DNA of 64,000 nt, taken from NCBI GenBank assembly GCA_963755025.1, contig CAVWIH010000020.1:1-64000 (forward strand), read 5' to 3'. Below the pieces are notes generated by a model. The model saw only the letters and a program-made list of their open reading frames with translations. It had not been told where the DNA came from and made no database searches. The stretch comes from an uncultured Actinomycetes bacterium. Its GTDB lineage: Bacteria; Actinomycetota; Thermoleophilia; UBA2241. This document shows, piece by piece, positions 1 to 64,000 of this stretch (positions within the stretch are counted from its first letter, which is position 1; each line of letters begins with the position of its first letter). A program made the translations under genes and the position numbers.

Positions 1-1133
1 ACTACGAGCGCGACCTGGTCGACGGCAAGTGCCCGGTGCACGGCACCGGCTCCGTCTGGCTCGAAGAAGAGAACTACTACTTTCTGCTGAGCCGCTACCA
101 GGAGCGGCTGCGCGACCACTACCTCGAACACCCCGACTGGGTGCGGCCGCGCTCGCGCTACAACGAGGCGCTGTCGTTCATCGAGGGCGGTCTCGACGAC
201 ATCTCCATCAGCCGCAAGTCGATCACCTGGGGCATTCCCGTGCCCTGGGACCCCGAGCAGGTCATTTACGTCTGGGTCGACGCGCTCATCAACTACGTCT
301 CGGCGCTCACCTATGCCCGCCCCGGCAACGACCTCGAGGCGCGCTACTGGCCGGCCGACACGCACCTGTTGGCCAAAGACATCCTCAAGTTCCACGCCGT
401 GATCTGGCCGGCGCTGCTGTGGAGCGCCGGCTACGAGGCGCCGCGCAGCGAGTTCATCCACGGCTACCTGCTCATGGGCGGCGAGAAGATGAGCAAGACG
501 CGCGGCAACGTGCTCGACCCGTTCGCGGTGATCGCGCAGCGCGGCGTCGACGCCCTGCGCTTCTACCTGTTCCGCGAGGTGACCTTCGGCCAGGACGGCG
601 TGATCAGCCTCGAAGGCTTCGAGCAGCGCTACAACAACGAGCTCGCCAACGAGCTCGGCAACCTGGTCAGCCGCACGGTGTCGATGATCGCCAAGTACCG
701 CGGCGGCCACCTTTCGCCGGCCGCGGCGCCGGGCGCCGACCAGGGCCTCGCCCCCGAGGGCGAAGCCATGGTCGCCGCGGTCACCGAGCGCCTGGGCGCG
801 GTCGAGATCACGGCCGCCCTCGAATCCGCCTGGGAGTTCGTGCGCCGGCTCAACCGCTACGTCGAAGAAGAGGCTCCCTGGAAGCTCGCCAAAGACCCGG
901 CCCAGGCCGAGCGCCTCGACCTGGTGCTGCACGGCCTGGCGGCCGGGCTGCGCCTGGTCGCCCTCACGCTCTACCCGGTCATCCCCGACACGGCGGTCGA
1001 GATCCTGCGCCGCCTGGGACAGCCCCACGGCGACGCCGACCTGGCCCTCGAGCGGGCGCGCTGGAACGGCCTGGCGGCGGCCGACGTGGTCGTCGCGCCG
1101 TCGCTGTTCCCGCGCATCGACGCCGAGGCGTAG
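1..1133 (+). CDS. metG: Methionine--tRNA ligase (5' truncated by window edge)
   Basis: EENYYFLLS, DISISR, YVWVDALINY, KDILKFHAVIWPA, KMSKT motif, NELGNLVSR. Confidence 0.97.
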   Translation, partial: YERDLVDGKCPVHGTGSVWLEEENYYFLLSRYQERLRDHYLEHPDWVRPRSRYNEALSFIEGGLDDISISRKSITWGIPVPWDPEQVIYVWVDALINYVSALTYARPGNDLEARYWPADTHLLAKDILKFHAVIWPALLWSAGYEAPRSEFIHGYLLMGGEKMSKTRGNVLDPFAVIAQRGVDALRFYLFREVTFGQDGVISLEGFEQRYNNELANELGNLVSRTVSMIAKYRGGHLSPAAAPGADQGLAPEGEAMVAAVTERLGAVEITAALESAWEFVRRLNRYVEEEAPWKLAKDPAQAERLDLVLHGLAAGLRLVALTLYPVIPDTAVEILRRLGQPHGDADLALERARWNGLAAADVVVAPSLFPRIDAEA

Positions 1134-1143
1134 GGGCGCGGGC

Positions 1144-1964
1144 GTGCCGGGCGGCCACGAGACGGACGCGCAGGGCCGGGAGGCCACCGGACTGGTCGAC
1201 ACCCACTGCCACCTCGACCTGCTCAAGGGCACGCCCGACGAGGCGCTCGCCGAGACGCGCGCGGCCGGCATCGAGGCCGTGGTGGCGGTCGGCATCGACC
1301 TGCCCTCGTCGCGCACGGCGGCCGCCCTGGCGGCGCGCAACCCCGACGTCTACGCGGTCGTGGGAGTCCACCCGCACGACGCCCTGGGCTTCAACGGCGT
1401 GGTGCGCACCGGCCTCGAGCGGCTGCTCGGCCAGCCCCGCGTGGTGGCCGTCGGCGAGTGCGGCCTCGACTTTTACCGCGACCTCGCCCCGCGCGACGTG
1501 CAGCGCGCGGTCTTCGTCGAGCAGCTCGACCTCGCGCGGGCCGCGGGCAAGCCGGTCTGCGTGCACAGCCGCGACGCGGGCGGCGAGACCTTCGCCCTGC
1601 TCACCGAGCACGGCGACGGGCTGCGCATCGTGTTGCACTGCTTCTCGACCCCGAGTACGTCGAGCTCTGCAACGAGCGCGGCTACTACGTGTCGTTCGCC
1701 GGCAACCTGACCTACAAGAACTCGACCGAGCTGCAGCGCGCCGCCGCGCTGGTGCGCGACGAACTGCTGCTGGTCGAGACCGACGCGCCGTTCCTGACGC
1801 CCATGCCGCGGCGCGGGCGGCCCAACCGCCCCGCCTACGTCGCCCTCACCGCCCAGTTCCTGGCCGACCTGCGCGGCTGGAGCGCCGGGCAGGTCGCCGC
1901 CGTGACCACCGCCAACGCGCGCCGCGCCTTTGGCATAGGCGCGCCGGCCGCGCGGCCGTCGTGA
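1144..1964 (+). CDS. tatD: TatD family DNase; one frame break near 1650 (probable assembly indel)
   Basis: DTHCHL, GVHPH, GECGLDFY, VHSRDA, LHCF in ORF 1144-1710; ETDAPFL..P..RGRPNRP in ORF 1458-1964; follows metG. Confidence 0.92.
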
Positions 1965-2781
1965 GCCACGCCCGACCGCCGGCCCGGCGGCGGTACGGCC
2001 AGCACCACCTGGTCGATCGCGGCACGCTCGACGCCATCCTCGCCATGGCCCACGTGCAGCCCGACGACATTGTGCTCGAGGTGGGCGCCGCCGACGGCCT
2101 GCTCACCAGGCGGCTCATCGAGCAGGCGCGCTACGTGCACGCCTTCGAGATCGACCACCGCTTCGCCGAGGGGCTCGACAAGCTCGCCGCGGGGCGCGAC
2201 GACTTGCGCATCCATCTGGTCGACGCCCTGCGCTCCGGCTCGCCGGCCTCGACCCCGCGCCGACCGCGCTGGTGGCCAACCTCGCCTACAACATCGCGGT
2301 GCCGCTGCTCATGCGCTCCATCGCCACGGTGCCCAGCCTGCAGCGCTGGGCCGTGATGCTGCAGCGCGAGCTCGCCGAGCGGCTGTTCGCGGTGCCCAGC
2401 ACCAAGGCGTACTCGGCCGTGTCGGTGCTGGTGCAGCTCTCCTGCGAGCTCGAGGCGCAGCGCGCGGTGCCGCGCACCGTCTTTGCGCCGCAACCGCGGG
2501 TCGATTCGGCCTTCGTCACGTTCAGGCGCTCGGGGCCGCTGCCCTTCGACCACACCGCCGTGCTCGAGACCCTGGTGCGCACCTCGTTCGGGCAGCGCCG
2601 CAAGCAGATCGTGAACTCGCTGTCGGGCGCCTCGGCGCCGGGCGCGGAGCCGCTCACGCGCGCCGACGTGCAGGACGCCCTCGAGGCGCTCGGCTTGCCC
2701 GACTCGACCCGCCCCGAAGAGCTTACGCCGCCGACCTTCGTGGCCCTCGCCAGGCAGCTCGGGTGGCTGCCCGCGGCATGA
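1961..2781 (+). CDS. rsmA: 16S rRNA dimethyladenosine transferase; frame break near 2230-2260
   Basis: YGQHHLVD, VLEVGAADG, FEID, then ANLAYNI, MLQRELAERL, F.PQPRVDSA, FGQRRKQI; tatD-rsmA-ispE synteny. Confidence 0.92.
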
Positions 2782-3857
2782 GCGGCGCCGACGATACGAC
2801 CGCCGGGAAGGAGCGCGACATGGACGCAGCGAACGAGCCCGGCGCCGGCGCCGTGAGCGGCGCCGGCGACACACCGCGGCCCGCCTTTGTGCCGGCCGCC
2901 ACGGCGGTCGCGCAGGTCGCCGCGCCGGCCAAGATCAACCTCGGCCTGCTGGTCGGGCCGGTGCGCTCCGACGGCTTTCACGAGATCTTCTCGCCCATGC
3001 TGCCGGTCACGCTGGCCGACCTGGTGACGGCGCGCCCGGCGCCGGCAGGCGCCGGCCTCGCCGTCGAGTGCGACGTGGCGCCCGGCGAGGACAACCTCGC
3101 CGCCAAGGCCGTGCGCGAGCTCGAGCGACGCCTGGGGCGCAGCTTCGACGTGCGCCTGAGCATAGCCAAGCGCGTGCCGGCCGCGGCCGGTCTGGGCGGC
3201 GGCAGTTCCGACGCCGCGGCCGCGCTCACCGCCGTCGAGCGGCTCTTCGAGCTCGACCTGCCGGTGCGGCTGCGCTACGAGGTGGCCGGCGCGGTCGGCT
3301 CCGACGTGCCCTTCTTCCTCTGGCCCGGACCGCAACTGGCCATGGGGCGCGGCACCGTGCTCAAAGAGATCGTCCTGCCCGAGCCGCTGCACATCGTGAT
3401 CGCGCTGCCCGGTCTCGCCCTCTCGACCGCCGACGTCTACCGCTGGTTCTCCAGGCGACCCGACGCTCCCGGCACGGCGCTCGCCGAGCGCAGGTCGTTC
3501 GCGGCGCGCACGCAGGCGCTCTACGCGCGCCTGAGCGCCGCGCGCCGCCCGCGCGACCTGACGGCGGTCATCGACAATGAGCTCGAGGCGCCGGTCGTGG
3601 CGCGCCACCCGCCGATCGCCGAGCTCAAGGCGCGCCTGCTCGACGCGGGCGCCTTCGCCGCCGCCATGAGCGGCAGCGGCTCGAGCGTGTTCGGCCTGTT
3701 CTCAAGCGCGGCCGGCGCGCAGCGCGCGGTCGTGGCGCTGGCTCCCCTGCAGGCCGTCTACGTGACCGACCTGCAGCCCGGCGACCCCGCCGACCTGCAG
3801 CCCGGCGACCACGACGCGCCGGGCCAGACTCGGCCGGAGCCATCTTCGCCCAAGTGA
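2778..3857 (+). CDS. ispE: 4-diphosphocytidyl-2-C-methyl-D-erythritol kinase
   Basis: APAKINLGL, KRVPAAAGLGGGSSDAAA, GSDVPFF, MSGSGSSVFG. Confidence 0.95.
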   Translation: MSGADDTTAGKERDMDAANEPGAGAVSGAGDTPRPAFVPAATAVAQVAAPAKINLGLLVGPVRSDGFHEIFSPMLPVTLADLVTARPAPAGAGLAVECDVAPGEDNLAAKAVRELERRLGRSFDVRLSIAKRVPAAAGLGGGSSDAAAALTAVERLFELDLPVRLRYEVAGAVGSDVPFFLWPGPQLAMGRGTVLKEIVLPEPLHIVIALPGLALSTADVYRWFSRRPDAPGTALAERRSFAARTQALYARLSAARRPRDLTAVIDNELEAPVVARHPPIAELKARLLDAGAFAAAMSGSGSSVFGLFSSAAGAQRAVVALAPLQAVYVTDLQPGDPADLQPGDHDAPGQTRPEPSSPK

Positions 3858-3898
3858 TAGACTGCCGTGGGGCAGGAGCCTCTGAATGCTTGCGCCGC

Positions 3899-3972
3899 TG
3901 GGGCGTGGCCAAGTGGCAAGGCAACGGGTTTTGGTCCCGTGATCGGAGGTTCGAATCCTCCCGCCCCAGCCA
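3899..3972 (+). tRNA. tRNA-Gln (anticodon TTG)
   Basis: TGGGGCG/CGCCCCA acceptor stem, D-arm GCCAAGTGGCAAGGC, anticodon arm ACGGG-TTTTGGT-CCCGT, GGTTCGAATCC T-arm, 3' CCA. Confidence 0.96.
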
Positions 3973-4029
3973 GACCGCGGCCGCGAGCCGCGCACCGACG
4001 TCCACACCGCCGCGATGGGAACGGATGCC

Positions 4030-5445
4030 ATGTCTGCCGAACAGCCGATAACTTCTTCGCGCGCGAGCCGGCCGCTGGCCGTGATCGTCATGGCCGCGGG
4101 CCTGGGCACGCGCATGAAGTCCGAGATCCCCAAGGTCATGCACCCCGTCTGCGGACGACCGCTGCTGGCCTACGTGCTCGACGCCGCCGCCGCCCTCGAG
4201 CCGGCGCGACTCGTCGTGGTCACGGGCCCCGGCGACGACGATCCCGTGGCCGCGGTGCTGCCGGCAGGCGCGCAACGCGCCGTGCAGGCCGAGCGTCTCG
4301 GCAGCGGCGACGCCGTGCGGGCCGGCATGGTCCCGCTCGCCGACTTCGACGGCGACGTCATGGTCTTGAACGGCGACGTGCCGCTGGCCGGCGCCGAGCT
4401 GCTCGCGGGCTTGCGCCGCCACCACGTCGACTGCACGGCCCGGGCGACCGTCACCACGGTCGTGCTCGACGACCCCGCGCAGTACGGTCGTATCGTGCGC
4501 AACGCCGGGGGCGACCTCACGGCCATCGTCGAGGCGCGCGACGCGTCGCCCGGCGAGCTCGCCATCACCGAGATCAACGTCGGCTTCTACGTGTTCGACG
4601 CCGCCGGGCTGCGGCGCTTTCTGCCGACCCTCACCGCCGACAACGCCCAGGGCGAGTACTACCTCACCGACCTGGTCGATCGCTTTCTGCAGGCCGGCGA
4701 CCGCGTGGCCGCCTTTCTCACCGCCGACGTGCAGGCCAGCATAGGGGTCAACTCGCGCGTCGACCTGGCCCAGGTCAACGCCATCATGCGGGCCCGCATA
4801 CTCGAGCGCCTCATGCTCGACGGCGTGACGATCGACGACCCTGCGTCGACCTACGTCGACTGGGGCGTGACGGTGGGCTGCGACACCGTCCTGCGGCCGC
4901 AGACCATGCTCACCGGGGCCACGGTCGTCGGCGCCGGCTGCACGGTGGGGCCGGGCTGCTTTCTCGCCGACGTCACGGTCGACGACGGCGCCACCATCAT
5001 CTCGTCGCACCTGATCGGCTGTCACGTAGGCCCGGCCGCGAGCGTGGGTCCGTTCACGCACCTGCGGCCCGGCGCCGAGCTCGGGCCGGGCTCGCGGGCG
5101 GGCAGCTTCGTCGAGATCAAGAAGAGCCGCGTGGGCACGGGCAGCAAGGTGCCGCACTTAAGCTACGTGGGCGACACCACGATCGGCGACGGCACCAACA
5201 TCGGCGCCGGCACCATCACCGCCAACTACGACGGCGAGCGCAAGCACCCGACCACCATCGGCAGTTTCGTACGGGTGGGCAGCGACACCGTGTTCGTGGC
5301 GCCGGTGGCCGTGGGCGACCGCGCCGTCATAGGCGCCGGCTCGGTGATCACCAAAGACGTGCCCGAGGGCGCCCTGGGCGTGGCCCGCGGCCGTCAGGAG
5401 AACGTCGAAGGCTATGCCGACCGCCGCCGGCCGCGCCCCGAATGA
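4030..5445 (+). CDS. glmU: Bifunctional UDP-GlcNAc pyrophosphorylase / glucosamine-1-phosphate acetyltransferase
   Basis: MAAGLGTRMKS, NAQGEYYLTD, hexapeptide repeats, HLSYVGD, NIGAGTITANYDG. Confidence 0.97.
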   Translation: MSAEQPITSSRASRPLAVIVMAAGLGTRMKSEIPKVMHPVCGRPLLAYVLDAAAALEPARLVVVTGPGDDDPVAAVLPAGAQRAVQAERLGSGDAVRAGMVPLADFDGDVMVLNGDVPLAGAELLAGLRRHHVDCTARATVTTVVLDDPAQYGRIVRNAGGDLTAIVEARDASPGELAITEINVGFYVFDAAGLRRFLPTLTADNAQGEYYLTDLVDRFLQAGDRVAAFLTADVQASIGVNSRVDLAQVNAIMRARILERLMLDGVTIDDPASTYVDWGVTVGCDTVLRPQTMLTGATVVGAGCTVGPGCFLADVTVDDGATIISSHLIGCHVGPAASVGPFTHLRPGAELGPGSRAGSFVEIKKSRVGTGSKVPHLSYVGDTTIGDGTNIGAGTITANYDGERKHPTTIGSFVRVGSDTVFVAPVAVGDRAVIGAGSVITKDVPEGALGVARGRQENVEGYADRRRPRPE

Positions 5446-5485
5446 GCCTGGCCGCCGACTGGCGGCACGGTAACACCGGCACCTC

Positions 5486-5494
5486 TGGTACAAT
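5486..5494 (+). promoter_or_regulatory. Extended -10 element (TGgTACAAT) for prs-rplY-pth
   Basis: TGnTANNNT match about 40 nt upstream of prs. Confidence 0.55.
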
Positions 5495-5533
5495 CCAAGG
5501 CCCGCAAGGCTTTTTGTCGCGAAGGGATTCGCC

Positions 5534-6529
5534 GTGACCAACAAGATGTGTCATGTGGTGGGCACGACGCAGCGCCGCCTCATGGTGTTCGCGGGCCGCA
5601 GCAACCCGCAGCTCGGCGAAGCCATCGCCTATCATCTGGGCATCTCGCTCGGTCCCATCCTGCTCAAGACCTTCGCCAACGGCGAGATCTACGCGCGCTA
5701 CGAAGAGAGCATCCGCGACGCCGACGTCTTTCTGGTGCAGTCGCCGCACGGCAAGTTGAACCAGCAGGTCATGGAGCTGCTCATCATGATCCAGGCGGCC
5801 AAGCTGGCGTCGGCCCACCGCGTGACCGCGGTGCTGCCGTACTTCCCCTACGCCCGGCAAGACAAAAAGAGCGCCGCCCGCGAGCCTATCGCGGCGCGCC
5901 TCATCGCCACGCTGCTCGAAGCCGCCGGCGCCGACCGCGTGCTCTCGATGGACCTCCACCAGGGCCAGGTCCAGGGCTTCTTCGAGATCCCAGTCGACCA
6001 CATGACGGCCGTGCCCATCCTGGCCGACTACTTCCGCTACCGCGGCCTGGGCGACGCCGAGCTCGTCGCCGTGTCGGCCGACGCCGGCGGCGTCAAGCTC
6101 GCCAAGCGCTTCGCCAACCGCCTCGACGCCGACCTCGCCGTGCTCACCAAGATGCGCCCGGCCCACAACGTGGCCGAGACCATGCACTTCATTGGCGACG
6201 TCGACGGCAAGGTGGCCATCGTGGTCGACGACATGATCGACACCGCCGGCTCCGTCGTGAACGCCATCGACACCCTCTACGAGCACGGCGCCAGCGAGGT
6301 CTACGTCACCGCGACCCACGGCATCTTCTCGGGCCCGGCGCGCGAGCGTATCGCCGCGTCGCCCGTCAAAGAGATCGTGGTCACCGACACCCTGCCGGTC
6401 GTGCTCAACGTGACCGACACCAAGATCAAAGTCCTGTCCGTGGCGAGTATCCTCGCCGACACAATCAAGCGCGTGTTCGAAGGCGAATCGGTCAGTGAGC
6501 TGTTCGCCGGCGAGAACGCTCTCTTCTAG
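5534..6529 (+). CDS. prs: Ribose-phosphate pyrophosphokinase
   Basis: FANGE, PYFPYARQDKK, MDLH, VDDMIDTAGS, ATHGIFSG. Confidence 0.97.
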   Translation: MTNKMCHVVGTTQRRLMVFAGRSNPQLGEAIAYHLGISLGPILLKTFANGEIYARYEESIRDADVFLVQSPHGKLNQQVMELLIMIQAAKLASAHRVTAVLPYFPYARQDKKSAAREPIAARLIATLLEAAGADRVLSMDLHQGQVQGFFEIPVDHMTAVPILADYFRYRGLGDAELVAVSADAGGVKLAKRFANRLDADLAVLTKMRPAHNVAETMHFIGDVDGKVAIVVDDMIDTAGSVVNAIDTLYEHGASEVYVTATHGIFSGPARERIAASPVKEIVVTDTLPVVLNVTDTKIKVLSVASILADTIKRVFEGESVSELFAGENALF

Positions 6530-6544
6530 CAGGAGACAGACAAC

Positions 6545-7189
6545 ATGGATCGAGTCAAACTCGTCGTACACCCCCGCGACGTCGATGGCAGCCGCGAAGC
6601 GCGCCGTCTGCGCCGCCGCGGCCTCATTCCGGCCGTCCTGTACGGCTCGGGCAAGCCGGCAGTGAGCATCGCCGTCGAAGAGCACGCCTTGCGCGCCGCC
6701 GTCGGCACCGGCGCCGGCATGCACGCCGTGCTCGACGTCACGATCGAGGGCACGAGCAAGGCCCACGTCGCGATCGTCAAGGAGTTCGAGCTCGACAAGG
6801 TCAAGCACATCGTGACCCACGTCGACTTCCAGGAGATCGACCTCACCGAGGCCATCGAGTCGAACGTGACCGTCACCCTCGAGGGCACGCCCGTCGGCGT
6901 CAGCCTGAACGGCGGCCTGCTCGACATCATCTCGCGCGAGGTGACCGTGAGCGCCCTGCCGACCGACATCCCCGAGCACCTCACGCTCAACGTCGAAAAG
7001 CTCGACGTGGGCGACGTGGCGCACGTCTCCGACCTCACGGCGCCCGAGAACGTCACCATCCTCGACGACCCCGACGACGTCGTGTGCTCAGTGCTGGCGC
7101 CGCGACTCGCCGAAGAGGAGCCCGTCGAGGGCGAAGCTGCCGCCGAGCCCGAAGTCGTGGGCGAGCGCGAGGGCGAGTCCGAGGAGTAG
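6545..7189 (+). CDS. rplY: 50S ribosomal protein bL25 / Ctc
   Basis: RRLRRRGLIPAVLYG, HVDF, GGLL, acidic tail; AGGAG RBS; prs-rplY-pth synteny. Confidence 0.95.
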   Translation: MDRVKLVVHPRDVDGSREARRLRRRGLIPAVLYGSGKPAVSIAVEEHALRAAVGTGAGMHAVLDVTIEGTSKAHVAIVKEFELDKVKHIVTHVDFQEIDLTEAIESNVTVTLEGTPVGVSLNGGLLDIISREVTVSALPTDIPEHLTLNVEKLDVGDVAHVSDLTAPENVTILDDPDDVVCSVLAPRLAEEEPVEGEAAAEPEVVGEREGESEE

Positions 7190-7804
7190 ACGCTCACGGC
7201 CGGCCGCGCGGGTCGCACTCCGTCGCCGGGGCAGCCGGTCGAGCTGCTCGTCGTCGGCCTCGGCAACCCCGGTTCCCAGTACGCCTACACGCGGCACAAC
7301 GCCGGCTTTCTGGTCGTCGAGGCCCTGGCTACCCGGCACGGGTTCCCGCGCGCCAAGCGGGCCTACAGCGGACGCTACGCGGCCGGCTCCATAGCCGGCC
7401 GCGGCGTCGGGCTGCTCATACCGACCACGTACATGAACGAGTCCGGTCGCAGCGTGGCCGCCGCCCTGCGCGACCTGCGTCTGGGCGAACCCCAGCTGCT
7501 CGTCGTGCACGACCATATCGACCTGCCCTTCGGCCGGCTGCGCCTTACGCACGCCGGCGGCCACGGCGGCCATAACGGCATCCGCAGCCTCTTCGAGCTG
7601 GTCGGGCGCGACTTCGATCACGTGCGCATGGGCGTGGGGCGCCCGGCGAGCACCGAGCCCGACATCGTGGCCGACTACGTGCTGGGCCGTTTCAGCGAGC
7701 CGCGCGCCGAGGTCGACGACCTCGTGGGGCGCTCGGCCGACGCCGTCGAGCTCTGGGCGGCCGAGGGCATCGACGAAGCCATGAGCCGGCTGAACGCGGA
7801 GTAG
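7190..7804 (+). CDS. pth: Peptidyl-tRNA hydrolase (no canonical start visible; in frame with rplY)
   Basis: Read from sequence upstream of ORF 7433: LVVGLGNPG.QYAYTRHNAGF; then TYMNESG, VHDHIDL, GHGGHNG, DYVL. Confidence 0.93.
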   Translation, partial: TLTAGRAGRTPSPGQPVELLVVGLGNPGSQYAYTRHNAGFLVVEALATRHGFPRAKRAYSGRYAAGSIAGRGVGLLIPTTYMNESGRSVAAALRDLRLGEPQLLVVHDHIDLPFGRLRLTHAGGHGGHNGIRSLFELVGRDFDHVRMGVGRPASTEPDIVADYVLGRFSEPRAEVDDLVGRSADAVELWAAEGIDEAMSRLNAE

Positions 7805-7807
7805 GCG

Positions 7808-8770
7808 ATGCCACTCGGGGGCTACTGCGAGGTCTGCCGGCGCTGGGTGTGGCTGAACACCTACGGCGAGTGCCAGTTCGGCCACCCGGCGAGCGCCGTG
7901 CGCGACGTGCAGCAGCTCAGGCCGCCCGAGGGCGACGGCGACGAGCAGACGCAGCTCACCATCGACGCGGCGCGCAGCTTTGCGCTGCGCCGCCGCACCG
8001 GCCCCGCCGCCGCCTGGCGGCACTCGCTGTGGATCGTGCTCACCCTGCCGTTCGGCCTGCTCAGCTGGCTGGCCTTCATCTACATCGGGCTGCGCGCCCG
8101 GCGCGTCGAGTGGCTGGTGGCGGGCATCATCTACGCCGTCCCGCCCATCCTCGTGGCCGCCTTCTACGGGACCGCCCTGTTCTGGCCGCTCGTCGCGGTG
8201 GCCCTCACGACCTGGGTGATCTCCATCCTGCACGCCGTGCTGGTGCGCGGACAGTACCGCGCCGTCATGCTGGCCGGCGGGCCCGCCGGGCTGCTGCCCG
8301 CCGCCCCCGACGGCAGCTTCGAGACCGAGCGCCTGGAGCTGCCGAGCGGGCTCGACGCCGACGTCGTGCGCACGCTCGAGGCGGCGCAGGCGACGGTCGA
8401 CGAGATCGCCGCCACCGGGCGCGGCATCGACGCCCCGCCGGTGCGCGCCCGCGTCGACGCGCTGTGTCGCACGGCTCAGCGCATCTTGGCCGAGCTGCGC
8501 GACGACCCTCGCCGCCTCGGCCTGGCGCGCGCCTTCCTGACCTACTACCTCGACGCCGCCGGGCGCATCGTGGCCGGGTATGCCGACCTGGCCGGCAAGC
8601 GCCTCGACCCCGCCCAGGTCGAGCCCGTCCTCGAGCGCGCGATCGTGGCGCTCGACACGGTCCAGCAGGCTTTCGACCGCGAGCTCGTGAACCTCGCGCT
8701 GCGCGACGTCATCGACCTCGACGCCGAGATCGCCCTGCTCGAGACGACCGCCGGCATGGAGTCGCTCTAG
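7808..8770 (+). CDS. Membrane protein: N-terminal Cys/His motif, 3 TM helices, C-terminal XpaC-like domain
   Basis: CEVC...C.FGH at N-terminus; hydrophobic core; ARAFLTYYLD...DVIDLDAEI resembles the XpaC (5-bromo-4-chloroindolyl phosphate hydrolysis) family. Confidence 0.7.
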   Translation: MPLGGYCEVCRRWVWLNTYGECQFGHPASAVRDVQQLRPPEGDGDEQTQLTIDAARSFALRRRTGPAAAWRHSLWIVLTLPFGLLSWLAFIYIGLRARRVEWLVAGIIYAVPPILVAAFYGTALFWPLVAVALTTWVISILHAVLVRGQYRAVMLAGGPAGLLPAAPDGSFETERLELPSGLDADVVRTLEAAQATVDEIAATGRGIDAPPVRARVDALCRTAQRILAELRDDPRRLGLARAFLTYYLDAAGRIVAGYADLAGKRLDPAQVEPVLERAIVALDTVQQAFDRELVNLALRDVIDLDAEIALLETTAGMESL

Positions 8771-8867
8771 CGAGTCGCTCTGGCGGTCGTTGCAGCCGCC
8801 GCAGGCGGTGCTAGGATGGACCGCGGTCCGGCGCCTTGCGGGACCGACCGACACTCGAGGGGGGTCC

Positions 8868-11372
8868 ATGGTCCTGACGCTGGTCATTCTCGTCATCGTG
8901 GTCGCCGTGCTGTGGCTCGGCAGCCACTTCGTCATCGGCATCACGCTGATCAAAAGCGACGAGGTGGGCCTCGTCGAAAAACGCTTCTCGCACAAGGGCT
9001 CCCTCGACAAGGCGATCATCGCCCTGAACGGCGAGGCCGGCTACCAGCCCGACGTGCTGCGCGGCGGGATCCACCTGCGCAGCCGCATCCAGTACCGCAT
9101 ACACCGGGCGCCCCTGGTCACTATCCCGCAGGGTCAGATCGGCTACGTGTTCGCGCGCGACGGCCAGCCGCTGCGCCCCGAGCAGACCCTGGGCAAGGTC
9201 GTGCAGGGCAACAGCTTCGAAGACGTGCGCTTCTTCATCGAGAAGGGCGGCCAGCGCGGTCCGCAGCGGGCCATCCTGCGCGAAGGTACCTATGCCCTCA
9301 ACCTCATCCAGTTCGTCGTGCTCAGCGAGCAGCGCCTCTACTTCATGGCGCTCGACGGCAACGACCGCGACATCATCGAGCGCATGGGCGCCGCCCTCGA
9401 CAAGATCCAGGGGTTTCGGCCGGTCGTCATAGGCGGCGGTAGCAACGACCTGGTGCAGCTGTCCGACGCGCAGCGCAAGACCGACCGCTGGGCCGGCGAA
9501 GACTCGCCCGAAGGCGCCGACGAACCAAAGCGCTCCGAGTCGGAGCGCCAGGGCGACGTGGTGGGCATCGTCACCGTCCACGACGGTCCCTCGCTGCCGC
9601 AGAACGAGATCATCGCCCCGCTGGTGGGCACCGACCCCAAGTCCGAGACCTTCCACAACAACTTCCAGGACCCCGAGAAGTTCCTCGCGGCGGGCGGCCT
9701 GCGCGGCAAGCAGTACCAGGTCCTGACCGACGGCACCTACTTCGTCAACCGCCTCTTCGCCACGGTCGAGTTCGTGCCCAAGACCGTCATCGAGATCGGC
9801 TGGACCGGCGTCGTGGTGTCGTTCTTCGGCGAGAAGGGCGAAGACGCGAGCGGCGACGAGTTCCGCCACGGCGAGCTCGTCGAAGCCGGCAAGAAGGGCG
9901 TCTGGCAGGAGCCGCTGATGCCCGGCAAGTACGCCTTCAACACCTATGCCGGCCGTGTCGAGAAGGTGCCGGTCACCAACTTCGTGCTCAAGTGGATCAC
10001 CAACGAGGCCGGCCCGCACGGCTTCGACCAGAACCTGTCCGAGATCGGCCTGATCACCAAAGACGCCTTCGAGCCCACCCTGCCACTGTCGGTGGTCATC
10101 CAGATCCCTTATCGCGAGGCGCCGCTCGTCATTCAGCGCTTCGGCAACATCCAGCGGCTCGTCGAGCAGACCCTCGACCCCATGGTCGGCTCGTATTTCA
10201 AGAACGTGGGCCAGCGCATGACCCTGATCGAGCTCATCCAGCGGCGCAGCGACATTCAGGACCAGTCGACCGAGCAGATGCGCGAGAAGTTCGCGCGCTA
10301 CAACCTGCGCCTGGAAGAGGTGCTGATCGGCACGCCGCACGCCTCCGACACCGACCAGAAGATCGAGCAGATCCTCTCGCAGCTGCGCGACCGCCAGATC
10401 GCCGACGAGCAGGTCATCACCTACGACCGCCAGCAGAAGGCGGCCGAAAAAGAGAAAGACCTGAACGAGGCGCAGGCGACCGCCGCCCAGCAGACGCAGC
10501 TCACCCAGTCGGCCATTCAGATCGCCATCACCGAGAACGCCGGCAAGGCCGAGGCCGTGAAGGCCATCCAGGAGGGCCAGAAGATCACCACCCTGGCGAC
10601 CGCCGACGCCCGCAAGATCCAGGTCATCGCCGAGGCCCAGGGCGTGGCCGAGGCCAAGATCGGCCTGGGCAAGGCGATCGCCGTGAGCGAGCAGGTCAAG
10701 GCCTACGGCGGCCCCGGCTACCAGGTCGCGCAAGACGTCATGGCGCGCGTCGCCGCGGCCATCCAGGAGTCGGGCGTGCAGATCGTGCCCAGCACGGTGA
10801 TCAGCATGGGCGACGGCGACGGCCACGACGGCACGAGCGCCTTCTCCAACCTCCTGGGTCTGCTCATGACCCTGACAACCAGCGAGAAGCTGGGCGTCGA
10901 CTTCAGCGCTCACGAGGAGAGCCCCGAGCGGCAGGCCGCCATCGACGCCATCAAGGACCAGCTCCTCGAGAAGCTGGCCGCCGACCCGGTATCCCCGCCG
11001 GCCGTGGTCGCCGCTCCCATCGACGACGCGGCCGCCGCGCTCAAGGCCGCCCTCGACGCATCGACGGCGGCCACCGCCGACGCCGGGTCGCCGACTGGCG
11101 AGGCGGCCGCGCCCGCTACGGCCAGCGTCACCGCGCCGGTCGCCACCGGCGCCGTCACGAGCGCCGCGGGCGCGGCGCTCGACGTGACGATCGCGGCCGC
11201 CACCCAGGCGCAGCCCGCTGCGGTCGACGAGGTCAAGTCCTCGACGACCGGCGGCGACCAGCCTCACGGCGACGGCGTCGACCGCTGGCTGGCCCAGAAC
11301 CAGGCGGCCATGCCCGGCGCCCCCAAAGCCAAAAAGCGCCCGCGCAAGCCGGCGGGGCCGGCAGGCGACTAG
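8868..11372 (+). CDS. Large SPFH/flotillin-like membrane protein with repeated N-terminal subdomains and Ala-rich tail
   Basis: N-terminal TM, four G.xG.Q..L..G.Y-type repeats, SPFH core (LITKDAFEP, RFGNIQRLVEQTLDP), Ala/Glu/Gln coiled coil. Confidence 0.85.
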   Translation: MVLTLVILVIVVAVLWLGSHFVIGITLIKSDEVGLVEKRFSHKGSLDKAIIALNGEAGYQPDVLRGGIHLRSRIQYRIHRAPLVTIPQGQIGYVFARDGQPLRPEQTLGKVVQGNSFEDVRFFIEKGGQRGPQRAILREGTYALNLIQFVVLSEQRLYFMALDGNDRDIIERMGAALDKIQGFRPVVIGGGSNDLVQLSDAQRKTDRWAGEDSPEGADEPKRSESERQGDVVGIVTVHDGPSLPQNEIIAPLVGTDPKSETFHNNFQDPEKFLAAGGLRGKQYQVLTDGTYFVNRLFATVEFVPKTVIEIGWTGVVVSFFGEKGEDASGDEFRHGELVEAGKKGVWQEPLMPGKYAFNTYAGRVEKVPVTNFVLKWITNEAGPHGFDQNLSEIGLITKDAFEPTLPLSVVIQIPYREAPLVIQRFGNIQRLVEQTLDPMVGSYFKNVGQRMTLIELIQRRSDIQDQSTEQMREKFARYNLRLEEVLIGTPHASDTDQKIEQILSQLRDRQIADEQVITYDRQQKAAEKEKDLNEAQATAAQQTQLTQSAIQIAITENAGKAEAVKAIQEGQKITTLATADARKIQVIAEAQGVAEAKIGLGKAIAVSEQVKAYGGPGYQVAQDVMARVAAAIQESGVQIVPSTVISMGDGDGHDGTSAFSNLLGLLMTLTTSEKLGVDFSAHEESPERQAAIDAIKDQLLEKLAADPVSPPAVVAAPIDDAAAALKAALDASTAATADAGSPTGEAAAPATASVTAPVATGAVTSAAGAALDVTIAAATQAQPAAVDEVKSSTTGGDQPHGDGVDRWLAQNQAAMPGAPKAKKRPRKPAGPAGD

Positions 11373-11443
11373 GCTCGACGCGCACCGGCGCCGGCGGGCG
11401 ACCGGGGCCGGCGGGCACCGGCGCCCAGGATCAGCCGGCGCCC

Positions 11444-11527
11444 AGCATCGGCAGGCGCCTAGCATCGGCAGGCGCCTAGCATCGGCAGGTGCCAGCATCG
11501 GCAGGCGCCCAGCATCGGCCGGCGCCG
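11444..11527. repeat. Intergenic tandem repeat, 17-bp unit AGCATCGGCAGGCGCCT x5
   Basis: Directly visible, no spacers. Confidence 0.9.
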
Positions 11528-11626
11528 GACCTCTACGGGTGCGTCGTCCCGCTGGTCGGGTACAATCGACTCCGCCATCGACTGACCCCGGCGCCGGGCG
11601 CGCCGGGGCTTTCGGCGTGTGCGGCC

Positions 11627-14600
11627 ATGTTTCTCGACTACCTGACAAGCGATGAGCGGTTCGCCAAGGCTGCCGGCGCGTTGCGCCGGGGCTCATCGCT
11701 GTACGCCCCGAGCTTCTACGCGCCCTACGTGCTGGCCGGCCTCATCCGCGCGGTCGAAGCCCCCGGCTGGCTCGTGATCGTGCCCGACGCCGAGCAGGCG
11801 GCGCGCCTGGCCGCCGAGCTTTCCGCCTACCTCGAGCGCGACGTCGAGACGCTGCCGGCGCGCGGCGTGCTCTACGGCGCCGACGTGGCGCCGGCGGCGC
11901 ATGTGCTCGGTCAGCGCCAGCGGGCGCTCGCCGCGCTCGAGCGCGACGGCGGCGTGGTCGTCGCCGACGCCGTCGCGGCCCTCGAGCGCTTCATCCCGCT
12001 CGCCCTGCAGCCGGCGCCGCTCGCTCTGGTCAAGGGCGCCGAGGCGCCCTACGACGAGGTGCTCGCCGCGATCGCCAGCCTGGGTTACGAGCGCGCCGAG
12101 CAGGTGCGCGAGCGCGGCGAGTTCGCCGTACGGGGCGGCATCGTCGACGTCTACCCGTCGACCGGCGACCCCGTGCGCGTCGAGTTCTGGGGCGACACGG
12201 TCGAGTCGCTGCGCCGCTTCTCGGTGTTCTCGCAGCGCGCCGTCGCCGAGGTCGAGCAGTGCCTCGTGACCACGGCCACCGAGGTCGACCCGACCGGCGA
12301 CGACGTGCAGACCGCCGTGTCGCAGGAGCTCGCCTCGTGGGAGCTCGCCGGTCGCGACGAGGCTCCCGACGACGCCTACCGGCGCGCCGAGACGCGCGCC
12401 CTGGCGCGCCTCTCGGCGCGCTTCATCGACCTCGCCGGCATCAGCGAGCGGCGCGCGTTGCGCCTGGCCACGGTCGGCCCCGACGACGTGGTGCGCTCGC
12501 TGGCCGGCTTCGACTCGGAACTGTCGGTGGCCCTGCCCGGCGAGCTGCGCGAAGACTTCTACCTGCCCCTGCTCGAGGTGCGCCGCCTGCTGTCCGACGC
12601 GGTGTCGGTCGAGCTCGTGCAGCGCGAGCAGCGCGTGCCAGTTCCACGCCGCCCGGCCGCAGGCGGCCGGGCGCGACATCTCGGCCGCCGAGCGCGACCT
12701 GCGCCGCCTGGCCGACGACGGCTACCGCGTGTTCGTCACGTTCCGCCACCCCGGCGAGGCCACGCGGGCCGGCTACCGCATGAAGACCCTGGTCGTCACG
12801 CAGCTCGAAGCCGAGAAGCTGCGCGAGGACGGCCCCGCCCCGGCGGTCGGCCTCGGCCTGCCCGCCGGCGTCTACTTCGTGGCGGCCGCGCTGCGCGAGG
12901 GCTTCATCTCGAGCGAGCTCAAGCTCGCCGTCATCGGCGAGCACAGCCTGCTGCGGGCCGCGCCGTCGGGGCCGCGCTTTGGCGGCGGCGCCCGCCTCAC
13001 CTCGTTCTTCGACCTCAAACCCGGCGACTTCGTCGTGCACGAAGACCACGGCATCGCCCTGTTCTCGGGCATCGAGACGCGCACCGTGGCCGGGGTCACC
13101 CGCGACTACCTCTTCCTGGCCTTCAAAGAAGAGGACAAGCTCTTCGTGCCCCACGACCAGATCGGCAAGGTCACGCGCTACATCGGCGCCAGCGGCTCGG
13201 CGCCGCCGCTCAACCGCCTCGGAGGCACGGCCTGGCTGGCCGTCAAGACGCGGGCCCGCAAGGCGGTCGCCGAGATGGCCGGCGAGCTGCTCACCCTGTA
13301 CGCCGCGCGCCAGGCGGTGCCCGGCCACGCCTTCTCGCCCGACGGCGAGCTCACGCGCCGCCTCGAGGACAACTTCGAGTTCGAGGAGACCGACGACCAG
13401 GCCGAGGCCATCGACGACGTGAAGAACGACATGGAGGCCGCCCACCCCATGGACCGCCTCATCTGCGGCGACGTGGGCTACGGCAAGACCGAGGTCGCCC
13501 TGCGCGCCGCCCTGAAGGCCGCCGAGGGCGGCAAGCAGACGCTCATGCTGGTGCCCACCACCATCCTCGCCGAGCAGCACTACCTGACCTTCAGCGAGCG
13601 TTTTCGCGAGCTGCCGGTGGGCGTCGACATGGTCTCGCGCTTTCGCACCGCCGCCGAGCAGCGGCGCATCCTCGCCGAGTTCAACAAGGGCAAGGTCGAC
13701 GTGCTGATCGGCACGCACCGCCTGCTGTCGCGCGACGTCGCGCCGCGCGACCTGGGCCTCGTGATCGTCGACGAGGAGCAGCGCTTCGGCGTGCGCCAGA
13801 AGGAGCTCCTGCGCCAGCTCAAGATGCAGGTCGACGTCGTCAGCCTGTCGGCCACGCCCATCCCGCGCACCCTGCAGATGAGCCTCACCGGCATTCGCGA
13901 CATCTCGGTCATCGAGACGCCGCCGCGCGGCCGCCACGAGGTGCGCACCTACATCGGCGAGTTCCGCGACGACCTCGTGCGCACCGCGATCGAGAAGGAG
14001 CTGGCCCGCGACGGCCAGGTGTTCTACCTGCACAACCGGGTCGAGACCATCGACCAGGCGGCCGAGCAGGTGCGCGACCTGGTGCCGGCGGCGCGCATAG
14101 CGGTCGGCCACGGCCAGATGCACGAGCGCGAGCTCGAGAAGGTCATGCTGCGCTTTCTCTCGGGCGAGGCCAACGTGCTGGTCTCGACGTCGATCATCGA
14201 GAGCGGCATCGACGTGCCCACCGCCAACACGCTGATCGTGGAGCGCGCCGACATGCTGGGGCTCGCCCAGCTCTACCAGATCCGCGGCCGCATAGGGCGC
14301 AGCGACCAGTACGCCTACGCCTATCTGCTCTATCCGAGCGAGGAGTACCTGACCGCCGACGCCGCCGCCCGCCTGCGCACGCTGTCCGACTACACCGAGC
14401 TGGGCTCGGGCTTCAAGATCGCCATGCGCGACCTCGAGATCCGCGGCGCCGGCAACCTGCTCGGCGACGAGCAGTCCGGCCAGGTCGCGGCCATCGGCTT
14501 CGAGATGTACGCCCAGCTCCTCGAGGAGGCCGTCGCCGAGCAGCGCGGCGAGCCGCCGGCCAGCCTGCCGCTGGTGCGTCTCGAGATCCCGGTGACCGCC

Positions 14601-15005
14601 TACGTGCCGCCCGACTACATCGCCTACGAGGCCACCAAGATCGACGCCCACCGGCGCATCGCGCAGTCGCACGACCCGCGCGCCCTGGACGAGGTCAGGG
14701 CCGAGCTCACCGACCGCTTCGGCGCGCCGCCCGAGCCCGTCGAGAACCTGCTGCAGCTGCAGTCGATCCGGCTGAAGGCGGCGGCGCTGCGCGCCGCCGC
14801 CGTCGTTTACCGCGGCGGGCGCCTGCAGGTCGAGGGCCTCGACCTGGACGACGCCTGGGCGGCGGCGCTGCGCGCGGCGAGCGACGAATACCTCTATTTC
14901 AAGCAGAAACGCATGCTCACGGCGCTCAAGCGCAGCGAAGCTGAGCCGATACTCACCTGGGTGGGTTCGACCCTCGATGCTATAATCAGGACTCACGACA
15001 GCTGA
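11627..15005 (+). CDS. mfd: Transcription-repair coupling factor; frame break near 12630-12660
   Basis: GEFAVRGGIVDVYP, VVHEDHGI, DRLICGDVGYGKTEVA, VDEEQRFGV, SATPIPRTL, QIRGRIGR, TRCF domain. Confidence 0.95.
14978..14986 (+). promoter_or_regulatory. Consensus extended -10 (TGcTATAAT) inside the mfd 3' end, for the prsA-like gene
   Basis: Exact TGnTATAAT about 48 nt upstream of ATG 15034. Confidence 0.65.
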
Positions 15006-15033
15006 TCCGCTAAACTTCCGAAAGAGGCCGTTT

Positions 15034-16044
15034 ATGAAGAAACTCGCCTTGGTCGCGCTCGCGCTCTTCCTGGGTCTTGCTGTCCTCGTCGCTGCCGGTT
15101 GCGGCGGCAAGGTCCCGCAGGGCGCCATCGCCACGGTCGGCGGCGTGCCGATCACCCAGGCGCAGTTCGACCAGTACATCAATCAGGCCAAAGCGAGCGC
15201 CGGACAGAGCGGCCAGCCGGCGTTCCCCAGCCCCGGCACCACCACCTACAACCGTTACGCCGCCGAGATCGTCAACTACCTCGTCCAGCAGCAGGTCGTC
15301 CTGAACGCGGCCGATAAAGACAAGATCAGCGTCACCGACGCGCAGGTGCAGACGCAGCTCGCCCAGATCGCCACCCAGTACGGCGGCACGCAAAAGATGT
15401 ACGCCGCCGCCCAGAAGGCCGGCATGGACCAGGCGCAGCTCAAGACCTACGTCAAAGACTCGCTGATCGGCCAGAAGCTCTACCAGAAGATCATCGGCAC
15501 CTCTACGCCGACCGAGGCGCAGATGCAGGCTTACTACAAGGCCAACAAGTCGACCTTCGACCAGGCCGCCACGCGCACGGTGCGCCACGTCCTGGTCAAG
15601 ACCAAGGCCGAGGCCCTGAAGGTGCAGGCCCTGCTCACCGCCAACAACACCAACGCCAACTGGGCCGAGGTCGCCAAGAAGTACTCGACCGACACCGGCA
15701 CCAAGAACAGCGGCGGCAGCCTCGGCGCCATCAAGCGTGGCCAGATGGTCAAGCCCTTCGAAGACGCCGCCTTCTCGCTCAAGATCAACACGGTCTCGGC
15801 GCCGGTCCACTCGCAGTACGGCTGGCACGTGATCGAGGTCACCAAGATCACGCCGGCCAAGGCGTCCACCTACGCGGGCTCCAAGGCCGCCATCAAGAGC
15901 ACGCTCACCAGCCAGATGCAGCAGAAGGCCTGGTCCACGTGGCTGGCCAAGGCCCAGAAGGCCGCCAAGATCTACTACGCGGCGGGCTTCAACCCCGACA
16001 CGCTGACCGCATCTCCGGCCCCGTCGCCGTCGTCAAGCAAGTAA
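15034..16044 (+). CDS. PrsA/SurA-like parvulin peptidyl-prolyl isomerase lipoprotein
   Basis: Lipobox VAAG-C, RHVLV, AKKYSTD...GGSLG, MVKPFEDAAF, SQYGWHVI. Confidence 0.9.
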   Translation: MKKLALVALALFLGLAVLVAAGCGGKVPQGAIATVGGVPITQAQFDQYINQAKASAGQSGQPAFPSPGTTTYNRYAAEIVNYLVQQQVVLNAADKDKISVTDAQVQTQLAQIATQYGGTQKMYAAAQKAGMDQAQLKTYVKDSLIGQKLYQKIIGTSTPTEAQMQAYYKANKSTFDQAATRTVRHVLVKTKAEALKVQALLTANNTNANWAEVAKKYSTDTGTKNSGGSLGAIKRGQMVKPFEDAAFSLKINTVSAPVHSQYGWHVIEVTKITPAKASTYAGSKAAIKSTLTSQMQQKAWSTWLAKAQKAAKIYYAAGFNPDTLTASPAPSPSSSK

Positions 16045-16081
16045 GGGCGCCGCAGCGCGCCGTGCCGACCCGGCAACAGGC

Positions 16082-18532
<2,451 letters not shown>

Positions 18533-18670
18533 GCGTCCGAAACGAGCTCGTCGCTGCCGCTCGGGCAGGCGTGACTTCGTCGCGCCCGGGCGGCCGAGAG
18601 CCCGCGGCGCGCCACGTTCGCCAACGTCGGCGGGGCAGGGAAAGCGCAGGCGCGGGCGAACTCAAGCGGT

Positions 18671-19175
18671 ATGGCTTCACGTAGCAGCCGCATCGTCGCG
18701 CCGCGCGACCCGCGAGGGTCGCGCGGCGCACGCCACTTCACACCGCAAGCCGCCGGGCGCGGGCGACCAGGTCGCCCGCGCCCGGCGGCGCCGCGGCTCA
18801 CCGGTCGAGCTGCGCCCGCTGCGGCTCGCCGCGCTCGCCCTGCTGCTCGTCGCCGCGGCGTTCTACGTCTCGCCGCTGCGCGCCTTCTTTGCCCAGCAGG
18901 ACCGCTACGACCGCCAGGTCACCGCCTTGCATCAGGCCCAGGCGACCAACAAGGCGCTGCACACCCAGCTCGGCCTCATGCGCACCCGCGACTACATCAC
19001 CCGCCAGGCCCGCGAGCAGTATCAGCTCGTGCCCGCCGGCCTGCAGGCCTTCGTGGTCAAGGGCCTGCCCAAGGCCAAGACCACGAGCAGCGCCGCGCGG
19101 CGCGCCGCCGCGGCTTCGGCGGCGCCCTCGCTGCTTGCCCGCCTGAGCGACCTCTGGCACACCCTTCGCGAATGA
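18671..19175 (+). CDS. Septum formation initiator FtsB/DivIC; frame break near 18805
   Basis: Basic N-terminus, TM, coiled coil, DYITRQAREQYQLVPAG; eno-divIC-DUF501-ppx synteny. Confidence 0.75.
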
Positions 19176-19742
19176 CGCGTGCGTCGGCCCGCCCGCCGGC
19201 GCCCCGCGACCTCGCCTGCGTCGCGCTCCAGCTCGGTCGTGAGCCCCGGCCGCTGCGCCGCGTGGCGGCGCGCTGCCCCTGGGGCGCGCCCGCCGTGGTC
19301 GAGAACCTGCCCTACGACGCCGGCGGCCGGCCGTTCCCGACCCTCTTCTGGGCGACCTGCCCGGCGCTGGTGGCCGCCGTCGGCGTGCTCGAGAGCGCCG
19401 GCGGTGTGGGGCGCTTCGAGGCGCTGGCCGCCGCCGACGAGGAGCTCGCACCAGTCGCTGCTCGCGGCCACCGCCTACGAGCGCCGCCGCCGGCGCTCCC
19501 TGGCGGCGCGGTGCGCCGCGCCCCAGCGTGACGGCGGCGCCTCGCTCGCCACCGGGATCGGCGGCGTCGCCCGGCCTGCGTCGCTCAAGTGCCTGCACGC
19601 CCACGCCGCGCACGCGCTGGCGCGCCCCGGCTACCTGCTCGGCGAGCGCATCCTCACGGCAGCGGCGCCGCTCTACCCGGCGCGGGCCTGCTGCATGGGT
19701 GAGGCGTGCAAGGCCGCCGGCGATCCGTTGCGAGCGCGGTGA
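19172..19742 (+). CDS. DUF501 family protein; frame break near 19450
   Basis: QLGREPR, RCPWGAP, PFPTLFWATCP, GIGG, KCLHAHAAHALA. Confidence 0.85.
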
Positions 19743-19806
19743 GCACGGCGAGTGCCGTGAGCCCCGCGGTGTACGGCCGCCGCGAGAACAGGGGAGTGGG
19801 GAGGCC

Positions 19807-20813
19807 GTGAAGGTCGCGGTGGTCGATCTGGGCACCAACTCGGCGCGGCTGCTGCTCGCCGCGGTCGAGCAGGGGGTCGTGCGCGACGTCGCTCGCGCTG
19901 ACGACGGTGACCCGCCTGGGCGCCGGCGTCGACCGGCAGCGGCGCATCGACCCCGACGCCGCGGCGCGCACGCGAGGCTGCCTGGCGGGCTACGCTGCGC
20001 AGGGTGGCGGCCTACGCCCCCGACGCGCGGCTGCTGGTGGCGACCAGCGTCTTGCGCGACGCCGCCGACGGCCGCGCCTTTCTCGACGGCCTCACGGAAC
20101 GAGTTCGACCTGCCCTGGCGACCATCTTCAGCGGCGAAGCAAGAGGCGGCGCTGTCGTTCGCCGGAGCGGTGAGCGCGGCGGGGGCCTCGACCGACCGCG
20201 TGGGTCACGAGTGCCCGGCCGCGGGACGTCGCCGGCCCTCGCAGGCGGGCCGCCGCCAGGACGCCCGGCCGTCGCCGTCATCGACATCGGCGGCGGCAGC
20301 CTCGAGCTGGCGGTCGGCGCGCCGCCGGCGCCCGCGCCGTCTTTCGTCTGCAGCCTCGACATAGGCGTGGTGCGGCTGACCGAGCGTTTCTTTGCTGTCG
20401 GACCCGCCCGACGAAGGCGCAGTGGCGCGCCGCCGAGGCCTTCGTGCGCGTCGGCGCTGGCTGCCGCCGTCCCGCGGCGACGTGCGCGCCGCGGTGGGGC
20501 AGGGGATCGGCCTGGCCGGCACGTTCACGACCCTGGTGGCTCACAAGCTCGCGCCTGCGCACCTACGACCGGGCGCTGGTCCACGGCCACGAGCTGACGC
20601 TCGCCGACCTCGACGCTGCGATGCGCGACGTTCCGGCAGTCTGCCGAGCGCGGCGCGCGGCCGGCTGGCCGGCATCCAGCCCGGCAGGGAGGACGTGATC
20701 CTCGCCGGCGTGCTGCTGGCGCGCGAGGTGTGCCGCCTGTTCGACCTGCACGGCGTACGGTGAGCGAGGCCGACCTGCTCGACGGCGTCGCCCTGTGGCT
20801 CGCCGGCGGCTGA
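19807..20813 (+). CDS. ppx: Ppx/GppA exopolyphosphatase; several frame breaks
   Basis: VDLGTNSARLL, TRLGAGVD, ATSVLRDA, DIGGGSLE, GVVRLTER, GLAGTFTTL, GREDVILAG, VSEADLLDG spread across frames. Confidence 0.85.
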
Positions 20814-20901
20814 GGCGGCCGCGCCGGGACCTGCACGATCCCTTCGCTGGCGCGCTCCGAGCTTCGCACGTATGATGCCGACCATGGGCGGAAGGCACCC
20901 G

Positions 20902-20987
20902 GCCGGAGTGGCGGAACGGTAGACGCCGGCGACTTAAAATCGCCCGGGCCAGCGCCCGTGTGGGTTCGACTCCCACCTCCGGCACCA
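20902..20987 (+). tRNA. tRNA-Leu (anticodon TAA)
   Basis: GCCGGAG/CTCCGGC acceptor, GGCGA-CTTAAAA-TCGCC anticodon arm, long variable arm, GGTTCGACTCC, 3' CCA; TATGAT -10 at 20871. Confidence 0.96.
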
Positions 20988-21070
20988 GTCTTTGTCGGTT
21001 CGCGGCCGTCGGCCGGCAGGCGGCTGTCGGCGGTCCCTCCGCCGCCACTGCCGACCGTTCTCGAGCGCCC

Positions 21071-21880
21071 ATGATCACACTGGTCATCCTCGTACTCGTC
21101 GCCGTAGCCGCCGGCATGCTGGGCGCCATGCTCGGCGTGGGCGGCGGCATCGTCATCGTGCCGGTCCTCACCCTGTTTCTCAACGTGCCGGTGAAGAGCG
21201 CCATCGGCACCAGCCTGGTCTGCGTGGTCGTCACCTCGTCGGCCTCGCAGATCGTCTACGTGGCGCGCGGCTTCACCAACAGCCGCCTGGGCATGACCCT
21301 CGAAGTGGCGACCACGCTGGGCGCCCTGGCGGGCGGCGTCACCGCCATCCTGGTGAGCGGCCGGGCGATCTACGCGGTGTTTGCCGCCGTCCTCGTCTAC
21401 GTGTTGATCAGCATGGAGCGCAAGCCGCCGCTGCCGCTGCCGGTCGACCCGCGCTCGGCGCTGGGCGGCTCGTTCGTCGAGCCCGACACCGGCCAGGAGG
21501 TCGCCTATGGGGTCGACCACCTTCCCGGCGGGCTCGCGCTGAGCTTCGTGGCGGGCAACGTCTCGGGGCTGCTCGGCGTGGGCGGGGGCGCCATCAAGGT
21601 GCCGGTCATGACGCTGCTCATGCGCGTGCCGCTGCGCGCTGCCATCGCCACGAGCAACCTCATGATCGGCGTCACGGCGGCCACGGGGGCGCTCATCTTC
21701 TTCGGCCGCGGCCTGGTCGAGCCGCGCTACGCCGTGCCGGCGGCGCTCGGCATCCTGGTCGGCGCGCAGCTTGGCACTCGCATCGCCAGCCGCGTGAGCG
21801 CCGCGCTGCTGCGCCGCGTGTTCGAGGTGCTGCTCGCCGTGTTCGCGGTGCAGATGGCGCTCAAGGCGTTCGGCATCTGA
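21071..21880 (+). CDS. Sulfite exporter TauE/SafE (TSUP) family protein
   Basis: Duplicated G.LGVGGG motifs, AIGTSL, AIATS, about 8 TM helices. Confidence 0.9.
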   Translation: MITLVILVLVAVAAGMLGAMLGVGGGIVIVPVLTLFLNVPVKSAIGTSLVCVVVTSSASQIVYVARGFTNSRLGMTLEVATTLGALAGGVTAILVSGRAIYAVFAAVLVYVLISMERKPPLPLPVDPRSALGGSFVEPDTGQEVAYGVDHLPGGLALSFVAGNVSGLLGVGGGAIKVPVMTLLMRVPLRAAIATSNLMIGVTAATGALIFFGRGLVEPRYAVPAALGILVGAQLGTRIASRVSAALLRRVFEVLLAVFAVQMALKAFGI

Positions 21881-22314
21881 TGGCCGGCGACAGGCACGAC
21901 GGCGGGCCCTGGGATGATGGGGCCGACGCGCGCGATGAGGGCGGCGGCCCCGGCGACGGCGGGGGAGAGGCACGACGGCGCGCCGCCGACATCGACACGG
22001 TCGTGCACCACACGCTGGTCGCCGGTGTCGCGCTCGGCCTGGCGCTGCTGCTAGTCGGCCTGGCGCTGTCGGCGGCCGGTCGTGGCGGCCTCGCGGTGCA
22101 CAGCCTCAGGGCGCCGGCCGCCTGGCGCGCGGCCCTGCACCTGCGCGCCGCCGGCTTCTACTCGCTCGGCCTGCTCGCGCTCATCCTCACCCCGTTCATT
22201 CGCGTGGCCGGCTCGATCGTCGCCTTCGCCGTGGCGCGCGACTGGCGCTTTGTGGCGGTCACGACGGCGGTGCTGGCCGTGATGGTGGCCAGCATCGTCG
22301 TGGGCGCGGCTTGA
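21880..22314 (+). CDS. DUF1634 family membrane protein
   Basis: LGLLALILTPFIRV; overlaps TauE stop (TGATG); known gene pairing. Confidence 0.8.
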   Translation: MAGDRHDGGPWDDGADARDEGGGPGDGGGEARRRAADIDTVVHHTLVAGVALGLALLLVGLALSAAGRGGLAVHSLRAPAAWRAALHLRAAGFYSLGLLALILTPFIRVAGSIVAFAVARDWRFVAVTTAVLAVMVASIVVGAA

Positions 22315-22444
22315 CCTGACGGCCCGCCCGCCCGCCCGCTCAGCGCGGTCGAGCACCGCGGCGCGCACGCACAGCAGGCGGCCCGCCCGCCGGCACGCCG
22401 CCCGGGGAGCCCGGGCCGTCGGCCTGCGATATGCTGACAGCAGC

Positions 22445-23281
22445 ATGAACCCCGTCGGACAGATCCAGCGCATCCATGGCATCGTCGGCCGCGCCGACGA
22501 GCTCTCGATGGCGCTCGCCGTGCTGCTCTGCGACCGCCATCTGCTGCTCGAGGGGCCCGTGGGCGTGGGCAAGACCACGGTCGCCCTGGCGGTGTGCGCC
22601 CACATCGGGCGCGGCGTCGTGCGCGTCGACGGCGACGACCGCTACTCCGAGAGCAAGCTCACCGGCTGGTTCGACCCGCCGCTCGTGCTGGCCAAGGGCT
22701 ACTGCGACGACACCTTCTTCGCCGGTCCGCTGGTGCAGGCCATGCGCGAGGGCTCCGTGCTGTTCGTCAACGAGCTCAACCGCATGCCCGAGGCCGTGCA
22801 GAACGTGCTGCTGCCGGCGCTCGACGAAGGCCTGCTCATCGTGCCGCGTATCGGCGAGGTGCGGGCCGCGCCGGGGTTTCAGGTGGTGGCCACGCAGAAC
22901 CCGGTCGAGTACATCGCCACCGGTCACCTCTCCGAGGCGCTGCTCGACCGCTTCGAACACGTCGGCCTCGACTACCAGAATGTCGACGAGGAGACCGAGA
23001 TCGTGCGCCGCGAGACCGGCTGCGACGACCTCGCCCTGGTCGACGCGGCGGTCGCCCTGACCCGCGCCACGCGCAGCGACCCGCGCTTTCGCAAGGGCGC
23101 CTCGGTGCGGGCCGCGATCGCCATGGTGGCGCTCGCCGTGCGCGCCGGCGGCGGCGACGACGCCCTGCGGCGCGCCGCCGGCGCGGCGCTGCCCACGCGT
23201 GTCGAGCTGCGCGACGCCACCGATTCGCCGCTGCCCGACGTGCTCGACGAACTCGTCGAGGACACCCGAAAAAAAGTCTGA
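22445..23281 (+). CDS. MoxR/CoxD-like AAA+ ATPase
   Basis: HLLLEGPVGVGKT (Walker A), LFVNELNR (Walker B variant), ATQNPVE, LSEALLDRF. Confidence 0.92.
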   Translation: MNPVGQIQRIHGIVGRADELSMALAVLLCDRHLLLEGPVGVGKTTVALAVCAHIGRGVVRVDGDDRYSESKLTGWFDPPLVLAKGYCDDTFFAGPLVQAMREGSVLFVNELNRMPEAVQNVLLPALDEGLLIVPRIGEVRAAPGFQVVATQNPVEYIATGHLSEALLDRFEHVGLDYQNVDEETEIVRRETGCDDLALVDAAVALTRATRSDPRFRKGASVRAAIAMVALAVRAGGGDDALRRAAGAALPTRVELRDATDSPLPDVLDELVEDTRKKV

Positions 23282-23307
23282 CGGCCGCCGCCGACGAGCG
23301 GCGGCCG
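23269..23307 (+). other. Candidate -1 programmed frameshift signal (A_AAA_AAA + 6 nt + 10-bp hairpin)
   Basis: A7 at 23269-23275; TGA 23279-23281; stem CGGCCGCCGC 23282-23291 pairs with GCGGCGGCCG 23298-23307. Confidence 0.7.
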
Positions 23308-24220
23308 GCCATCGTAGTGACGGCCGGCGCGCAGTCTTCGTACCTGTCGTCGCTGCGCCCCCCCGAGCCCCTCACCGACGCCGAGGCCCATATCGTGCTG
23401 GCCGAACGGCTGGGCGTGGCCCCCGACGCGGTCGACGGCTGGGCCGTGGCCACCAGGCTCACCGACTCGAGCCTCGCCCTGGGCCACCGCGAGCTCAAGG
23501 CCTACGCGCGCCGCATCGCCACCGCCGCCGTGCTGCGCCGCGCCTGGCGACTGGTGGGCCCCATCCGGCGCGCCACGCGACCGGTGCTCGCCGTCATGGA
23601 CGAGCCGTTTCACGGCGAGCTCGACGTCGACGCCACCCTCGAGAACGTGGCGGGCAAGCGCTTTCCGGAGCGCGAGGACTGGATCGTCGAGCTGCGCGAA
23701 GACCGCGAGCAGCAGCTCGTGCTCGATGATGGACGCCTCGCTGTCGATGGCCGGCGAGAACCTCGCCGTGGCGGCCGTCGCGGCCGCGGTGCTCGCCCTG
23801 AAGATGCGCCCCGAGGACCTGTCGGTCGTGGTCTTCGAAAGCGTGGCCCGCACCGTCAGCCACCTCGAGGAGCGCAACGACCCCGAAGAGATCGTGGCCC
23901 GGCTGCTGGGAGAGCCGGCGCGCGGCTACACCAACATCGAGGCCGCCCTGCGCTTGGGCGGCCGCGAGATCGCCCGCGGCCGCAACCCGAACAAGGCAGG
24001 CCTGCTGATCACCGACGGGGTGTGGACGGCCGGCGGCGACCCGGTGCCCGCCGCCGACGCCTTCCCGCGGCTGCACGTGCTGCTCACCGAGGACTACAAG
24101 ATGGACCCGGCGCTCTGCGAGCGCCTGGCCGGCATCGGCCGCGGCGAAGTCTTTCGCGTCAAGCACCACAGCGAGCTGCCCGGCAAGATGCTCGACATCG
24201 CCAACCGCGTACTGCGGTAG
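23275..24220 (+). CDS. VWA domain protein in the -1 frame of the AAA+ ORF; second frame break near 23725
   Basis: GELDVDATLE, MIDAS motif D.S.S (MDASLSM), GYTNIEAAL, LLITDG. Confidence 0.85.
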
Positions 24221-24303
24221 GCGCGGCGCCGGCCGGGCGAGCGCGGCGGGGAAGGGTAGAAGAAGCAGCACGTCAGCCACTGCCGCGACCGGAGGATGCG
24301 TTG

Positions 24304-24426
24304 ATGGACGACCCGTATGCGGAGCTGAAGGAGCACTTTGCCGGGAGCGACGACGTCACCGTCAACTCCGGCAAGGGCGCGCAAGGCATGAAGCTGGGCA
24401 AGAAGATGTTCGGATCGGCCGACTAG
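24304..24426 (+). pseudogene. Truncated small gene (TfoX-like N-terminal fragment)
   Basis: GGAGGA RBS, MDDPYAELKEHFAGSDDVTVNSGKGAQGMKLGKKMF, then runs into the 3' end of the opposing gene. Confidence 0.45.
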
Positions 24427-24938
24427 CAGTCGAACACCGACCAGCAGATCGCGTTGCGTAGCCGCTCGTCGTCGAGCACAAGGTCGCGGATCGCCTGAGG
24501 CAGCCGCTCGCGCTGCCAGCGACACTCCCGGCGACCGGCGCGATCGCCCTGGCCCTTTGGGGCGGCAGCCTGCGCCGCTTTGATGGCATAGGCGGCCGCA
24601 CCGAGCTCGTGGGCCGCCACGTGGGCGACCACCGCCGCCTGAGCGGCGGCGTAGGCCGCGTGCCGCGGCGCACCGGACAGGTCTCTGGCTGCGTCGTTGG
24701 CTCTGCCCGCCGCGGAGCGCGCCTGAGTCATGGTGACGTCGCCGCGTATCCAGGCCCGCGCCTGCGCGATCGCCTCGCGCGGTCGCGCGTCGGCGGGTCG
24801 CACCGCCTCGAACAGGGGCAGGACGTGCTCCGCGCAGTCGGCTGCCCACTCGGCCAGAAGGCGGTGATCGGCGTCTTGCAGCGTGCCGCCGCGGCGCACC
24901 GTGATGAACCTGGAATCGCGGACTTTGGGAAGGATCAC
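24423..24938 (-). CDS. Imm5-like putative immunity protein
   Basis: MILPKVRD.RFIT.RRGG.L.D.DHRLLA.WAADCAEHVL, AAQAAVVAHVAAH, ECRWQRERLP. Confidence 0.75.
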   Translation of the reverse strand: MILPKVRDSRFITVRRGGTLQDADHRLLAEWAADCAEHVLPLFEAVRPADARPREAIAQARAWIRGDVTMTQARSAAGRANDAARDLSGAPRHAAYAAAQAAVVAHVAAHELGAAAYAIKAAQAAAPKGQGDRAGRRECRWQRERLPQAIRDLVLDDERLRNAICWSVFDC

Positions 24939-24958
24939 GGCACGGATCGGGTCGTGAC

Positions 24959-25672
24959 TCAGTCCTGGACGGCGGCCTGGAGCGTAGGGATGTCGTCGCG
25001 AAGTACCTTGCCCGCGGTCCTGTGCGCGGTTGTCACTTCGGTCTGCCCACCAGACCCTGAGCTGTCTGAGTAGGCCCCGATGAACTCGGAGGGCAGCTTG
25101 ATCCCGACGCGAGTCGCGGCCGTCCGGAATGCCGCCAGCACGGCGCCGTTTGAGGGCCCCGGCGGACCGGCTGCGAGCTTCGCCATGAGCTCCCGCGTCG
25201 GACGGTTCGCTCTGATGGCGGCGAGGACCCCTTCGGCCCACAGTGTGCCTTTGCGGTTGTTCGCGAGGAGTGCCAGGTGGGCGGTCCGAAAGGCTGCGGG
25301 CGGCGTGATCGCCTCGTAGCCTTGAATGATCCTCTGCTCCTGGGGGATCGCCAGCCCCAATATCGCGCCAAAGGCATGCCAGGCTCGCCGGTCGGTAGAC
25401 AGGTCGGCGTTGCCGTAGCTCTGCTGCCACCGCGTCATGGCCCGGTTGAAGCGCTGCATGCCGTGGTAGTCGAGCTTGATGGTGGGAGCCATCGCGGCGA
25501 AGTACGCCTTGGCGGCAGCGGTGCCGGCCGGCGCCGGGGGGTTCGCCGCCGCACCGGCTGGGCTGCCCGTGGCCTTGCTCGGCGATGAGGCGCCGCAGCC
25601 GACCAACGGCATGACGGCCAGCGTCAGGGCGAGCCCTACGGCGACTCTGATGACCTTCCGTCTCGACTCCAC
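24959..25672 (-). CDS. Hypothetical lipoprotein
   Basis: GGAGG RBS, signal peptide with lipobox LVG-C, Ala/Pro linker. Confidence 0.7.
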   Translation of the reverse strand: MESRRKVIRVAVGLALTLAVMPLVGCGASSPSKATGSPAGAAANPPAPAGTAAAKAYFAAMAPTIKLDYHGMQRFNRAMTRWQQSYGNADLSTDRRAWHAFGAILGLAIPQEQRIIQGYEAITPPAAFRTAHLALLANNRKGTLWAEGVLAAIRANRPTRELMAKLAAGPPGPSNGAVLAAFRTAATRVGIKLPSEFIGAYSDSSGSGGQTEVTTAHRTAGKVLRDDIPTLQAAVQD

Positions 25673-25800
25673 TTGACCGCCTCCCGGCTGATCTCGCCCA
25701 GCCCCCAGTAGCCCTGAATGACTCTCTCTCCTAAGGAGAATCGGCGACAGCCTACGCTTTCGTGAGTACCGGCGGGAAGGGAGCGGACGGCCGCTCCTTG

Positions 25801-25855
25801 CTCACAGTCGCGCCATACCCGTCTCATACATGCTTCACAGTCTCGGTGGTACAGT
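25801..25855 (+). promoter_or_regulatory. Four 11-bp-phased direct repeats plus extended -10 (candidate OmpR/PhoB-family operator)
   Basis: CTCACAG 25801, GCCATAC 25812, CTCATAC 25823, TTCACAG 25834; TGgTACAGT ending 25855. Confidence 0.55.
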
Positions 25856-25914
25856 ACGGATAGACGCCCTGATCTGCCTGAGCGTCCAGTAGTCTCAAAC
25901 CGAGGAGGCGCTAC

Positions 25915-26808
25915 ATGGGGTGGATAGTGGGGGCCGTCGCGGCTATCGTCGTGATCTTCGTCATCGCGACGATCCTGTCCGGCATCCGCATCGTCCGGCC
26001 GACCCACCGTGGACTCGTGGAACGGCTGGGCAAGTACAACCGCTACGCCGACCCGGGGATCCACCTGACGATCCCCTACGGCATAGAGCGCATGTACCAG
26101 GTCGACATTCGTGAGGTCCTGGTCGAAGCGCAACCGCAGACCATCATCACCAACGATAACCTGAACGCCAAGGTCGACGCGCAGGTCTACCTCAAGGTCA
26201 AGGCCGACGAAGAGAACGTCAAGGCCTCGATCTACAACGTCACCAACTACGAGCTGCAGATCGTCAACCTCTCGCGCACCACGCTGCGCAACATCATCGG
26301 CACGATGACCCTGAAATCGGCCAACTCCGAGCGCGGCAAGATCAACGAGGAGCTGCGCGGCACGCTCAAGTCCGAGACGGCCAGCTGGGGCATCGAGATC
26401 CTGCGCACAGAGCTCAAAGAGATCGACCCGCCGCCCGACGTGCAGGAGACCATGAACAAGGTCGTGAAGGCCGAGAACGAGAAGATCGCGGCCGTCGACT
26501 TCGCCACCGCGACCGAGACGCAGGCCGACGGCCAGCGGCGCGCCGAGATCAAAAAAGCCGAGGGCATCCGCCAGGCGAAGATCCTCGAGGCCCAGGGCGA
26601 GGCGCAGGCCATCCAGCTCGTCAACGAGGCCGCCGACAAGTACTTCGTGGGCAACGCCCAGATGCTGCGCAAGCTCGAAGCCGTCGAGCGCGCGCTCTAC
26701 CAGAACAGCAAGATCGTGGTGCCGGGCGACACACAGCTCGTCAACGTGATCGGCGACCTCGGTGGCCTCGTGCCCATGAACACCGACGCCAGCAGCAACG
26801 GCAAGTAA
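25915..26808 (+). CDS. SPFH/band-7 (stomatin/QmcA-like) membrane protein
   Basis: TM, GLVERLGKY, ITNDN..AKVDA, TTLRNIIG, WGIEILR.ELKEIDPP; GAGGAGG RBS. Confidence 0.92.
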   Translation: MGWIVGAVAAIVVIFVIATILSGIRIVRPTHRGLVERLGKYNRYADPGIHLTIPYGIERMYQVDIREVLVEAQPQTIITNDNLNAKVDAQVYLKVKADEENVKASIYNVTNYELQIVNLSRTTLRNIIGTMTLKSANSERGKINEELRGTLKSETASWGIEILRTELKEIDPPPDVQETMNKVVKAENEKIAAVDFATATETQADGQRRAEIKKAEGIRQAKILEAQGEAQAIQLVNEAADKYFVGNAQMLRKLEAVERALYQNSKIVVPGDTQLVNVIGDLGGLVPMNTDASSNGK

Positions 26809-26815
26809 GCGCGTT

Positions 26816-26903
26816 GCGGCGACCGCGGCCCCAGGGCCGCGGTCGCCGCGAACCTGAGAACGGCAACGGGGCGGGCGCCGCAAGGCGCCCGCCCCGTTGC
26901 CGT
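26816..26903. terminator. Twin perfect hairpins between convergent genes
   Basis: 15-bp stem 26816-26849; 20-bp stem with GCAA loop 26860-26903. Confidence 0.75.
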
Positions 26904-26946
26904 GACGCTGCGAGGCCGGCTCGCGTGCCTGCGGCGGTAAACGACG

Positions 26947-27333
26947 CTAGCGGCGCGGCGCCGCCGGCGCCTTCGGCGGTCGCGGCCTCTTGACCTTGGG
27001 CGGCAGGGTGTGAGCGTTCGCCAGCGCCCGCGCGACCCACGCCTCGAGCGCCGCCTGATCGGCCAGCATGGCTGGCGGCACGCAGACGTACTCGCGCATG
27101 GGGCGGCCCGGCATGGGCTCGAACTGGCGCGCGCCGGCGACGGCGAGCAGCGCGGCGCGATCGTCGGCCGAGAGCCTCACGAACAGGTCTTCCTGGTGGA
27201 TGCCGGCGAACATGTTGCCCCCCAGGAACAGGCAGGGGCAGCCGAACATGCGCCGCAGCTCGGCGTCGGGGTCGTCGGGCACGAGGCTCAAGAAGAGATC
27301 GACGTGCTCGTCGGACGGTCTGCGCCATTTCAT
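26947..27333 (-). CDS. TfoX N-terminal domain protein
   Basis: RRMFGCPCLFLGGNMFAG, FEPMPGRPMREYV, LPPK. Confidence 0.85.
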   Translation of the reverse strand: MKWRRPSDEHVDLFLSLVPDDPDAELRRMFGCPCLFLGGNMFAGIHQEDLFVRLSADDRAALLAVAGARQFEPMPGRPMREYVCVPPAMLADQAALEAWVARALANAHTLPPKVKRPRPPKAPAAPRR

Positions 27334-27348
27334 CACCGTCTTCCCCCT

Positions 27349-28071
27349 CTACGACGAACGCACGCGCCCGAACGGGCAGGCGGCTACGCAGAGCCCGCAG
27401 GTGTGGTGGGCCTGCGGTCCGAGCGCTTCCATGCTGCGCCAGCAGGCGGCGGCGTCGAACAGGAGGTCGCGGTCCATGCCGGCGTGCCAGGTCACGTCGC
27501 GTCCGGCGCCGGCGGGGCAGGCGTCGAGGCAGCTGTGACAGCTGCCGCAACGGCCCTCGGTGACCGGCACGCCGACCGCGAGGTCGAGATCGGTGAACAC
27601 GGTGGCCAGGCGCACCTTGGGGCCGGCCTCGGGCGAGACGAACAGCCCCGTCTTGCCGATCCAGCCCAGGCCGGCGCTCGTGGCGGCCGTCTTGTGGGCG
27701 AACACGCCGGCCGCCATCCAGTCGCCCGTGGCGGGCGTCTCTTCGTAGATGGTGGCGGCGGCGCCGGCCGCCGCGCTGCCGCGCTTGTGCAAGGCGGCGA
27801 CGAGAGCGTCGACGGCCGTGTCGAGCACGCCGTTGAGGCGGCGGTATTCGGCGCGGTAGGCGGTCGGGTCGCCGGCCTCGAGTCGGGTGAGGGCGTGGGC
27901 GTCGACGCGCGCCAGGAGCGAGATCGCCAGGGGCAGGTCGGGGGCCAGCGCAAAACCGGGAGTCAGCGCTATGCCCGGCGCCGTGGCGGCTACGCCCCAC
28001 AGGTCGATGCCGACGCCGCTCAGCACGTCGTCGACGAGCTTCCGGTTGTTGTCGCGTTCACCGGTCGGCAC
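27349..28071 (-). CDS. QueG-like (epoxyqueuosine reductase-like) 4Fe-4S protein
   Basis: HKTAATSAGLGWIGK, GPKVRLATVFTD, CGSCHSCLDACP, CGLCVAACP. Confidence 0.8.
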   Translation of the reverse strand: MPTGERDNNRKLVDDVLSGVGIDLWGVAATAPGIALTPGFALAPDLPLAISLLARVDAHALTRLEAGDPTAYRAEYRRLNGVLDTAVDALVAALHKRGSAAAGAAATIYEETPATGDWMAAGVFAHKTAATSAGLGWIGKTGLFVSPEAGPKVRLATVFTDLDLAVGVPVTEGRCGSCHSCLDACPAGAGRDVTWHAGMDRDLLFDAAACWRSMEALGPQAHHTCGLCVAACPFGRVRSS

Positions 28072-28258
28072 GACTCCCCCTCCCCTCGACCAAGGCCAGT
28101 CTACACCGCAGGAACACCGGCACGGCGCTGGCGCCGTGCGGCGTTGTCGCGCGGCGGGCGACCGCTTTCGCCCAGTCGTGCGCGCGTCGGCGACCGCTTG
28201 CGCGCAACGATTCGCGCGGCCGGCGAAATTGCGCCCAGTCGTTCACGCGTCGGCGGCC

Positions 28259-28284
28259 GTTTTCGGCCAGGCGCCGGCGGGTAC
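28259..28284 (+). promoter_or_regulatory. SigB/SigF-type promoter GTTT-N16-GGGTAC
   Basis: Matches the stress-sigma consensus upstream of small ORF 28326. Confidence 0.55.
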
Positions 28285-28325
28285 TAAAAAGATACTAACC
28301 ATCCGCAATCGAAATGAGGGTCGGC

Positions 28326-28403
28326 ATGGGCAACCTCGTGGTCACGAGCTACGTGTCCCGCCGTCGCCGCGACGAGCGCAGGCGCGATCGCATGGCACGC
28401 TAG
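28326..28403 (+). CDS. Candidate 25-aa Arg-rich small protein MGNLVVTSYVSRRRRDERRRDRMAR
   Basis: GAGGG RBS, ATG..TAG, upstream promoter, downstream hairpins; too short for the ORF track. Confidence 0.5.
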   Translation: MGNLVVTSYVSRRRRDERRRDRMAR

Positions 28404-28449
28404 AGACCTAGGCACCCAAGCGGCGCCGGGGCAACCACCCGGCACGTAG

Positions 28450-28496
28450 CGACGGGGCGGCGGCACTCTCCCGACGAGAGGGCCGCCGCCCCGTCG
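28450..28496. terminator. Long GC hairpin between the small ORF and convergent copA
   Basis: CGACGGGGCGGCGGC pairs with GCCGCCGCCCCGTCG. Confidence 0.6.
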
Positions 28497-28578
28497 GCGT
28501 TGCGAACGCTGCGGGCGCTGTCGGCGTGCCGCTCAGGTCGCTTGCGCGGGCCGGGCTCAGCCCGGGTCACCCGCTGCC

Positions 28579-31125
28579 TCAAGCGGCGCGAAAGCGCCTC
28601 AGGCGCAGGCTGTTGGTGACCACGGTCACGCTCGACAGGCCCATGGCCGCGGCGGCGAAGATGGGGTTCAGCAAGATGCCGAACGGCGGATAGAGGATGC
28701 CGGCAGCGATGGGGATCAGGGCGGCGTTGTAGGCGAAGGCCCAGAACAGGTTCTGCTTGATCGTGCGCATGGTGGCGCGTGACAGGGCGATGGCGGTGAC
28801 CACGCCCTGCAGGTCGCCCGAGACGAGCGTCACGTCGCTCGCCTCGATGGCCACGTCGGCGCCTGTGCCGATGGCGATGCCGATGTCGGCCTGCGCCAGG
28901 GCGGGGGCGTCGTTCACGCCGTCGCCCACCATGGCCACTCGCGTGCCGCCGGCCTGCAGGCGGACGACCTCGGCGGCCTTGCCGTCGGGCAGCACGCCGG
29001 CCACGACCTCGTCGAGGCCGACCTGGGCGGCGATCGCCTGGGCGGTCTCGCGGCGGTCGCCGGTCACCATCACCACGCGCAGACCGAGCTCGTGCAGGCG
29101 CGCTATGGCGGGGCCGGCGCCGGGTTTGACCGGGTCGGCGATGCCGACCAGGCCGGCCGGCCGGCCGTCGATGGTGACCCACACCGCCGTCTTGCCGGCC
29201 GCCGCCAGCGCGGCCGCTGTAGCGTCGGATGCGTCGCCGTCGCCCCGCGCCGTCAGCCGCTCGTTGCCGACCAGCACCTCGTGGCCCTCGACGACGGCGC
29301 GCACGCCACGGCCGGGGGTGGCGGCGAACTCGCTCGCCTCGGGAACGGTCAGGCCGCGCTGCGTCGCGGCCCGCGCGACGGCGGCGGCCAGCGGGTGCTC
29401 GGAGCCGCGCTCGGCCGCCGCGACCAGGCGCAGCAGCTCATCGGGCGTCGTGAAGCCGTCGTGCTCGCCCGACTCGGATCGGCCGGCGGAGGCGCCGTGC
29501 CTTGTGTCGTCGGCGTCTGCCGGCAAGACGTCGGTCACGGCCGGGCGGCCCTCGGTGATCGTGCCGGTCTTGTCGAGCACGATCGTGCGCACGGTATGGG
29601 CCGTCTCGAGCGAGGCGCCGTCGCGGATGAGCACGCCGTTCTGGGCGCCCTTGCCGGTGCCCACCATGACGGCCGTCGGCGTCGCGAGGCCGAGGGCGCA
29701 GGGACAGGCGATGACCAGCACGGCGATGGCGTTGACCAGGGCGTAGTTCACGGCGGGCTGGGGTCCGGCCAGCAGCCACACCACGAACGTCGCCGCGGCG
29801 ATCACCATGACGGCCGGCACGAACCAGCTCGCGATCAGGTCGGCGAGGCGGGCGATCGGCGGCCGCGCCCCTTGGGCCTGTTCGACCAGGCGCACGATCT
29901 GGGCGAGCGCCGTCTCGGAGCCGACGCGCGTGGCGCGGAAGGTGAACGTGCCGGTCGTGTTCAGCGTGGAGCCGATGACCTCGTCGCCGGCCTGCTTGAC
30001 GACCGGCAGCGCCTCGCCGGTGAGCATGGCCTCGTCGATGGCCGAGGAGCCGTCGACGACGATGCCGTCGACCGGCACCTTCTCACCGGGGCGCACGCGC
30101 ACGAGGTCGTCGCGCACGACCTGGGCGATGGGCACGTCGAGCTCGACGCCGTCGCGCACCACACGCGCCGTGCGCGGCTGCAGGCCGATCAGCGTGCGGA
30201 TGGCCTCGCCGGTCTGGCCCTTGGCGCGCGCCTCGAACAGGCGGCCCAGCAGGATGAGGGTGATGATGAGCGCGGCCGAGTCGAAGTACATGGGCGTGCC
30301 CAGGCCGTGGTGGTCGAAGAAGCCGGGAAAGAGGACGCCGGCGGCGCTGTAGAAGTAGGCCGCCGACGAGCCCAGCGCGACCAGCGTGTCCATGGTCGTG
30401 CCGCCGTGACGGGCCGCGGCCAGGGCGGCGCGGTAGAACTGGCGCCCCACCCAGAACTGCACCGGCGTGGCCAGCGCCCACAGCACCCAGCCGTTGGTGA
30501 GAACGGCGGGCACGAAGGCAAAGCCCATGCTGCCCAGGAAGACGAGCGTCGACAGCACCGCGCCCACGACGACCTTGCGGCGCAGGCGCAGGTAGGCGGC
30601 GCGGCGGGCGAGGGCGCCGGGATCGGCGCCCTCGCCCGCCGCGCCCTCGTCTGAGGCGCCGCCCGGGAGCGCGCCGGCGGCCGTGCGGCGGGCCGGCTCG
30701 GCTACTGTATAGCCGGCCCGCCGCACGGCCGCCACCAGCTCGTCGCGGCTCGTCTGGCCGGCCAGGTACTCCACCGTGGCCTTCTCGGTGGCGAGATTGA
30801 CGTCGGCGCGCAGCACGCCGGGCACGTTGCGCAGGGCCTTTTCGTTGCGTCCCACGCAGCTCGCGCAGGTCATGCCCTCGATCTGCAGCGTCTCGGTCGC
30901 CGACGGCACCTCGTAGCCCGCCTGCTCGATGGTCGCCGTCAGGCGGCCCACCTCGACCTGGCCCGGGTCGAAGGTCACGGTGGCCTTCTCGGTGGCGAAG
31001 TTGACGTTGGCCTCGCTCACGCCTGCCAGGCGGCGCAGCGCCTTCTCGTTGCGCGCCACGCAGCTCGCGCAGGTCATGCCCGCGATCGGGATCTCGACCG
31101 TCGTCTGCTTGTCCGCCACTGCCAC
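28579..31125 (-). CDS. copA: Copper-exporting P1B-1 ATPase with two HMA domains
   Basis: 2x [50 protein letters not shown]. Confidence 0.96.
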
Positions 31126-31171
31126 TGCCTTTGTCGATCCGCGCCGTCGGGGGCTGCCGACGCTCCTTCAC

Positions 31172-31192
31172 ATACCCCTGACCGTATCATAC
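31172..31192 (-). promoter_or_regulatory. CsoR-like operator overlapping the copA -10 (TATGAT)
   Basis: Minus strand TATGATACGGTCAGGGGTATG: ATAC..GGGGTAT pseudo-palindrome typical of CsoR sites. Confidence 0.6.
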
Positions 31193-31330
31193 CCGACCAG
31201 AATCATCGGCTATGGCGCGGCGGGCTGCCCAGGGTCGCGCCGCAGGCGGGCGAAGCGGTACACTTCGCTCGGCCGTGAGCCCGCCGCGACACTGCGGCGC
31301 GGGCCGCCGGCGGCCGGCAAGGAGCTACCC

Positions 31331-32632
31331 GTGCCGATCTGGAACGAGCAACGCGAGACCATCAGGCGCACCGACCTCGAGGCGCTGCAGCTCGACGGAC
31401 TGCGCCGCACGGCCGCTCTGTGCTCGGCGCACGTACCCTTTTACCGCACGGCCTTCGACGAGCTCGGCGTGGTCCCCGGCGACATCGCTACGCTGGCCGA
31501 CCTCTCGCGGCTGCCGTTCACTACCAAAGACGACTTTCGCAAGGCCTACCCGTACGGGCTGTTCGCCGTGCCGCTCGAGCAGGTGGTCGAGGTGCACTCG
31601 TCGTCGGGCACCACCGGCACGCCGGTGGTCGGCGGTTACACGCGGGCCGACCTTGACACCTGGGCCGAGCTCGTGGCGCGCCTGGCGTCGGCGGCCGGGG
31701 TCGTGCCGGGCGACGTCGCCCAGGTGGCCTTTGGCTACGGCATGTTCACCGGTGGCTTTGGCCTGCACTACGGGCTGCAGCGCATCGGCGCGCTTGTGGT
31801 GCCCCACTCCGCCGGCAACACGACGCGCCAGATCCAGTTCATGCAGGACTTCGGCACCACCGTGCTCATCTGTACGCCGTCGTACGCGCTCTACCTGAGC
31901 GAGGCCGTCGAGCAGGCCGGGGTGCGCGACCGCCTGGCGCTGCGCCTCGGCCTGTTCGGCGCCGAGGCCTGCAGCGACGCCCTGCGCGCCCGCATAGAGC
32001 AGCGCTGGGGCATCTCGGCGACCGACAACTACGGGCTCACCGAGGTGATCGGCCCGGGCATCGCCGGCGAGTGCGAGCACAAGGACGGCATGCACATCTC
32101 CGAAGACCATTTTCTGGTCGAGGTGCTCGACCCGGCAAGCGACGAGCCGGTGCCCGACGGCGAGGTCGGCGAGCTCGTGGTCACCTCGCTCACCAAGGAG
32201 TGCTCGCCGGTGCTGCGCTACCGCACCGGCGACCTGTCGCGCGTCACGCACGAGCGCTGTGCCTGCGGCCGCACGACGGCCCGCATGGGCAAGATCATCG
32301 GCCGCACCGACGACATGTTCATCGTGAGCGGCGTCAACGTCTTCCCCTCGACCGTCGAGTCGGTGCTCTTCCGCATCGAGGGCCTCGAACCGCACTACGA
32401 GATCGTGCTCGACCGCTTGGGCGAGTTGGACACGTTCACGGTGCAGGTCGAGGTCACCGAGGAGCTCTTCAACGGCTGGATGGACGACCTCGTGGCCTTC
32501 GAACGTCAGGTCACCGAGACGCTACGCTCGGCGTTGCTCGTGCGCCCCAAGGTCAAGCTCGTCGAGGCGGGCTCGCTCACGCGCTTCGAGGGCAAGGCGC
32601 GGCGCGTGATCGACAACCGGCCGCTCGGGTAA
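31331..32632 (+). CDS. paaK: Phenylacetate--CoA ligase family protein
   Basis: LPFTTKDDFR, HSSSGTTG, FGYGMFTGGFG, YGLTEVIGPG, RYRTGD, GRTDDM, GVNVFP; AAGGAG RBS. Confidence 0.9.
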   Translation: MPIWNEQRETIRRTDLEALQLDGLRRTAALCSAHVPFYRTAFDELGVVPGDIATLADLSRLPFTTKDDFRKAYPYGLFAVPLEQVVEVHSSSGTTGTPVVGGYTRADLDTWAELVARLASAAGVVPGDVAQVAFGYGMFTGGFGLHYGLQRIGALVVPHSAGNTTRQIQFMQDFGTTVLICTPSYALYLSEAVEQAGVRDRLALRLGLFGAEACSDALRARIEQRWGISATDNYGLTEVIGPGIAGECEHKDGMHISEDHFLVEVLDPASDEPVPDGEVGELVVTSLTKECSPVLRYRTGDLSRVTHERCACGRTTARMGKIIGRTDDMFIVSGVNVFPSTVESVLFRIEGLEPHYEIVLDRLGELDTFTVQVEVTEELFNGWMDDLVAFERQVTETLRSALLVRPKVKLVEAGSLTRFEGKARRVIDNRPLG

Positions 32633-32761
32633 GGGGCGCCGGCCGCTCGGGTAAGAGGCGCCGCTCGGCTGAAGGCGCCGCGCGGCGCGCCTGCGCCGCC
32701 CCGCGGTGGCGCTCCGTCGTCGGGCTCAGGCGCCCGCCGACCGGCTCGCCCCTGCACGCAG

Positions 32762-32803
32762 AACCAGACCGGGGCCCTGGTCTCCCCGGGCCCCGGTCTG
32801 GTT
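32762..32803. terminator. 16-bp inverted repeat between convergent genes
   Basis: AACCAGACCGGGGCCC pairs with GGGCCCCGGTCTGGTT. Confidence 0.6.
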
Positions 32804-32920
32804 GTTCGGAGGCTTCCTCTCCCCGCGATTTGGTCTCCAAGTGCTGTATCGGTCCCGGGCCGCGGCGATGAGATAGAACGAGTGTCTACGGTGGCCATCG
32901 CAGGGCCGCCGCGGCAGTGC

Positions 32921-34967
32921 TTACGCGGTGACGCGCACCAGTTCGAGGTGGCTGGTCGAGCCGTCTAAGACCTTGCGCACGCCGTCGTCGTGGATGCTCT
33001 CGATGCCGCGGGCACGGGCCGCCGCGCGCATCTCGCCGACGGTGGCGCCCACGGCGATCATCTCGCGCAGTTCGTCGTCGATGGTGAGCACCTCGTAGAG
33101 CCCGAGACGGCCGTAGTAACCGGTGCCGAAGCACTTAGGGCAGCCGACCGGCGTGTAGATGTTCATGCGGGCCCCGGGCGCCTCGCCCAGGCCGAGCTCG
33201 ACCCAGCGCGCGGCGGTGAGCACGTCGGGCTTGCGGCAGTGGCGGCACAGGCGGCGCACAAGGCGCTGCGAGACGATGCAGCGGTAGGCGGCGGCCACCA
33301 GGTAGGCCGGCAGGCCCATCTCGATGAGGCGGTTGATCGACGAGATGGCGTCGCCGGTGTGCAGCGTGGTGAACACGAGGTGGCCGGTGATGGCGGCGTC
33401 GGCGGCCATTTTGGCGGTCTCCAGGTCGCGCACTTCGCCGACCATGATGACGTCGGGGTCGGCGCGCACCAGCGAGCGCAGCGCCTGGGCGAAGGTAAGG
33501 CCGATGATGGGCTTGACCTCGGTCTGCACCACGCCGTGCAGCTTGCGCTCGATGGGGTCTTCGACCGTGTAGATCTTGCGCTCCTTGGACTTGATGAGCT
33601 CGAGCGTGGTGTAGAGCGTGGTCGACTTGCCGCTGCCGGTGGGCCCGCCGATGACGATGCCGCCATCGGGCCGGCGGATGGCTTCTTCGAAGCGCGTCAG
33701 GCTGGTGCCGGCGAAGCCCAGCGAGAGCAGCGTGGGCGGCAGCGGCGATGACTTCGAGCACGCGGATGGTCATGTTCTCGCCGTACAGGCTCGGGATAGA
33801 GGCCAGGCGCATGTCGACGACGTCGCCGTCGGCGGTCTCGAAGCTGGTGCGCCCGTCCTGGGGCAGGCGGCGTTCGGCGATGTCCATGCCGGCCATGATC
33901 TTCATGCGGCTGAGCACGCCGGCCTGGAGATCGCTCGAGTACTCGCGCAGGTCGTGCAGGACGCCATCGACCCGGCAGCGGATCTGCAGCATGTCTTCGC
34001 GCGGCTCGACGTGGATGTCGGAGGCCTTCATGCCGATGGCGTCGGTCAGCACCGAGTCGACGATCTCGATGATCGAGGCGTCGAGGGCGCCGGGCGGCTC
34101 GGGGCGGTTGTCGCCCTCGGCGCTCTCGAGCTCTTTGAGCTTGCCGCGCTTGCTCGTGAAGATGGAGAGGGCTTCGTCGAAGGCGCTCTCGGCGCAGATG
34201 GCGGGCACGACGTTGCGCTTGGTGCGCAGCCGGACTTCGTCGATGACGACGACGTCGAGCGGGTTGGTCATGGCGATGACGAGGCCGCCGTTGTCGTCTA
34301 GGCGAAGCGGCAGCAGACGGTGGCGCACGATGAAGTCGCGCGGCAGCAGGCCGACCGCCGCCGGGTTAGGTGTGACGGCGCGCAGGTCGACGACGGACAG
34401 GTGCATCTGGCCGGCCAGGGCGTGGATGAGGTCGTCTTCGGAGACCAGACCCGCCGCGACCAGGACCTCGCCGAGGCGGCCGCCCGCCTGCTGCTGGCGG
34501 GCCAGCGCGTCGTCGATCTGGGCCTGGCTGACGATGCCGCTCTCGACCAGCATGGCGCCCAGCTTGAGGCGGCCGGCGCTGCGCCGGTGGCGGCGGTCGA
34601 TGGCGACCTGCAGCTTGTCGCGCAGGTCTTCGACCCGGAACGGCTTGGTGACGTACTCGGCGATGCCCAGGCGGTGCGCCTGCTCGAAGGTCTCGAAGTC
34701 GTTGGTCGCCGAGAGCACGATCACCGGCGCGGCGCGCAGGGCCGGCGTGGAGTTCATGAGCTTGAGCACGTCGAAGCCCTCGATGCCCTGCAGGTCGATG
34801 TCGAGCAGCAGGGCGTCGGGCGGCGCGTCGCGCAGCGCACGCAGCGCCGCCTGACCGCCCTCGAAGGTCGCCACGTCGAAGGCGCCCTCGAAGAAGGCGG
34901 CGAGCTGCTCGCGCAGGTCGATGTCGTCGTCGACGACGACGAGGCGCTTTTTGGACGCTTTGCTCAC
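32921..34967 (-). CDS. GspE/PilB-family ATPase with N-terminal receiver and MshEN domains; frame break near 33745
   Basis: VVDDD..LLDI..KP receiver; tandem (K/R)LG..LV..G.VS motifs; ASDIHVEP, ERRLPQDGR, GPTGSGKSTT, DPDVIMVGEVRD, TGHLVFTTLH, CxxC...CxxC. Confidence 0.9.
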
Positions 34968-35004
34968 GGGGTCACTCCGGCCGCTGGTTCCTCTCCGGCT
35001 AACA

Positions 35005-35032
35005 GCATCGGCAAGTGGCGGGCGAAGGATTA
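35005..35032 (-). promoter_or_regulatory. Candidate sigma-28 (FliA/WhiG-like) promoter TAAT-N16-GCCGATGC
   Basis: Resembles TAAA-N15/16-GCCGATAA, about 38 nt upstream of the GTG. Confidence 0.4.
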
Positions 35033-35126
35033 CGTGCCGGCCGTTGCGTCGCGGCGAGGTGAAGGGTGGACGTTGCGGTCGCGGCAACGAAGGGCCGGCA
35101 CCGACGCCGGTCGCGGCCTGGGGGAG

Positions 35127-35230
35127 ACGCCGCGTGCGCGGCGCCGAACGTGGCACGCCGCGTGCGCGGCGCGGAACGCGGGCACGCCGCGTGCGCGGCG
35201 CGGAACGCGGGCGCGCCGCTTGCGCGGCGC
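35127..35230. repeat. Intergenic tandem repeat, 28-29-bp unit ACGCCGCGTGCGCGGCGCGGAACGCGGGC x~3.7
   Basis: Directly visible; unit is internally palindromic. Confidence 0.85.
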
Positions 35231-35602
35231 AGCTGTGGTGAAGGTGACTCTCACGGCGCGGGGGCGGCCGGTATGGGTAAAGGGCCGGGCCGGTTTGGGG
35301 CCTTCGCATGATGCGGGCTGGTGGGTACAGTCGAAGGAGACCGGCCCGGCAGGGAGAGGGAAGCGATATCCGGGCGTGAAGCCCGATCCGGTGTCGTGGT
35401 CAGGTGGTATCGACCTTTCGGTGGTGGGGTCTGCCCTTCGTATCGGCAGCGTGGCTGGGCTCGACAGGGGCCGCGCCGACAAACCGTTGTCAGGCGGCGC
35501 AACGGAGCCCAGGCCTCTGCTCTCCGCCTCTGCTATACTTCCGCCGCTTGCCGGGCAGGGTGCCTTACGGCCCGGTCCCTGAGCCCCCACAGGAGTCGGC
35601 CA

Positions 35603-36986
35603 GTGTTCCAGAAGGTCCTCATCGCCAACCGCGGGGAGATCGCCGTTCGCGTCATCCGCGCCTGCCGCGAACTGGGCGTGGCCACTGTCGCGGTCTACTC
35701 GTCGGCCGACGAGTCGTCGCTCCACGTGCGCCTACGCCGACGAGGCCGTCTGCATAGGCCCGCCGCCCGCCGCGCAGAGCTATCTCGTCATGCAGAACCT
35801 CATCATGGCCGCCGTCACGCACGGCGCCGACGCCATTCACCCCGGCTACGGCTTTCTCGCCGAGAACGCCGCCTTCTCGCGCCTGTGCGCGCGACAACGA
35901 CCTCACCTTCATCGGGCCGGGCCCCGAGTCGATCGAGACTGATGGGCGACAAGGCCATGGCGCGCGCCACCATGACCGCCGCCGGCGTGCCGGTCACGCC
36001 CGGCTCCGACGGGGTGATCGGCCGACGTCGCCGCGGCCGAGGAGGTCGCGCGCGCCATCGGCCTGCCGGTCATGGTCAAGGCGTCGGCGGGGGGCGGCGG
36101 CAAGGGCATCCGCATCGTGCACGATGCCGCTGCCCTTGCCGCCGCCGTGCGCCAGGCCAGCAGCGAGGCCCAGGCCGCCTTCGGCGACGGCGCCGTGTAC
36201 GTCGAGAAGTACATCGCCAAGCCCGCGCCACGTCGAGATCCAGATGCTCGCCGACGGCGAGGGCCACGCCATCCACCTGGGCGAGCGCGACTGCTCCATC
36301 CAGCGCCGCCACCAGAAGCTGATCGAGGAGGCGCCGTCGCCGGCCGTCTCACCCGAGCTGCGCGGCGCGCATGGGCGAGGCCGCCGTCGAGGCGGCGCGC
36401 GCCGCCCGCTACAAGGGCGCCGGCACGGTCGAGTTCCTGCTCGACCCCGCCGGGCGACTTCTATTTCATGGAGATGAACACCCGCGTGCAGGTCGAGCAC
36501 TGCGTGACCGAGATGGTCACCGGCATCGACATCGTCAAGACCGGCATCCGCATCGCCGCCGGCGAAGGCCTGGCGCTGCGCCAGAGCGACGTCACGATCA
36601 CCGGCCACGCCATCGAGTTCCGCATAAACGCCGAAGACCCGGAGCGCGACTTTCTGCCCTCGCCGGGCACGGTCACGGGCTGGTCGCCGCCGGGCGGTCC
36701 CTGGGTGCGCTTCGACTCGCACGTCTACCCGGGCTACACGGTGCCGCCCTTCTACGACAGTCTGCTCGGCAAGCTCGTCGTCTGGGGCCGCGATCGCGAC
36801 GAGGCTCTGGCTCGCGCCCGCTGGGCGCTCGCCCAGTTCCGCGTCGCGGGCGTCGCCACCACGATCGCCTTCCACCTGCGCGTGCTCGAGCACCCGCTGT
36901 TTCGCGCCGGCACGGTGACCACGCACTTCATCGACGAAGACCTCGAGCACGCCGCGGCGCGCGTGGAGCCCTCGCCTGCGGGGTAG
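35603..36986 (+). CDS. accC: Biotin carboxylase; several frame breaks
   Basis: [73 protein letters not shown]; TATACT -10 at 35534. Confidence 0.92.
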
Positions 36987-37069
36987 GTACGAGCAAGGCC
37001 CGCAGGCGCGCCCACAGGGGCGACGCCCGGGCAGGCGTATCACCCAGAACACGAAAATCGAGGCGCTTC

Positions 37070-37744
37070 ATGCCACTGCTTTCCGACGACGAATCCGCGC
37101 GGCTGGTCGAGCTGCTCGACCGCGAGCTCCAGGCCGACGTGACCCTCATCCACTTCACCAGGCACGCGAGCCGGCTGGTCGTGCCGGGCGTCGTGCCCTG
37201 CGACAGCTGCGCCGACACCGAGGCCCTGCTCGACGAACTTGCCGGCCTGAGCGACCACCTCGTGCTCGAGGTCCACGACATCGCCGCCGAGCCCGAGCTG
37301 GCGCGCGGGTACGGCATCGACAGGGTGCCGGCCACGGTGATCGTCGGGCCCGGCGCGCGCGGCCCGGTACGGCTCTTCGGCCTGCCTTCGGGCTACGAGT
37401 TCGCCACCCTGCTCGAGGACCTGATCGACGTGAGCACCGGCCACGACGACCTGAGCGGCGACACGCTCGCCGCCCTCGTCGCGCTCCCCCGCGACCTTCA
37501 CCTGCAGGTCTTCGTCACGCCCACGTGCCCGCACTGCCCGGGCGCGGCGCGCACCGCCCACCAGCTCGCCATGGCGAGCGACCGCATCACCGCCGACGTC
37601 ATCGTGGTCAACGACTTCCCCGAGCTGGCGGAGCGCTACGACGTGCTGGCCGTGCCGAAAGTGGTGATCGACGACGCCGGAAGTTTTGAGGGCGCGCTGC
37701 CCGAAGACGAGTTCGTGGCGCAGCTCGTCAAGGCGGCGGCGTAG
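37070..37744 (+). CDS. Protein disulfide oxidoreductase (double thioredoxin fold, AhpF-NTD-like)
   Basis: CDSC and CPHC motifs, GLPSGYEF, VPK, FEGALPE. Confidence 0.88.
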   Translation: MPLLSDDESARLVELLDRELQADVTLIHFTRHASRLVVPGVVPCDSCADTEALLDELAGLSDHLVLEVHDIAAEPELARGYGIDRVPATVIVGPGARGPVRLFGLPSGYEFATLLEDLIDVSTGHDDLSGDTLAALVALPRDLHLQVFVTPTCPHCPGAARTAHQLAMASDRITADVIVVNDFPELAERYDVLAVPKVVIDDAGSFEGALPEDEFVAQLVKAAA

Positions 37745-37810
37745 CGGGGGCGCCGAGGTCTCGAAGGGGCGCGGCGCGCGGGGGCGCACCTTGGGGGCGC
37801 CGCGAGCCCG

Positions 37811-37859
37811 AGCCGGCTGCGGCGGGCATGGGAGCTCGGGGGCACGCCTCGCGAATCAG
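37811..37859 (-). repeat. Dispersed intergenic repeat, copy 1 (others at 40001-40033 and 54230-54289)
   Basis: 32/33 identity to 40001-40033; 24/26 identity to 54230-54255. Confidence 0.75.
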
Positions 37860-38164
37860 CCCCCACGCCCGCCTCCGCCGGCTCGAGGCGACGAAACCGG
37901 GATGCGAGGGCGGCGCGAGGCTCTTCGAGCTTGCGCAGAACCCCACGAAAGCACGGCGTTTGTTCCGAATCTGCGCGCGAGGTCGCCTCAGGCAGGCTTG
38001 AGGGGGCCGCAGGGCGCGGCGAAAGGGCGACTCGCGGGCGCACCATGCACGGGCACGAGGCTCCTCGAGCTCGTGCGGTTTGGGGGCGGTGGCGGGGCGG
38101 GGTGCGAGCGGTCTAGTATCGGGTGGACAGGTCCATAAGGCCACGCGACCGGGGGGAGCGCGGA

Positions 38165-38797
38165 ATGACGACAGAGAGTGGCCAGCCCAAGCCGGCTCGT
38201 CCGGCGGCCGACGTGGCGCCCGCCTGGCTGCGCTACCCGTCGCAGATCTCCGACGCCGAAGCGCGCGGGCTGCTGTCAGCGCAGGACAAGGCCAGGACGG
38301 CGACGCCGGGGTTGCAGACGGCGCTCACCGTCGCGACGGTGGTGGCGATCCTCGTCACCATCCTTGCGGGGGCCATCTTCAACTTTTCGCACTTCCGGGC
38401 GATGGACATCACCCGCGCGTTCCATCCCGGGGGCGTCCCGGCGGGCGGGGTCGTCGACTACAGCGCGGCCGGTGCCGCGCTCCTCGCCGTCGCCGCGGCC
38501 GGTGTCGCCCTTGCCGGGGTTCGGCTCGACGTGACCGAGCGCACGCGCACCGTGCTGATGACGGTCGGCGCCGCCGGCATGGTCGTCATGGGAGCCGGCG
38601 CCGGGATCATGCTCGACCCCTCGCGCCGGGCGCTCCTGGAGCACTATCACGTGGGTATCTGGGGCAGCCGGGCGTCGTTCGACTTGCTACTGCACGAGCT
38701 TGCCGCCTGCGGCTGGGTGGTCGCGGCCTGCGGCGTCGCCGTGGTCGTGCTCATGCGCACGCAGCGGCGCCGGGTCGCGGCGGCCTATCCGGAGTGA
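38165..38797 (+). CDS. Hypothetical 4-TM membrane protein
   Basis: GGGAG RBS, hydrophobic segments, GC3-rich codons. Confidence 0.65.
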   Translation: MTTESGQPKPARPAADVAPAWLRYPSQISDAEARGLLSAQDKARTATPGLQTALTVATVVAILVTILAGAIFNFSHFRAMDITRAFHPGGVPAGGVVDYSAAGAALLAVAAAGVALAGVRLDVTERTRTVLMTVGAAGMVVMGAGAGIMLDPSRRALLEHYHVGIWGSRASFDLLLHELAACGWVVAACGVAVVVLMRTQRRRVAAAYPE

Positions 38798-38842
38798 GGG
38801 GTCGGGCGGACCGACCTTTGTTGCGGAGCGCTCGGGTGCGGC

Positions 38843-39355
38843 CTACTCGGTGACCGACCCCACCTCGGGCGCCGGCTCGGGGTGCAACGCCGCTGCCCAG
38901 AAGACGCGGTCGGCCAGCGCCAGGGCGGTGCCCACCGCGAGGTAGAGCGTGGCCAGGCAGACGCGGCCCCACGAGTAGTCGACGAGCGCCGTGCGGCGCA
39001 GCATCATGCCGCCGCCCATCATCACGACGACGAACGCCCACGACAGGGGCGCGAAGAAGCCGAAGTAGCAAGCGTGCCCGCGACGGCGGATGCGCGCCAC
39101 GGCCTTGCCCGCGTATCTGATGAGGATGAGGCGCGCCTTCACGTTGCCTATGACGACCGCCACCAGCGCGATCGGCACGATCCAGTAGTCGAAGTGAAAG
39201 TCGGGACCGGGCCGCTCGATGAACAGCACGCCGCGAATGAGCAGCACGCTCACCGCCACGAGCCAGAGCACCGCCGCCGAGAACATCTGCACGCGCACGC
39301 CGGCGCGGGGCGTGATGCGGTCCCACCAGGGGCGCGTGGCGTGCGTGATCGTCAT
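38843..39355 (-). CDS. Hypothetical 4-TM membrane protein
   Basis: Hydrophobic helices, CYFGFF..SW, YLAVGTAL. Confidence 0.7.
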   Translation of the reverse strand: MTITHATRPWWDRITPRAGVRVQMFSAAVLWLVAVSVLLIRGVLFIERPGPDFHFDYWIVPIALVAVVIGNVKARLILIRYAGKAVARIRRRGHACYFGFFAPLSWAFVVVMMGGGMMLRRTALVDYSWGRVCLATLYLAVGTALALADRVFWAAALHPEPAPEVGSVTE

Positions 39356-39591
39356 GGCCTCAGGATACCAGCTGGCATAACGGTGCGGCCTGACGGCGGC
39401 CGCACCGTGGCGGTGGCCGGGTGCACCTGCCGGACGGAGGAGCGCGGCCCTCGCCCTGGTCGCCGCAAGCACACCACGCCGTCGCGGCAACGGGTTAGCG
39501 AACCAAGTTGTGTGGGTTATGAGGCTCTATTGCTGATAACGGTGCGCTTCGCTTGCTGGTTGGAGGGCGCCCAGACATTCAAGAGGTGACC

Positions 39592-39894
39592 ATGATCTCC
39601 GTCATCGTGCAGCACGAGGTACGCGACTACGACACCTGGAGGCCCGTGTTCGACGAACACGCGACGGTGCGCCAGCAGCACGGCGCCACGGGCCACGAGA
39701 TCTACCGCGGCCTGGACAACCCCAACGAGCTGACGATCGTGAACCACTTCCCTTCGCGGGAGCAGGGCGAGGCCTTCGCCTCCGACCCGTCGCTGCCCGA
39801 CGCGATGCAGCGCGGCGGCGTCATCGGCCAGCCGCGCGTGACCTTCGTTGGCGAGCCTGAGATCGTCTCGTACCGCCAGAGCAAGGCGGCCTGA
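39592..39894 (+). CDS. Small dimeric alpha/beta-barrel (cyclase/ABM-like) protein
   Basis: HEVRDYDTWRPVFD..DNPNE..MQRGGV; GAGGT RBS. Confidence 0.75.
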   Translation: MISVIVQHEVRDYDTWRPVFDEHATVRQQHGATGHEIYRGLDNPNELTIVNHFPSREQGEAFASDPSLPDAMQRGGVIGQPRVTFVGEPEIVSYRQSKAA

Positions 39895-40000
39895 GAGGCG
39901 CCTATCGAAGCGGCGCGGCGAGCCCGCGGGCTCGCTCGCGTGTACGACCAGGGAGAAGCCGCCGAGCCCGGCGGCGCTCACGGGCGCATGGCTCCGCGTC

Positions 40001-40033
40001 GCCCCCGAGCTGCCATGCCCGCCGCAGCCGGCT
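40001..40033 (+). repeat. Dispersed intergenic repeat, copy 2
   Basis: GCCCCCGAGCTGCCATGCCCGCCGCAGCCGGCT. Confidence 0.75.
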
Positions 40034-40110
40034 GGCCCGCAGCCGCCCCGAACGACGGCACCGCCCCGACAGCGCCAACGACAGGCGGGGGGCCGCCCGC
40101 TCGCGCGGCT

Positions 40111-40953
40111 TCAGTCTTCTTCGGCCCGCACGCCGTACCCCGCCGCCGCGATCTTGGCGAGCAGCTCGGCGGCCGGCGGGCGCAGCAGCCGTTCGACGGC
40201 CGCCGCGTCGTCGCCGCGCGCCGAGAGGGTGATGCGCAGGGTCACCGCCGGTCCCATCTTTTTGGCCCGTGACTTCACGTACACCTCGGGGTGGGCCTGC
40301 TCGACGCCGCCCAGTATGTCGGCGATGGCCGACTCGTCCTGCAGGTCGACGACCAGCGTGCGCTCCTCGTAGTGGGCGACGTGGAAGATGCCGGCGAAGA
40401 CGCCACCGAGCGACTCTTCGACGATCGCCTCGAGCTCCTCGGGCACGCCCGGCAGGCTGACGAACGTCGTGCCGCCGCGCCGCAGCACGACGCCCGGGGC
40501 GCCGCCCACGGGGTTGACCACAGGCGCGGCGCCCTGTGGCAGGCGCGCCATCTTGCGGCGCGGCTCGTTCAACTCGGCGAACGGCACGAGGCCGGCGGCG
40601 GCGAAGCGCGCGTAGGACTCGCGCACGAGGCGCTCGGCCTCGGGGTGCAGTTCGAGCGGCACATCGAGGCCGCGGGCGATGCCGGCGAGGGTCATGTCGT
40701 CGGCCGTGGGCCCCAGGCCGCCGACCGTGAAGACCAGGGCGGGGGCGCGGCCCAGGGCGCCGCGCACCTCGGCGGCGATGGCGTCGAGGTCGTCGCGCAC
40801 GAGCACGGCGCGGGTGACGGCGCCGCCCAGCGCGGTCACGAGGCGGCAGAGCAGGTTGGAGTTGGTGTCGAGCACGTCGCCGAGCAACACCTCGTTGCCG
40901 GCCGCCACGATCTCGACCCTCGGGGTGCTCGAACCGACCGCCGCGGGGCTCAC
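40111..40953 (-). CDS. CinA N-terminal (molybdopterin-binding-like) domain protein without PncC domain
   Basis: GNEVLLGDVLDTNS, GGLGPTADDMT, NPVGGAPG, LPGVPEE. Confidence 0.85.
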   Translation of the reverse strand: MSPAAVGSSTPRVEIVAAGNEVLLGDVLDTNSNLLCRLVTALGGAVTRAVLVRDDLDAIAAEVRGALGRAPALVFTVGGLGPTADDMTLAGIARGLDVPLELHPEAERLVRESYARFAAAGLVPFAELNEPRRKMARLPQGAAPVVNPVGGAPGVVLRRGGTTFVSLPGVPEELEAIVEESLGGVFAGIFHVAHYEERTLVVDLQDESAIADILGGVEQAHPEVYVKSRAKKMGPAVTLRITLSARGDDAAAVERLLRPPAAELLAKIAAAGYGVRAEED

Positions 40954-41086
40954 CGCGGCCTCGGTGGGCGTTGCGCAAAGCGGGTCATCGGCGCTCCTTC
41001 GGCGGACTGTCGGTCGGCGTCCGGCCACTGCCCGTCGGGCGCCGGGCGAGCCTCCGCCCGCCCCTTTGCGATATCGTACACGAGCC

Positions 41087-41809
41087 ATGCGCACCATCTG
41101 TTTTCTGCAGCACGACGACCACGATCCGCCCGCGCTCATGGGCGAGTACCTGCGCGACGCCCGCTTCGAGCTCGACGTGCGGCGCCTCGACCTGGGCGAC
41201 TTGCTGCCGTATGCCGGCGAGCTCGACGGCCTCGCGGCGCTGATCTCTCTGGGCGGCGCCCTGAACGTCGACGACGACGCCACCCACCCGTTCCTGGCCG
41301 ACGAGCGCGAACTGCTCGCCGAAGCCATCGCCCGCGAGGTGCCCACGCTCGGGGTCTGCCTCGGCGCCCAGCAGCTCGCCCTGGCCGGCGGCGGCGAGGT
41401 CTATCGTCGCGAGAGCCTGTTCCTGGGCTGGAACCCGATCGAGTTCGCGGCGCGCGACGCGCTCGTCTACGACCTGCACCCGCGCCCGCTCGTCTTTTCG
41501 TGGCGCGACTACGCCTGCCGGCTGCCCGACGCGGCGCTGGTGCTGGCAGAGGGCGACGCCGGGGGGAGCGACGAGCCGCAGATCTTTCGCTTTGGCGAGG
41601 TCGCCTGGGGGCTCATGTTCCACCCCGAGGTCGACAAACCGCTGCTGCTCGACTGGTTCGAGCGCGATGCCGCCGTGGTCGAGCGGGCCTACCCGGGCGG
41701 CGTCAAGCCTCTCCTCAAGATGAGCAAGCGCGAACTGTTGCGCTCCGCCATGGTGTGCGGCCAGCTCATGGCGAACTTTCTGGCCGCAGGGCGGGTGCGC
41801 GAGCGCTAG
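41087..41809 (+). CDS. Type 1 glutamine amidotransferase
   Basis: SLGG, LGVCLGAQ nucleophile elbow, FHPE. Confidence 0.88.
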   Translation: MRTICFLQHDDHDPPALMGEYLRDARFELDVRRLDLGDLLPYAGELDGLAALISLGGALNVDDDATHPFLADERELLAEAIAREVPTLGVCLGAQQLALAGGGEVYRRESLFLGWNPIEFAARDALVYDLHPRPLVFSWRDYACRLPDAALVLAEGDAGGSDEPQIFRFGEVAWGLMFHPEVDKPLLLDWFERDAAVVERAYPGGVKPLLKMSKRELLRSAMVCGQLMANFLAAGRVRER

Positions 41810-41822
41810 GTCGCAGTGGGCG

Positions 41823-41928
41823 TGAGGCACTGGCGCGGCGGGGCGTGAGGCTCTGGCGGGGCGGCAATGAGGCTCTGGCGGGGCGGCACTGAGGCTCTGG
41901 CGCAGCGGGACTGAGGCTCTGGCGGGGC
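41823..41928. repeat. Intergenic tandem repeat, 22-bp unit TGAGGCTCTGGCGGGGCGGCAC x5
   Basis: TGAGG at 41823, 41846, 41868, 41890, 41912. Confidence 0.85.
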
Positions 41929-41955
41929 CGGCTTGTCGAAGGCCGGCCCCGCCTG

Positions 41956-42070
41956 AAAAAAGGCAGCCCCAGAGGGGGGTCTGGGGCTTGTGAAAGGAGC
42001 CATGGGTGGTACCTGGGGGGGTACCGAACGACCCGGACGTACCGCGGTTGGGGAGGCCTGGCCCGAAGTC
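41956..42070 (-). ncRNA. Candidate 6C-like small RNA
   Basis: Hairpins GGUACC-CCCCCA-GGUACC and AGCCCCAGA-CCCCCC-UCUGGGGCU followed by U6; upstream TTTACA-N18-TAGTGT. Confidence 0.65.
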
Positions 42071-42200
42071 GCAAGGACACTATTACCACGCTGTGTGTAG
42101 TGTAAACATGCCGCGCTCCACGGATCCCAGCTTCTCGCTGAGCGGCGCGTTGAGCGGCGCGGTCTTCAAGGGCGCCACGCGAGCTGCCGACAACTGGGGG

Positions 42201-43892
42201 GTGGCGACGGCGACCGCAAAGAAGACGATGTTCGAGATCGAACGCGAGGCTCGCTGGCGGGTGTGGGCTCTGTTCGGCCTGCTCCTGCTCATGGTCTTCG
42301 CGTGCGTCTGGGTCGTCGCCCTGGTCGCCGAAGCCGTCGTTGACGCCCTTAACGCCTCTGGTGGCGCCCTTCCAGGGCCGCCGTCGTTCGCCCTGAGCCT
42401 GCCCGGCGCGGCGCTGATCCTGCTGGGCTCCGCCACCCTGGCCGTGCTGTACTGGTTCCTGACGCGCGTCGGCGCCCGCGACCACCTCATCCGCGTCATG
42501 CACGCCCGGGCGCTCGATCCCGACGACCGCTTTCACCAGCGCCTCGCCGACATCGTCGAAGAGATGCGCATCGCCACGGGCGGGCCGCCGGTCCGTTGCC
42601 TCACCGTGCCCACGCAGGCCATGAACGCCTTCGCCTTCAGCGACCTGCACGGCGGCGCCTGCATCGGGGTCACCGAGGGCGCCCTGTCGCGCCTCTCACG
42701 GGCCCAGGTCGAAGCGGTCGTCGCCCACGAGTTCGGGCACGTGATGTCGGGCGACTACGTCACGGTCACGAGCGCGTGCCTGCTGTTCGGCGTGTTCACC
42801 TCGCTGGGCGGCGGCCTGCAGGACGCCGGCGAGGATTCGCGCTCGTTTGGGCCCATCGTCGCCGCCGGCGCGCTCTGGCTGGGGGTGTGGCTGTTACAGC
42901 TTTGCGCGACCGTGATCGACGGCGCCATCTCGCGCCAGCGCGAGTGGCTCGCCGACCTCGCCGCGGCGCGCTACACACGCGATCCGTTGAGCCTCGCGCA
43001 GGCCCTTCAGATGATGGTCAGCCACCCGGGCGGCGGCTACGTGCCCGAGGGACTCTCGGCGCTGTGCATCACGCCCACCGATCAGGACAACACGTCGTGG
43101 CTCACGCGGGCCATGGCGACGCACCCGCCGGTCAACGATCGTATCGCCGTGCTGCTCAAGCTCGCGCACGTCGACGCGCAGCAGTTCAGGGCGCAAGCCG
43201 CGGCCGCCGAGACGGCCCTCGAGCAGCGCGAACACATCACGACCGCGCCCGCCGCGACGGCGGACATGCCCGGGGCCGAGCGGCCGACCCGGCTCGTGGC
43301 CGGCCCCCTCATGGCCGCCGCGCCGGCCGCCGCGCCGCTGCTGGGGGCGGCCTCGCTGGCATCGCCCGGCGTGGCGCCGCTCGCTGCGCCGAGCGCTGCG
43401 CCGAGCGCCGCACCGTCGGCCACTGCATCGGCTACGGCATCCTCGACGGCGCAGGCCGGCTCGTCGCTTCATGCCGGCGCGGTCGTGGGGCCGGCGCCCA
43501 CCTGCCCGGGTTGCGGGGCGGGGCTCGAACGGGTCGACTACGAGGGGACCGGCGTGCTCATCTGCCGCGCGTGCGGCGGGCGCCTTGCCACGACGCCGCA
43601 GGTGCAGCGCATCCTCACCCGCCGCGAGATGCGCTTCGACGACCGCCAGCACGCCTTGGCCGATGCGGTCGTCGAGCACGGCGACGAGCTGCGGCGCGAC
43701 TTCGCCCGCCGGCGCGCCGCCCGGTCGCTGGCGCTGGTGAAATGCCCGCGCTGCGGCCGCACGATGATGCGCCGCCACTTCAGCTACGATCAGGCGGTCG
43801 AGGTCGACTACTGCAGCCTGTGCGACCTCTACTGGTTCGCAAAGGACGAGCTCGAGGTGCTCCAGGTCATCGTCGAAAAGGACCAGCAGTAA
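42201..43892 (+). CDS. M48 (HtpX-like) metalloprotease with two C-terminal zinc ribbons (start uncertain)
   Basis: NAFA, HEFGH, SRQREWLAD, THPPVNDRI, CPGC..CRAC, CPRC..CSLC. Confidence 0.88.
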   Translation: MATATAKKTMFEIEREARWRVWALFGLLLLMVFACVWVVALVAEAVVDALNASGGALPGPPSFALSLPGAALILLGSATLAVLYWFLTRVGARDHLIRVMHARALDPDDRFHQRLADIVEEMRIATGGPPVRCLTVPTQAMNAFAFSDLHGGACIGVTEGALSRLSRAQVEAVVAHEFGHVMSGDYVTVTSACLLFGVFTSLGGGLQDAGEDSRSFGPIVAAGALWLGVWLLQLCATVIDGAISRQREWLADLAAARYTRDPLSLAQALQMMVSHPGGGYVPEGLSALCITPTDQDNTSWLTRAMATHPPVNDRIAVLLKLAHVDAQQFRAQAAAAETALEQREHITTAPAATADMPGAERPTRLVAGPLMAAAPAAAPLLGAASLASPGVAPLAAPSAAPSAAPSATASATASSTAQAGSSLHAGAVVGPAPTCPGCGAGLERVDYEGTGVLICRACGGRLATTPQVQRILTRREMRFDDRQHALADAVVEHGDELRRDFARRRAARSLALVKCPRCGRTMMRRHFSYDQAVEVDYCSLCDLYWFAKDELEVLQVIVEKDQQ

Positions 43893-43938
43893 CCCGATCG
43901 CACTGCGGGCCGTTCACGCTACCGGTAGAATGGCCGCC

Positions 43939-45122
43939 ATGAGCGAAGAACGGCAGGCCGGGGGGCAGTCCCCCGCACTCTCTTTGTCACCAACGACTTT
44001 CCGCCACGGGTCGGCGGCGCCCAGACGTACTACTGGAACATGATCCAGACGCTCGATCCCGGCGAGGTCGTGATCGTCGCCCCCGCGCACGACGACGCCG
44101 CCGCCTTCGACGAGACCCACCCCTACACCGTCTATCGCACCGCGCACCCGACGGTGATGCCCACGGCCTCGCTGGAGCGCCTGTGCGAGCGGCTCACCCG
44201 CGAGCACGGCATCGAGTTGTTGCAGCTCGGTCACCCGCTGCCGGCCGGCCTGCTGGGCCCGTGGCTGCGGCGCACGGCCGGTCTGCCCTACGTCATCTTC
44301 CTCGGCGCCGCCGAGATCACCGTGCCCGGGGCCCTGCCCGGCTTGGCCCGTCTGCTGCGCTGGGTGCTCGCCGAGTCGACGATGCTGTTCGGCGTGAGCC
44401 GCTACACCGCCGACCAGGCGGTACGGCTCTCGGGCGGCCGCGCTCACGCCGAGGTCCTGCGGCCGGCGCTCGACGTGGAGCGCTACCCGCTCACCGAGCA
44501 GGCCGACGCGGCCGCGGCGCGCGCCGCGCTCGGCCTCGGCGACGAGCCGCTCGTGGTCTGCGTGGGGCGACTCGTGCCGCGCAAGGGACAGGACATGCTG
44601 ATCTCGGCCCTCGGCGCCCTCGACGGCCGGTTTGCCGACGCGCGCGTCGCCCTGGTGGGCGGCGGCCGCCTGGCAGACGAGCTGCGCGAGCGGGCGGCCG
44701 CCGCCGGGCTTGCCGATCGCGTCGTGCTGCCCGGCGAGGTGTCAGACGCTCAGCTGCGCCTGTGGCTGCAGGCGGCCGACGTGTTCGCCGGGCCTTCGCG
44801 CACCCGCTTCGGCGGTCTCGAGGTCGAGGGCTTCGGCATCGTCTTCGCCGAGGCCGCGCTGACCGGCTTGCCTGTGATCGCGGGGCGTTCGGGGGGCTCA
44901 CCTGAGGCTGTGGTCGAGGGTGAGACTGGCCTCGTGGTCGACGCTCACAGCTACGAAGAGCTCGCCGGCGCGCTGGCGCGGCTGCTCGCCCTGAGTTCCG
45001 GCGAACGTCGCAGCATGGGCGCTCGTGGCCGCGAGCTCGCCCTCTCACGCCACGCTCCCGAAGTCGCTGCGGCGCGCTATCACGAACTGCTGCGTCAGGC
45101 GGTCGCGAGCTCTCGTGTCTGA
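43939..45122 (+). CDS. GT4 glycosyltransferase (PimB'-like); frame break near the N-terminus
   Basis: VTNDFPPRVGG, VGRLVPRKGQD, EGFGIVFAEA, GRSGGSPEAV; TAGAAT -10 seven nt before ATG. Confidence 0.88.
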
Positions 45123-46506
45123 CCGGCCCGCGGAGCCGGGCTCCGCTCCCGCAGACCTCTCAGAGTCCAGCTCCGCCTCGGCAGATCTCTCCGAGCCGCG
45201 CTCCGCCTCAGCAGATCTCTCCGAGCCGCGCTCCGCCTCAGCAGATCTCTCCGAGTCGTCGTCCGACTCTCGCGACGCGGAGCGGCCCGCCGTCGTCGCC
45301 GCGGCGTGGGCGCCCGAAGAGCCGAGGTCGGAGCAGGACGTGATCGAACTGCTCGAAGAGCCGCTCGTCGCGCCGCCCGAGAAGCTGCGCAGGTTCCTCA
45401 CCAAGCCGCGCATACTGCTGGGCTTTGCCCTCAGCGTCATGGTGACCGTGCTCATCAGCCGCCTGTTCAGCATGCATCTGAGCCACAGCTTCGGCGAGGT
45501 GCGCACCCAGACCCACGAGCCCGAGTTCTTCGCCTACGCCGTGCTGTGCGTGCTGCTCTACCTGGCGGCCGACACCGCGACGCTTGTGTTGCTCGCACGG
45601 GTCCACGGGCCCACGATACGGTTGCGGCCCCTGGTGCTCCTGTCGCTGCGCGCCAACTTCGTGGGCGGCACCACGTCGTTCGGGGGCGTCGAGATCCCGT
45701 ACCAGGCGTTCTCGCTGCGCCGCCAGGGGCTGAGCCTGAGCGAGGCGACCTCGGTCATCCTGGTGAAGGGCGTGGTGCACACCTCGGTGCTGCTGCTGGT
45801 CGCCGTGACGGCGCTGATCCCCGCCACCGGCTCGCCGATCACCCCCCTGCAGCGCTGGTTCGTGCTGGTCGCCCTCGCGCTCATGGCGATCGCCTGGCTG
45901 GGCGGCTCGCTGTGGGTGCGCCGGCCCATCGGCATCGAGCAGCTTCCCGAGCGCTTTCACAAGACGATCCACGCCGGCCGCGAGGCCTTCGCCGAGTACC
46001 ACCACGCCGGCTGGCGGGTGTGGCTGGGGGTCGTCGCCACGACCGTGGTGTACTGGGCGGCGATGTTCGCCATCATCCCGCTGATCCTGATCGGCCTGGG
46101 CTGGCACGGCCGGCCGTTCTCGATCATCACGGGTCAGGCCGTGCTGCAGGTCATCATGCCGATCTCGCCGCTGGCCGGCGGCGCCGGCGTCGCCGAGCTC
46201 GGCTACCTCGCACTCATCGGACCGGCGACCGCCGAGACGATCCGCGTGCCCAGCCTCATCCTGTGGCGCGTCGCCACCTGGCTCATACCGGTCGCGGTCG
46301 GCGGCCTGGCGTTCCTGGTGCGCAGCGGCGCGCCCGAGACGCCGGCCGACGATGCCGCCCCGGCGCCGGCACACAGCGTTCCCGCGGCGGCGGGCGGGGC
46401 TGCGACGGCGCCGGCACACAGCGTTCCCGCGGCGGCAGGCGGGGCTGCCCTGGCAGCCCCGCCCGCCGCCGCCCCACCACCAGAGGAGGTCGGCCAGAGT
46501 GAGTAG
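45115..46506 (+). CDS. Lysylphosphatidylglycerol synthase TM (UPF0104/flippase-like) protein
   Basis: About 8 TM helices, P..GGAGVAELG, LWRVATW. Confidence 0.82.
   Translation: MSDRPAEPGSAPADLSESSSASADLSEPRSASADLSEPRSASADLSESSSDSRDAERPAVVAAAWAPEEPRSEQDVIELLEEPLVAPPEKLRRFLTKPRILLGFALSVMVTVLISRLFSMHLSHSFGEVRTQTHEPEFFAYAVLCVLLYLAADTATLVLLARVHGPTIRLRPLVLLSLRANFVGGTTSFGGVEIPYQAFSLRRQGLSLSEATSVILVKGVVHTSVLLLVAVTALIPATGSPITPLQRWFVLVALALMAIAWLGGSLWVRRPIGIEQLPERFHKTIHAGREAFAEYHHAGWRVWLGVVATTVVYWAAMFAIIPLILIGLGWHGRPFSIITGQAVLQVIMPISPLAGGAGVAELGYLALIGPATAETIRVPSLILWRVATWLIPVAVGGLAFLVRSGAPETPADDAAPAPAHSVPAAAGGAATAPAHSVPAAAGGAALAAPPAAAPPPEEVGQSE
45151..45260 (+). repeat. Coding tandem repeat, 30 bp (ADLSEPRSAS) x~4
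   Basis: GCAGATCTCTCCGAGCCGCGCTCCGCCTCA units. Confidence 0.9.
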
Positions 46507-47236
46507 GTCCCGGACAGCGAGCATCGCCCTGATCGGGCTGCCGGCGGCGTTTGCGCTCGGCTGCATACCCAGCGGTCGCCTGGTGAGCCGCCTGGTGGGC
46601 GGCGGCGACATCTCGCAGAGCGGCGACCGCAAACCAGGCGCCTCGAACGTGGCCCGCACACTGGGCTGGAAGCCGGGCGCCGCCACGCTCGCCGTCGATC
46701 TGGCCAAGGCGGCGCTCCCGGCCGCCGTCGGGCGCCGCGCCGGCGCCGGCCCCGACCTCACCGGCGCGCTCGCCGTGACGCCGGTGGTGGCCCACATCGC
46801 CGTGGTGCGCGGTCGCGGCGCGGCGGCCGCCCTTGGAGCGGCCCTGGCCTACGACGCGCCCGCCACCGCGCTGGTCCTGCCGGCTATCGTCGGCGGCGCG
46901 CTCACCAAGCGGGCTGCGTCGGGCGTCATGGTGGCCGCGCTGGCCCTGCCGGCCATCAGCCTCGGCTTGGGGCATCGGCGCAAGGCGGCGTGGTGCGCCG
47001 CGCTGCCGGTCGTCCTCGCCTACGCTCGCCTGCGCGGGTCGGACGGCGGTCAGGCGCCGATGAGCGGCCGGGTCTGCTGGGAGCGGTTCTGGTTCGATCG
47101 CGACCCTGCCGCACCCGTCGACCCGGCTGCACCCGTCGACCCGACTGCGTCCGTCGACCCGGCTGCGTCCGTCGACGCGCCCGCGACGGCCGACCCCACC
47201 TCGCCGGCCGACGCGGCCGCCGCCGGCCCCGCCTGA
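46499..47236 (+). CDS. plsY: Glycerol-3-phosphate acyltransferase PlsY family, with PVDPAA repeat tail
   Basis: LGCIPSG, GD.KPGASNVAR.LG, DLAK, H...RGRG.A (degenerate PlsY motifs). Confidence 0.7.
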   Translation: MSRSRTASIALIGLPAAFALGCIPSGRLVSRLVGGGDISQSGDRKPGASNVARTLGWKPGAATLAVDLAKAALPAAVGRRAGAGPDLTGALAVTPVVAHIAVVRGRGAAAALGAALAYDAPATALVLPAIVGGALTKRAASGVMVAALALPAISLGLGHRRKAAWCAALPVVLAYARLRGSDGGQAPMSGRVCWERFWFDRDPAAPVDPAAPVDPTASVDPAASVDAPATADPTSPADAAAAGPA

Positions 47237-47299
47237 GACGCAGCCGCTGGCGGCGGGTACAAGTCAGGACAGGTTCTCAGCACTCTCCCGGAGGTGACC

Positions 47300-47686
47300 A
47301 TGGCAGGCGACGAAGAAACGACCGTCTCGTGGAAATCGATAGAGCCCCACTGGAAGGTCTGGTCGGCCGACGACATCGAGATCGGCGAGGTCTTCCAGCC
47401 GGTCGGCGATGAGAACGCCGACATCTTCGACGGCATCGCGATCACCCATCACGGTGGTCCCGGCGTCATGCACAACTGGCTCGACCGGCCGCGCTACGTG
47501 AATCAGGAGCAGGTGGCCGCCATTCAGGACGGCCAGGTGCGTCTGACGATCAGGGCCGACGAGGCAAGCACGTTGCCCGAACACAACGTGCCCGAGAGCG
47601 CCGAGATCCTGCCCGAGAAGGCCAGCTTCACCGACCGCATGAAGACCGACATCGAAAAGCACCTGCACGAGGACAAGAACTACTAG
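47300..47686 (+). CDS. Hypothetical acidic protein (PRC-barrel-like)
   Basis: GGAGG RBS; VSWKSI...V.SAD...IG.V..VGD...DIFDG. Confidence 0.7.
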   Translation: MAGDEETTVSWKSIEPHWKVWSADDIEIGEVFQPVGDENADIFDGIAITHHGGPGVMHNWLDRPRYVNQEQVAAIQDGQVRLTIRADEASTLPEHNVPESAEILPEKASFTDRMKTDIEKHLHEDKNY

Positions 47687-47695
47687 GGCTTGGGC

Positions 47696-50600
47696 TCAGC
47701 CGGTGCGCCCCGGCCGCGTGCGCGGCTCGACCTTGGGCAGCCACTCGCCGGAGCGCTTGAGGGCGCGGTTGCGCTCGTCGGGCGGCAGGTCGCGCAGCTT
47801 GCCGAGTGCGGCTTCGAGGTCGACGATGCGCGCGGCGACGATCGCCAGGCCGCGTTCGTCGTTGTTTTGCAGCTCGCCCTCGATCAGCAGGTAGACCGCC
47901 TCTTTGAGCACGCGCCCGTAGCGCAGGTAGATGTCGTTGAAGACGACGACCTCGGCCAGACCGGTCTCGTCTTCGAGCGTGAGGAACAGCGTGCGGTGCC
48001 CGCTGCGGATCCAGGGCATCTGGGCGCGCTCGAGCACGCCCGCCAGACGGATGCGCCGGCCGTCGGGCACCGTGTGCAGCTCGCCGAAGGGCACGACGCC
48101 GAGCGCCGTGAGCTGGTCGCGCACGAAGGTGAGCGGGTGCGCCTGCACGTTGAGCCCGAGCACCTCGAGCTCGACCGCCACCTTCTCGCGCGCGCTCCAC
48201 GACGGCACGAACGGCAGCGCCCCGAACTGCTCGTCGGTAGCGAACTGCAAGGCCTCGCCCTCGCTCGCCGCCAGCACCCCGGCCTCGTGTCCCGCGCCCC
48301 GCCCCGCCCCGCAGGCCGCGTCGTCGTTCTGGCCCGCACCGAGTGCAGCGTCGGCGCTCGTGCCGCGCCGGTCGCCGGACGCGGCCGCCCCGGTCGGGGC
48401 GGCCGCCGACGCGGCTCGAGAACCGCCGCCCGCCGGCGAGCCCGAGGGCGACAGCCGCTCGTCGCGAGACCGCCGATCGCCACGCCACCCCGCCCCGCCG
48501 CGGGCGGAGGGCGGGGTGGGGGTCGATAGCCGCTCTCTGCGGGGCTGCCACTCCGCTGTTTGCGCCGCGAGACCGGCCGCAGAGCCGCGGCTGGAGACCC
48601 CCGCCCCGCCCGCAGTCCGCGGCCCCGCGGGCGCTTCGCCGCCCGCCGACAGCCTCGCAGGCGTGTCGCCTGCGAGCTGTCCGCGCTGCGCGGCAGTCGG
48701 CGCGAGATCCGTGTCCGGACGCCTTCGCCCCGCTCCCGCCGCGCCCGCTCACGACCTGCGCGTGCACGAGCGGCACCTGCACGAGCAACTCTTCGCGGCG
48801 CGCCCCCAGCCCGTCGAACGCCCCGACCCGCACCAGGTTGATGACGATCTCGACGCTCACCCGTGTGCGCCGGCAGAAGTCGGACAGCGAGCGGTAGGGC
48901 CCGCCGCGCTGCGGCGCGCGCTCGGTCACGATGGCCGCGCCGGCCGCGTGGCTCATCTCTTTGACGTAGCGCAGGCCGACCCGCAAGGCGTGGCCGTCGG
49001 CTTCGACGGTAAAGCCGTACAAGCTCTGGTTGACGCTGACCGGCCGCACCTCGAGCCCCCAGCGCCGGGCGTCGTTGAGCACCACCCGCGGCGAGTAGAA
49101 GCCCATGGGCTGGTTGTTCATGAGGCCGCAGAAGAACTCGGCCGGGTAGTGCGCCTTGAGCCAGGCGCTGGCGTTGCAGACCACGGCAAAGCAGGCGGCG
49201 TGCGCCTTGTTGAAGCCGTAGGCGGCAAAGCCGCGCAGCTGGCGAAAGACCTCGTCGGCGGTGGCGCGCTCGACGCCGCGCGCGACCGCCTTGGCGACGA
49301 AGTCGCGCCCGATCAGGTCCATCTCTTCCAGGGAGCGCTCGTGGGTCATGGCGCGGCGCAGCAGGTCGCCGTCGGCGAGCGAGAAGCCGGCGATCGCCGC
49401 GGCCACCTCGATCACCTGCTCCTGGTAGAGGATGACGCCGTAGGTGCGCTTGAGCGCCGGCCACATGTCGGGGTGGGGCACGAGCGCCTTCTCGCGCCCG
49501 TGGCGGCGACGGATGAAGGGCCCGATCATCTCGGCCTGCAGGGGCCCCGGACGGAACAGCGAGATGGCGGCGATCACGTCTTCGAAGTCGCGTTCGCGCA
49601 GCCGCAGGGCGAGGTTGCGCTGGCCCGAGCTTTCGAGCTGGAACACGCCGATGGTGCGCGCCTCGCCGATCAGCCGGTAGACCGCCGGGTCGTCGCGCGG
49701 CACCTCCCAGGCCGAGACGTGCTCGCCGGTGCGCGCCGCGATGAGGCGCACCGCTTCGGCGATGGCGCTGTGCATGCGCAGCCCGAGGATGTCCATTTTG
49801 ACCAGGCCGAGCGTTTCGACGTCGTCTTTGTTGAACTGCGCCACGATCACGCCCTTGGCCGCCCACTGCAGCGGCACGCGGTCGGTGATGGGATCGCGCG
49901 ACAAGATGAATCCACCGAGATGCGTGCCCAGGATGTAGGGGAACCCCGCGAGGCGCTCGGCGTAGTCGACGAGGCGCCTGTAATGCGGGCTGCGGAACTC
50001 GTGGTTGGCCAGCTCGGGGCGCTCGGCGAGCATCTGCGAGAGGCCGGCGGCGCTGCCCCAGGGCACCTTTTTGGACAGGGCGTCGATCTCGTCGGGGCGA
50101 AAGTCGAAGGCGCGCGCCACAATGCGCACCGCCGAGGGTGCGCGCACCGTGTTGACGTTGGCCACCATCGCCACGCGCTCGTGGCCGAAGCGCTCGTAGA
50201 TGTATTCGATGACCTCGTCGCGGCGCGCCGACTCGAAGTCGATGTCGACGTCGGGCATTTCGCGGCGGGCGGGGTTGAGGAAGCGCTCGAAGAGCAGCTC
50301 GTTGGCGATGGGGTCGGCGTCGGTGATGTGGAGCACGTAGCTCACGATGCTGTTGCCGGCCGAGCCGCGCCCCGAGTAGTAGATGCCGCGCTCGCGAGTG
50401 AACTGCACGATGTCGCGCACGGCCAGGAAGTACTCGGCGAAGCCGAGCTCCTCGACGACCTTGAGCTCGCGCTGCAGGCGTGCGAGCACCTCGGGGGTGA
50501 CCGGGCTGTAGCGCTCGGCGGCGCCCGTGAAGCAGTGCTTGACGAGCAGCGAGTAGGCGGTCTCGCCGGGCGGCAGCGGGTAGGCGGGAAAGAGCAGCCG

Positions 50601-51797
50601 GCCCAGGCCCAGGTCGAGGTTGCAGCGCGCGGCGATGCGGGCGGTGTTGCGGTAGGCCTGCGGGTAACGGCCGAACAGGCGCCACATCTGCTCGGGGGTC
50701 TTGAGAAAGAGCTCGCTGTTGCGCCGCCCGAGCGGGTTGGGCAGCGGCTGGTTGGCGGCTTCGGCGGCGAGGATGTCGTGCAGCGGCGCGTCGGCCGCGG
50801 TGGTGTAGTGGACGTCGTTGGTGGCGACCGTGGGCAGACGCAGTTCGCGGGCCAGCAGGTCGAGCTGCTGCACGTAGCGGGCGGAGCCGGGGAGCTGTTC
50901 GTCGATCAGCTCGATGTAGAAGTCGTGGCGGCCGAAGAGCCGCGCCCAGGCGGTCGCGGCCGCCCGGGCGCCCGCCTTGTCGCCGGCCGCGAGGCGGGCG
51001 CCCACCTCGCCGCGCCGGCAGCCCGACAGGGCGATCAGGTGGTCGTGGTTGGCGGCGATGGTGGCGACGCGCGCCTGCGGCGCCTCGCCGCGGTGCTCGA
51101 GGTGGGCGGCGCTCACGATGCGGCAGAGCTGCGACCAGCCCTGGTAGTCGCGGGCCAGCAGGACGAGGTGGTAGCCGGTCGCGGCGAACTGGCCGCGCGG
51201 CGGCGAGGGGGAGAGGTCGGTCGTGGAGACGCGCGGCACGCGGGCGGCGTCGGCTGGCGCGGCGGCCGGCGCCTCGGCTGACGCGGCGGCTGGCGCCACG
51301 GCGCCGGCTGCGGCGGGGTCGGGGCTCGGGCTCGCGCTTCGCGAAAAGAGGAGGGCGCCCGCGGCTCGCGCCGCGGGCGAGACTCACGCTCAGAGTTCGC
51401 CCTCATCCCCGACCCCGCCTTCGCCGGCTCTGTCGCGGGCAGGTCTGCCGCGGCCTCGCCGGCGGCTGCGGCTCTGCGCCGCAGCGCCGGCTGCCGCGCC
51501 CGCCGCCTCGGCCGGCGCTCCACGATCGGAGGTGGGGGAGCTGGGAGGCGGGGCGTCGGCGATGGGGATGCCGGCGTCGAGCACGGAGTCGACGCTGATC
51601 TCGACGCCGACGATGGGCTTGATGCCGGCGGCTTTGCAGGCCTGGTAGAAGCGCACGGCGCCGTAGAGGCCGTCGTGGTCGGTGACGGCCAGGGCCGGCA
51701 TGCCGGACGTGCGGGCGGCGTCGACGAGCTCGTCGATGCGCCCGGCGCCGTCGCCGAGTGAGAAGTTGGTGTGAACGTGCAGGTGGACGAAGCTCAT
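47696..51797 (-). CDS. dnaE2: Error-prone DNA polymerase III alpha (DnaE2-type), two low-complexity insertions with frame breaks (~51330-51480, ~48720)
   Basis: FVHLHVH, TDHDGLYG, GRGSAGNS, LLFERFL, PDVDIDF, KMDILGL, GVFQLES, NNQPMGFY, FLTLEDETG OB fold; LexA box upstream. Confidence 0.9.
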
Positions 51798-51957
51798 GTG
51801 ACCACCAAACGAGCGGCATGGGGAAGAGGCGAGCGGAGACGCCGCGGGGTGCGCCGCCTGCTGCTTGGCGCCGCCGGCAAGGCTGTGTGCGACGACGCGG
51901 ACGCGGGCGAAGCCGGCCGCCTGTACTCCTGCGCTCGACTTTCCCCCGGACGGCGCA

Positions 51958-51985
51958 AGTATAAACGAACGTATGTTCGTGTCAA
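51958..51985 (-). promoter_or_regulatory. SigA promoter TTGACA-N16-TATACT with LexA box CGAAC-ATAC-GTTCG as spacer (dnaE2)
   Basis: Perfect Gram-positive SOS box at 51966-51979. Confidence 0.9.
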
Positions 51986-52164
51986 GACGTGCGGCACGGC
52001 GCCGGAACGGCCGCGGGGAGACGGCCGGGGCGCCCATGCCCTACACTGCCAACAGGCGCCCTTCCGCGCCGTGCGGCCGTACACGCCGCGCGGCGGCCGG
52101 CGCTCACAAGCGTCAACGACGGCTACCGGCGAGGTGCTTTCGTTTGGTCCCTGACGATCCATAC

Positions 52165-53940
52165 GTGGCCGACGCAGCCGGCGCCTCAGGCGCCGCGGCC
52201 GGCGCCGCCGACCCGGCCGACGGCCGGCTGATCGCCGGGCGCTACCGCGTGGTGCGCCGCCTGGGCGGCGGCGGCATGGCCGAGGTCTTCCTGGCGCGCG
52301 ACACCACTCTGGACCGCCTGGTGGCGGTCAAGGTCCTGCGCGAGCGCTTCGCCGACGACCAGGAGTTCGTGACGCGCTTTCACCGCGAGGCGCGCGCCGC
52401 CGCGGCCCTGAACCACCCCAACGTGGTCGCCATCCACGACCGCGGCGGCGCGGCGGGATCTTCGTACATCGTGATGGAGTACGTGGCGGGCGAGACGCTG
52501 AAGGAGCGCATCCGGCGCGAAGGCCGGCTTTCGCCGGCCGCGGCGCGCGCCGTCGAGTGCGACCTGCTGGCCGCCCTGCAGGCGGCCCACGACCGCGGCA
52601 TCGTGCACCGCGACGTGACCGCCCAGAACGTGCTGCTCGCCGACGACGGCCGCGTGAAGGTGGCCGACTTCGGCATCGCGCACTTCGGCTCGTCGGCGCT
52701 CACCTCGACGGGCGTCGTCATGGGCACCTCGCGCTACCTCTCGCCGGAGCAGGCCCGCGGCGAGCCCACCGACGAACGCTCCGACGTGTATTCGGCGGGC
52801 GTCGTGCTGTTCGAGATGCTGACCGGCCGCCTGCCCTTCGAGGGCGACAACGACCTGGCCATCGCCCTGCGCCACGCCAGCGAACCGGCTCCGGCGCCGA
52901 GCTCCCTCGAGCCCGGGTTGCCGCCGCAGCTCGACGCCGTCGTGGCTCGCACGCTGCGCAAAGACCCCGCTGAGCGTTTTCAGACGGCCCAGGAGCTCGC
53001 CGCCGCGCTGAACGCCCTCGATCTGAGCGGCGCCCTCGATGCACCCCTGCCGCCCGCGACCATGCCCGTGGCCGGCGCTACAGCTGCGACCCGGCCCGTC
53101 GCGGGCGCGGCGGGTGAGACCGCCGCGACGAGGATGGTCGCCTCCCCAGCCGTCACCCGCGTCGCTCCCGCCGCCGCGGGCGCGGCGGCCGAGACGGCGG
53201 TCACTCGCGTGGTCGCGCCCGACGGGCGCGCGCGCCGGGCTTCGCGCAGGCGACGCCGCCTGTGGGCGGCGGTCGGTGTCGTCGTCGTGATCGCGGCCGC
53301 GCTCGCGGGCTTCTTCGTCTACCGCGCCTGGGCCGCCCGCCCCGTCGCGATGCCCTACGTGGTGGGCATGACGCAGGCGCACGCGACCGGCTCCCTGCGT
53401 GCCAAAGGGTTTGCGGTGCACACCGCCGGCGGTTACTCGGACGCCTATGCGCCGGGCGTCGTCATGGCGCAGCGCCCCGTGCCGGGCTCGTCGCTCAAGA
53501 AGGGCCAGCGGATCCGCCTCGTCGTAAGCCGCGGCCTGCTGCACCCGGCGGTGGTGAGCGTCGTCGGCGAGACCTCGGCCGCCGCGGCCGCCGCCTTGAG
53601 CGCCCAGAGCTTCGTGCCCACGCAGCTGTCGCAGCACTCGACCAGCGTGCCCAAGGGCAAGGTCATCCGGCAGAGCCCGGTGGCGGGCACCGCGACCCTG
53701 CGCGGCAGCGCCGTGAGCTACTGGGTGAGCAGCGGCCCGCCCAAGGTCCCCGTGCCCTACGTGGTCGGCGTCTCCGAGGGCAACGCCACCGATGCGCTCA
53801 AGACGGCCGGCTTTGCCGTGCAGGTCAAGAACACCTTCGGCCTGGGCGCGTTCCCGGGCAACGTCACCAAGCAGGCCCCCGCCGCCGGCGCCCTGCTGGC
53901 GCGCGGCGCCAAAGTGACGATCTGGGTGGCCGTCTTTTAG
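52165..53940 (+). CDS. Ser/Thr protein kinase with TM and three PASTA domains (PknB-like)
   Basis: LGGGGMAEV, VAVK, HRDVTAQN, DFGIA, YLSPEQ, three PASTA repeats. Confidence 0.93.
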   Translation: MADAAGASGAAAGAADPADGRLIAGRYRVVRRLGGGGMAEVFLARDTTLDRLVAVKVLRERFADDQEFVTRFHREARAAAALNHPNVVAIHDRGGAAGSSYIVMEYVAGETLKERIRREGRLSPAAARAVECDLLAALQAAHDRGIVHRDVTAQNVLLADDGRVKVADFGIAHFGSSALTSTGVVMGTSRYLSPEQARGEPTDERSDVYSAGVVLFEMLTGRLPFEGDNDLAIALRHASEPAPAPSSLEPGLPPQLDAVVARTLRKDPAERFQTAQELAAALNALDLSGALDAPLPPATMPVAGATAATRPVAGAAGETAATRMVASPAVTRVAPAAAGAAAETAVTRVVAPDGRARRASRRRRRLWAAVGVVVVIAAALAGFFVYRAWAARPVAMPYVVGMTQAHATGSLRAKGFAVHTAGGYSDAYAPGVVMAQRPVPGSSLKKGQRIRLVVSRGLLHPAVVSVVGETSAAAAAALSAQSFVPTQLSQHSTSVPKGKVIRQSPVAGTATLRGSAVSYWVSSGPPKVPVPYVVGVSEGNATDALKTAGFAVQVKNTFGLGAFPGNVTKQAPAAGALLARGAKVTIWVAVF

Positions 53941-54229
53941 GCGAGTTCGTCCCCGCCCGCCATTCCCGCAGCTTGGAGTGTTGTGAGCGGAGCAGAGTCG
54001 GCAAGCCCCCGAAGCCACGCCCGCCGTGGTCGCGCATCCGGCGCAGTGGGTGCGCGGCGCAGCCGCGCACGACGCCCGCCGCCGTCCGGCGCCGCCCCGT
54101 CCCGCCCCGTCCCGCGCCGCGCGGCCCCAAGCCCGGCTCAGGCGGGAAGGTGAGGCGGGGGTGGCGGCGGAGGGGGCACTTCCGAGCGTGAGCCCTACCC
54201 CGCGGCGAGAGCCGCGGGGTGCCCCGCTT

Positions 54230-54289
54230 CTGGTTCGCGAGGCGTGTCCCCGAGCCGCCGCCCCCGCCGAGCCGCCCCGCCGCAGCCGG
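54230..54289 (+). repeat. Dispersed intergenic repeat, copy 3 (degenerate)
   Basis: CTGGTTCGCGAGGCGTGTCCCCGAGC...CCCGCCGCAGCCGG. Confidence 0.65.
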
Positions 54290-54349
54290 GCCGAAGGCCT
54301 CGGCTGCACGCGGTACGGCGGCTGAAGGAGCGGCGTGGAACGGAGAGCG

Positions 54350-54968
54350 TCAGTCGCTCTCGGCCAACAGCCCGTAGATGCGCTTGCGCGCCTCGGCGAG
54401 GATCTCGAGGGTCTTGTCGATCTGCTCCTGCGAGCCTGCCATGCCGATCTGCTTGACGGCCGCCAGGAGCTGCATCGTGGCGCCGCGCAGCTTGAAGCGC
54501 GAGCCCGCGGGGCCGGTCTCGGAGGTCGCCCAGGGCGAGCCCTGGCTGGTGATGGCCTCGGCTTCGACCTTGCCTTCGTCGGTCAGCGAGAACACACGCC
54601 GGCCGTCGACCTCTTCGCTTCTCACGAGGCCCTGGTCCTCGAGCAGCTGCAACGTGGGGTAGATGGAGCCCGGGCTGGGCTTCCACATACCGCCGCTGCG
54701 CGACTCGAGCTGCTGCATGACCTCGTAGCCGTGCATGGGCTGCTCGGCCAGGACGGCGAGGATGGCCGCCTTGACGTTGCCGCGACGGCGCGCGGCCGTG
54801 CGGGCCAAAGCCGTGCGGTCCGCAGTGACGGCCGTGGGGGCCGTGGCCGCGGTGCGGGCCTTCTCCTTCTCCTTCTTCGTGGAACCGGCGCTCGGACGAG
54901 TGGCCGTAGGACCAGCGCCCGGCGCCTTCGCTCGGGCCGAAGCCCGATCGGGGATCCTGGAATGACAT
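54350..54968 (-). CDS. PadR family regulator with His/Gly-rich N-terminus; frame break near 54790
   Basis: RRGNVKAAILAVLAE.PMHGYE, WKPSPGSIYPTLQLLEDQGL; GGAGG RBS before ATG 54968. Confidence 0.88.
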
Positions 54969-55001
54969 GTGTGCCTCCGTTGTGTGTCGTTACCGCTGTT
55001 A

Positions 55002-55037
55002 CGCGATATATCGTGACACATCTTTTCACGATGTCAA
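55002..55037 (-). promoter_or_regulatory. padR promoter (TTGACA-N16-CACGAT) overlapped by palindrome CGATATATCG (probable autoregulatory operator)
   Basis: Palindrome 55004-55013; -35 at 55032-55037. Confidence 0.65.
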
Positions 55038-55156
55038 GCAAAGCAAACCTGAGGGCGCCGCGGAGGGCGTCGGGGCGCGGCTGGACGAAGGTCGGAGGCG
55101 TGCGGCGCGCAGGGGCCGCGGGAGCGGCAGTCGGAAGAGGCGGCGGGCGCGGTGCG

Positions 55157-55921
55157 CTACCGTGCGACGACCGCCACCTCGCCCAGGTCTTTAACGACCA
55201 CGTCGGCGCCATGGTCTTTGAGCGCCTGGGCGTGGTCGGAACGATCGACGCCGATGACGAGCCCAAAGCCGCCGCGCCGGCCGGCTTCGACGCCGGCCTC
55301 GGCGTCTTCGACCACCACGGCCTGGGGCGGCGCGACGCCCAGGCGGCGCGCCGCCTCGACGAACACTGCCGGGTCGGGCTTGCCCGGCAGGCCGAGCTGC
55401 TCGGCCACGGTGCCGTCGACCTGCGCGGCGAAGAGGTCGGCGACCCCGGCCGCCGCGAGTATGGCGCTCGCGTTCTTGCTGGCCGAGATGATAGCCGTGC
55501 CGACTCCCGCCTTCTGCAGGGCGTGGATGAGGTCGACCGTGGTGGGAAACGGCTTGACGCCCTCGCGCTCGACGACGCGCACGAAGTAGTCGTTCTTGCG
55601 GTTGCCCAGCCCGCAGACTGTTTCGGCGTCGGGCGGGTCGGCGGGGCCGCCCCACGGCAGCGTGACGCCGCGCGAGGCCAGAAAGTCGCGCACGCCGTCG
55701 TAGCGCGCCTTGCCGTCGACGTACTGCAGGTAGTCGCTCTCGGGGTCGAAGGGCCGGAACGGCTCGCCGCTCGCCGCCGCGCGCTCCTCGAGGAAGGCGT
55801 CGAACAGCGCCTTCCAGGCGGCGGCGTGCACGGTGGCGGTCTGGGTGACGACGCCGTCCATGTCGAACACGACGGCGTCGTAGCGCGCCGCCTCGATGGT
55901 CACCTGGGACTGAGTGGACAG
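55157..55921 (-). CDS. HAD hydrolase, beta-phosphoglucomutase family (start CTG 55921 or GTG 55903)
   Basis: FDMDGV, HAAAWK, VDGK.RYDG, GKPDP, VVEDAEAGV. Confidence 0.9.
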   Translation of the reverse strand: MSTQSQVTIEAARYDAVVFDMDGVVTQTATVHAAAWKALFDAFLEERAAASGEPFRPFDPESDYLQYVDGKARYDGVRDFLASRGVTLPWGGPADPPDAETVCGLGNRKNDYFVRVVEREGVKPFPTTVDLIHALQKAGVGTAIISASKNASAILAAAGVADLFAAQVDGTVAEQLGLPGKPDPAVFVEAARRLGVAPPQAVVVEDAEAGVEAGRRGGFGLVIGVDRSDHAQALKDHGADVVVKDLGEVAVVAR

Positions 55922-56055
55922 AGCAGCCTCCTGAAGGGTCGTTGAGCCCGTAGTCTTGCCGGTTCGGGGCTCGGCGAAAACCAACGGCTTAAGCGGGCGT
56001 CACCCCGGTCCATCCTCTGGCAGAAGGTCCCTGACGACAAGGGAAGGGAGGCACC

Positions 56056-56544
56056 ATGGAAGCAGGCAGTCACCTCATGCAGGCGCCGCCACCGCCGCCG
56101 GCCGAGCGCCTGGCCGAACGGCTGGCCGAGAAGATCGGCTCGTCGGCGCGGGCCACGGCCGTGTTCGGCGAGGCCGTGGAGCGCGACGGCATCACCGTGA
56201 TCCCCGTCGCCAAAGCGCGCTGGGGCTTCGGCGGCGGCGACGGCGGGCAGGGCGGCGTCCGTCGCCCGGGTCGCGCCAGGCGCGGCGGCGACGGTCGGGC
56301 GGCCGAAGCCCAGGCGGCTCAGGAGCGCGGTGAGGGCGGTTCGTTCGAGGGCCGCGACGCGGCGGGATGGGGCGGCGGTGGTGGCGGCGGCGTGCAGATC
56401 GCGCCGGTGGGGTTCATCGAGGTGACCTCCGACGGCGCGCGCTTTCGGCGCATCGTCGACCAGAGCGCCGTCATCGCCCTGGGGGCGATGGCGCTGGTCG
56501 CCGCCGGCATGGTGTGGCGCATAGCGGCGCGCCTGGAGCGCTAG
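56056..56544 (+). CDS. GerW/YtfJ family protein
   Basis: VFGEAVERDGITVIPVA..GFGGG, GGGGG...PVGFIEV. Confidence 0.8.
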   Translation: MEAGSHLMQAPPPPPAERLAERLAEKIGSSARATAVFGEAVERDGITVIPVAKARWGFGGGDGGQGGVRRPGRARRGGDGRAAEAQAAQERGEGGSFEGRDAAGWGGGGGGGVQIAPVGFIEVTSDGARFRRIVDQSAVIALGAMALVAAGMVWRIAARLER

Positions 56545-56855
56545 CCGCCGCAGGCAACGGGCGCCGGGCACACAACTGCGGCGTCGATTGCCTCGTCGGG
56601 CCACAACACACTCGCCGGTGCCTGCATGTCCGTTCCGCTTTCGTCTAGCGTACGACGTACAGCCGCAGCCACAGGTGACCCTGCGAGCGGCGCGCATCGA
56701 TGTCGCGCCGCTCCATGCTAGAACTCGCGGGGGGCACTACGTCGCCCGTGGCGCGGGCGACGCCGCACGAGCGCGACGGGCGGACTGTCGTTGCGCATGG
56801 CGTGGGCGGGCGACGCGCTGCGCGGGGCGGCCCCGCTCGTCTTACAGGGCTCGGT

Positions 56856-57107
56856 CTACAGGGCTCGGTCGAGGAACCAGCGACGCCGGGTGCGGTCGAG
56901 GTAGAGGTCGAAGACCTGGCCGTCGGCGACGACGCGCAGGTAGCGGCGGTCGACGCGTGCGTCGTCGCTCCACCAGCCGGTGTCGATAGACCAGCGCTGC
57001 AGCACGCGCTCGACCCGGTAGCGGTGCTGGCGCCACACGAAGGCCCCGGGTGCGTGGGCCAGCGGGCGCCAGTCGACGGTGATGAGGGCGGGCAGATCTT
57101 GAGCCAT
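56856..57107 (-). CDS. DUF6504-like small protein (resembles the ImuB C-terminal domain)
   Basis: P.AFVWR...Y.V..V..RW....GWW.....R.Y.RV......FDLY.D....W.L; own LexA box. Confidence 0.8.
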   Translation of the reverse strand: MAQDLPALITVDWRPLAHAPGAFVWRQHRYRVERVLQRWSIDTGWWSDDARVDRRYLRVVADGQVFDLYLDRTRRRWFLDRAL

Positions 57108-57158
57108 GCGGTGCTTCTCTCGCGACCTAAAGCCCGGCGCGCAGCCGGACGGGCACGC

Positions 57159-57187
57159 AGCGTAGAACGAACATACGTTCGTGTCAA
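57159..57187 (-). promoter_or_regulatory. SigA promoter TTGACA-N17-TACGCT with LexA box CGAAC-GTAT-GTTCG as spacer (DUF6504 gene)
   Basis: Perfect SOS box at 57168-57181. Confidence 0.9.
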
Positions 57188-57192
57188 GAGGT

Positions 57193-57272
57193 CGCGTCGT
57201 TCGCGCATCGGGTCGTTCGCGCATCGCGTCGTTCGCGCACCGCGTCGTTCGCGCACCGCGTCGTGCGCGCAC
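57193..57272. repeat. Tandem repeat, 16-bp unit CGCGTCGTTCGCGCA(T/C) x5
   Basis: Directly visible next to the -35 element. Confidence 0.9.
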
Positions 57273-57310
57273 CGCGTGCGGAGGCCTCGGAGCAGGCCCG
57301 ACGCGCGGCG

Positions 57311-59248
57311 TCAGTCGACAGGCAGCGCGCTCTGGCCGGCCGGCGCGGGATCGCCGGCCGCGGGGCCGGCTGCGGTGGCCGTGCCCGCGCAGAGCGGCAG
57401 GCGCAGGACCAGCTCGGCGGCGGCGGCCCTGCGCAGCTCGGCGGGTCCTTCGGGGGTCGGCAGCTTGACCACGTTGACCGCTTCGCGGTGGTGGCGCAGC
57501 CAGCTCGACACCAGCAGGATCTCGTCGATGGTGTCGACGGGCAGCGGCGGCGCCGGAGGCGTCGCCGCGTACAAGGCCTCGATGAGCTCGAGGGCGGCCT
57601 CGAGTGAGAGGTCGCCGGGGCGCACCGACCGTTCGTCGATGACGCTGCCGCCGGCGACGCTGTAGATCGTCACGCGGCCGGCCTGGCGCGCCGGGTAGAC
57701 CAGCAGAGCCCAGGTGCGGCAGGCGTTGTGCAGCTTGCCGACTGTGCGCAGCGCCTGGTCGAGCGTCTCGCGCCACGACTGCAGGCGCGCGGCCTGCTCG
57801 AAGGCGAGCTCGGCGATGAGCGCGCTCTGGCGGCCCTCGAGCTCGCGATCGAGCTCGCGGCCGTTGCCGTTCAGCACCTGGCTGACCTTGGCGACGACCT
57901 CGTGGTACTCACCGTTCATGGCGCCCTGGCAGGGCGCCAGGCAGGCGCCGATGTCGAGCCGCAGGCAGGCGTGCTCGCCGTCGGTCTCGGCGCTGCGCAG
58001 GCGCACGCAGGTGCGCAGCGGGTAGACCGCGTTCAGCAGGTCGACCAGGCGGCGCGCAAAGCTCGCCCGGCGGAACGGGCCGGCGTAGAGGGCGCCGTCG
58101 TCGCGCCTGTTGGGCGTGGCGTAGAGGCGTGGGAACTGCTCGGTGGTGAGCTTGATGTAGTGGTAGCTCGCCACGCGCGTGCCGTGCTGGTTGTACGGCG
58201 GGCGGTGCTTGGCGATGAGCCGCGACTCGAGCAGCAGGGCGGCGAACTCAGAACCCGTCTCGAGCACGTCGAAGCGGTCGAGCAGCTCGAGCGCCTGACG
58301 GGCGCCGTAGGCCTGGCGCTGCAGAAAGTGGTCGCGCGCCCGGCGGCGCAGGTTCTCGGCCTTGCCGATGTAGAGCTCGTGGCCGCGGGCGTCGCGCATG
58401 ATGTAGACCCCGGGGCGCGTGGGCAGGCCCTCGGTGAGCACGATCTTGTGGTAGTTGCGCCGCGCTCCCGGCTCGCAGAGGCGCACGACCTCTTCGAGGG
58501 TGGTCACGCCCTGCTCCTGCACGCGGGCCAGCAGCAGCAGCAGGATCTCGGCCGTGGCGAGCGCGTCGTCGAGCGCCCGGTGGCTGGGCTTGACGGCCGT
58601 GTCGAAGCGCTCGGCGAGGGCCGCCAGCGAGCAGCGCTGCGGCGTGAGCAGGCGGCGCGCGAGGCGCAGCGTGTCGAGCGTGGGCCGCGGGAACGTGCGG
58701 CTCATGAGCATGCTCAGCTCGTAGTCGAGAAAGCCCAGGTCGAAGCGCGCGTTGTGGGCCACGAGCACGGAGTCGGCCGAGAACTCGAGGAACCGCGGCA
58801 GGACCTCTTCGATCGGCGGGCAGCCGACCAGCATGGCGGGGCTGATGCCGGTGATCTCGGTGATCTTGGCGGGGATCGGCTGGCGGGGGTCGACGAGCTG
58901 CGAGAAGGTCGCGACCTGCACGCCGCCCTCGACCCGCACGGCGCCGATCTCGGTGATCTTGGTGAAGCCCGGCGTGCCGCCCGTGGTCTCGAGGTCGACG
59001 ACCGTGAAGGCGACGCTCGCCAGATCGCGGCGTTGCGCGCGCCATTGCTCGAGACCCACGTGGAACGGCCCGTCCCACACGACGCGCTCATCGTCGCGCA
59101 CGATGTCGGAGACGAGCGTGCGCATGAGCTCGGGCGGGCAGTTGGCCACCGGGAACAGCCGGGGCCAGACCTCGCGGTAATCAAGCGGTTCGCCGGCCTG
59201 CTCGAGAAGAGCGACCAGCTCGTCGACGGTCGTGAAGGCTAATTGCAC
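57311..59248 (-). CDS. DEDDh (DnaQ-like) exonuclease fused to GIY-YIG/UVR (UvrC/Cho-like) domains
   Basis: VVDLETTG, VAHNARFD, HRALDDA, PGVYIM..LYIGKAENLRRR, PPYN, FEQAARL. Confidence 0.9.
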   Translation of the reverse strand: MQLAFTTVDELVALLEQAGEPLDYREVWPRLFPVANCPPELMRTLVSDIVRDDERVVWDGPFHVGLEQWRAQRRDLASVAFTVVDLETTGGTPGFTKITEIGAVRVEGGVQVATFSQLVDPRQPIPAKITEITGISPAMLVGCPPIEEVLPRFLEFSADSVLVAHNARFDLGFLDYELSMLMSRTFPRPTLDTLRLARRLLTPQRCSLAALAERFDTAVKPSHRALDDALATAEILLLLLARVQEQGVTTLEEVVRLCEPGARRNYHKIVLTEGLPTRPGVYIMRDARGHELYIGKAENLRRRARDHFLQRQAYGARQALELLDRFDVLETGSEFAALLLESRLIAKHRPPYNQHGTRVASYHYIKLTTEQFPRLYATPNRRDDGALYAGPFRRASFARRLVDLLNAVYPLRTCVRLRSAETDGEHACLRLDIGACLAPCQGAMNGEYHEVVAKVSQVLNGNGRELDRELEGRQSALIAELAFEQAARLQSWRETLDQALRTVGKLHNACRTWALLVYPARQAGRVTIYSVAGGSVIDERSVRPGDLSLEAALELIEALYAATPPAPPLPVDTIDEILLVSSWLRHHREAVNVVKLPTPEGPAELRRAAAAELVLRLPLCAGTATAAGPAAGDPAPAGQSALPVD

Positions 59249-59579
59249 CGACCTATCGTAGCGCGTCTCGAGCGCAATACCAGCCGGCAACGTCCACCTC
59301 AGGGGGCCGCCATGGTGAGCCGCGCCGGGCGGGCGGCCCCTGTCCGTCCGTATCCCGGCCGTGCTTGACTTGGCTCGGGCGACGCCGCGCTTGCGGCGTC
59401 GCGCCGGAGTGCTTCGCGGCACATGTCACTAGGTTGGCAGGGGGTGGGCGGAGGGGCCGCGGGGCACGCGCCGCACTCGTTTGTGGCGCCGGCGGGGCGG
59501 GCAAGCAAGCGCTCGTGGCAAACGGCAACGGCAGCGGGTCGCGCGCCCCGGCGGCGCCCGCGCAGAAAGGGGCGTCCGC

Positions 59580-60434
59580 ATGGGCACGCAGCGCACGCTC
59601 GCCGGCCGCACCGTCATGGTCACGGGCGCGACCGACGGCATCGGCAAAGAGACGGCGCGCGAGCTCGCGCGCCGCGGCGCCCGGCTGCTGCTGCACGGCC
59701 GCGACCCGCGCCGCGCCGCCGCCGCCCGGCGCGACATCTGCGCGACCACCGGCAACGACGACGTGCAGGTGGTGCTCGCCGACTTCACCTCGCTCGCCCA
59801 GGTGCGGGCGCTCGCGGCTCAGGTGCGCGCGCTCACCGACAGGCTGCACGTGCTGGTCGACAACGCCGGCGTCTACCAGGAGCGCCGCCATCTCACCGAA
59901 GACGGCCTCGAGACCACCTTCCAGGTCAACTACCTGGCGCCGTTCCTGCTCACCAACCTGCTGCTCGAGCCGCTGCTCGCCGCGGCGCCGGCGCGCGTGG
60001 TCGTGGTGAGCTCGGCCGTGCACCAGCGCGCCCAGATCGACTTGAACGACCTGCAAGGCGCGCGGCGCTACGACGGCTACTCGGCCTACGGCCTCTCCAA
60101 GCTCGCCGACCTGCTGTTCACCTACGAGCTCGCCGAGCGCCTGAGCGGCACCGGCGTCACCGTCAACGCGCTGCACCCCGGCGCGGTGTCCACCAAGCTG
60201 CTGCACGCCGGCTTTCGCGCGTCGGGCGGCGCCACGCCCGCCCAAGGCGCCCGCACCGCCGTCTACCTGGCCGCCTCGCCCGACGTCGAGGGCGTCACGG
60301 GCGGCTACTTCATCGACGAGCGCCGCACCACCTCGTCGCCGGCCAGCTACAGTCGCGAACTGCGGGCCGCGTTCTGGAAGCTCAGCGAGCGCCTCACGCT
60401 CACCCGCGACGAGCCGGTGAGCGCCACTGGCTGA
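59580..60434 (+). CDS. SDR oxidoreductase (retinol dehydrogenase-like)
   Basis: TGATDGIG, NAG, YGLSK, LHPG. Confidence 0.92.
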   Translation: MGTQRTLAGRTVMVTGATDGIGKETARELARRGARLLLHGRDPRRAAAARRDICATTGNDDVQVVLADFTSLAQVRALAAQVRALTDRLHVLVDNAGVYQERRHLTEDGLETTFQVNYLAPFLLTNLLLEPLLAAAPARVVVVSSAVHQRAQIDLNDLQGARRYDGYSAYGLSKLADLLFTYELAERLSGTGVTVNALHPGAVSTKLLHAGFRASGGATPAQGARTAVYLAASPDVEGVTGGYFIDERRTTSSPASYSRELRAAFWKLSERLTLTRDEPVSATG

Positions 60435-60486
60435 GCCGTCGTTGCCGTCCTATACACTTCGGTAGCCGCCCGGCGCGCCGCCGGCC

Positions 60487-60512
60487 GTTAGGCTCGCGGC
60501 GGGCGCGGGTAG
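60487..60512 (+). promoter_or_regulatory. SigB/SigF-type promoter GTTA-N16-GGGTAG for hsp20-lon
   Basis: Same spacing as the 28259-28284 element. Confidence 0.5.
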
Positions 60513-60566
60513 ATGTGAACCGCGCCGGAGTTCCCGGCCGCATCGCCGTGCCGAAGGAGTCGTTTC

Positions 60567-60994
60567 GTGGACCGAGACAAGTTGCACCGTGAAGTGCTGC
60601 GCACGTTCGACAACGCCTGTATCAGTCGCAGCGCGCAGTACTCGAGCAGGGCCGGTTTCGTCCCGCTCTCCGACGTCTATTTCGAAGAGAAGTCCAACGA
60701 GCTCGTGGTGCGCTTCGAGCTGCCGGGACTGACGCGCGAGGACATCCAGCTCGAAGTCGAGCCCCGCAAGGTGGTCGTACACGGCCGCCGTACCTTCCTG
60801 GGCGGCGAGCACCGCGTCTACCAGCAGGTCGAAATGGACTACGGCGACTTCGAGCGCCAGATCCGCCTGGCGGTCGACGTCGACGTCGACACCACGCAGG
60901 CCACCTACGAAGCCGGCGTGCTCGAAGTGCGCCTGCCGCTGGTCGCTCACGATCCCCGCAAGCAGCGCATCGAGATCAAGATAGGCGGTGAGTC

Positions 60995-60998
<4 letters not shown>
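60567..60998 (+). CDS. Hsp20/alpha-crystallin small heat-shock protein
   Basis: DVY, ELPG, E..YG.FER.I.L, ATYEAGVLEV.LP. Confidence 0.9.
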
Positions 60999-63433
<2,435 letters not shown>

Positions 63434-63447
63434 CGCACGCAGGTGCG

Positions 63448-63487
63448 GCGGGGCGGCCGGCCCGAAAGGGCCGGCCGCCCCGTTTTT
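63448..63487 (+). terminator. Intrinsic terminator after lon
   Basis: 15-16-bp GC stem, GAAA loop, T tract. Confidence 0.85.
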
Positions 63488-63675
63488 GTCTGCGTCGCGC
63501 CCGCCCGCCTCGCGGCCGTTCTCGCCGCCCCGGGCGCTCGTCCTGCGTCACGCCCCGCGGTCCGGATGAGGCCCTGTTACGAATCGCGCCGAACGGTAAC
63601 CCTTGGGAGTATGGGGTCGCATGTAGGTTCCCCTGCAAAAACCGGCAATCCCCTCAGACATCTGGAGGTGTCTAG

Positions 63676-64000
63676 ATGTACGAGCAACGGGCTGACAGAC
63701 CCGTAGAGCACGACCGCCCGTCGGGCTCGCCGACTCTTATGGACGCGGCCAACCTGCCTCGTTCGGGCATGGTGCCGAGCTGGATCACAAGGATCAGCTG
63801 GGGCAGCGTCTTCGCGGCCACGTTCGTAGTGGTGGCGCTTCAGTTCGCCCTCACCGCCCTGAGCATCTGGGGCAACTTCGGGTTCGGCAAGCTCACGAGC
63901 ATCGGCTCGGTCACCGGTTCGGCGACGACCATCGCCGTCTGGACGGGCATCTGGGCGGCTATCGCGCTGTTCATCGGCGGCCTTGTGGTCGCTGCGCTCT
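63676..64000 (+). CDS. Membrane protein with ISWGSVFA motif (3' truncated by window edge)
   Basis: GGAGG RBS, open frame MYEQRADRP...RISWGSVFAATFVVVALQ...WAAIALFIGG. Confidence 0.7.
   Translation, partial: MYEQRADRPVEHDRPSGSPTLMDAANLPRSGMVPSWITRISWGSVFAATFVVVALQFALTALSIWGNFGFGKLTSIGSVTGSATTIAVWTGIWAAIALFIGGLVVAAL

Follow-up and report, generated by a model that had tools for sequence, protein, structure and literature searches.

The question raised by this locus is whether one gene can supply both a free AAA+ ATPase and a longer form of the same ATPase that carries a VWA domain, by means of a -1 shift of the reading frame during translation. The original prediction, made for the window (the whole 64,000-nucleotide stretch of DNA that was analysed), was that the locus, through a -1 shift, makes its AAA+ ATPase both free and as part of an ATPase-linker-VWA fusion. 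It was supported by every comparative test that was run, and on these comparisons it is very probable that this MoxR-class (NorQ/CbbQ-like, AAA_5) ATPase gene carries a programmed -1 ribosomal frameshift site at its 3' end.

The ATPase frame ends in CGA AAA AAA GTC TGA, with the run of seven As in phase. The coordinates predicted for this run and for the perfect all-GC hairpin downstream of it were correct, as was the position of a GTG at 23317 in the -1 frame, which is a possible independent start for ORF2 in the window. The features of the locus are collected in the table.

Table. Features at the junction of the ATPase and VWA reading frames (positions in the window).
Feature	Positions	Strand	Basis or remark
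ORF1, MoxR-class AAA+ ATPase, 278 aa, 0-frame product	22445..23281	+	Pfam AAA_5; coordinates checked
GAGGA, proposed Shine-Dalgarno-like stimulator	23258..23262	+	present in the window, not conserved in relatives
Slippery heptamer A_AAA_AAA, in phase with ORF1	23269..23275	+	A7 run
0-frame stop TGA, one codon 3' of the heptamer	23279..23281	+	sequence
Hairpin, 10 G-C/C-G pairs, 6-nt loop, 6 nt 3' of the heptamer	23282..23307	+	folding
ORF2 part 1: disordered linker of ~30 aa, conserved helical domain, first VWA strand	23275..23724	+	-1 frame
Extra G breaking ORF2, in this assembly only	23725..23725	+	alignment with relatives and other contigs
ORF2 part 2: VWA domain with MIDAS motif DxSxS	23726..24220	+	Pfam VWA_2; in the ATPase frame in the window

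The product of ORF1 matched Pfam AAA_5 with 75.9 bits (cut-off 22), and its nearest solved chains were Midasin AAA domains, followed by NorQ and CbbQ; when its sequence was compared with the PDB, a Midasin AAA domain scored best (E = 1.7e-38). Its Walker A motif is GPVGVGKT, and the motif is present at 69 of 74 loci. The Walker B motif departs from the canonical hhhhDE in having NE in place of DE, the catalytic Glu being retained and the Asp replaced by Asn, and this variant is the rule: among frameshift-type loci 73 of 74 have it, as do 56 of 65 fused proteins. Scores against Pfam Mg_chelatase (PF01078; 19.7 bits, cut-off 20.3), the BchD-ChlD model TIGR02031 (33.2 bits, cut-off 499.55) and the GvpN model TIGR02640 (102.1 bits, cut-off 266.8) all fell below threshold, the last being a curated model within the CbbQ/NorQ/GvpN subfamily. 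ORF2 matched Pfam VWA_2 (33.3 bits, cut-off 27), with weaker matches to VWA_CoxE. Across 17 sequences its mean column identity was 55%, and the VWA residues D153, S155 and S157 were invariant. A structure model of an intact ORF2 ortholog had a mean pLDDT of 83.6, with residues 1-29 below 50 and the remainder confident, and its best fold matches were the NorD VWA domains of NorQD complexes. The proteins of the locus are closer to NorQ/NorD and CbbQ than to CoxD, so that the CoxD part of the MoxR/CoxD-type label originally proposed had to be corrected, and they are not like ChlI/ChlD.

The -1 frame had been predicted to run open through the site and into the VWA/MIDAS protein. It is open past the site, but in the window it covers only the linker and helical part, to 23724: a second frame break, overlooked in the original prediction, lies at 23725, where an extra G shifts the VWA part back into the ATPase frame before the MIDAS motif is reached. 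This base was missing in all seven aligned relatives and in three independent contigs (from runs X1, X3 and X5), and the two parts of ORF2 are contiguous in relatives L002-L012. Its absence from relatives and independent contigs points to an assembly or strain-specific error, forming no part of the mechanism, and indicates that the intact gene would read through in the -1 frame, as it does in relatives.

The signal goes beyond what chance would give. The window is 71.6% G+C and holds only three runs of six or more As, and the 3.37-Mb genome has, on both strands together, 17 A7+ and 63 CCCAAAA sites. Long frames do stay open by chance in G+C-rich genomes. Of these 80 sites, three lie at the end of an open frame whose 0-frame stop follows no more than three codons later and also have a -1 ORF of >250 aa. 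Two of them, with upstream frames of >300 aa, are the site in the window and a paralog on contig C15, and both lie at ATPase-VWA junctions. The third (C32:37196) is not a junction; its upstream frame is 138 aa, and it falls inside a gene for an ordinary PP-loop enzyme, very close to the 5' end. Whether the run truly has seven As and not eight was checked in contigs from two runs belonging to two studies (X2 record 9 and X3 record 19), and A7 was unchanged in both, with 0 differences and 0 gaps in each. Among the sequencing runs listed for the stretch, it was found in DNA contigs only and in no RNA run.

The proposed signal is widely conserved among uncultured bacteria. In the window's family, 31 distinct loci (L001-L020 and L023-L033) from 11 genera and two paralog groups were compared, L034 having been left out as a weak match (E = 2.2e-4) with no tblastn hit. 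Of the 31 loci, 30 have an in-phase heptamer that precedes the end of the ATPase frame by 1-3 codons, and their ORF2 is in the -1 frame. A genome-wide scan gave 75 loci, 68 of them evaluable, and an in-phase heptamer was present at the same distance of 1-3 codons in 65 of the 68 (44 CCCAAAA, 19 AAAAAAA and two AAAAAAG). Metagenome bins are the source of every sequence, and some of these bins contain indel errors. The -1 phase was found in 63 of these heptamer-bearing loci, and in 63 of the 65 the stop (TGA in 58, TAG in five, TAA in two) is one codon 3' of the heptamer. At two loci, L044 and L087, a heptamer is present and the conserved part of ORF2 is in the 0 frame after the stop, which could reflect indel errors in long-read bins or a different arrangement. 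Four distant Actinomycetota loci carry G_GGA_AAA (three) or an A9 run (one).

A_AAA_AAA is invariant throughout the window's genus (the window and 11 further species) and is shared by L013, and between lineages the heptamer changes type among A_AAA_AAA, C_CCA_AAA and G_GGA_AAA, always remaining slippery. The codon in the A site of the heptamer is AAA at 73 of 73 loci, and that in the P site is CCA at 50 and AAA at 23; outside the site, in the same genes, AAA accounts for 35 of 731 Lys codons and CCA for 91 of 2517 Pro codons. Judged from the sequences, the signal is conserved beyond the demands of the encoded protein, because these rare AAA and CCA codons are fixed, the stem of the hairpin is invariant within the genus and the type of heptamer switches between lineages. 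Phase, heptamer, adjacent stop and downstream hairpin are kept across genera and families and apparently across phyla.

The predicted hairpin is formed by CGGCCGCCGC (23282-23291) and GCGGCGGCCG (23298-23307) around a CGACGA loop. It folds with -25.3 kcal/mol (z = -2.63), and only one of 200 shuffled sequences folded equally well. A search of 22300-24500 against Rfam gave no match above the gathering score and two at chance level (E = 0.36 and 0.42). Across the loci, the 40 nt 3' of the heptamer were predicted to fold more stably than control windows of the same locus (median percentile 0.06, with 59% at or below 0.1), and a contiguous stem of at least 7 bp starting 4-9 nt downstream was predicted at 34 of 74 junctions compared with 264 of 4209 control positions. 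The stem is invariant in the 12 species of the window's genus while the loop and flanking codons vary; other lineages have different stem sequences in the same place, with the pairing kept. Altogether 21 distinct contiguous stem sequences were found, mostly at a 6-nt spacer. Since stems were chosen for their pairing, the compensatory changes among these 21 are partly a matter of construction, and the enrichment over the 4209 control positions serves as the control for this selection. At 24 of the 74 junctions there was no contiguous stem of at least 5 bp within 4-9 nt, and no marked structure was seen downstream of the Spirochaetota-binned L053, L062, L063 and L095 or of the Verrucomicrobiota locus L098 (percentiles 0.27-0.91). 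We take the hairpin to be the likely stimulator of frameshifting. The weak GAGGA upstream of the heptamer had also been proposed as a Shine-Dalgarno-like stimulator; the sequence is present in the window, but relatives do not share it, for which reason it was discarded as a stimulator, and it probably lies outside the signal.

As the window contains the GTG at 23317, the case for an ORF2 without a start of its own rests on the relatives. In L027, L029 and L030 the ORF2 frame reaches the conserved domain without any ATG, GTG or TTG, and elsewhere such a codon comes late, 47 codons into the frame at L010 and 57 at L011. The codon that overlaps the stop is CTG at most loci (CTGA), with GTGA at L014, TTA at L027, CTA at L029 and GTA at L031. 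Natural fusions also occur. Genome G042, which lacks the signal, has a stand-alone ATPase gene, after it a Shine-Dalgarno-like sequence and a GTG, and next an in-frame ATPase-linker-VWA gene, and 65 database proteins of 571-815 aa contain both AAA_5 and VWA, one of which (P0006) is the artefact of a broken assembly.

Some of these observations would also fit two ordinary genes, in which ORF2 has its own start, either GTG 23317 or, by translational coupling, a CTG or GTG that overlaps with the stop, and the A-run and hairpin serve otherwise, for example in mRNA processing or attenuation. GTG 23317 does exist, CTGA is found at most junctions and GTGA at L014, and a 4-nt start/stop overlap would likewise yield the -1 phase. 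This explanation is nevertheless very unlikely: the overlapping codons of L027, L029 and L031 are TTA, CTA and GTA, an early start is missing from L027, L029 and L030 and lies far inside ORF2 in L010 and L011, and both the in-phase heptamer of rare codons and the arrangement of fusion plus free ATPase in G042 are left unexplained. The frame change could alternatively be an artefact, the true gene being a plain ATPase-VWA fusion with sequencing indels, or else a decaying pseudogene. The window does carry one spurious base (23725) and some related bins, such as L013/L086 and L087, have several frame breaks. However, the same frame change accompanies the same heptamer at 65 of the 68 evaluable loci, which come from various samples and were assembled with various programs, A7 is unchanged in two independent contigs, and ORF2 is well conserved. 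The artefact is largely refuted and we give it hardly any weight.

The same fusion would also be encoded if RNA polymerase, in place of the ribosome, were to slip on the A7 run and add one A to part of the mRNAs. The run is A7 in the window's genus and A8 or A9 in L017, L026, L053, L063, L095, L096 and L120; PMC3711429 implicates transcriptional realignment for runs of more than seven As and gives nine for Thermus dnaX. Against this, 44 of the 65 scan loci have C_CCA_AAA and three distant loci G_GGA_AAA, which hold only four As and therefore too few for polymerase slippage, and polymerase slippage needs neither a strict codon phase of the heptamer nor a hairpin at a 6-nt spacer; we regard it as unlikely. 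Finally, the hairpin and the T7 run of the minus strand might together be an intrinsic terminator of antisense transcription, and a pattern scan did return one terminator-like site on that strand (23292-23280, followed by the T run). The probability of this reading is close to nil: chance alone would place 0.6 such sites in this stretch, the minus strand has no gene with its end at this point and both flanks are coding on the plus strand, 6 nt separate the full stem from the T run, and the run is only four bases long in most relatives. A programmed -1 ribosomal frameshift is the reading that we prefer.

We judge the locus to be a new case of a known type of recoding, which would follow the same logic as the frameshifted chlD genes of Mg/Co chelatases. 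In the latter, normal decoding yields a short AAA+ subunit, while a -1 shift at an A-rich heptamer followed by a structure yields an AAA+-linker-VWA subunit, and natural in-frame fusions exist in other genomes (PMC3711429, PMC9227772 and PMC5009743); a chelatase cassette with A_AAA_AAA (seven As) gave 10% frameshifting in E. coli (PMC3711429). The present locus differs in its AAA+ family, which is AAA_5 (NorQ/CbbQ/Midasin-like), in having no chelatase H or N subunit gene adjoining it in the window, and in that most members use C_CCA_AAA and not a poly-A run. It shares with NorQ/NorD and CbbQ/CbbO the pairing of a MoxR AAA+ ATPase with a VWA adaptor, but those partners are encoded by separate genes and here by one locus, and ORF2, at ~310 aa, is without a large N-terminal domain; the word frameshift does not occur in PMC13036017. 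According to PMC3711429, dnaX combines a -1 shift, an A-rich heptamer and a downstream hairpin to make two products, tau and gamma, in a set ratio for one complex. In dnaX the shift gives the shorter of the two proteins and is helped by a Shine-Dalgarno-like stimulator upstream, whereas here it would give the longer one and GAGGA is not conserved.

Midasin carries an AAA ring, a long linker and a C-terminal MIDAS domain in one polypeptide. Midasin/Rea1 has AAA_5 domains in common with the present locus, but is eukaryotic, with ~4,700-4,900 residues, six fused AAA domains and no recoding. The heptamer of E. coli copA is of the C_CCA_AAR type. This cellular gene also uses a -1 frameshift, with a downstream pseudoknot as stimulator (PMC6182138), but it belongs to an unrelated gene family, and what the shift produces there is a chaperone domain in truncated form. 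In agreement with the original remark, literature searches gave no description of frameshifting in the present family and returned chelatase and unrelated papers only, although a related cluster may be listed among the 146 candidate clusters of PMC3711429. No paper joining Thermoleophilia and ribosomal frameshifting was found. The frameshift in PMC7911831 is that of phage tail chaperones, the terms chelatase, VWA and ATPase do not occur in a 2025 preprint (10.1101/2025.10.02.679949), and no figure for C_CCA_AAA was found in PMC4066793 under the spellings searched.

In the proposed mechanism, most ribosomes would translate CGA AAA AAA GTC, stop at TGA and so make the 278-aa ATPase. Others would be made to pause over A_AAA_AAA by the 10-bp G+C hairpin 6 nt downstream; the two tRNAs would slip back by one base, and translation would go on through the disordered linker, helical domain and VWA/MIDAS domain to give an ATPase-linker-VWA protein of ~590 aa. 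This subunit would join the ATPase rings, leaving each ring with few tethered VWA adaptors. The signal, its phase, its conservation and the natural fusions are established by comparing sequences; we infer the occurrence of slippage, its ribosomal nature, its efficiency and the entry of the fusion into the ring. The neighbouring genes did not point to a shared client (among the 70 longest of 334 candidate ORFs, the downstream genes were FakA-like, alanine dehydrogenase and others), and the upstream genes TauE and DUF1634 were confined to the genus of the window and two others related to it.

Taken jointly, the observations may be read as a stoichiometry device of the NorQ-like MoxR clade, by which recoding would give a fixed minority of ring subunits a tethered VWA adaptor, making a bacterial 'mini-midasin' put together during translation. 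The signal would have been kept, with changes of heptamer, across Thermoleophilia, other Actinomycetota and Spirochaetota/Verrucomicrobiota bins, and replaced by duplication and fusion in some lineages. On this broader reading our judgement is evenly balanced. If it is true, chlD would no longer be the only AAA+/VWA motor with the frameshift solution but the first of two, and a general constraint on loading one adaptor per hexamer would be suggested.

MoxR ATPases and their VWA partners are widespread and mostly poorly understood, and a conserved frameshift would offer, for this clade, a testable answer to the question of how a ring of six subunits comes to have a single adaptor. Cellular genes with -1 frameshifting are few, and a bacterial family with many members would join them. 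Annotation pipelines will label ORF2 as truncated, split or 'frameshifted' in these genomes, and a search for the motif X_XXA_AAA-GNN-stop-hairpin could help them to a correct annotation.

The window has a G+C content of 71.6%, and the ATPase gene at this locus ends CGA AAA AAA GTC TGA. The in-phase A7 heptamer, the TGA and the 10-bp hairpin of the original prediction are all present in its sequence, and the -1 frame (ORF2) continues downstream of them. The predicted fold of the 40 nt from 23276 had an energy of -25.3 kcal/mol (z = -2.63), which 1 of 200 shuffles equalled. An A7 run (rather than A8) and the hairpin were unchanged in contigs from two public sequencing runs, X2 (record 9, 22900-23390) and X3 (record 19, 23229-23379), neither of which showed a difference or a gap; the run evidence here and at 23725 comes from contigs after assembly rather than from raw reads, and the window itself may derive from one of the runs. 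A Pfam search with the 150-aa product of the first part of ORF2 matched no family.

Features of the ATPase-VWA locus and its downstream neighbours in the window
Feature	Position	Strand	Details
ORF1, 278-aa AAA+ ATPase	22445-23281	+	Pfam AAA_5, 75.9 bits (cut-off 22)
Slippery heptamer A7, in phase as A_AAA_AAA	23269-23275	+	
0-frame stop TGA	23279-23281	+	
Perfect 10-bp G+C stem CGGCCGCCGC / GCGGCGGCCG, 6-nt loop	23282-23307	+	Spacer to heptamer, 6 nt
ORF2, first part, 150 aa; -1 frame open across site	23275-23724	+	
ORF2, second part, VWA/MIDAS domain, in ATPase frame	23726-24220	+	VWA_2, 33.3 bits
40-aa ORF after VWA gene	24303-24426	+	No family and no relative matched
Imm5-like immunity-protein gene	24423-25055	-	Common only to the two closest relatives

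The -1 frame had been expected to run into the VWA/MIDAS domain. It is open through the site, but in the window the VWA part lies back in the ATPase frame, following a second break at 23725 that had been missed. The first beta strand missing from this part is encoded in the -1 frame just 5' of 23725, and the two halves of ORF2 are contiguous in one frame (314 aa) in eleven other species of the genus. In an alignment, the window carries one surplus G, at 23725, that none of the 7 aligned relatives has. Contigs of runs X1 (record 6), X3 (record 20) and X5 likewise lack one base at 23725; apart from this, the X1 contig differs once over 23529-24300 and the X3 contig nowhere over 23410-23821. Because the base is absent from relatives and from independent run contigs, the second break is, as judged by sequence comparison, an assembly error.

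Among 40 related genomes searched with a single query, ORF2 homologs were present in all 24 from the window's family (11 genera) and in none of the 16 that belong to other families within the class. The homologs bore out the proposed signal: heptamer, stop and hairpin were kept in 30 of 31 distinct family loci (L001-L020, L023-L033), the sole exception (L016) being an in-frame fusion. Throughout the genus (the window and 11 further species), the junction has the form A7-G[TC]C-TGA followed by an identical stem, and the loop and the codons 5' of the heptamer vary. A7 also occurs in a different genus (L013). Elsewhere in the family, C_CCA_AAA or A_AAA_AAA serves as the heptamer, both in the remaining genera and in a second paralog group; it is always in phase, with TGA, TAA or TAG within 1-3 codons and then a hairpin. 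The window's genome itself carries a second paralogous ATPase-VWA locus (contig C15, about 75055-77015; L023/L114), with the junction C_CCA_AAA-GCC-TGA, a short hairpin and a low-complexity insert of ~50 aa in its VWA part.

Scanning a single genome from each of 185,579 species yielded 75 loci, mostly labelled Thermoleophilia or Actinomycetota bins, with several labelled Spirochaetota, Verrucomicrobiota, Kiritimatiellia or Deltaproteobacteria. Once seven loci without an ATPase end were left out, an in-phase heptamer was present in 65 of 68 evaluable loci (44 CCCAAAA, 19 AAAAAAA, 2 AAAAAAG), with the stop one codon later in 63 of the 65, and ORF2 was in the -1 phase in 63 of the 68. L049 and L104 are true in-frame fusions, and L086, a bin whose frame is broken several times, represents the same locus as L013, where A7 is present. 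In L044 (1380-1520) and L087 (1380-1560) the heptamer and stop are kept and the conserved part of ORF2 follows the stop in the 0 frame, which may reflect a linker indel in long-read bins or different decoding. A phylum-wide sample contained more distant homologs in 19 of 300 other genomes. Four of 11 such loci examined were in the -1 phase, L123-L125 carrying G_GGA_AAA-GCC-TGA and L120 an A9 run, and seven had both parts in one frame; of two of the latter inspected, one is a continuous ORF (L119) and the other has a TGA between the parts (L116). The four -1-phase loci, from distant Actinomycetota, show ~40% identity in the ATPase; G_GGA_AAA is a third heptamer type, and the -1 frame of L120 is closed by a TAA immediately upstream.

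The 3.37-Mb genome contains, on both strands, 17 runs of A7 or longer and 63 CCCAAAA sites. A -1 ORF longer than 250 aa combined with a 0-frame stop no more than 3 codons away occurs at 3 of the 80. Only the window site and the C15 paralog lie at ATPase-VWA junctions, with upstream frames exceeding 300 aa; at the third (C32:37196), the upstream frame spans 138 aa and the site falls where an ordinary gene for a PP-loop enzyme begins. Outside the heptamer, the ATPase and ORF2 of 73 loci use AAA for 35 of 731 Lys codons and CCA for 91 of 2517 Pro codons; at the heptamer, all 73 loci have AAA in the A site, with CCA (50) or AAA (23) in the P site.

The 40 nt downstream folded better than control windows of the same locus (median percentile 0.06; 0.1 or lower for 59%), and none of the 12 species in the window's genus exceeded 0.016. 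There were 21 different contiguous stems, mostly with a 6-nt spacer, among them GCGCCCC/GGGGCGC, GGGACGC/GCGTCCC, GCCCCC/GGGGGC, GCGGCGG/CCGCCGC and a 16-bp stem in L014. The stems were picked by looking for pairing, so their compensatory pattern arises partly by construction; the control is the enrichment of contiguous stems of at least 7 bp starting 4-9 nt after the heptamer, at 34/74 junctions against 264/4209 control positions. No contiguous stem of at least 5 bp within 4-9 nt was present at 24/74 junctions, and no marked downstream structure was seen in L062, L063, L095 or L098, whose bins carry the label Spirochaetota, Verrucomicrobiota or just 'uncultured bacterium'.

The best reading of these observations is ribosomal -1 frameshifting at the ATPase-VWA junction, which is very probable. 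Independent initiation of ORF2 could be envisaged from the GTG at 23317, which could act as a start in the window, and a CTG overlapping the TGA stop is common at junctions (GTGA in L014). It fails, however, in lineages that lack start codons: from the preceding stop to the conserved domain, the ORF2 frame of L027, L029 and L030 contains no ATG, GTG or TTG. The first start codon lies 57 codons in (L011) or 47 codons in (L010), inside the conserved part, and the stop-overlapping codon is TTA in L027, CTA in L029 and GTA in L031. Initiation at a separate start is thus quite improbable. The linker from heptamer to conserved Trp has 11 lengths (39-61 codons) with the frame kept in 74 frameshift-type loci, a set chosen for having a long -1 ORF; without that bias, 63/68 are in the -1 phase.

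Polymerase slippage could contribute at A7-A9 runs, but it leaves unexplained the majority of loci, with C_CCA_AAA or G_GGA_AAA, as well as the kept phase and the hairpin, and is unlikely. A pseudogene or assembly artefact is very hard to reconcile with a junction that recurs across samples. On the minus strand, the hairpin and T7 (23265-23307) resemble an intrinsic terminator, but no minus-strand gene ends there to be terminated, which makes this function barely credible. The proposal that a -1 shift yields both a free ATPase and an ATPase-VWA fusion from one locus draws support, at the level of sequence, from the conserved junction and its phase.

Both predicted products of frameshifting are ordinary gene products elsewhere, as seen in genomes G042 and G041 and in fused AAA_5-VWA proteins. 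G042 lacks the heptamer; its stand-alone ATPase gene, closed by TGA, is followed by a Shine-Dalgarno-like sequence and a GTG, after which a second ATPase copy is fused in frame to linker and VWA; G017 (L019/L022), of the same genus, is of the frameshift type with one ATPase. In G041 a locus of the frameshift type coexists with a fused paralog, which lies on a different contig. When longer proteins were sought, 65 (571-815 aa) turned out to combine AAA_5 with VWA. One, P0006, was rejected as a natural fusion, being an artefact of a broken assembly, and none of the others had a frameshift-type junction. The longest contigs recorded for several fused proteins (P0039, P0011, P0034 and P0052) equal in length contigs that also carry a frameshift-type locus (L085, L081, L089 and L107), and the two forms may lie near each other in some genomes.

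The nearest solved relatives of the ATPase are the Midasin AAA domains (E = 1.7e-38), NorQ (E = 5.5e-19) and CbbQ. A model of an intact ORF2 ortholog (mean pLDDT 83.6) comprises 29 disordered residues, a helical domain and a VWA fold, and in fold it is closest to the NorD VWA domains of NorQD complexes. A chelatase identity was rejected, the pair scoring below the thresholds of chelatase models, and it also fell below that of the GvpN model. Walker B is NE rather than the usual DE in 73/74 frameshift-type loci and 56/65 fused proteins. Outside closely related genera the gene neighbourhood is not kept, and no common client gene was apparent among the 70 longest of 334 candidate ORFs.

The predicted frameshifting in this MoxR/NorQ-type ATPase-VWA family is well supported by the comparisons and follows the logic of frameshifted chlD, a single gene from which both an AAA+ subunit and an AAA+-VWA subunit are made (PMC3711429, PMC9227772, PMC5009743); the window's family belongs to a different AAA+ lineage. 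No description of frameshifting in such pairs was found in the openly accessible literature searched. The sole guide to efficiency is an A_AAA_AAA chelatase cassette, with 10% frameshifting in E. coli (PMC3711429). A share of ribosomes would shift -1 at the heptamer, producing an ATPase-linker-VWA fusion beside free ATPase; one adaptor per ring would agree with the NorQD mechanism, which may, by analogy, apply to the window's system.
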